Shown here: positions 1 to 44,615 of the stretch, one piece after another
How the letters are laid out: each line of letters starts with the position of its first letter
How positions within the stretch are numbered: position 1 is the first letter of the stretch
Assembly (NCBI GenBank): GCA_040143965.1
Contig: JASJQH010000029.1
Location: 1 to 44,615 of the forward strand
DNA: 44,615 bases
Direction: 5' to 3'
Source of the DNA: Basidiobolus ranarum
Lineage: Eukaryota
The notes under the pieces: generated by a model
The model's database searches: none
What the model saw: the letters and a program-made list of their open reading frames with translations, nothing else
What the model was told of the DNA's origin: nothing
Position numbers and translations under genes: made by a program

Positions 1-150
1 TAGATTCTACTGACTTAACTTTTCTGCTTTGCAACATTCATACAAATACTCCAGATCTCCATATATTAGTTAAGAAACTACAAAAGTAGTTATGGCTTCT
101 TTGTTTTGTTTTAAATAAAGATTTCACCTTTTGGTGACTGTCTCCCCCCC

Positions 151-589
151 CTAAACGTTGAGCCTATATTCTTGATCCCAATGCTCATCAGGAAACTGTT
201 CAAGTGGTGCTTCGTGGGCCACTCCAGAGTTATTGATTAAAAAATCTAGATGTTGTTCTTGCTCAGCAACTCTTTGGGCTAAAGCTTCGCATCCTTGTTT
301 AGATGAAAGATCGGCTTGTATGGCCTTGCATATACCTGGGCCGAGCTTTGTTAACTCGGTGGCCACATTCTCAATTAATTCCAAACGACGACTTGCAATG
401 TACACTTTGGCTCCATTAGCTATCAGAGCTTTTGTGATCATAAGACCAATGCTACATCTAACATTAGTAATTCAATGTATGGACCGGATTAATGAATTCT
501 TACCCGGTACCGCCTCCGGTAATTAAGCCAACACGTCCAGAAACATCAAATAGATTTCCGACAGTGAATTGAGATAACTCAGTAGACAT
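151..589 (-). CDS. Short-chain dehydrogenase/reductase (RhlG/gluconate dehydrogenase-like), N-terminal half only; truncated or interrupted at ~151
   Basis: ATG at 589 gives MSTELSQFTVGNLFDVSGRVGLITGGGTG, then a GT-AG intron (503-452), then IGLMITKAL...DFLINNSG...RLNV. The TGxxxGIG and NNSG SDR motifs are present. The frame ends in TAG followed by a G-run, and no YxxxK catalytic exon is visible in 1-150. Confidence 0.8.
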
Positions 590-995
590 TTTAGCAATTT
601 GTTGATGAATAGTTAAAGATTTGCTCGAAGTTGAAGCATGCTTTTATATTTTTTGTTCTTTATAGAAGACTATCAATGCTTAGTAAAAGAAATGAGGATA
701 TTGTGCTGTTTAACTTGGCGTGTTCATTCACTCCATTACACCATCAGCTTCCATTCGTATATGTTTCAAAATGTATCCACCATGTATTTGTAAGCCAAAT
801 AAAACTGATTGCTTTACTCCGCAGCAGTGTTGATTAGTAATATGTATATCGATTGCGAATTTAGAATGTTGCTAGTATAGAGCCAGTGCCTTGCCTAGGC
901 AATATGGGAAATAGATGAGAAAGCAACATAATGTTTATTTACCCAATGGGCTAGTGAGGCTGGTGGCAATAGCATTTGAACTCTCCAAGCCAGTC

Positions 996-2222
996 ATGCG
1001 CTTTCAGTATACTTCCTTAGTTCTCGTGGCCTTGTGTAAAGTAGCCAAAGCGCAAGAAGCGGAGCTCACCACTTTGGCTGAAATTGACCCTACCTGGATT
1101 AGTGAATATGACCTCTCAGGTGTGCCAGATGTGGTACCAAGACCAGTGGGATCTGGTACCTGTCCAAGCTCTCAATGTGGACCGAAAGATTGTGAGAACT
1201 GCTGAGAAACGTGTGGTAACTGTGCCTTACCTGATGACATCTATGGCTGTCAAGCTGGTCAGTGGGCTCTAACATTTGATGATGGACCATCTCAATATAC
1301 ATCGCAACTACTCGATATCCTTGCTGCAGCCAATGTTCAAGCCACATTTCAAATGATTGGCTCAAATGTGATCCAATTTCCAGATGTAGTTAAAAGAGCT
1401 TATGATGAAGGTCACCAAATTGCTTCTCACTCATGGTCGCATCCACATTTCATGTTTCTCTCTAAGGATCAGATTGTCGCCGAGGTAAAAGCTACAGAGA
1501 ATGCTCTCCTTAATATTACTGGGGCAAAGCCTGCTTATATTCGCCCACCCTATGATGAGGCAGATGATCATGTTAAAGCCATCTTCAAGGCAATGGGATA
1601 TCATACTTTGTTATGAAACATGGGTACCCCGGATTGGGATATTTCAGAGAAGGAAAATGCTAGTCTCATCCTAGACTCTTTCAAGTCCGCTATAACTAAA
1701 GGTACTGATCTTAACGCTCACAACGACCTCGGATTCATCTCTTTGCATCATGATATCTATATCGATACTGTTCAACAGACACCCAATATAGAACAACTTC
1801 TGGCTCAGTATAATTTCCATCTTGTTCTTGCTTATGAATGTGCCAACTTACCACCATATCAAAACCTGAGTCAGAACACTACCACTGTACCCAGTAGTAC
1901 TCCTACCTCTAGTGGAAGTACCACTACTAATACTTCTGGGCCGAATCCAAATAATGGGAATGACGATGATGATGGTACTGGCTCGAATTCAGGCGGTAAT
2001 GATTCGGACTCCGCTAGTGCCCCTGATGAAGATGGCTCAGACTCTAACACTAGTGCCCCTGATGATGACTCTAACACTAAGGTTGTATCTAAAAATACAG
2101 TTTCATTATCGAAACGAGGCGAGAGCAACTTTTCTGGCAGAACATCAAATATGTCAACTTATAGAGTATCACTCCACTCTCTCCTATTCATACTCTTTTC
2201 TTCACATTTCTTGTGGGCTTAA
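996..2222 (+). pseudogene. Secreted, probably GPI-anchored chitin/polysaccharide deacetylase (CE4/NodB) with two in-frame TGA codons (pseudogene or recoded gene)
   Basis: One continuous frame joins ORFs 915-1205, 1353-1616 and 1620-2222. It contains a signal peptide (MRFQYTSLVLVALC), a Cys-rich segment, the motifs TFDDGP, HSWSHP, RPPY and ISLHHD, a Ser/Thr/Asp-rich stalk and a hydrophobic C-terminus. TGA codons lie at 1203-1205 and 1614-1616. Confidence 0.8.
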
Positions 2223-2300
2223 GTGTTATTCAGAGACATATTACATCATGTGATCTTCATTTCAAAGATATTTTATTTCGTTCTATCGTGTATCTTTCTT

Positions 2301-2383
2301 CATTTCATTTTACCATATCTTCATCTATTGACATACGCATTTCATTTTACCATATCTTCATCTATTGACATACGCATTTCATT
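2301..2383. repeat. Perfect 37-bp tandem duplication (2.2 copies)
   Basis: CATTTCATTTTACCATATCTTCATCTATTGACATACG at 2301 and 2338, with a partial third copy at 2375. Confidence 0.95.
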
Positions 2384-3048
2384 ATCATTTCGAATTGACT
2401 TGGTCTGCACTAAGAAATAAAAGGAAATATTTACTTCAAATGCATGTTATTAGTTTTGGAGGATGGGCTTTTAGTACTGAAGATAAGACTAGACCTATCT
2501 TTGGAGATTCTGTTCTCGCTGTGCTTACTTTGACACTATTTGAAATGATGAAGATAGCTATATGAAGTTGAAAACTCAACTATGATTTGGCCTTAGCAAA
2601 AGATCCATCCCACGTGTTTCATGACATATGCGCACAGGAATGGCGTTGTGGAATGTTTAAGGCAGTAAAGTTATATATAAACGATAATTCTTTTGCTAGT
2701 GTTATTGTGGGAATATCGGGTATGGAAATGCAACTCATGCATAACTCATACTAGTATGGAAGATATAACCAGTGCCTACCAAGTGTAAATACTGCAATAT
2801 GCAAGTAACAGAAGCAGTACTATGTATAAGAAATAAATGAGTCGGCTTTATTTCAACCATTTACAGCATCAAGTTCGTATAAGAAAGAGTCAGTTTTATT
2901 TTAAGGAGTAGAGTTGGAATGCAGGTTAGACTCCAACATATGAACATTAATGCATAGCCCGTGGGTGAATAGGGTATACATATATATAATAAGACTATTA
3001 CATGAGTAAATATAGTATACACGTATATATTAAGACCATTCCAATTCT

Positions 3049-4244
3049 CTAGTTATATGATAATTTCAGCGGTGAAACACCCACTACAGGGCCAACATGT
3101 TTTTCTATAAATGCCATGTCTTCAGCTACTTTTGTGCGGTTTTCCATGTAATTTTGGAAGCCCAGCGGGCTAGTATTTTCTATCATCCAGATAGGTTTGA
3201 TGCCTGGTGGTGGAGGGATATCAGTTCGTTGAGACCATGTGTGGGACATAAGAGTTTTCTGAACATTATAGGATGTCAGCCAGCTGATGTATAGTTTTGC
3301 AGTAGCTGGATGTTTAGCGTCTTTGAAAATGCCACCTAATTGTGCCCATGACTGGAAGAAAGTCTTTTTGGGTAAAATAGTTACACTTTTATCTGTGGCT
3401 GTTGGTGTGAGAGAGCCCTTACTCGTAAAAGTAACGTGACATGTTCCATTGTTGATATAGAATGAGGGTGTACCTGTCCCCCTCACAGCGATCGGCCTCT
3501 GATCAAGGAAAGCTTTCAACCAGCCCTCGCCATTTTGTTCTATCACTTTCATAAACTGATAAAGCACAGCATCATCGTCATTAGGATAGGTGAATATGAT
3601 TTTACCGCCATTTAGTTCCGGTCTCAGATAATCCGCGGCTTCAATTGGTCGTTGAGTCAGAGGAATCCTGGTGCTAACTAAATTCGTAAAGTAGTATATG
3701 TGAGTTGCCCAATAGTAAGCTTCTTTATCTTTATAAGGATCATATATGTATTCAAAGCCAATGGGTTTATATCTGAGAGGACAAGAGTTAGACAAAGTAA
3801 ACCGATAATTCTATTTCAGACAACTTACTGCATCAACACTCCTTGGGATTTCCAGCGCGGGAAATCTTGTACGGTTTGTAAATGAGCCAAATCAGCCTCG
3901 AGAGCATGACCCCCCTGAGCAAGCTGTTTGTCAATCAAACGATTATGATATTTACTAAGATCCACAGTAATGTTGAGCTTTGTTCCAGGGAATCTACTTT
4001 CAAATGCCTTGACTATCGTGGAAGCACCATTCGGCAAGTCACCACCAGCGTAGACATTTACAAGACCACCCTCTTCTAGAGCATCTTTATAAAGCCTTTC
4101 AAGCTCAGTTTCCTCGGCCATCACATATGGAGGCATACAAGTGCCACGAAACGGTTCACGGCATATAGAAAGCGAATTGACGATGCTACGAGGGAGCAGT
4201 GCAGCCATAGCGGTCAGCACAATAGATGAGAGAGTAAGCTTCAT
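3049..4244 (-). CDS. Secreted periplasmic-binding-protein-like II (ABC-type Fe3+/polyamine/thiamine solute-binding family) protein, paralog A
   Basis: Exons 4244-3829 and 3772-3049 with a 56-nt GTAAGT..CAG intron. Signal peptide MKLTLSSIVLTAMAALL. Family motifs YAGGD, DLSKYH, HLQTVQDFPRWK, YPNDDDAVLYQF and HPATAKLYISW. Confidence 0.85.
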
Positions 4245-4953
4245 TTGTTCTAACAATATTTGAAGGCTTCAGCTAGCACATGGATAATATAGAAATTGTT
4301 ACTGGCACTGTTGGTTTTATAGAATTTGTTGTGTTGGATAGAAAACTTCCAAGCATAACTCATCAACGAAGTTGCTCATGCCCATATTGATGTCATACTC
4401 AAGGGTCTACATATATTAACAAAGCTGACGTTATACTCAATGATGGTTGAACTAGCAACAAATGAGCAGGGTTGATGTAGATCAAAATTTACTGTAAGCG
4501 CGATGATTGCCAGTCTCTTTATCTTCATGTGAGAAGATGAAGAATCCGATTGATATGAAGGAGCGAAAGAATTACAACGTAGATGCAACTCTGTAGATCT
4601 CTATAGAGCGTACATTCCCCTCCCCTACCATCGAAAGATGACAGTCTTTGTGATAGCTCCTATCTCTAAAATCACATGTATATTGAAAATACATTATGCA
4701 AGATGAACTCCCTATTGAAATCACGGGTTATGTATTCCTTTCGGATAATGCTAGTACTACATATCAAACGATGAAGAACTCACAGCGTACGTGAATACTA
4801 ATATCCAACCGTATACCTTGGTTGAGAACACTGCTTATATCCATTGTAGATCATTTTCTAGTACGGAAAATCACTAGTACAGATACTGCAAATACTGGAT
4901 CTGCCATTTATTATCTGTAATTAACTGGATAAATGCGAGGACCAAAAAAATAA

Positions 4954-6149
4954 TCAAGAATAGGATAATCTCAACGACGAGACCCCGCGTACAGGGCCAA
5001 CAAATTGCTGTATATAGGCCTTATCTTCTTCAACTTTGGTACGGTTTTGCATGTAACTTTGGAAACCGAGAGGGTCAGTATTCTCTATATCCCATATATG
5101 CTTGTAACCTGGTGGTGGGGGGATGTCAACTCGTGGAGACCATATATGAGAATATAACGTCTTTTGAACATTATACGATGTCAACCAACTGACGTAGAGT
5201 TTTGCGGCAGCCGGATGCTTAGCTTCGTTGAAAATGCCACCTTGCTGTGCCCATGACTGGAAGAAGGTTTTTTTGGGGAGAAGCGTTAAAGATTTGGCTG
5301 TCGCGTCTGGTGTCAGCGAACTCTTACTCGTAAAAGTGACTAAGCATGTTCCATTATTAATATAGAACGGGGGTGTACCTGTTCCACGAACAGCTATCGG
5401 CTTCTGTCGAATGAATGCCCGCATCCAATCTTCGCCATTCTCCTCTATCACCTTCATGAACTGATAAAGAATGGCATCGTCATCATTAGGATACGTATAC
5501 ATAATTTTACCTCCAAAGAACTGTGGTTTTAAGTAATCCTGGGCTTCAGTTGGTCTTTGGTCTGGAGGAATACTGGTGCTAACCAGATTTGTGAAGAAAT
5601 TGATATGAGTTGGCCAATAATAGCCTTCTTCATCTTTATAAGGATCATAAAGATGCGAAAAGCCGACAGGCTTGTACCTAAAGAAAAGAGAATTAGTCAA
5701 GGTACAACGACAACTGATTTTCCGACTACTTACTGCATCAATCTTCCCTCGGATTTCCAGCGGGGGAAGTTTTGGATTGTCTGTAAATGAGCTACATCTG
5801 TCTCCAAAGCGCCACCACCTTGGGCCAACTGCCTATCAATCAATACATCATGATATTTGCTAATATCCATCGTAATGTTAAGCGTTGTTCCCGGAAATCT
5901 TTTTTCAAAAGCCTTAACTATCCCTACAGAGGCAAACGGTAAATCACCTCCAGCCAAGACATTGACGTGACCCCCTTCCTCAAGAGCATCCTGATAAAGC
6001 CTTTCGATCTCCTTTTCCTCAGCTTCAACGTATGGAGGCTCACAAGTTCCACGGAATTTTACCGCACATAAGGAACGAGAATTGGCAGAGGCAAAGGGTA
6101 GCAATGCAGCAGTTGCTGTAAAGAGCACAAATGAAAGATGAGATTTCAT
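4954..6149 (-). CDS. Secreted periplasmic-binding-protein-like II solute-binding protein, paralog B
   Basis: Exons 6149-5734 and 5677-4954 with a 56-nt intron at the same position as in paralog A. Signal peptide and motifs LAGGD, DISKYH, YPNDDDAILYQF and HPAAAKLYVSW. Aligns end-to-end with paralog A. Confidence 0.85.
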
Positions 6150-6757
6150 TGTATGATAGATTGCAGCAACACTGATGGTTTACACAGATTGCTGGGTGGC
6201 TTTAAAGGATTTGGAGGATTGTTGGATCATCGAATATGTGATGATACTTGGCTAAGTTCAAACACCAAAGTAAAACTCCAGAATTTAGAATCGATGCACT
6301 GTTGAATCGTGGAGTTTGAGGTTTTCTGCGATTGAAATGTACATACTACATATATATACTTGCTAATTTAATTCTCAGTGACTTTCATCAAAGCAAGAAG
6401 TTATTTAAGCTCTGACATACCTGAGTTGTTGAACAAACTGTGGATGTAAGGATGTCACAATGTGTATAGTCTAGATTGATATTGAAGGATAAATTGATCA
6501 ATATAAATTGTCGCTGACCCGGTTCCATGAAGCATATGCAATGTACGTGGCATATGAAGCGAGGGTGTATGAGGCGACGTCGCGTATTATCGTTAAACAT
6601 TATTATTGCTTTTGAATTCTTCGTTCCAATAAGTGGAAATTCATACGCCTGTTTACTGTTTCAACCTTTGCAAGGCTCTATCTGTACACTTCCTATAGTT
6701 TCCTTATGGCTTAAAGTAGGCACTCACATAGTTGGTTGCTTAGTAATCATTCACATG

Positions 6758-6810
6758 ATTAGTATCATTTTCGTATTTAAATATATTAGTAGCATTTTCG
6801 TATTTAAATA
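6758..6810. repeat. 27-bp tandem duplication
   Basis: ATTAGTATCATTTTCGTATTTAAATAT followed by ATTAGTAGCATTTTCGTATTTAAATA. Confidence 0.9.
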
Positions 6811-7064
6811 GCAGTCTCTAGCGTGTAAGTATCTGCTCCATCATCTGCTAAGGTGTGATGCGTGAGACATAAAAGAAATAGACGTAACCCAAGTTCAGTG
6901 TGTTTTACTACTAAAAGCAAGAACTTCATTAAAAATAGATGCTTTGAGTGAGATTAGATATGTATATGATGTATGCATATGGTATGCATTAAATTGGATC
7001 AGAAATTCTACATCCATCTGTTTAATGAGACGTGGTCATATCTTACATCATATCCTCCTCACTG

Positions 7065-7105
7065 TACGCTGCTCTTCACCCTACGCTGCTCTTCACCCTA
7101 CGCTG
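7065..7105. repeat. 17-bp tandem repeat (2.4 copies)
   Basis: TACGCTGCTCTTCACCC twice, plus TACGCTG. Confidence 0.9.
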
Positions 7106-7147
7106 GATTCAGATCATAACTTATCACATTGTTACAGCTGACTGGGA

Positions 7148-7257
7148 TAGGGTTAGAACAGGAGATGTTTCTGAAGTAGGGTTAGAACAGGAGATGATTC
7201 TGAAGTAGGGTTAGAACAGGAGATGATTCTGAAATAGGGTAAGAACAGGAGATGATT
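7148..7257. repeat. 29-bp minisatellite (~3.8 copies) with a telomere-like TAGGGTTAG core
   Basis: Units TAGGGTTAGAACAGGAGATG(T/A)TTCTGAAG start at 7148, 7177, 7206 and 7235, head-to-tail with no spacers. Confidence 0.95.
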
Positions 7258-7363
7258 TAGAGTCCCCTTAAACACTATACGATCTACATCTCATCGATCG
7301 GAGATTCATTGTATATCGAGTTTATATTTATTATACATTGGAGTTTTTAAATTCAAGCTAATA

Positions 7364-8042
7364 TCAACAAGAAGTACGACAAAAGGGTACAAAACGGAAT
7401 CGAGTGTTCAATGGGTTGAATATGCTGGCAGTACCTGTCACTATATTCGATACATGAGCAATCCGCGAGTGCTTTGCTAGGGTTGATTTTCTCCGAAAAC
7501 TGGTTTCAAGAATTAGTAAACGTTAAGCAAAGTAGAGTACCTGAGTGAAATGTTACCTTTTATTGCACTCGAAAAAGTGGCACTGATAAGGTCTATCTCC
7601 GGCGTGGATTCTACGATGACGGCTGAGGGAACTGCTGTCACTGAATGATTTCTCGCAGTCCTCCCATGTACAATGAAATGGCCTTTCACCCGAATGTGTT
7701 CGTAAATGAATCGTCAGGGAGGATTTCTAAAAGTCAACGATATTTCGTTACACAAAGTTTGGTTTATAGTTAAGGGTTAGGGTTAGGTTCGATGCTTACC
7801 TGGATGAAACTTTGGTTACAACCAGATTCTGTACATGTGTAGGGTCTTTAAAAGTTAAAGGTTAGATTTTTCAGGGAAACATAGTATTTGGCGATCATTC
7901 AGTACCTCTCGTTAGTGTGAATTCGTTGATGACGCAGTAAATCAGCTCTTCTCTTGAAGGCTTTCTTGCAACTCGACCATTTACATGGGAATACTCGCTC
8001 CTCCTCTGTGTGTACCGGATGGATCAAATCTAGGATATCCAT
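7364..8042 (-). CDS. Small C2H2 zinc-finger protein (4 fingers, ~162 aa, 4 exons); absent from the ORF track
   Basis: Exons 8042-7906, 7845-7800, 7726-7557 and 7499-7364 joined by GT-AG introns give MDILDLIHP...[116 protein letters not shown]..., with TGERP-type linkers. Confidence 0.9.
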
Positions 8043-8535
8043 AATGTAGATAGACGAAGCGGATAGAAGTGGATAGTGATGTTCAGATATAATGGCTGGA
8101 GAAAGGAAGTGAAAATAATCGGTGCGATGCGAATATCTGAGTGATAGATGTGTATGGCTTACCGTAGGTTTATAAATGGTGGTCGAACCATCCTATTCAT
8201 CTTAGCCATTCCCTCGCCTGCATACTTCCCCTAAAATATGAAACCTGCACTTTAAGTGTTTCAAGGAATTCCAGTTTTTAGTACACTATGCTTGCTATTC
8301 AAATAGGCCCCTCTTTAGTTTCAAATATAATGATGATTAGCAAGCCCCGGTGGAGGTTCCCATATAAGTGATTATTAAAATGCTTTCGCTGGTGTTTATG
8401 AATGTCACTGCTGTAAATGAAGGTTGAAGCTACGTAAGCTAGCTGACTTCATATGTTGGTCATAATTGAACATTATCATCAATGAAAATCCACTTTGTGT
8501 GACTGAGTAAGTTTGGGTAGAGTCGAGCTAGCGGC

Positions 8536-8596
8536 TTGGAATAGATAGTGGAGTGGAGCTAAAGGGACTGGTTTGGAATCGACAGTGGAGTGGAGC
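8536..8596. repeat. Imperfect 24-bp direct repeat, 37-bp period
   Basis: TTGGAATAGATAGTGGAGTGGAGC at 8536 and TTGGAATCGACAGTGGAGTGGAGC at 8573. Confidence 0.8.
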
Positions 8597-8886
8597 GGTC
8601 TGATCACTTCCAAGCATAAATAGAGCACATTGACCATTCTCTGATATATTTGGTAATGATTCAAGGAATGTTTCAATTATGGCGAACAGTGCACCACTAC
8701 TTGGCAACGCTTTAGAGGGGCAGTAAAAACTAGATTCATTGTCAACTTAGTAAGTACATTATATCTCACTTCAATCAAATATGTGGCCAAAGTACTCGTA
8801 TACTTGGATGCAAGCTATCAGCGATTTTATATTTCATTAAGATGGATCGCCGATATCACAATGGACATTCATACTGCTACATTAAT

Positions 8887-8948
8887 GAAACCCTGACCAA
8901 TGCTTGATGACAACTAAGAAACCCTGGCCAATGTTTGATGGCAACTAA
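8887..8948. repeat. 31-bp tandem duplication differing by three transitions
   Basis: GAAACCCTGACCAATGCTTGATGACAACTAA followed by GAAACCCTGGCCAATGTTTGATGGCAACTAA. Confidence 0.9.
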
Positions 8949-9605
8949 ACATGAATAAAGAATTAGAATAAACTGTGAACAGATAGAATAGAACTAAGCT
9001 TCCATCCGAAACACAATTAAATAGAATAAAACTAAGCTAGCGTCCAACGAAACATGAATGAAAAACCTGGCTTAGTGCCTGACCAATTGGATTGACATCT
9101 GGAGGAGGACGTGAATGATGCCATTAAGAGGTAAGTGTAACAACAGCAGATCCATTTGGTACCCGTAGGATAGGTCAACAACCAATCATATGCCTAGTGC
9201 TAGGGAAGATGCTAACCTACTACAGATGATCAAGAGAGGGTTAGGGTTAAAGTAACAATCTCGAATAGATCCACGTGGTACCCCCAGAAATCCACATACT
9301 TAACCCAAAGTATGCCAATCCCAATCACCGTTTCCTAAATCCATCCAACAGGCGAATGTACAATATAGTCTTTTTTTTGACTGCTAACTTCGCTCAAATC
9401 CCAATGCACAGAAACGTGATGGGACAAAGGTTTTTTGATTAATATTGCAAGTATAATGTACCAATGATTGCGAGTCATTGAGACATCAGGTTACCTTTAA
9501 ACTTACACAAGAAATTTTACTTGGAATAAATATTGACACAGGCCGACTGTAATTCCATACGAAATCTCTACAGTCCGTCCATTTCCCTCTACATATCTCA
9601 AGAAC

Positions 9606-11231
9606 ATGATACGTTTGACTTTACTAGTCTCCGTCCTCTCTGCCATTGCGACTACCTCTTCTGCTGGTGTGTTTCGTAGGGAAAATCTCGAACGCGTAAC
9701 TATCGTTCATACCAACGATCTTCATGCTCATCTGGATGAGTTCAATAAGTTTGGTACTGACTGTACTGCAGATCAGATAAAGAACCAACAATGTATGGGT
9801 GGAGTTGCTCGTCAAAAGACTGTGATTGACCGTCTTCGCAAGCAGTATCCAGACCTCTATTTATTTGACTCTGGAGATCAATTCCAAGGAACCCTCTTTT
9901 ACAACTTTTATAAAGGAAATGTCACTGCCCAAGCCATGAATCAACTCAAGTATGATCTCATGACCGTTGGAAATCATGAATTTGATGATGGTCCGGATCA
10001 TTTAGCCAAATTCATCAAGCAGTTGAATTTCCCAGTGGTAAGTTCCAACATTGATGCCCGAAAGGAACCTACTTTCAACAAGGCCGTCAGACCATACCAT
10101 ATTTTCCGTAAGCATAACCTAGGAGTTATTGGATACTTAACCAACACCACTGCCGCTATTGCTCCTAAAGCCTCTAACATCACCTTCTTCGACCCCGCTC
10201 CATACGTTCAAAAATACGTTAACGAATTGCGTAGGAAAGGAGTCAAGAAGATCATTTGTGTTAGTCACAATGGCTACCAGGAGGACTTGGATCTCGCTAG
10301 ACGTACTAAAGGAATTGACCTAATTGTCGGTGGACACAGTCACACCTTCCTCTCTAGTACCTGGAATGACCCCAACTATCTAGCGTCCAAGGGACCCTAC
10401 GCCACAAACGTGAAGAATCTAGACAATGAAAATACCTACGTTGTCCAAGCTTGGGCATGGGGAAGATATGTAGGTCACGTTGACTTATATTACGATAGAA
10501 AGGGAAAGATTGCTGCCATTGGTGGGGAGCCAATTTACCTGGACCAAAAGATACCCAAGGATCGTAAGCTTGAACGTCAGGTAAAAGAATGGCGCAAACC
10601 ATTCGATGCGTTTGCTGAAGTAATCGTTGGAAAGGCCTCGGATTCCTTTGATCAAGCTTCATGTCAAAGCAAGGAATGTACTGCAGGAAACCTAGTAACT
10701 GATGCTATGCTCTGGGGACGTCGTGAATCCCCAGATGTACGTTTTGCCTTAATTAACTCTGGTGGTATTAGAGCAGGAATTGCTGCTGGTGAAGTAAGAG
10801 TACGAGATGTAATAACCATCGCTCCATTTGGAAATGCTCTCTCTGATTTGAGTTTAACTGGAAAGCAAATAGTTACTATGTTAGAAGGAGTTGCTGGACG
10901 TACCAACACCGTATTCAACAAACCAGTCACCAGTTTCATTCAAGTTTCAGGATTGAAATTCACCATTAACTCTAGTGCCCCAGCGGGCTCCAAAGTTGGA
11001 AATGTGGAGATCTTGAGTAAAGATAAGAAATCTTTCGAACCCCTAAACTCGGATACTTCCTATCGTTTTGTAACCTTAGATTTCATTGTTTCCGGTGGTG
11101 ACAACATCTTACCCGTACCGGCATCCACTCCTGCACCTTTAGATACTCTTGACTCAGTCTTGACAAATTACATCAAAGAAAAGGGAACTGTCACTCCCTA
11201 TATCGATGGCCGGATCACCATCAAGGCCTAA
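9606..11231 (+). CDS. Secreted 5'-nucleotidase/UDP-sugar hydrolase (UshA/CD73 family), intronless
   Basis: Signal peptide; metallophosphoesterase motifs HTNDLH, DSGDQFQG, GNHEFD, SH and GGHSH; C-terminal 5'-nucleotidase domain (NSGGIRA, PFGN, QVSGL). Confidence 0.93.
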   Translation: MIRLTLLVSVLSAIATTSSAGVFRRENLERVTIVHTNDLHAHLDEFNKFGTDCTADQIKNQQCMGGVARQKTVIDRLRKQYPDLYLFDSGDQFQGTLFYNFYKGNVTAQAMNQLKYDLMTVGNHEFDDGPDHLAKFIKQLNFPVVSSNIDARKEPTFNKAVRPYHIFRKHNLGVIGYLTNTTAAIAPKASNITFFDPAPYVQKYVNELRRKGVKKIICVSHNGYQEDLDLARRTKGIDLIVGGHSHTFLSSTWNDPNYLASKGPYATNVKNLDNENTYVVQAWAWGRYVGHVDLYYDRKGKIAAIGGEPIYLDQKIPKDRKLERQVKEWRKPFDAFAEVIVGKASDSFDQASCQSKECTAGNLVTDAMLWGRRESPDVRFALINSGGIRAGIAAGEVRVRDVITIAPFGNALSDLSLTGKQIVTMLEGVAGRTNTVFNKPVTSFIQVSGLKFTINSSAPAGSKVGNVEILSKDKKSFEPLNSDTSYRFVTLDFIVSGGDNILPVPASTPAPLDTLDSVLTNYIKEKGTVTPYIDGRITIKA

Positions 11232-11416
11232 TCTCCCACCCCACCATCACTATTTGATACCACTAGCATTGTCAAAATAAACTACCGAATTCTTTATTAT
11301 CTTTGGATTCCAGTAATTTATTGAATAATAAATATTCAACATTATGATAATTTTAAAGAGCTGAAATAACGAAAACTACAAGGCAAGGGGGGTGAAGAAA
11401 TGGATGCACGAATTCT

Positions 11417-12200
11417 CTAATGCCAGAATTTCCCCACTCTCCAAGAGAAGATGACCACCACAGTAAGATAGGAGAACCAAATCAATAATACAAATCCGCT
11501 AGAAACATTAGCCCAAATCCAATTTGAAGCTAATCCGAATCCTATAACCGTCCATGTGAGTCCTAACACTAAGTAACCGAATTTTCTATGGAGTTTAAGG
11601 AATTTCTTCGTCTTCAACGTTGTTCCAAAGAGATTTGGGAAATAAACTAAAGAAGTTCCGAATATTCCTATCATTACGTAAGTAGTAGTTAGAATGATCC
11701 CCAATAGCCCGTGCCAACTGGTGAAATGCGCCTTCTTCAAGTCATTTTTATGTTGGAATATCATCAACAGTCCAATGAACAAACTTGAGATACCAAGTGT
11801 GTGTAAGATTTGATGAAAACGTATTAACTGTCTGGATTTAGGACGGACATTAGGAACCTGTAACTGTATGATGGCTTGGATATTGAGAATAATTAGTGGG
11901 AATATGGAATTGGCTCAGAGATAAGAATATACGCATACCTTCACTACAACATAGCATAAAGACGGTCATGAAAAGTGGATGTAAACTAAACAAAGAATAA
12001 TTACTAAAATAAATGACCGAGAACAGAATGACCCCAAAGGTGACCAGAGATACCCTTAAAGGTAACAAGAATGCGTTGCTAGAAAGGCTTTCTTCTTTGG
12101 GGAGGTCCTTATTAAGAAACCCGCTATTCTCTTCTAACTCACCGTTGTCGTCTAATACAAAGGGCTCCCTATTTCCGGTGGAGCTTGGCTTAGTGGTCAT
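11417..12200 (-). CDS. Cytochrome b561 domain membrane protein (CYB561D2-like)
   Basis: Two exons with the intron starting GTATGC at 11938. Transmembrane helices carry the heme-ligand motifs SLHPLFM, FHQILH, HFTSWHGLLG and LHRKFG. Confidence 0.85.
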
Positions 12201-12654
12201 AATAGATATATTAATTAAAGAAAAGATTAAAGAAATCCACAGTCTATTCAAAATTAACAATAACTCAAGGTAAAAGGAAGGATGTATGTTGTGGGTGATT
12301 CCTACAAGGGACCTTTCTAGCTTTTACTTTGAGCATCTTGACACAAATTGATTAAAGGGGGGATTCAAAACAATGATGAAACACACTAAACACATCCAGT
12401 GTTGGTGTATTACGAAGTCCACATGAACTTGATTCTCGTAATACCAGTCACTTGATTTAATTTATCGTGAAAGTGGCATCATATGATGATTATCATGACG
12501 AGAATATAGAGTTATAGGTAGAGAAGAATCGAGGCAGTTTCTCCAGATTATTTATTATGTTTTTTTACAGAATTTTTGGTAGGTGGAGGCATGACAAACA
12601 AATATGAATGGAGTAAGGTAGGGTGGGGTGAGAGATGAGGTGAGGTGAAATCCT

Positions 12655-15232
12655 CTATGAAATGTCGTTGGTACTTGTCATGGACGGTGTGGACCTAGAT
12701 GTGGTCGAATCGTCTACAGAAGAAGCACACGAAGACCATTCATGCATGGACAGTGTGTTAGTTTGATTGTTGGCCTTTTGAGCCACGGTCACCATTAATG
12801 ACGATGCGTTGGTAATAATGTTTGAATCAGTTACGGTGCTGGCGAGTACTAAGGACTCATTATTGCTTTCCGTAGGAGGTATCCGCTCACGATCCCGGAT
12901 CGCTATCATGAATCTAGTTAATCGGTCAATATCGATTTTGGAATTGGAATCGGAATCCTCTAATGTATGAAGTAAAGGGTCGAGCAATTCATCCACTTTA
13001 CCAACAGGAACATCACAACACGCCGCTATCAATTTTTTGTATTTCCCTTCAATTGGGCTGAGTGGTGGGGAGCCTTCAATCCTTGCTTCGGTTTCTGGTG
13101 ATCCGTGTGTTACTGAATGCAGTGATATGTGTGCTTGGACGTTAGGCGCAGCTGTGATGTATTTGCGGAGTTGCTCGTCTTTCTGCTTGAGTGTTCGTTC
13201 CAATTGACTCACCTTCATTTGCGCTTCGATCAAGCGGTTAGCCTGTGATTGGGATTCGCTCGCAACACGTCGGTTCTCCGAGAGTTCTTTGCTGATAACT
13301 TTGATATGTTGATTCATCTCACGTAATTGGCGTTTTTTGGCTCGGAGCTCTGTGGCATATACAGAATCAAGCTCTGTGGCCATATTCTGAACAGCTTAAA
13401 AAGATGGAAGAACTGGGGTTTAAAATTGGTTCGAATGATTCATTTGCAAAGATCAGTCAGTACCTTGAACAAACTCGAGGCATTGCTTTGAGGGGCCACT
13501 TTCTTCCCCATCTTCTGAATCCGAATTCATCTGGAAACTGGATAAATCCGGTAATCCATGTAAATCACTAGCGACAGACTCGATCTACATACAATAACGA
13601 AGATGGTTAGAAGCCAGGAAGATATCAAGTAGAGATCTTCATTGCTGCTTACCTTATCTTGAAGGTTCAAGGTGTCGGAGGTCTTCGTGATTTCCTTCAC
13701 TAATTCGATATCATTTGGTTTCGCACCATTTTTGTTGGAGATCTCTGGGTTTGCTCCAGCCTCTAGTAACAATTTTATCAAGCTTCTGGTATTCTGTCTA
13801 GCAGCAATATTTAATGCAGTATCCCCTTTTTTATCCTGTATGTCAAGTATATTTGGATATACGTTCGGATGCTCTGAAAGCCAATTCAGCACCGTTTCCA
13901 TATAATAATTGGCAGATAAAAGTCGACTCTTGGTATTCCCCATGGCGGCAATATGATGAAACACCGAACGTTGCTTGTGATCAGTAAGGGGTAGATTCTC
14001 TTGCAAGACCTCTAACATTTTGGGGAAAGTACGACGATCGTAGTTGTTCGTAACCAGAACCGCACGTATTAATGGAGATTCTTGATTGGTATTTAATCGC
14101 AGGCTATTAGCACCCTTACTTATCAATTGCTCAAGTACTTCAACATGACCTAAGGCGGCTGCCCAATGGACTGCACTGTGACCCTGTTCATCGATGGACA
14201 AATCGAAGCTGAACTCAGCTGGAGGGTCAGGTCTATTAAGGATTTCTGGCAACTCCGTTGGCTGATCGCTCATAAAGATCCCCATAAGAGCCGTTCTGTA
14301 AGGATCACTAGGGTTTGGAATTTCTTTAGCAGCATTGGAAATACGTCGGGAAGGAATAGTTTGAGAATGACCATTATTAGATATTGGTAGAATTGTAGGT
14401 GAACCATTTGGTTTGTTCTTTTTCCTTGGTGGCTCAGAAGTTCTATTATTCGAAGGAAATGGGGATTTTTCTCCCATTAAATTTGGATTCATCGTACTCT
14501 TCAAATTCTCCGATTTGGTACGCTTCAAAACGGGGCTTAGTGGGGGAACTGGGGGACTTTGTTTCCTCTTATGACTATTAATACTAGCAGTTTGGGATTT
14601 CTGAGCAGCAATAGCCTGTTCTCGGGCTTGCTCTTTCGTGGGGGTTTTATCTTTGGATCCATTGGCGGTTGGATTGTAGTATAACAATGGATGAAGACAT
14701 TCCTCAACTTCATATTGTTCGGCCAATTCCACCCCTCTTTCAAAAGGAACCCTAAAAATAAGGAAGAGAAAGTTAGAGTTTCATATTGCACTACGGTGAT
14801 ATTTTGAAGAACAGGATAAAGTCACTTCTCTGGTGAGTAGTAGTAATAAAGAAGGGGAAAGAAAAATGAGAATTGAATAAGAGATCTAAGTATACACCTG
14901 TCACCTCATCATAACATTTTTAACCGAGAAAAAAGGGTATATAGATAGATAGATAGGTAGATAATTCAATAAGTAAAAAATAAACTCTCATACCAAGTCC
15001 CTTGATATTTTCCGTAACCACCTTGAACTTTTTCGTGTGTACCGTGTAACACCTCTCGCTCCAAAATTTTCGTTCTTTTTCCTTTCTCGATTCCGGCTAC
15101 TTTAAGTATCTGTGTAGCGTTTAAATAAGAATCACAACGTCGACGCATGACTGCGATACCACGACACATCATTTCATAGACCGGAACCCCGGAATATACT
15201 GCAGAATATATCTTACTTATATCAAAGGACAT
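12655..15232 (-). CDS. G1/S cell-cycle transcription factor (Mbp1/Swi4/Res1-2 family): APSES/KilA-N domain, ankyrin repeats, coiled coil
   Basis: N-terminal [39 protein letters not shown]; ankyrin motifs [15 protein letters not shown] and [14 protein letters not shown]-terminal YKKLIAACC; three GT-AG introns. Confidence 0.9.
14941..14963. repeat. (ATAG)n microsatellite in the first intron of the APSES factor
   Basis: ATAGATAGATAGATAGGTAGATA. Confidence 0.7.
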
Positions 15233-16349
15233 AATATTGACAAAATAACGGAAACTCAACTATGAAATATGATAAGAAGAAAAATTCGAGTAAAAATGAC
15301 TATTCAAGAAGTTGGACGGTAAAGTTTGTATATACGAAGTGGGCACTTCTGGGGAAGTAAGAAAAAAGTTTTCGATAAAGAAAAGAAAAATTATAGCAAA
15401 AAAGTGACAAAGAAAAGGGGCAAAAGTCAAGTGTACTGAGAAAGCAAACTAGATAAGAACAGAACCAACGTACTAAAAGCGCAAGGGCACAAAGGATAAA
15501 CAAATCTAAGAATAAACTGAACAAGCGGGGTTGAATATGGGTTTTGTATATGTGAGGAAGCTGTTAGATTTTGAGGTCAAAGATTAGTTTAAAAGCCGTT
15601 ACTAAAGCTGTCCACATAGGGTGTGTGTTTACACGTACCCAAGGCGTTATCGTACCAAGGTGGAATGGTGAAACCTATTTGGTGGATGGAATCTTTGTTG
15701 TTGATCGTTGGATACACTCAAAAAACTGCCCTAAATTGGACATCCATTGAGTGGAGCGCAAAAAAGGGGTCGAAATAACTGATCCTCAAGAGATTCCAGA
15801 CATAGGATATCCACCGGAAACACGTGCCTGGGGTTTCCATCTTTGTCAAAGTTTTGATCAAAGCTCAGGTAGGTACACCAATGGGGACACGAATAAATGA
15901 AACGCACTGCATCCTTTTGTGCAGCGAATCACAATACTGCCCCTTGACAGGCAAAATTTGCTAACACTAGCTAAGTAATCACTAATTCTATCGATTGACA
16001 CCACTACTAACGGTCTTTCATGTATTTTTGACAAATGATTTGTTGGATTCCGGTGTGAACAGTTTCATTACGAGAAAAAGCCCTGTATTATGGATGTCCA
16101 TTGATCTATGATAAAGGCATTAGTAGAAATTAGTAGACGTCGTAAAACATCCCACCAAAGACTAGCCTTGACGCAAGTAGCCCATGTAACCAAATCACCG
16201 GTTCACGAGTTGTTCTGCGATCAACGTAAACTTTCAAGCATCTGGGAAAGAGGGAGTATTTATAGACAAAAAATGAGGTCCATATCCTTGATCCCCAAAA
16301 GAATGAGATCCCCACCTTTGCTTCTAGCCTGCCCATTCTACTTTCCGAT

Positions 16350-16905
16350 ATGGCTGAACCACTATGTATGTTCGTGGTAGTTCGTAAAGATCTTGTCAAG
16401 GTAATATAGCGGTCTACACTCCTATACAACTCTATATGTAGAGATATTAAGCGTGCTCATTTTGAATATGTTTAGTCTTTAGGATGGCCCTTAGGAAGGT
16501 GTGCATTTTTTATACTCTAATTTTATTATGAAGGCTTTGCTCAACATTTTCAAAAGTATCATCACTCAGGCGTGTCATGCTTCTACTGCTGCCTTATGGA
16601 CTTACAGGGAAGACCCTAGAACACAGGAATATGTGTCTAATCTAGATGGCATGCACAAAGTTGTTTTAGAGGTTAGTCCGGGTCAGAACTTTGAGAAATA
16701 CACTTGTACTAAAACTTGCTCTGGTTTCAAGACTAAGAATCTGAATGGGCTGAATACCGTCCAGGAGAAGTTAAAAGACTTGAATATCCCGTACAAAGAA
16801 TGGTTGGAACAACCCGAGAATATAGTCACTTGTCTCGCCACTGTACCAGTGCGTAAGAGTGAAGTTAAAGATGTCTTCAAAAAATGTCAATTATGGAAAA
16901 GTTAA
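16350..16905 (+). CDS. PTRHD1-like peptidyl-tRNA hydrolase II-fold protein
   Basis: Four exons (16350-16400, 16476-16498, 16557-16671, 16732-16905) give MAEPLCMFVVVRKDLVK-SLGWPLGS-IITQACHASTAALW...MHKVVLE-TKN...WLEQPENIVTCLATVP. Confidence 0.85.
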
Positions 16906-17249
16906 GCATAGAAGCAAAAATAAAAGATAGATTTGTTGGCTTCTGGAAATGAGTATAAGTTTTATTCGGAATGAATACAGTGATATGTACATCGATAGAA
17001 TTAGACTGAAGGCTGTTGCCTTACAGATTCTAGACCAAGATATAAGATCTAGGGAAAGGATCCCTGTGCAAGAATATAAATTGTTGATTTAAAAAAGCAT
17101 ATTATTGGAATGACAAGAGACGGGGCTTAAGGGGTGAGCCGTCGATTAAATCTTCCATACGAGCGGGATATTTACGGCCACGACTAGAGGGGAAGAAACC
17201 GTGGAGTTGAATTACGTGCAGAAAATCAATGTAGAGATGATCGAGAAAC

Positions 17250-18216
17250 TTACATGCACATTCCGAACTTAATCGCGGCAAGGTTAACTTTTCTCAGTGG
17301 TTTATCACTGACATCAAATGGATTGTTGGGGGACATTTGTGGACCCAAAAACTTAGTCGTTCTGATTTTGGTGGTTACCACCTCGACTTTAGGTTGTTGG
17401 TTGTGTTGCTCAATGGGCGTGATGGCTGATTGCTCCGAAACAGCAGAGGAGTATGATGCCAAAGAAGAGTTGTCAGACGATACATCCGAGTTTTCTGGAG
17501 GCATTGTGACAACAATCTCTGTCTTGGTCTCAAGCTGATCATCAACCACCTTGGAGTTTTTGAACACCATCTCTGTGTCCCACAAATAGCGTGGCTGACA
17601 TGGTAAATCAACATCTTTGATAATGTCCCAAATGCTAAAACACAAATATTTAGATCATTTCAAAGAGCACCCTCCCCCCAGTGGATAGTTACATATATTA
17701 GTGAATAGTTACCTTCTACATGCTTTCTCGGAGCTAAACATGATAAAAGGCGGATCACAATTAATAATTAGTTCCAAGCATCATTTGCCCATCACGAGAC
17801 TGAGATACATTGATTACTCACCTCAAATCAACCTTTTTCCTCTGGGTAACTATTCTTTTAACGTTAGGTAAGGCAGCCTCCGAAGTTATGTCGAACGGAT
17901 TCCCCGGTGAGCTTCTAAAGCTATTTACAAAGCGTGCAGTTTTTAGCGTATGTTCACCAGAGGTGGTTTTAACAGTAACCTCTTTTGACACTAGCTGATC
18001 AACTTCAGGAACGTTAGGAGCACCAGGCTCTTTAGTATCGGTTACCTCCTGTGAGTCTTTAGCTGCAGAAGAATCTATTGAGGTAGTCTCTGTTTCTTCC
18101 GGACATCCACACAAGTTCACTCGAGGTGGCGAAAAGTAGTCACCAACATAAAATGGGTTATTTCCGTGGTCAAGCTCAATGCCACGAGAAGGTTTTCCAC
18201 ATTGAATACATGCCAT
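17250..18216 (-). CDS. Uncharacterised protein with three NPF-containing repeats
   Basis: Exons 18216-17822, 17733-17713 (21-nt microexon) and 17634-17250 join in frame through canonical GT-AG sites. No recognisable domain. Confidence 0.65.
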
Positions 18217-19373
18217 TGCTAAATATCTGATACAGTCCACCGAGAAGTTAGGTTTGAAATAAGGGCGAAATATAAAGTATACGAACAGAAATATAATAAC
18301 CGGGCAATTCTATGCAATTAGGAACAACTTATATATAGGTGCTTTGCGGTACAGCTATCAAGGGTTTGAGAGAGTAACTTAAAGGGTAGGATATTTACTT
18401 GAAGAAGTGCCAGTACTGACTAGCGACTAACGTATCTGCTCTAGTAGGGAAAAAAGAATACTATCCAAGCAGCCCAACCGTGATAATGTTTTCAAATAGT
18501 TACTCGGAACATGGTTCAAAAGAATCGAGGGTTTTTTGTAAACAATCAGAAGGTGTAAACAAAGTAAATGAAGCTTGTGATCTAGACAGATCAGAAGCCC
18601 TTGATGATTCGAAACATTCCTAATATAGTGCTACCAATTTGTGATTAAACTTAGCAGAAACATGCCTCTAGTGATAGTGCGAATGGGTGCAGCAGTATGA
18701 AGGGGAGTGAACAGCTTAACAGCCCCGTGACACAATGAATACTCAACAAATCAACTCCTGACATAATGAGGTGATACAGAGCTTATTAGCGCTATCTGCA
18801 TCTCCATCCCTACGCCTAATGCTGCGAAAGCAAGTGATTAAAGCGGGTGAATTAAGCCAAGAATTAAACCATTTCCAGCATTATAAATGGGCATTTCTCG
18901 AGAATGTTTTCGAAGATAATAGACAAGAGTATTAAGAGAGTTACAAAATTCCATCGATAAATTTATTGGAATTTTTCGTTGGAATTAAATACTAAAAAGG
19001 GTTTTTTGTTTCCAAACTCGATTCTTGGTTTTTATCAGTTTCTTTACTCTCCCTTCTTCCAAGTATATATTTTCCCTTGGAGTTCGAAAACACTTCCATT
19101 TCGTACAGAACTATAGGTGTAACTGCGGACTAAAGAAAGAATTTGAGGAACTCGACATAGAAAAACTTCCCCCCTGTAGTTTTAGTACTCTCGCTGCTTT
19201 TTCAGTTATTTCAACGGGGAGTTTTTTCCAAGTGGAATTGGTTAGATCTATTCCTATTTTATCTCGTATCCCAAGAAAGTGGCTTGTTAAAATATTCTGT
19301 TCTTGTGTAGTTTTCGTTAACGCGTAAAACTCTACAATTCATAAAAGTCCTTTATTTCGCATCAACAAATCAC

Positions 19374-22300
19374 ATGACAGCTGCTCATAATTATTCATCA
19401 GACGAATCGTTACCTCCACTTTCCGGATATCCGGAGCAACAGAGAGCGATTATTTTCAGTCGTGATGGCAGAAAGTGTATGAATATAACTATCGCGAAAC
19501 CACCCACTCCCCCTTCCTTAAATATTGAGCCAGTGGATATTTTTTTAGACTCTTGTCCACCTCCTGTCCCTAGTTCTACTTCTACCAAAAAGAAGAAAAA
19601 GAAAACTAAGAGCAAGAAAAAAGGAGAAAACCTAGGTCAAACCGAACCTTCCTGCACCTCACAAAGTAAATCCGATGACGGTTTAAAAATCCTTCCCGAT
19701 TCTATGTCAATTCCAAATTGTGAGGAAACATCCATACAATCTATTTCTTTTTCCACAACAAATTGTTCCCTTCAACCAGATGAAGGAAACTTGAAAAAGA
19801 AAAAGAAAAAGGGTGAGGAGCTACCGGATCCACTTCTTCAGATACAATCTCATGCTCTCAATAACTTTCCTGACACTTCCAACGACGCCATTTGGAGTAG
19901 TGATAATAGCGAAGAACGTCAGCGAATTCGGGAATTCTGGCTGCATCTCGGCGAGGAAGAGCGGAGAGCATTAGTTAAAGTTGAGAAAGAAGCGGTTCTG
20001 CGGAGAATGAAAGAGGAAAGAGACCCTTGTCCTTGTACACGTTGCGGACAGAAAAGGTGCTTTGAGATTTTCAGATTTCTTTGCTTTTATTTTGTAGTTT
20101 AGCTGCCTCTAGTTATTCTCGTATATTCATCAAACCAATTTGGTGGGGGTGGATATAGGGAGAGGATCTAGTGACTTTATAACATTGTTACTGCTTATTC
20201 GCAAACTGTTAAAACATTCATTTATTATGTGTATAGGCAAGCTTTGGAAGATGAGCTAGAAGTCTTGTATGACGCATACTATGACGAACTCGAACAATAT
20301 GCCAATCATCAACAGCAATACCTTGCCTGTGAAAACCAGAGTGAGTGTAGTGAAGAAGAGTATGAAGTGGAGTTTGAGGAGGAAGAGGTAGTGGAGTATG
20401 AGGATAGCGACGACGAGGAAGAAGAAGAAGAGCACAATAGTGCTTACTTTGATCTTGGAGATAGCTTAAAAATCAAAGGTGACCTTTGTTTTCGAAACAA
20501 ACCATTTGGGATCATCAACTAATTCTCATTGCCCATTCCTTCAGGAGGTATACTTACTGTGGCCGACGATCTAATAAAAAACGATGGTAAACGATTCTTG
20601 GCTATGATGGAAAGACTTGCCAATCGGAGTGTGCGGAAGGAAGAAGACTCATCGGCAATTGATTCACGAGCTCGTGTACATCATGATATCGATTCACGTA
20701 GTCCGAGTATTGATGTGGAGATTAAGAGCGATGGTGACAGAGGCCCTGATGTATGTATACTAGAATGGAAGGTTGATTGCCGATCTCTTTTCTCATTAAT
20801 TTTGTCTACAGGGAGCGGGGAAAGAAGATCAATCGATTGACGAAAACAGACGAATGTTCCAAGTGTTTGCAGCTCGCATGTTTGAGCAAAGAGTATTGAC
20901 AGCATATCGTGAAAAGGTATGGATTATCTGCCAAAATCAATAAGATCGTCCCATATTAAACTAGAGATTTTAAATATTAGATTGCTCAAGATCGCCAACA
21001 AAAGTTGTTACAAGAGTTAGAGGAAGAGAATCGTCTACAAAGAGAGAAAGAGCAGCGTAAGCTAAAGAAGCAAGAGAAAAAGAAAGAGAAGAGAAGGTAT
21101 TTGCTTTTGTCATTAATAAAATCACTTTCAAACAATCGTTGACATTATATTTCATATGTTAGACAATTAAAGGAGCAAAAAGAACAAGAACGCCTAAAAA
21201 AGGAGGAGGAGCAGCGGTTAAAGGAAGAAGCTATCAAAATTCAACGTGAAGCCCAAAGAAAGAAAAAAGAAGAGGAGCGGTTGAAAAAAGAGGAGCAGAG
21301 AAAGCACGAAGAGCTCTTACGTCAAGAAACAGAAAGAAAAGCCAAAGCATTAGAGGAAAAGGCCCGCAAGGAGAAAGAAGCAAAGGAACTGGAAGAGAAG
21401 AATCGTCGAGAAGAAGAGGAGAGAAATGAAATGATAAAATCGCAAGCACAAAAAGCGAAGCTATCTCTCGAAGCTCCTGTACAAGCACCAACAACACCCA
21501 GCTCACCTCAACCATCAGTAATCAGCGATAACAGGCGCTTTGTCAGTGAAACAGTTTCTGAACCCTTTTCCACTTCGCAATTGAATCTTGACTCGATCAT
21601 CCTTAATGGTGGGTCTCCGGTACGGCCCTATTATCAGATGTCACAAGTACCCTATAATTCTACTGGCTTCTTCCCAACCACCCCTTCCAATGGTTCCTCT
21701 CCTATATACAAGCAGAATAGAGCATCAACTGAATCAGAGAGCGTTACTCGTAAACTTTCTGAACTAACTCTACAGTCGTGTTTATCTGCAGGCGTGGAGC
21801 CTGGCTTTAAATCTCAACTTGATGAACCGGAATCTGCTTCTAAAGCAAGTAATATCAGTGACTCTGATCAAAAGCGAGCCTCTATTTCTTCTGCTACACT
21901 AGAGTCAATCTTTGCACCTCCAAATTCTTCCATAGGTGCTGGAGCTTCATCCAACAGTCATTTTCCCTTGGGGGTTAACACTACCCTTCCCTTTTCTTTA
22001 AGTAGACCTACTTCTCATCCTCTCAATGATGCAGTTATATGTTCAACAACAAATGCGAACTCAGGTCATAGTAAAGAAGTTCCTAATGGTGCTAGTTCGA
22101 ATAATGTACCATCAGAATTCGAAGAACTCCCTTCTAAGATAATTCGTCCTCCGCAATCGAAAGTGATCGCAAGACCGTCTCCAATACAGCAACCTAGGAG
22201 CTTGCCTACTTCATCTGAGTACTCTCACTTATCTTCCCCTAGTATAGCATCTTTTGGCTTACCAAAGGTATGGAATACCGAAACCGACAGTCCTCCAGTT

Positions 22301-23332
22301 TCACACCCCTCTCCTGCAACATCGCCTATAAGCCAACCTTCTTCATTGTTCTCTGGGCCTTTATTTGGTTCTCTAATTGGTAGATCATTTATTTGAGTTT
22401 GTTTTTGGACCATTCACTAATATATCCTGTAGACAAACAATCTTCTGCTCCCAATCAACCTCAATCGTTTGACTCGACTCCATTGCCTTCGTCATCCCTT
22501 CCTATGCCAGGATATAGTCCAATGGGCCATGGCTGGAGCACTTCTCCAAATGCACCTGGCAACTCCGAGTTATTTAGGAAAGAAGTGGGATTAGATTGGG
22601 GATCCAGACAAGGTACTGTATTATTGACGTCATATGCATGGATATCATGCTAACATGGGTATAGCTCTGTGGTTTTCACATTCTCTAGTTCCTCAAGCGT
22701 ATAGCGATAGTTCGTTAGGATATATACAAGATCCCATGGTATGTGTGACCTTCAGCCCAATTCTATGGATTGTACTAACAGAGTTTCATCTGCATACTTA
22801 GGTCCTTCTATGGGATCAAATTCGGCAGTCCTATTATCATTTGGAATCAGCGCTTGGTACTCACAAGCCACATCCACCAAATCCATCAAATCTTTATTCT
22901 TTAACAGAGTTGAAGCATACACACCTGGAGCTGTTTGGAGAAAGTACAATTGATGAAGCTAAGATCTTCGAAGCTTGCCAAGTCGGAAACCGTTGGAGTC
23001 AATCTGCTGGGCAAGGCCTCTTCATCTTCAAGCAAGATCCGTCACAACCCAATATTATATTGGCACGGTTTGAAGAACCAATCGCAACTCCCCTTCGGCA
23101 ACCGCCAGTCCTAAACCCATCCTCTCTCCCCCGAAACGTCATCCCTATAGCGCACCCGCTCAACACGCATGCTGGATTGTACAGTAATGCCTATCTCGAT
23201 AGTGTTGTGCCGCATAATTTCCCCTCCTCAAGCAGCAATGCCAGTATATTTGGTCACCTTTCCTCAACGTCATCTCGGAAAGTGAATGGATCATCCAATG
23301 TTGACATCGGAGTCAATGGTGTACTGTCGTAG
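19374..23332 (+). CDS. NST1: Stress response protein Nst1
   Basis: Conserved Nst1 blocks [85 protein letters not shown] and [21 protein letters not shown], followed by a coiled coil and a Ser/Pro-rich tail. Multi-exon; the 3' exon boundaries are less certain. Confidence 0.85.
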
Positions 23333-23738
23333 CTGTCAGCCATCAACAGATGTTTTCACCCTCGCGAGGCTCCATCTATTTGTATACTACCTTCTGGACT
23401 TACATTACATATGGGTCTTCCTATATATACCTCATTAATTGAACGTTTGTAATTTGTTTTCGGGATTTTTGGATACAGATCCACTTTCTGCTCATCTCTC
23501 CCTCACCTTACCCATCATCCAATGTGCAATACAAAATCTTCGAGAAGAGAATAATGATAATATAAAAAGGGCCGAAAAAAAATTAGATCAATTAAAGTCA
23601 TTTTACCATGGTTTTTGTAGCGATCACGTGTCTGTGTTATCATCACTATAAAACTTGGTTTTTTTCCAATAGAGTGTCAAGGGAAAATCATACGGTGATT
23701 GTAAATATTACATACACACACTCGTATCAGAAGATATT

Positions 23739-24305
23739 ATGGCTACATTCAAGTTCTGTTCAGAATGGTATGACTTGTTTTATTTGAGCTAGAAACCATT
23801 CCTCTGAAATAAGTTGGGAGTAAAGGCTAATGTTTGCTTGCATTTTATTATTATATTGTTAAAGCAACAACATGTTGTATCCCAAAGAGGATCGTGAGAA
23901 TAGGATCCTTTTGTTTGCTTGTCGTAATTGTGACCATCAAGAAGAATCTGACAACAACTGCGTCTACCGTCATCAGATTGTCCATGTCCCTTCGTAAGTT
24001 TGTCTTCCAAAGTACGATTGTCTTATGGGTTTTTGTTGATTCAACTTATGCTTTTAGCGAACAAACAATGATCATGACCGATCTTGGCTTCGATCCTACT
24101 TTGGTAACTATTCGTACTTCAAAGTTTTCGCGTATGTTCTAGTACTAACTACGTATCTCAGCCACGTACAAATATTGCTTGCCCTTCTTGTGGCCATACC
24201 GAAGCAGTATTCTTTCAGTCGCGTTCTCGTCGTCCAGAAACCAAAATGACGTTATTCTATGTGTGTTGTAATGGTGATTGTAATCATCGTTGGGTATCTG
24301 CATAG
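23739..24305 (+). CDS. RPB9: RNA polymerase II subunit Rpb9
   Basis: Four exons give [36 protein letters not shown]...[48 protein letters not shown], with two zinc ribbons. Confidence 0.93.
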
Positions 24306-24714
24306 TTGGGTTCTTCAACAGACACCGTTAGAAATCGCTTATACAAATTTGCACCCTTCCCGGCTCTTGTCAATTTTAGTTTTCTATGATGAACATGTAA
24401 TGATAGTGGTTATCAGTGCTAATCGAATATAGTACCTTGTTCATGATAAATGTTTATAAAATTTAGTTTCTCTTAAATTCACAGAATCTGATATTGGATA
24501 TCTATCTATTTCTTATTTAATCTAACAATGAGAGTGCAACAGGAGAGAACTTCAAGATAAACTCGAAATTTGCTGGAGAGTATGGTGTGCAGCGAATGAT
24601 TGAATACGCTCGGGTTAGCTATGAGCGTAATTCTTGATGATGATGTTACTTAGTTGTAGTGATTTTTTGTAGGATTTTTATTAGCGTCGTTATTTGATAA
24701 TATACGCTTGATGA

Positions 24715-25269
24715 TCAAAGATGCATGTCTTCAATAATCACTCTACGAGCCTTCAACACTTCTGACTCGGGTTTAGGGAACTTGATAGTAAGCAAGCCGT
24801 TCTGTGTTGTAGCACGTACATTCTCCATATCAATCTTTCCTGGGAAAATGATGGTTCTCTCAAATTGGCCAGCAGATCTTTCTTGAGCCCAAACAGTGGT
24901 GCGATTGATGTCAAATGGATTGCTAGACCAATTTGCCTTGAAACTGGGATCGTGTTTGACCGCTTCACCACCACGAAGAATCACAATATTTTCTCCAATG
25001 ATTTGGAGGTCGATCTTATCTTTAGGGATTCCAGCAAGCTCTGCCTCAATAGTGTAAGCGTAATTCGATTCCAGCATGTTAATACGTGGCTTAGAGCCCA
25101 GTGGAATTGGTTTAGATCCAGCAAATCTAGACCACCATTGATTGACCCCAAGGCGCCTGTTGCTTTGGAAGGAGCGAGACATGACGCGCATCAAATGCCA
25201 CGAATAACGAGAATAGAGGGCTGAACCAACCCAGAACATAGGCGAGGTTAAAATACGTTGCAAGAACAT
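24715..25269 (-). CDS. Small heat-shock protein (Hsp20/alpha-crystallin) with an Arg/Ser-rich N-terminal extension
   Basis: Alpha-crystallin motifs PRINMLES..YTIEAELAGIPKDKI, WAQERSAGQFERTIIFP and ATTQNGLLTIKFPK, plus C-terminal VII; intronless. Confidence 0.9.
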   Translation of the reverse strand: MFLQRILTSPMFWVGSALYSRYSWHLMRVMSRSFQSNRRLGVNQWWSRFAGSKPIPLGSKPRINMLESNYAYTIEAELAGIPKDKIDLQIIGENIVILRGGEAVKHDPSFKANWSSNPFDINRTTVWAQERSAGQFERTIIFPGKIDMENVRATTQNGLLTIKFPKPESEVLKARRVIIEDMHL

Positions 25270-25337
25270 GTCAGATAGTTAAACTTTTAATGATTTAATT
25301 ACCTTACGTTGCTTAGTATATATACCTTGGATTTGGC

Positions 25338-25599
25338 TGCGGATTCCGCAAGAATTAACCCTAACCCTCAGTTATAACACATATGGTTTAGTAGACGAGT
25401 ATATGTACCGCTACAATAACAATAATACTTCTCCGAAGATTTTAGTGGGGAACTGGAAAGCATCAAACTATAGCCTGATCGAGTCAATCCAGATTCTAGC
25501 CTTCGAAATGCTTAGTGTACACATGGCTTATTCTTCAATATCTCAATCACCATTATGGAAATAGCTGGACTATCCTTGATTACTTCTGCGGAATCCGCA
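25338..25599. promoter_or_regulatory. Two copies of the 13-bp palindrome TGCGGAWTCCGCA in the divergent sHSP promoter
   Basis: TGCGGATTCCGCA at 25338-25350 and TGCGGAATCCGCA at 25587-25599, both flanked by 5' C and 3' A. A regulatory role is inferred. Confidence 0.6.
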
Positions 25600-25759
25600 A
25601 TATGATTTTCGTGGAGCAGGGCATGGTTTTGACCTCCCATAGCATGAAACCTGCGGATGGATATTAGCCATCACTTGAGCTAAACTCCAGCATTTAAAAC
25701 CACCTCGAAAGAAACGGTGTGGTATAATCATTTACATCAATCGACTTTACAATCAAGCC

Positions 25760-26320
25760 ATGTGTTTCTCTCGTCGATTTGCAGCTGTCATGGAGCAAAA
25801 TTCTGCTCACGCTAATACTCGCTTTATGGAGAAGATGCTTAAGATGGATCAAAAAATGGCCCATAGGATGGCTTATGCTGAGTCCAAATTCGCTCGTAAA
25901 CTTCAAAAGATGGAGACTAACAACTGCTGGGGCTATAAAGGTTGGAGGCATCAACATCTCAACCGTGGTCCTCAACCAAAAGTAAACCTAGCTGAATCCA
26001 ATCAGAGCTACAGCTTGGAGGTGGAATTGGCTGGCTTCAATAAAGAAAATATCGGTCTGGAACTGGTTAATGATAAAGTGGCTATCCTTCGTGGTGAAGT
26101 AGGTGCGGTAAATTCGGAAATTAAAAAGGAAGCTTTCGAGCAATTTAACACTACCTGGGCTCAAGAACGTTTGATCGGAGATTTTGAGCGAACCTTTGTA
26201 TTCCCCGATCGGTTCAACCTTGACGGAGTCAAAGCTACCATGAAGGATGGCTTGCTGAAGGTGGAATTTCCCAAGCACACTGAAGACGTACTCAAAGTTA
26301 AAGCCATAAAAATAGAATAA
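25760..26320 (+). CDS. Small heat-shock protein (Hsp20/alpha-crystallin), divergent paralog
   Basis: PKVNLAES..YSLEVELAGFNKENI, WAQERLIGDFERTFVFP, ATMKDGLLKVEFPK and C-terminal IKIE (IxI motif); intronless. Confidence 0.9.
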   Translation: MCFSRRFAAVMEQNSAHANTRFMEKMLKMDQKMAHRMAYAESKFARKLQKMETNNCWGYKGWRHQHLNRGPQPKVNLAESNQSYSLEVELAGFNKENIGLELVNDKVAILRGEVGAVNSEIKKEAFEQFNTTWAQERLIGDFERTFVFPDRFNLDGVKATMKDGLLKVEFPKHTEDVLKVKAIKIE

Positions 26321-27722
26321 TGCATGCATTACTGTTGTGTTGATCCAGTTGAATGCAACGATTGGATAAATGAAATAAATAACAATCTTTTTATCAATCT
26401 GATATAACTTAAGCAAATCCTTATACTTTGTTGTTTACTTAACAAACGTTAATTACGCTCGCCATCATGATAATGATAAGTTTCACCTCATTTGTACCTC
26501 GAAGCACGAAACAAAGACACAATCGGGGAAACATAATGTACCAAACAAAGACGTCAAGAACATGATGAATTGTTCGTTACACACCAAGATGGATTTGACT
26601 CCACGCAACAGGATGATGGAAATAATAATTTTCCGTTTATCACCAGGTTTAGATATAGCAGGGTGAAAAATTCTACCATGCATGTGAGAAAAGTGATTTC
26701 CATGTGAGCTTGAGTTGGGAATGTGAACTAGCTTGCTGGAGTGCGAGACTTACACCGTGAAATCAATACACCAATTGAAAAGTATTAGCTTTAATCAAGA
26801 TTTATCCTAATAAAGTCCTGCTGGTATACGTGTGATTATATTTTCTGCTGGCAATTGCTTAATTCGAGAGACCGTTACACTAGATTGAGTGTCCATTGGC
26901 TCTAATTCACAATCACCTCTCCTATCATGTATTTCCCAGGTGTTGTCATTTAGACTAGAACTGTAAGAGGTCCAAAACGGTTGAATAAAATAGCATGTGA
27001 ACTTGGATAAATTCCTTTTTTTCCATAAGCAGGCTGTATGACAACTAGTGTTACCATTGGAAAATCCGTAAAGATCCTCAGCATGTTTCTGCTCTCCGAT
27101 TTGATAGTCATTGCCTTGCCAAGTGAAGACTCCACGCTAGGTCGCTAAAGACCCTTTGTTCGAGAGTGAAAACTCTAAAGGCTATATGCTTCTCGGCTTT
27201 TAATACACTTTGACGAAGTGATGTCCTCTCACTCTCTGACGACTTTTAGTCAATATATCTTAAGCTTACCCCTAAGATCAAGTAGATCCAAGGAAGATGA
27301 TGCAGTCATTACCAGGTTCATATTTCAATAGTCACTCGTATTATAGCAGCCCCAGCCAGATGGTGAGTATTTCCCTCGCAATACCCTGGCTTCCGAGAAC
27401 CTTAAAAAGGCCGATGCACCACATGAGTCTGTGACATCGACTGGCCATTTTACACTTATCAACTCTCGCTCTTCTCTTGTCTTTTGATAATTTCTCTTGG
27501 ATACTGCCAAAACTAGTTTAACTATTCCAAGAATTGGGTCCTCACGTTCGCACTCTTACTTATATTCTGTGCACCTTTTTGGATTGTATACTTGCTCGAT
27601 TTCTACCAAGCATTTGGAATGTTTCCTCACAGAGATTTAAGACACGGTACGCTTTTCTTTTTTTCCAGTCCCGAATCTCAATTGCTAATGATGATTTTCT
27701 CCATTACTTCATCATTATCTCC

Positions 27723-28961
27723 ATGAACAAAGGTGACAATTCGATTCCTGTAGTACTCCCTTCTATAGAGCAGTTGGAATACGACACTTTTATTAGACCC
27801 TTGCACAAAATATCCCTTCCTTCTGTACAATATGCTCCCAATTACGTAAATAGAAAAGTTAAGGAACTTCCATCTTTATCTGACTATTTACTGAACAATC
27901 ATGAGTCCTTCGAACCATATTCCATTGCTCCCAATACCCTAAAGTATAATCTACCCGGATTGATGAGTTTACATGAACATTTCGGTAGTTCCGACTCGGA
28001 TGAAGAGACTTTCCGATCGACACCAAACTCCAATGATAAATTGAGATTACCTCCTATCTCAATGGATTCCTCGACGTCTAATACCATTTCGAACTATGAG
28101 CGATCTTTTCGGGATTCTTCAGCAAACTCTTCCAACCCCTTTACAACTGAGCCAAATGTCAAATGTAGAGGAATTTCTGGCTCAAATCCAATAGAGATCT
28201 TTTCGGATCGTATGTATAACAAAAGAAACATCCTTGAGGGTCAAGATGAACCACAAGTAGTAGAGAGATTGGCACAATCATTAGCTGATCAAAAACTTGG
28301 TCTTAATCCGGAAGGTCTACATCAGTTGAATGTGTCATTTAGAGCTGAGGCTCGTATACCCCACAGTACCAAGACAAATGATCTAAATGGAACTAATCAT
28401 AGTGATGATAGACTTGGACGAAAGCGTTCCTGGGATCAAGAATCTGTACCACTAGAAGCTGAGAGCACCGTAGACCAGTGTTCTAGAGAGCGACGCCATT
28501 CAATCGCTGTTATGTCCTCACCTCCTTCACCAACCTCCAATACACAACTTCACAAGAAAGCTCATATTATATCTTCTCCTGATTTAGAAGAACAAAGAAA
28601 TGTCACATCATCACCACCAGCTTCATATATTCAACCATTGACACTAGTTAGCCCCACATCGACCTTTTTTCCGGGTATCAATTCTCATATTCAAATACCG
28701 CAACCCTCTTCTACAGAAGTCTACCCAACTAATCCTACATTGTATTCAACTGGGACAAAAAACCATGCGTGTACTGTGAACGGATGCAATATGAGATTCA
28801 AACGCTTAGAACACCTAAAGCGACATCTACGGGTTCACACAATGGAAAGGCCCTATTCTTGTACATACGCAGGTTGCCGTAAGAGCTTTTCAAGACGAGA
28901 TAACTTGGGACAGCACTTAAGAACACATCAACGACAAGAAGCGAAAGTACACGCTAGATAG
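27723..28961 (+). CDS. C2H2 zinc-finger transcription factor (two C-terminal fingers, Msn2/4- or SteA-finger-like)
   Basis: First ATG in the ORF is at 27723. Low-complexity body followed by [55 protein letters not shown]. Confidence 0.85.
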
Positions 28962-29918
28962 AAATCCATGTAATCATCAACCAGTGAATGGAAAGAATTT
29001 TTTGCCAGTTATGCAACCATTTACTATGTATAATACCCATGTGAAATAAAAAAACCACCACAATTTTGTAACACTATCGGAATCTCGACTTTACTTGATT
29101 GGATTTCAGAGGATCAACGTTCATTTTTATATTGTTCATTTACCACCAAATTCATTGGACTTCATGTTGGGTGGTTTCGAATCACTCATTGAACCTTATT
29201 TATCTAGAAAGACATCTCGCTGTTATCTGAATAGTCAAGAAGCTAGGTTCGATCAAATCATCATCTCTATAGTATACATAATAGGTAGGTTCGGATGAGC
29301 CATAACTTCCAAGTACACTCCATGCTGATTGGTCACAATGACGTCATATTCCTTTGTCTAAACGGACGACTAGAATCAGGGGAAGCGATTCAGGCTAAAT
29401 CATCTTAACGTATCACATACACACAATCCATGGATAAATGTGGATCAGGTATTTCTTAGTTTGGCATCCATTTTAGTTTAAATATTTGATTTAAGTTCTA
29501 GTTTAAATGCAAGTTTTAATTTGGCTGTAAACGATAATAAAATATTCAAATAGATTTTTGTAAATAACGTAATTGGATAAAAGTCCACGAATATTTCAGT
29601 GATGGGATGGTTGATGGTGTGAAAGGGTTTTAACTTCTGGAGATGTGATCACAAAATTCCCTTAATGGTTAGCTATTCTTGATCAACTTTAGTTGTAAAA
29701 GTAGTGTTACTTCGACTCTACTATTGTGGGATATGATAATGGTTTAGTTATGCATCCACCAAGAGCTAGATAAGTATCTAATAATAGAAGCGTGCAGTCG
29801 TGTATATATATAAAGTATCGAGAGTTCTAGCTTTTAAAAGTGAAATGTCGGTTTGCTATCAGCTTTTCAAAGATGGAGTTAGATTGAAAGCAAGCTTTGT
29901 GTACGCCATGTTGATACA

Positions 29919-31651
29919 TTAGCCGAGACAGAAGCAACAACCAGTTCTCGATGATTTATCAGATGGAATCAGTCCAAACATTGAGCCCACATTGTCATAG
30001 CGATCCTCAAATTCATTGAATTGATAAGAATCTTCAGAGGCGGCATTTTCACCGATGTTTTGTACGCGAATTTTTTGTCGACAAGCGGGTTGCCGTTCTT
30101 TTGGGGTAAGTCGAACATATTCACTTTTGCGCAGATGGTACCATGGAGAATACCTTGGACTGGGATTGTGATGGTATTCAACCACCTCACGACTAGCTTT
30201 TCTCAACTCATTGCCAGTGCTTTTACCGAGGAGGTGAAGGCCTTCAGTAGAAACCCGTTTGAAGATTGATTCATCCTCACAATCTTGCTCTACAAATATT
30301 GTGGGACTTGGGTACTCTGGGTCGGTGGCAATGGAAGACCACGATGTGTGTGAATCGCTTCTACTAGGGGTTGAGCAATTGGAATAGCTTACATCACTAT
30401 TCGGACTATTCTTCCCTTTCAACGGAGAGAATGTCGATTTAGAGGAGTTATTTGTGAGGAATTTTTTACTTTCTATCCGTGACTTTGGGTTAATGGGTGT
30501 ACTTGCTTTAACTGAGTCTTCCCAAGTGTGTATATTAATATTGGTTTCTAAGTGTGTGGAGTTACTGCTTTCAATGATATCGACGGTTAAATAGTCGATA
30601 GGGTCAATGCTTATACACACACTCTCCGTTGTATGATCTTCACCGTTCGAATTGTGCTGAGGTACGTGATTTGATGTTTCTTCCGATTCATTTTCTAAAA
30701 AACTTGACACCGACTTCACCATTGAAATCAATTTTTTGAGAGAGCATCGACGCTTAGGGTTTACTTCTAGAGTTTGATACAGGATATTGGCTCCTTCTTG
30801 TGTCAATGGGAACATCTCCAAGAGAACAGTTTGATCTCTGAAATAAGCAGCAAAGGTAGAATCCGATAATGTTGCTTGTTTCCAAGGATTTCTACCAAAG
30901 CATAAATTGATAAGAATAATTCCAAGAGCCCAAACATCACTAGCAGCTGGAGAGTAATTGGAATATGCGGAAGAGTTGAATTTCTTTACATTCAACGCTT
31001 GAGATTCTAGTAATGATAATTATTAGTTAATATATTAATATAGTAAAATGGATTCAATGTAGCATGGAATGAGAATTTACCTGGACTCATATAAAAACTA
31101 CTTCCACATCCAAATTCATTAGATATTTGATCAGTGGTAGCTAAACCAAAATCTGCCAACTTTAAGAGTCCATTACCGGATAGAAGAATATTTTCGGGTT
31201 TGATGTCTCGATGATATACTTCTTTAGAGTGACAATATTCAACGGCGCGAAGCACGTGTAAGAATGCCTGTTTAATTAGAGCGCTTCTTTTTAAACTAGA
31301 GCCTCCAAAGCCGGGGCCTTTACAAGTGGTAATAGCTTCGTAAAGATCCCCTCCTTCACAATACTCCATTCCAATATAAACGTACTCTTTCGTTTCAAAA
31401 ACGAATTCTAGGCTAACGATGTTAGGGTGACGACCTAAAGAAGTGTGTATAGCAATTTCTTGCTTCTGAATATTAGCTTGTCGAGAGCCACTAGCATGTT
31501 TAGGCAAGCATTTAACGGCATAGAGTGTATGAGGAGGAGTGCAACGTCGGCCGAGGTATATAGAGCCGTAGGTACCATGACCGATAATGTCGATGAGTTG
31601 ATATTTGACAGTGCCATCCTGAATGACTTTTCCAACTTGGTTAGAAGGCAT
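29919..31651 (-). CDS. Ran1/Pat1-Sks1-like Ser/Thr protein kinase
   Basis: Exons 31651-31081 and 31006-29919. Motifs IGHGTYG, YAVKCL, YHRDIKPENILL, LADFGLATT, GCGSSFYMSPE and DVWALGIILINLCFGRNPWKQA (Ran1-family signature). Confidence 0.9.
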
Positions 31652-33041
31652 TTGTGATAATCTCTATGTTTTTTCAGATATGATAAAAGTATGGACGAAT
31701 GTAACTTTCTGAAAAACTAAAGAAGTACTTCGTAAAATATGTGAGGTCTAAGTTCCTTCAAGGATAAATACAATAACACTGGAACCAGTTCCAAAGCAAG
31801 CAGGTCAAAAGAGAGAGTTGAGGGTTTTGTAGCTACGGAAAGTTTGAGGAATAAGGAAATAAAAGGAAAATTTATGAATTGAATAAATAAGTTGACTGGA
31901 GTTCTGTTCTATTATTTCACAGAAAGTAGGCTACAAACTCTGAACAGTAGTTAAAGCTAGACAGCAAGTGTTTGGGATAAAAGAATGTAATATATAACAC
32001 AAGTGTGAAAAATTAGAAACAGGGAAAATTTAAGTAAGAAAGAGCACGAGGTTATAACTGCGAGATCAAAGATGCGCAGGTGGACAAGCGGGGAATTTAG
32101 GGAAAGTAGGCGGTAATTGGGATTCAAAAGGTGTGTTCAGGGGAAAAGAATTGGAGCGTTTGAGGCAAGTTTGTATTCTATTTTCCGGGACAAACTCGAT
32201 TAATTTTATTTACCTAATTCATGTTTGTAGATCTAAAAAGAACACACATCATGAGATTGGATCTGGTGAATATATACGCGGAGTTTCCTTTGTCGCTTGA
32301 AACAAGGATTTTGCCGACTTGGCACATTTGTCAGTCAAACGGTATAGATGTGAAATAGACTGCTTTATTCCCTTTCTAGCTATGTAGCTGAGCGAGGAAT
32401 GCACCCCGCTACGACTATCACTACTGTTGCCTCTAGGATAGCGTTGTACCACCAAGAAATAACTCTGTCTATGGTAGGGTTAGGGTTGTTGAACCCGCGT
32501 TATCGCACGTCACTCACATCAATTTATCCCTGCTGTGTGAACATAATATAAATATACATGTACATAATTTCCGATGCATGGAGCGTAGGGTGGGATTAGT
32601 TTTACCACAACACACATATATTAAATCTCTGGTCGCTTCACCAATATAGTTGGCTAACAATCAATGTCGTATCCTTAACTGCATGGGGATGGAGATTGAA
32701 TGTTTCAAGTCAATGTGCGATATACTTGGATCAAGTGCGGTAAATACAGAGTACAGATAATCCATCCATCAGTGAATGCTGTGTTTCCATGATCGTTGCT
32801 ATGTTTCGTGAAGATAAATGTGTATTTTATTCCTACTTACAGAGCTCCTGAAATTAATCAATAATTCCTGAATGTTTCACAGCCGTGGATTTTCTTAGAA
32901 ATCTGTCAACCTGTTGTGTTCTTTGTATATTATTGGCCAAACTACGCTAAATAAAAATAGTGTTCTAAGTGCCACTATATAGGAGTATACCACCTCGCGG
33001 TAACTAGCCCACTTTGACAAAAAGTTTTGTGCAGGGAAAAT

Positions 33042-34955
33042 ATGGAGCCACAAACCTCCATTGACCGTGGTTTCCCTTCTAATTTAGCTGCTTCAGAGGA
33101 ACGTTCTGATGAAGAGACCTATTTTTTAAAGCCCAAAGCGTCAATCGAGGAAATTCCCTTATGTTTGACCAATGAGGATAATAGCAATTTAGTGCCGTTA
33201 AGGGTGGAGACGCAAATTAGTTATTGGAAAAAAGCTTTCATTTTATTTGCAATATGCTTTGCTTCTGCTACAACTCATTTCGTTGCTCATATGCTGGGCC
33301 CACTCAAAGATATGCTAAAAACAGTATGTGTCTGCTTATTCTATTTGCAACTGGTGTTTCCGTTGTTTATAGCATAACCGAATTTTTGTTTTGTTTTCAG
33401 AATCTCGAAATTAATAACACTCAATTCGGATTACTGCAATCGTCCCTATCTTTGATTCCTACCTTCTTTCCCTTTATTGGAGGTGTGTTCTTGGATGCTT
33501 TTGGAGCGGAGTATAGTGCCATTTTCGCTTCAACTTTTGTCGTGAGTGGTCAGGCTATTCTTGCCATAGGTGCCGTCGCGTTGAACTTTGAGTTGATGGT
33601 GCTAGGACTATTTGCTGTTGGGTAAGAGATTAAAGGCAAATTCGTCAAGAGTTTTCGATTACTTACGCTGTTAAATTCCATAATATATTCAAGTGCTGGA
33701 AACGGCTGGATGGTCATGATAAGTGAAGCCATAGTTGTCAAGTTTTTTCGTGGACGCAGTCTATCTTTGATGATCGGAATTCTAATTGCTATTGGAAAAA
33801 TGGTATGCGCATATAATCTTGTCTATGACATAGCTTAGCTGATATTAATTCAACCATGAAGTCAAGCTTCCTGGCTGCTGGATTGACATTACCTATTGCC
33901 AACGCATTCCAATATTTCGGAGGTGTTTTCTGGTTTTCTACGGGACTCTGCTTTTTGTCTTGGATAATGACGCTGTTTTACGTGATCTTTGTTCGTTCTC
34001 TCGCTATCAAACGCCCTACTCCTAATCTTCCCAAACACAAGCATGTAAACTTTAGAAAGATCCTTCATTTCTCGGATACTGTCTGGATGTATCTCTTTCT
34101 TGGAATGGTCTTTGATGCTGTGTGGGCTCCATTCTTACACTTATCAAGGTATACTCTCCTATGTCGTTTATCCACGTCACAGACACTAACATAACCTATT
34201 AGCAATATGATTAAGGTTCAGTTCAACACCAACGACATCGTAGCAGCATGGCACTCTTCCATATCCTTCTTATTGCCGATGTTTCTAAACCCTTTCCTGG
34301 GGATTTTCTTGGATAGATTTGGGAAACGATGCTCCATTCGTATGTAGTTTCAACACAATTTGTAGCTTGCATACACGGATGAATAACCTATATATTACTG
34401 TTAACTCTAGTGATTACCGCCTCAGTGTTTTTGTTGATTTCAGTTTTACTCGTGCACCATCCTGTCAATCAGAATCCCGTCTGGCCACTTCTATTCTTTG
34501 CAGGATCTCTTTCATTTGGGCCTTTACCCTTGGTTACCTCAGTGCCGTTACTGTTTCCCACTGATGAGCATATTGGTACCGCGTTAGGAATTCACCGTTG
34601 TTTAGATAGTATCGGTGCCACTTTGATGGACACAATCACTGGAGTGATTCAGGATAAGGACTCTGTACAAGGATATGACGGGGTTCTTCAACTTCTTACT
34701 ATCCTCTCGTTGGTATGTCTTGCTGGATCCATCGTATTTTGGTGGATGGATAGAGTCTTTGAAGATGGAATCCTAGAAGCAGGAGTTTTAACCCGAAACA
34801 GTAAACTAAAGTCCAAAGCGATTGCCAATTCACTCGCACATAGTAGACCACCGCCCAAGAGAACCAAAGTCTACGCAGGAATCTCATTTGGAGCATTTAT
34901 TCTGTGTTGGATAATCTTCTGGAGTGTTAATTTTGAAATCGCTTTTCAGATTTAA
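33042..34955 (+). CDS. Major facilitator superfamily transporter (MFSD1-like)
   Basis: Multi-exon with many hydrophobic helices, QFGLLQSS, and MFS motif-A-like GGVFLDAFG and GIFLDRFGKR. Confidence 0.8.
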
Positions 34956-35245
34956 CTCGAACTTCATTTTACACTGATTCGGATGGGAATTGAGCTTTTG
35001 TATGTATATATATATTTCTGTAGAAAGAAACCATTTTATCATATGTATTCTTATCATTCATAAATCCATTTAATAAACTTTAATAATACATGCTTTTTGG
35101 TACCGTATATCACGTGTTGAAACCATTAACAAAAGAAATGAATATATCGACGAATGGTAAATTGTGATGATTTACTGTCAATATTATTACTAGTATTGAT
35201 TTAACTTGGTAGGTAGAATACACACGTAGTACGTAGTCACTCAAC

Positions 35246-36741
35246 ATGCCAGACCTCACGACCGCATTTCGGGATACTCTAAAAGATCTCTCCAACAGTC
35301 AACAAGTAAAGAATGAGTTAAGAAAAAGACGTGGAAGTACCGGAAAGAATGCTTCACCAAATAAACCTCAAGACGAGTTTATCAAAGAAGCGTACCGTGT
35401 GGTAAAGTAACCCTTTAACGTTTATATCCCACCCATTCTCTTATCAATAAAACCATCCAGATAGTTATACTTGGATTTCTCTTACAAGATATTTCGTTTA
35501 GTGAGATAAAATAAGAGGAAATCTCTCCACCACCTATCTTCTCTTCAAACCAATATTAACCTATTTTAGTAGGCTAATCATATAGTCTCCCTAAAGAAGT
35601 TTTTACTATCCATCCGACGGGCTTACTTGAATTTCTCCAGAACTACGACTATTCAAACTCAAACTCCTCCCCAAAATTTACAGTTTTCTGACTTGAATCT
35701 AAGCTTACCAAGTGGAGCTAGTCTTAATAACAAACAGAGAGATGAAATTGATACGCAAGCCAAGATGATTATACAAAACTGCATCTCAAGAATGACGACA
35801 CTAGAAGAAGTTGAGAAAGGTTGGTATCTGGCATGACATCAAGATAATACTGGCTACACTCCCGATTCTATTGTTGATAATTGAGACTCCACTATTTAAG
35901 TAACAGAAAGACTCACCCTTTATATGATTTCTTTACAAACTAGTGCGTCAATCGCAAATCAAGGCCAATCCTTTGAATACTTTCTCCAAGATGTTTACTA
36001 CTACTTCAGATCTTGGCGAGGAAATACTTACTACACACCGAAGTGGTATTTTATGGTTATTGAACAAACGTTTGATGGATGTTTCAAACATTCAAAAAGA
36101 GCATCAGGAAGCAAGACTAACGCGTGAAATGGAACGTCAAAGAAGGTATGTTTTCGAAAGTAATGGAAGTTTTTAATGAACACCTATCTCACTATTACAA
36201 ATAGTCCCATCAATCAACAGATTAAAAATTCTGGAGCTAGTTCAACTTTCTCTGGTAAAGATTTCTTTCCCGATTACGTAAATAATGGCGATGATGATGA
36301 GGGAAAGGCTGCTCTTGAAGAGTCAGCCTCAGAGGATGAGTTTGAACCACAACTCTCAGCACAAGAAAAGATGGTCCTTGAAATGGAGAATGAAGCCCTA
36401 ATTAAAGACCTGGAATCATCTCTGGATGAAGTCAAGTAAGTTCAATTCACTTTATGTATTCCAATTATGTAAGCAACTAATCACGAATTATTCATAGAAA
36501 AGTGGAAAAAACTCTGCTTGAAATTGCAACTTTACAAAATACATTGTCAACGCATCTATCGATCCAAGCAAAAGAGACTGAGCGTTTGCAATCTGAAGCC
36601 ATCGCCACCACAGAACGTATAAGAGATGGTAACATAATGCTTGCTCAAGCGAGACAGCGTCATTCAGATCTAAGGAAATGGATTTTGTTTTTCTTAATTA
36701 TGGTCAGCGGTGTCCTGCTTTTCTTGGACTGGTATGATTAA
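35246..36741 (+). CDS. UFE1: ER Qa-SNARE Ufe1/syntaxin-18
   Basis: MPDLTTAFR...DEFIKEAYRV-ANHIVSLKKFLLSIRRAYLN, QRDEIDTQAKMII, HRSGILWLLNKRL, SNARE motif VEKTLLEIATLQ and C-terminal TM ending FLDWYD. Confidence 0.88.
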
Positions 36742-37131
36742 ACGGGAGATATGAAAATTGTACACAAACGTAATTTAATAAACGGTTCATTTGTGCAATC
36801 TACTTGGTCCCCTCTTTGCTCTATCGGATTGATAGCTCGGTATCTATAAAACTCTAGAGAAGTCTTTCATTTACTGTCACAACCCACGCTCCTAAACCTT
36901 TTGAATGTTCCCATCAATTTAGAGAAAAACTCGATCCCAATTCCAAGCCACCCAAGAAAAATTCCGATCCAAATGAATATGACAAATATATTGTTTTCAT
37001 AAAATCCATGTTTTCATTTGAAATGAGTTCTTTTTCGAATAATCAACCTTGACGAACCTACCAATTGAACCTTCACTCCGGTTAGAAACTACGAAATAAA
37101 GTGACGTTCAAAACTTTCTTATTCTACTAAC

Positions 37132-37923
37132 ATGTCAAGAAAAAACAATCTTCCAGCTGGCTGGCCGTCAGGAGTCACTTATATCCCTACTTCTGTATGG
37201 GCCAATAATACAACAGCAGAAGTGAAAGAAAAATACAAGCCAATTCCCTCAAAAGTGAATACTCACATACCTGATCCGACGAGTTACTTCCAAGTATTAA
37301 AGCAGCACGAAATAACTCCAGACGGAAGAAAAACTAAGATCAAAGCCATTACTGATCCTGAGCATCCATGTTGTGGTGCTTTCGGTTTATTCGCTGCCTG
37401 TAACTTTGAACCTAAACAACATGTAGTGGATTATTGTGGATATATCCACTTGTCTGAGGATGGTGAAACCGACCCTGAGATTCAATCAAGTGATTATGTA
37501 CTGAGGTTTACGACCGAGCTTTCGATAGATGCAGGTCGTCAAGGAAATGAAGGACGTTTTGTCAATGATTTTCGTGGTGTACCTAAAGAGCCTTCAAAGA
37601 GTCAAAGTGACCTGACAAACAGAAAGAATAAAGATAACATAAGAGGTCAAAGTAAAGGCAAAGATAAAAAGAATGGAAATAACTCCAAGTCACACTCGAA
37701 TGAGACAAACCATCGAAAAAACAACCACGTACAAGAGAAAACCCTTCCAAATGTTCATTTTGTAAATTATTTGGATGAACGAACCAAAGAAGTTCGTATT
37801 GGAATTTTCACCATTCGCAAAATTCGTAAGGGTGATGAATTTCTCATAAGTTACGGCAAGTCCTTTTGGCAATCACGTCTGGGCTCCGTTCCTAGCGCCT
37901 TTGTAGATGTCAGCTATGAATGA
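37132..37923 (+). CDS. SET-domain protein (putative lysine methyltransferase), intronless
   Basis: GAFGLFA, DYCG, IDAGRQGNEGRFVNDFRG and IRKGDEFLISYGKSFW. Confidence 0.85.
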   Translation: MSRKNNLPAGWPSGVTYIPTSVWANNTTAEVKEKYKPIPSKVNTHIPDPTSYFQVLKQHEITPDGRKTKIKAITDPEHPCCGAFGLFAACNFEPKQHVVDYCGYIHLSEDGETDPEIQSSDYVLRFTTELSIDAGRQGNEGRFVNDFRGVPKEPSKSQSDLTNRKNKDNIRGQSKGKDKKNGNNSKSHSNETNHRKNNHVQEKTLPNVHFVNYLDERTKEVRIGIFTIRKIRKGDEFLISYGKSFWQSRLGSVPSAFVDVSYE

Positions 37924-38182
37924 TTTGATTAGAATCATGCATGGTTTAACTGTACCATTTTTTATTGATCACCAAGCAATTCAAAGGTGAAGCGGCTCCT
38001 CCTGTTAGTTCATTTCTTTTGGAAATCATCGAAATACCGTATACAGTATGCCCTCAATTTAAGTCTTAGAGCAACGTAAAACGTTGAAATTTTGTAACTG
38101 TTTCATAATGTTTAACAATAAAATTTATTATAGCCCTCTGGATTACAAAATGTAAAAAAGGAAGTGTAATTACACCAAGTAT

Positions 38183-41100
38183 TTAAAAATTCGACCGATA
38201 TTTTTTTATCTCTACCATAACGTTTTGAATCCCAATAGGCGCCTGCTTGAATCCAAGTCCTGAGGATTTCTGATCAAATCTCTTATCGAGCAGAGCGTGG
38301 AAACGAGTATAATACACAAGCAACTGTCCGAGTACTGTATGCAAAATTGTGGTTCCGTTCTTGAAGTTAGAGAATTTCTGAATTACTGAAGAGTTGATAG
38401 CCGATATTTCGTTGCGCCAGTTGCTGTTGAAGTTAAAGGATATCTTTTCGAATTGTTCTACAAGAATACATGACTAGGTTAAACCACAATGTAAAGGAAA
38501 TGGAGAAACAAGAGAAAAAGTTGACAAACCTTGGGAGATAGTTGATATATCTTGCTCTTTCTCCCCAAGCTTCACGAAATTGATCAAATCACCAAAGTGT
38601 GGATCGAGTTGCTCTTCAACGTACTCCGCGATTTTGGAATTCAATAAGGCCTTGGAATGCTCAATTTCTCCTTCAGCTATTCTGACGTTGGCTTCCTATA
38701 TTTATCAACGAAAACCTCCTTTTTAGTTCAAGTAAGAAGAGAGGACTAATATAAAGCACCTCCTAACATTCAATATGGATACGATGAGATCGTAGTTGTT
38801 GATTAAAAAGGTATAACGATCGATGCGGTCGGGAAACTCAAGAGACATTCTAACCAGTAGCCCTTCTACCTCAGTTCTTAGACGAATAAGGCTGAACGTA
38901 TAGAAATTAGATTCTCTGAACATAATTAGATCCTCTGTAACATTGGGAAATCAACAATACCTGTTCGTAAGCAATGCATCCTCATAGCCTTGATTTAAAA
39001 CCAATATTGACGAAGCAAATTCGGCATACTTTCTTGTTATCTACAGGAAACGTTGATACAAGGTTAGTGGTGCCAATTAATCCAACAAGCTACATTTGCT
39101 CATACATATTGCGGATGAACATCCTTGGAGGCCATAAGACGATGTGCGGAGGCCTTTTTGACGCTATCAACATGCTGATTCATGATGATTTGGAATCTAG
39201 GCCAACAAAGCAGATTGATGGCATTTGAATAGCTTTCTAGCGAAGAAATAGGTCGATGTTGACTATCCAAAGCAATCTTAGTGTTGATGCGAATGCATAT
39301 CAATATTCCAATAGCATCATAACTCGACTCAATGTATTGCTTCGTAGCACTCTATGTTGGACATTTAGTGATGAAATTAGATTAACCGCCAAAATCTCAA
39401 ATGACGCGTATCCACATACCAGGCTTATTTTGAGAGTGGGTTCAAATATTTGCTCAAATACAAGACGAGGAATTTCACGTATGGGCTCAGACTCATTTGC
39501 ATCGGGATGGGTAAAGAACTCGGATACAAATTGAAACTCAGAGGCGGCGTTGTCAGCCAATACTGTATTGAAGCTGTGAAACAACATTTCATAAGGGTAT
39601 TTCTAGATTGAGGATAATACTTTTAGTTAATCCTGAACTGCTACACTGATACATGTCCTAATTACCATGTTTTTTTCATTCGCGACATGCAACAATATAA
39701 CTCCAACATCCTGGTCACTAAGGACATTAGCACGGTTTCCTAGAGCAAAGACATTGGACTTGTCTTTCAATTGCTTGCCTACACCGAAAAAGGTGTGCTT
39801 GGTGCTCTCACCAAAACCAATCATATCAAGTTTGTCTGCAATGGTACTCTAAAAATCCAAACACATAAGTACCCGAGGAAACATCATGAATCAAAAAACC
39901 CAATACGTACTTGTAACTTCTGCAACCCGCGATTATACCGATCGAAATGGTTGAAGAAGTAAGCTCGCATAGTATTAATGTAATTTTGTCGAATTTCGCC
40001 AGCTGATTCACGATGACGCTTCATCAAGAAACGATTGAATTCGGTATATTTTAAAAACACAGTTTGCTGAATCATCTGAACATTTGTATTGGGAATACGC
40101 AAAGATTTGACTTTGTCAAGGAGAAATTCGCGGATTTTATAAGAAGCCTATATTTGACAAAAGGGAAGTTAGCTTTCATACGGTTGTTATTTGTATCCTT
40201 ACTTACCTTGAGCCTTAATTTCTCAAACTCAGGACCCACTTCCTGTAATGCGTGAATACCCTTTTTGTTATTTTCTTTAACAAAAGTCATTTTTTTGTTC
40301 AATAAAATTAAACATTCCAGGTATGCTTCGTTCACTTCATTTTCGCTAATCGCTCTATAAAAGAGTCAGTTGTCTTGTTGAAAAATACCCAACACGTCGA
40401 GGAACACTTACTTGACCATCTGCGGCGGTATAACAATTCCTTCAAGTAGCTGGTGCAGCTGTTGTTCCAAGGACTGCAGTTTCGGCGAAAATTTAGTCAC
40501 ATGAAGTGTAAAGTGAATGATGGTTATACGCTGACTGACCAATTTGTTCTTTAACTTTTGATTCATAGCCAGTGACTGCTTTTGAAGACTTTGAATATCA
40601 CTATTGATGTTTCCAAGGTTACTTTGAAACCCAGTTAACAAAGACTCCATAGTTTCCAATATTTCATCACAAGCCTAGATATCCAAAGACATATATTATG
40701 AGAGACCAAAATATTTGAAAGCACCAACAATGAACTAAAACCTTGATATCTTGGTTCAGGTCTACGAAATTCTCTGCTTGAGCAACATCTATAATTGGAG
40801 TGAAAAATATCAAATCTGTTAGTCAAGCCATAGAAGCAGCGTTTGCAATATTCTAATAACTAAATACATACATTCCGAAATGTGTTCTCGTTCGATAACT
40901 TTGAGTTGATCTTCGATGTTTTTGGCATACTTTCGTAGATCCATCCCCTGACAAATGTTGGTCAGTGCCATTTTTTACTAATCGGCTGCTGGCAATGATA
41001 TCAAATTACCTGCATTACGGCCTTTCTGACTAAGGGATCTTCTTGAAATTCGGATATACGATCTTGCGATTGAGTAAGTTGAGTTAAAAAAGTCACGATA

Positions 41101-41505
41101 CAATAAAAGTATAATAGGTTTTTAGTAATTTACCGTCAACTTCGGTGAAAGTGTCTTTTGAGTTCACATTCCAGTCGCCAATAATGTTTTCCAGACGAGA
41201 TTGTGTATCGTTATCACCATTTTCTTTCTACATATGAAAACGCAACCAGTCGCCAAAAAGGAGTATATATTGGATTATGTGTGAGTGGATTTATTATAGA
41301 TGATGTAAAGAAAAGACTTATAGTTTCGCTTTTATACATAAGTATTTCAGTGAATGTATAAAAGAAACAGCGGCGTTTCAACATCAATCCTAACCTTTTC
41401 AGCATCTTCTGTCAATATAGTATCAAGTAAACCCGGTTCGTTTTTTTCCTGCTCGAAAATCTCCGCATCTTGTACGTATTTCGTAGTCAGCTTCTCTAAA
41501 GACAT
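38183..41505 (-). CDS. VPS52: GARP/EARP complex subunit Vps52
   Basis: Multi-exon, with GMDLRKYAKNIEDQL, METMESLLTGFQSNLGNINSDIQSLQKQS, PEFEKLRLK, RIPNTNVQMIQQ, LADNAASEFQFV, LCWPRFQIIM, FLINNYDLIVSIL and IGIQNVMVEIKKYRSNF*. The start (ATG 41505, MSLEKLTT) is tentative. Confidence 0.88.
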
Positions 41506-42207
41506 ACTGAAACGTTTGAAGTGCGTAGCTTTGGCATATATGCTATGATGAAATCAGACCATAAAATGATTTAAGGAGTTTTGATTACGAGGGTGGTACT
41601 TGGCCTAAGTTACTCAAGCCATCAAAATCCAATTTTGAATCTTAGTCAGTTTTCATTGAAATTTGTGGAGCAGGTAATGCACTCTGATTACTGTTCTTAT
41701 TATACATAAAAACCTTAATATTTGCCAATTGTTGTACTCATGTCGACAAGTGCTACTCATTCTATGAATACCTATTAACCACATCATAACCGTAAAATAA
41801 TTCATAAATTATACTATGAGGACTAATGATCAGAGAACTAAGTGAAGTATCGCACATTGTTTCGGAAAACCTAATCACAGACAGTCAAAGCTATTCATGG
41901 TAAAGTTTACTTTTTATATTTGCAGTCTGATAATTAGCATACATGTCTCTACATTATGAAATTAACAGCATCCTCTTCTAATCATCAAATAAGTATATGT
42001 TCCAACTGTTAACAACACTTCGAATATTAAATTAGTGATTTATTCAGTGTAAAGTTCTCATAAGAACGTCCTATTCATGGTACAATCAAAAAGAGAAAAA
42101 AATCAGATTCTACAACAAGAAGGAGTGGAATGTGTGTCAAGAAAGTGAAATGAACGCATGTACGAAAAAAAACCCCATTGCATGATAATTACGTCTATAT
42201 TTCTCCC

Positions 42208-43178
42208 TTAATTTTGCTTTGGCTTGGATACTGGCTTCTTGTAAGTTTTACGGAAGAAACTAATAAACAAGACCAAGTAAGAAGAAAGAAGTGCGCAGCC
42301 GAAAAGAGCAGCCCCTACTGTTCCAGAGCAATTTCCAACATGAGGTACCATTGGGAAGAAATTAAATGCGAGATAGTTATAAGTACAGAAATAAACAAAT
42401 CCAAGGTCAAGAACAAATTGAGTGATTTGCATTGTGGTCAAGTACTTCTTCCACCAAATACGAACGCCAGCGGTAGCACGGTAATAATAATAGTACATGA
42501 AAACGTGAACACAGAGATTCAAGACGATAGGAACCCAGGACTAAAATGAGGTTAGTGAGTATTCTTTTGAACAAAAAATTAAATTGATTCTTACCACGGC
42601 AGTACTGCCAACTAGCTGAGTAAAACAAAGAACCATTGTCAAACTGTGGTGATAGTAATGTAAAAATTCTGAGGTAATAGAAAGATGAGTAAATATTTAC
42701 AAAGAATGCAAGTATCAATAAATATATTACCAAGCTTTTTCTTCTTCAACACCAAGAAGATGGTATCGATTAACTCGTAGTACTTGGTTAAGTAGTTGAG
42801 GTAATACAATAGTTCCAAGCGTTGGGTCCAAGAACTTTGATTGCAGACAGAGCCATAAAGTCCTTCATTCCACATAATAGGGATGATGTTCTCGGCGATG
42901 AGAAACAAAAGAGAAGCAGAAATGAATGTCAGGAACAGGTTGTGTACTTTGAAAAGAAATTCCAGCTTGAAAGGCTTTCTATTTTTCATGAGGTACTGTC
43001 CACCAAAGATAGTGATCAAGTAGATGACGCAAGTGGCAGCGACCTCTGGAACAGTGGAAAGTGGAGTTACACCCTGGACGAAATTGAAGGAAGTGTAAGA
43101 CTTGCCGGTAATAGCATGGTACACTTTTTCTAAGTAAGGCTCTAAGGGAATCATGAATGGCTGTTCGGCGTTCCACAT
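42208..43178 (-). CDS. Fatty acid elongase (GNS1/SUR4, ELO family)
   Basis: Exons 43178-42731, 42668-42595 and 42540-42208. Motifs KYYELIDT, FLHYYHH, NLCVHVFMYYYY and TTMQITQF, with a Lys-rich ER-retrieval-like tail. Confidence 0.93.
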
Positions 43179-43557
43179 AATAAGAAAAACAAAGGCACCT
43201 CCAGAGAAAAAGAGCGTTTATAAAAGAAATCAGAAGATCGTTATCTTTTTACAAAGGGTTACAACTATATAAGATGCGCGCTCATGGTCCAATCGTTTGT
43301 TATTATCTTTTACAAAAATAGGACTTCTTCAGCAAGTGGTTTTCAAATCCCACCCCTTTCCTGGAAACTCATATGTCAATTAGCGAATAGTATTGTATGA
43401 GCATCCAAATTTATGTACATAGGAACATCCTCATCCCGACCTCCTTAGTGCAAACGAGGAAATTGCCAAGTGATTGTCACTATGTTGTCTAAAATCCTAA
43501 AAGGTACTAACATTTCTCTCATTAATCTCATGTTCACCAAGAATATGGGTTTGATTC

Positions 43558-43976
43558 TCACGTGAATATGGAATTTTGTGTGTAACACAGGCAATGTTAA
43601 ACGATGAATTTCACATGTGTTGACAATTTGGCCTCCCTAATTCGGATTGTGCTGAAAATTCTCGGATATCACGGAAAGGGTTTCAGAGCAGGGTTAGGGT
43701 TACGTTAAACCAGAGGGATAAATGATTAAGGTTAGGGTAAATCCAAGGGTAAATCTAAGGGTAAAATCTGTGGGTAAAACCTGCTCCGATTTCATTCAAA
43801 TATAGGGCTTAGGGTTAGGTTGGTTTGAGCAGACTTAGGTTTAGTTTGAGTGAAAGATAATCGTGATCGTGGCTCTAGGTTTTTTCATCAGTTCTGAAGG
43901 GTTAGGTTAGGGTCTGCTGGATGATCCCAAAAAGTTTTCCAATTTTTTGAGCAGCGGTGAAAAATATATCACGTGA
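43558..43976. promoter_or_regulatory. Ribosomal-protein promoter with clustered TTAGGG/GGGTAAA motifs bracketed by two TCACGTGA boxes
   Basis: TCACGTGA at 43558 and 43969; AGGGTTAGGGTTA at 43690; TTAGGGTAA at 43732; GGGTAAA four times (43735, 43747, 43759, 43772); TAGGGCTTAGGGTTAGG at 43803; AGGGTTAGGTTAGGG at 43898. Confidence 0.65.
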
Positions 43977-44052
43977 ATTTGGGGAGGCTTTACTATCAAA
44001 ATCCATGGCGAACGTTCAGTCTTTCTTTCTCCCTTGATCACTCACTTCTGAG

Positions 44053-44161
44053 GTAAGTAATAATGATCACTACCAATCGACAGTGATGGTGTATACCATC
44101 CATCGATTATTATCCATCGATTTTTATTGAAGGCAGCGCTAACCCTTGTTTATTCTTCAAG
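44053..44161 (+). other. Putative 5'UTR intron of RPL10
   Basis: GTAAGT donor at 44053, GCTAAC branch site at 44138, pyrimidine tract, and AAG acceptor at 44159-44161, 11 nt before the ATG. Confidence 0.7.
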
Positions 44162-44172
44162 GTTTTTACAAA

Positions 44173-44615
44173 ATGGGTCGTCGTCCTGCTCGTTGTTATC
44201 GTTATTGTAAAAACAAGCCTTACCCTAAGTCCCGTTTCTGTCGTGGTGTCCCCGACCCCAAGATCAGAATCTTCGATTTAGGTCGTAAGAAGGCTAATGT
44301 CGATGAATTCCCTCTTTGCGTTCATTTGATCTCTAACGAGTATGAACAGCTCTCCAGTGAAGCTTTGGAAGCTGCTCGTATTACTTGCAACAAGTACATT
44401 ACCAAGATGTCTGGTAAGGACTCCTTCCATTTACGTGTCCGTGTCCACCCCTACCACGTTGTCCGTATCAACAAGATGTTGTCTTGCGCTGGTGCTGATA
44501 GACTCCAAACTGGTATGCGTGGTGCTTTCGGTAAGCCTCAAGGTACCGTTGCCCGTGTTAACATCGGTCAAATCATCTTCTCTATCCGTACCAAGGACAG
44601 CAACAAGGCTGTTGT
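44173..44615 (+). CDS. RPL10: 60S ribosomal protein L10 (uL16), runs off the window end
   Basis: [37 protein letters not shown]...[24 protein letters not shown]. Confidence 0.97.

Follow-up and report, generated by a model that had tools for sequence, protein, structure and literature searches.

The gene at positions 996–2222 of the forward strand is, with a probability that we put at roughly 0.85, a pseudogene of the non-processed (duplicated-gene) kind, still young and derived from a secreted CE4 chitin deacetylase that belongs to a large Basidiobolus paralog family. The window, i.e., the whole stretch of Basidiobolus ranarum DNA that was analyzed, is 44,615 nucleotides long. The reading as a pseudogene is based on three observations: the gene carries changes at conserved sites in excess, its branch is 11-fold longer than that of its sister sequence, and its number of stops fits neutral drift. 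The same observations bear out the pseudogenization that the original prediction had favored over editing or readthrough of the two in-frame stops.

The interrupted frame and its relatives

In translation, positions 996–2222 form one collinear, intronless CE4 (NodB) chitin deacetylase frame of 408 codons and a terminal TAA. Within it, only codons 70 and 207 are stops, and both read TGA. Residues 1–404 of its top homolog, P0001, align collinearly with the frame from the signal peptide through the hydrophobic C-terminal tail, and no frameshift or intron appears across the whole-length alignment with homologs. The five remaining Trp codons are all TGG. The gene is thus as originally described, namely with two in-frame TGA codons in an otherwise complete frame that uses TGG for its other Trp residues. 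A tblastn search found no second chitin deacetylase copy elsewhere in the window. The features of the gene are the following:

996–2222 (+): the whole probable chitin deacetylase pseudogene, from the translation, collinear with P0001
996–1061 (+): probable signal peptide MRFQ...AKAQEA of ~22 residues, suggested by the hydrophobic N-terminus common to the homologs
1203–1205 (+): first TGA, codon 70, in the Cys-rich segment C-E-N-C-stop-E-T-C-G-N-C, from the translation
1260–1607 (+): NodB/CE4 polysaccharide deacetylase domain PF01522 (Pfam), residues 89–204, between the two stops
1554–1556 (+): codon 187, GAT (Asp), which changes RPPYG to RPPYD; Gly in 120/120 of the best 120 homologs
1569–1571 (+): codon 192, CAT (His); Arg in 113/120 of the best 120 homologs
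1614–1616 (+): second TGA, codon 207, in HTLL-stop-NMGTPDW; Trp in 120/120 of the best 120 homologs
1623–1631 (+): codons 210–212, GGT ACC CCG (G-T-P); D-T-L in close relatives
1866–2222 (+): Ser/Thr/Asp/Asn-rich linker and hydrophobic C-terminal tail, from the translation and the alignment

The hydrophobic tail resembles, and may once have served as, a GPI-anchor signal, an assignment that draws on the shape of the sequence and on what is known of fungal deacetylases. Translation from position 996 would end at the first TGA after 69 residues. The source annotation lists 996–1202 (69 residues) and 1620–2219 (200 residues, from an internal ATG at 1620) as separate proteins and thus reads both TGA codons as stops, while four other ORF variants of the gene that were looked up are absent among the annotated proteins of the public collection.

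The membership in the CE4 family is clear from the domain searches. The full frame matches PF01522 with an E value of 1.3e-35 (122.5 bits against a cutoff of 23.1, residues 89–204), and the stop-to-stop ORF 1206–1613 alone does so with 1.6e-36. In the PDB, 35 solved CE4 chains are matched at E ≤ 1e-3, the best of them (7bly) at 4.7e-30. In the protein search, 1123 of 5039 candidates are homologs with E ≤ 1e-3. Basidiobolus accounts for all of the best 20 named homologs, and the best 120 of the 1123 include 15 from B. ranarum and 10 from B. meristosporus; no metagenome relative in this search is above ~55% identity. P0001 (KAK9695660.1) is a B. ranarum chitin deacetylase of 404 residues that has 87% identity to the query at 100% coverage, the identity ranging from 87 to 93% depending on the columns counted. 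The architecture, consisting of a signal peptide, a Cys-rich segment, the NodB domain, a Ser/Thr/Asp-rich linker, and a hydrophobic tail, is that of a Basidiobolus/Mucoromycota subfamily.

The conservation counts given here and below are taken from an alignment with the best 120 of the 1123 homologs, in which the stops of the frame are written as X. The column of codon 207 is Trp in all 120 sequences. At codon 70, Trp is found in all six nearest relatives, and the column as a whole contains Phe in 78 of the best 120 homologs, Trp in 22, Tyr in 4, Asp in 3, Ala in 1, and a gap in 8. The motifs cited in the original prediction, with Trp at both stops, hold broadly for the subfamily; at codon 70, the wider family mostly has Phe.

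Motifs 1, 2, and 5 of the family are kept. F94, D95, D96, and G97 of motif 1 (TFDD) and H145 and H149 of motif 2 (H-S/T-x-x-H) agree with invariant columns, and H252 of motif 5 (L-x-H-D) is present, the adjoining Q251 (110/118) being replaced by His. Motif 3 (R-P-P-Y-G) retains R183, P184, and P185 but is broken by the change of the invariant G187 to Asp, and motif 4 (W-N-x-D-x-x-D-W) retains D213 and W214 but is broken by the stop at W207 and by the change of D210 to Gly (Asp in 119/120 of the best 120 homologs). The departures at G187 and D210 had been noticed previously, as had those in the segment HPHFMFL, where L152 is Leu in 115/120 and S154 is Ser in 107/120 of the best 120 homologs; all of these are confirmed by the alignment. 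A further departure noticed in the segment NDLGF is also present, but it falls in a weakly conserved column, P245 being Pro in only 74/120 of the best 120.

We take D95, D96, H145, H149, R183, D213, and H252 to be the catalytic or metal-binding residues of CE4 enzymes, motif 1 presumably providing the catalytic base and a metal-binding Asp, motif 2 the metal-binding His pair, and motif 5 the catalytic His. All seven are present in the frame. Given these residues and a frame that is not shifted, a protein in which both stops were read as Trp might be an active enzyme. It should be mentioned here that seven untouched residues are expected by chance, because only ~10 changes are found in the ~200 residues of the domain.

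Relaxed constraint on the window copy

The analysis covered the 343 alignment columns in which at least 60 sequences have a residue, and in 66 of these the conservation reaches 90% or more. At nine of the 66, the window copy departs from the consensus, namely by K115Q, T146S, L152F, I171L, G187D, R192H, W207stop, D210G, and Q251H, in columns such as K115, which is Lys in 114/120 of the best 120 homologs. The 19 closest relatives (P0001–P0019) have only 0–3 departures each, even though several of them are only ~50% identical to the window copy. More departures than in the window copy are found in distant subfamily members with less than 40% identity, as well as in P0020 and P0021.

A comparison with P0001 shows where these changes arose. 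The two sequences differ at 36 residues, in addition to 16 gapped columns, and the differences were polarized using six outgroups (P0005, P0004, P0002, P0007, P0003, and P0006). This assigns 17 changes to the branch of the window copy and 3 to that of P0001 (binomial p = 0.0026), counts that leave out 16 of the 36 differences, mostly in the variable ends, which are not polarizable. For residues 88–290, the corresponding numbers are 10 and 0 (p = 0.002). Seven of the 17 changes on the window branch are located in conserved columns, which make up 19% of those examined. Conserved sites are thus not spared on the window branch, and the apparent enrichment at such sites is at least partly an artifact, because variable sites are harder to polarize.

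For the maximum-likelihood (ML) tree, we used 24 of the 121 alignment rows (residues 1–300 of the window copy, P0001–P0019, and four outgroups), P0020 being left out due to its aberrant ends. The window copy and P0001 are sisters in this tree with an SH-aLRT support of 97, and their end branches are 0.073 and 0.0067, respectively, i.e., 11-fold longer for the window copy. The next relative is P0005, another B. ranarum protein. In the conserved part of the alignment, the sole indel specific to the window copy is the loss of one codon at E-K-E-N, where the relatives are one residue longer.

These results are consistent with a scenario in which a recent duplication would have produced two copies of a chitin deacetylase gene. 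The sister copy, represented by B. ranarum P0001, would have stayed under strong purifying selection, while the window copy would have become redundant and drifted, gaining ordinary point mutations. Among these would be both TGG-to-TGA transitions, along with several substitutions in residues that flank the active site and are elsewhere invariant. Translation should then stop after 69 residues, ahead of the catalytic domain, such that no deacetylase would be made. The scenario implies that P0001 and the window copy reside in the same genome, P0001 probably being the recent paralog, and that the transcript of the window copy is presumably not rescued. Should P0001 instead be an ortholog from another strain, the window copy would still be dead, but as a unitary loss rather than as a redundant duplicate.

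Origin of the stops and alternative readings

Under neutral mutation, the nonsense share of the amino-acid-altering changes in this gene is calculated to be 4.7–5.3%, for transition/transversion weights of 1 to 4. Among 17–33 changes, 0.8–1.7 nonsense changes are thus expected, and the probability of finding at least two is 0.19–0.53. Two stops are therefore about what neutral drift predicts. The gene contains 33 transition paths to a stop, of which 14 begin at TGG, 7 of the latter being TGG>TGA. Considering transitions only, the chance that both stops fall at Trp codons is 0.18, and the chance that both are TGG>TGA is 0.045. The latter coincidence is mildly unusual. Stops at Trp positions are no surprise in themselves, since a single transition converts TGG into a stop.

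The original prediction had put forward a targeted C-to-T decay of the gene, and we have examined whether a specific deamination of cytosines (RIP-like, methyl-CpG, or deaminase hypermutation of a duplicate) rather than ordinary mutation could have driven the decay. A single-base explanation is possible for 16 of the 17 changes on the window branch. The spectrum of these 16 consists of 5 G>A, 2 C>T (3 with the ambiguous L152F), 2 A>G, 1 T>C, 1 A>C, and 4 transversions of ambiguous origin, at least 5 being transversions overall. Deamination would account for the 7–8 of the 16 that are G:C>A:T, among which are both stops, but A>G, T>C, and transversion changes make up the other half. In addition, among the inferred G:C>A:T changes, R192H (CGT>CAT) alone falls in a CpG, and the bases flanking the other G>A and C>T sites vary from site to site.

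The RIP indices of the gene, 0.77 for TpA/ApT and 1.38 for (CpA+TpG)/(ApC+GpT), are within the range of the other tiles of the window and of its intact genes, and both are on the non-RIP side of the usual thresholds, such that no RIP signature is detected in the gene by these indices. A RIP-type CpA>TpA change, moreover, turns TGG into TAG, not into the TGA found here, and the earlier remark that the pattern is unlike RIP is thus correct. A further observation that could be cited in favor of deamination is that the CpG observed/expected ratio is low near the gene, but on balance a targeted decay is very unlikely. Over the first ~4 kb of the contig, where the gene lies, the ratio is 0.46–0.56, the lowest of the window, compared to a mean of 0.76 (sd 0.12) over its 145 tiles.

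Five neighboring ORFs that were looked up are all exact matches to annotated proteins of the contig and end at ordinary stops. Two of the five, 37132–37920 (+) and 24718–25269 (−), end in TGA, which partly substantiates the earlier statement that the neighbors use TGA as a stop; the other three end in TAA or TAG. The standard code is in operation around the gene. A mitochondrial code, in which TGA is Trp, can be discarded, as the contig has intron-bearing nuclear genes, two of them ending in TGA, and the nearest relatives of the gene are nuclear Basidiobolus paralogs. One of the neighbors, the 5'-nucleotidase at 9606–11228, has its best named matches in B. meristosporus (84%), B. ranarum (82%), and B. 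meristosporus (79%), none of the named matches being nearly identical. The placement of P0001 in the same genome as the window copy is based on source tags and on this neighbor.

A Pfam survey of the 127 stop-to-stop ORFs of at least 70 amino acids in the window reveals four families that are split over several ORFs, namely NST1, Pkinase, Vps52, and ELO. A GT...AG intron can be read in the sequence at the NST1 junction and at one Vps52 junction, and the frame changes in the ORF coordinates suggest introns also at the Pkinase, ELO, and remaining Vps52 junctions. No other interrupted gene was seen in the window, the survey being a weak one that detects only stops cutting a Pfam domain; it would have missed the present gene itself, the domain of which is wholly between the two stops. 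A tRNA scan of the window found no tRNA genes, and hence no suppressor tRNA there, and a comparison with Rfam at gathering thresholds gave no match in the window for any family, SECIS included.

With regard to recoding, a full-length deacetylase could be obtained either by A-to-I editing in some stage of the life cycle, which would turn UGA into a UGI that is decoded as Trp, or by readthrough with a near-cognate Trp-tRNA. The close relatives do have Trp at both stop sites, and the frame is otherwise intact with the presumed catalytic residues kept. In readthrough, however, the low efficiency at each stop would be multiplied over the two, and the bases that follow them are G and A rather than C, which is the leaky context. 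Editing, for its part, would act on an A that comes after G, and in local folds neither A keeps to a hairpin loop, as the predicted state shifts with the length of the flank (15, 25, or 40 nt). In addition, the constraint on the gene is relaxed rather than conserved, as seen from the departures at 9 of the 66 columns, the 17 versus 3 changes, and the longer branch. Nothing favors editing or readthrough beyond the Trp positions, which are explained by the 14 of 33 transition paths that begin at TGG.

The restorative editing of fungal "pseudogenes" is a real phenomenon. According to the available portions of PMC10776026 and PMC11156358, it corrects UAG to UGG in F. graminearum and N. crassa; the restorative sites of F. 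graminearum, 77 in 71 pseudogenes, are all UAG>UGG. More than 70% of the fungal editing sites are there given as having U at position −1, with the edited A's favoring hairpin loops, and the same portions describe the system only for the sexual stage of filamentous ascomycetes and attribute the basidiomycete reports to errors. The triplet UGA is absent from the main text of PMC10776026. The present stops do not show this signature, both being TGA with the A preceded by G, nor is the rest of the gene under the purifying selection that accompanies restorative editing. None of the titles and abstract openings listed by a literature search reports RNA editing for Zoopagomycota, for Mucoromycota, or for early-diverging fungi in general. 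We therefore consider functional recoding highly improbable. The specific proposal that Basidiobolus converts both UGA to UGG in one life stage, or reads through them with insertion of Trp, and thereby gates the deacetylase, deserves slightly less credence still. If it were true, such a stage-gated reading (e.g., in zygospore or capilliconidium formation) would constitute restorative recoding outside Ascomycota, with a triplet preference that differs from the known one in having G at −1.

Selenocysteine was also considered and rejected, because the homologs have Trp at codon 207 (120/120 of the best 120) and Phe, Trp, or Tyr at codon 70, not Cys or Sec. As to the SECIS search, only 5 of 16 fungal selenoprotein genes are stated to have a detectable SECIS in the preprint 10.1101/314781, the main text of which names five Sec-using fungal species, Basidiobolus not being among them.

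An error in sequencing or assembly, with TGG at one or both sites in the true genome and the gene intact, is about as improbable as recoding. The published Basidiobolus assemblies are fragmented, with a BUSCO completeness of 54–90% (10.1101/2025.03.31.646025). However, two independent substitution errors, both creating a stop, would be needed in a gene that has no indel errors, and the residue differences and gapped columns relative to P0001, with G187D and D210G among them, indicate a distinct, diverged locus rather than P0001 with miscalled bases. It is likely that the A bases at both stops are correct at the read level.

Least probable of all is that the fragments are products in their own right, i.e., a secreted Cys-rich peptide of 69 residues (996–1202) or a Ser/Thr-rich protein of 200 residues (from the ATG at 1620): both are annotated as proteins of the contig in the public collection, but this is the expected output of an automatic gene caller at in-frame stops, both are pieces of one collinear deacetylase frame, and the longer one has no Pfam hit and starts inside the frame, so that it lacks an N-terminal signal peptide.

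Significance and comparison with known systems

The gene is in all likelihood an ordinary young pseudogene and not a case of genetic recoding. Its biological weight is small, as it adds one more dead paralog to a CE4 family that Basidiobolus has expanded. A single pseudogene entry would describe the locus better than the annotated proteins of 69 and 200 residues, and both fragments should be left out of CE4 counts in comparative CAZyme studies. The gene can also serve as a clean negative control for scans of stop-codon recoding, since no codon is more exposed than TGG to transitions that create a stop, and stops at Trp positions alone are therefore no signal of editing.

The solved fungal CE4 enzymes (7bly, 2y8u, 2iw0, and 8he1) belong by sequence to the same NodB fold family, with E values from 4.7e-30 to 8.6e-26. 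They differ in that Ala or Thr occupies the position of the Trp207 that is invariant in the subfamily, as seen in three alignments, and in that they lack the N-terminal Cys-rich segment aligned in the Basidiobolus gene. P0001 shares the entire architecture, and the difference is that the window branch carries the two stops together with G187D, R192H, D210G, L212P, L152F, S154F, K115Q, and Q251H.

The targets of restorative editing of the PUK1 type, as far as they are described in the portions of PMC10776026 available, resemble the present gene in having premature stops at Trp codons, mostly from TGG by G-to-A, in an otherwise open frame. In those genes, however, UAG is the premature codon, its edited A is preceded by U, selection has retained the conserved stops, and the system is known only from filamentous ascomycetes in their sexual stage (PMC10776026). 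The decaying Basidiobolus gene, by contrast, is from a zoopagomycete and is interrupted by UGA codons in which the A follows G. The selenoprotein genes of early-branching fungi have in common with it an in-frame UGA in a fungus outside Dikarya, but the homologs of the Basidiobolus gene carry Trp or Phe, not Cys or Sec, at the UGA sites.

The closest match is provided by the duplicated-gene pseudogenes of expanded families. Like the present gene, these are recent paralogs of an intact, constrained gene, have acquired point nonsense mutations with the gene structure kept, and evolve faster at the protein level, invariant sites included. The window copy exhibits no difference of substance from this class; it is a very young member, as yet free of frameshifts.

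Annotation and surroundings of the pseudogene

In the public annotation of the contig, two pieces of the chitin deacetylase pseudogene (996-2222 (+)) appear as separate proteins of 69 aa (996-1202) and 200 aa (1620-2219), both of which derive from the dead deacetylase. For its NodB-domain piece, no annotated protein was found under the one start looked up.

The CpG observed/expected ratio is the lowest of the contig at positions 1-3900, with values of 0.46-0.56 against a mean of 0.76 (sd 0.12, 145 tiles). GpC is normal there. The low-CpG region reaches past the pseudogene; either cytosine methylation on a regional scale or chance could account for it. The following repeat lies downstream of the pseudogene, about 80 bp from its stop codon:

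2301-2383: perfect tandem duplication, 37-bp unit, 2.2 copies, 100% matches

A close paralog on another contig

P0020, a B. ranarum protein encoded outside the window on a contig of 8387 b, is a close paralog of the pseudogene. It deviates at 11 of the 64 columns that are at least 90% conserved among the protein homologs, including the R183C substitution in motif 3 and the loss of the motif-5 (L-x-H-D) stretch. Neither its N-terminus nor its C-terminus is related to the rest of the family. P0020 looks like a second close paralog that is either damaged or mis-modelled, and decay may be common in this clade of the deacetylase family.

Other features of the window

The Pfam survey of stop-to-stop ORFs returned a pair of small heat-shock protein genes, separated by ca. 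400 bp:

24718-25278 (-) and 25679-26317 (+): divergent HSP20 gene pair

A further match involves the C-terminal part of the COX3 profile (E 6.4e-4, 20.1 bits, under the cut-off of 23.8), and could be either a piece of mitochondrial DNA that lies in the nuclear genome or a chance similarity:

33829-34191 (+): weak COX3-like match

Closer to the pseudogene, two genes whose large 3' exons span ca. 250 codons each are arranged in tandem:

3052-4268 (-) and 4957-6179 (-): tandem paralogous gene pair

In the same survey, the two genes gave weak matches to PF13531, a bacterial extracellular solute-binding protein family (E 1.7e-4, 21.9 bits, and E 1.5e-5, 25.4 bits; cut-off 25). On the basis of this similarity, the pair may belong to a gene family of bacterial origin; Basidiobolus is a genus noted for horizontal transfer.
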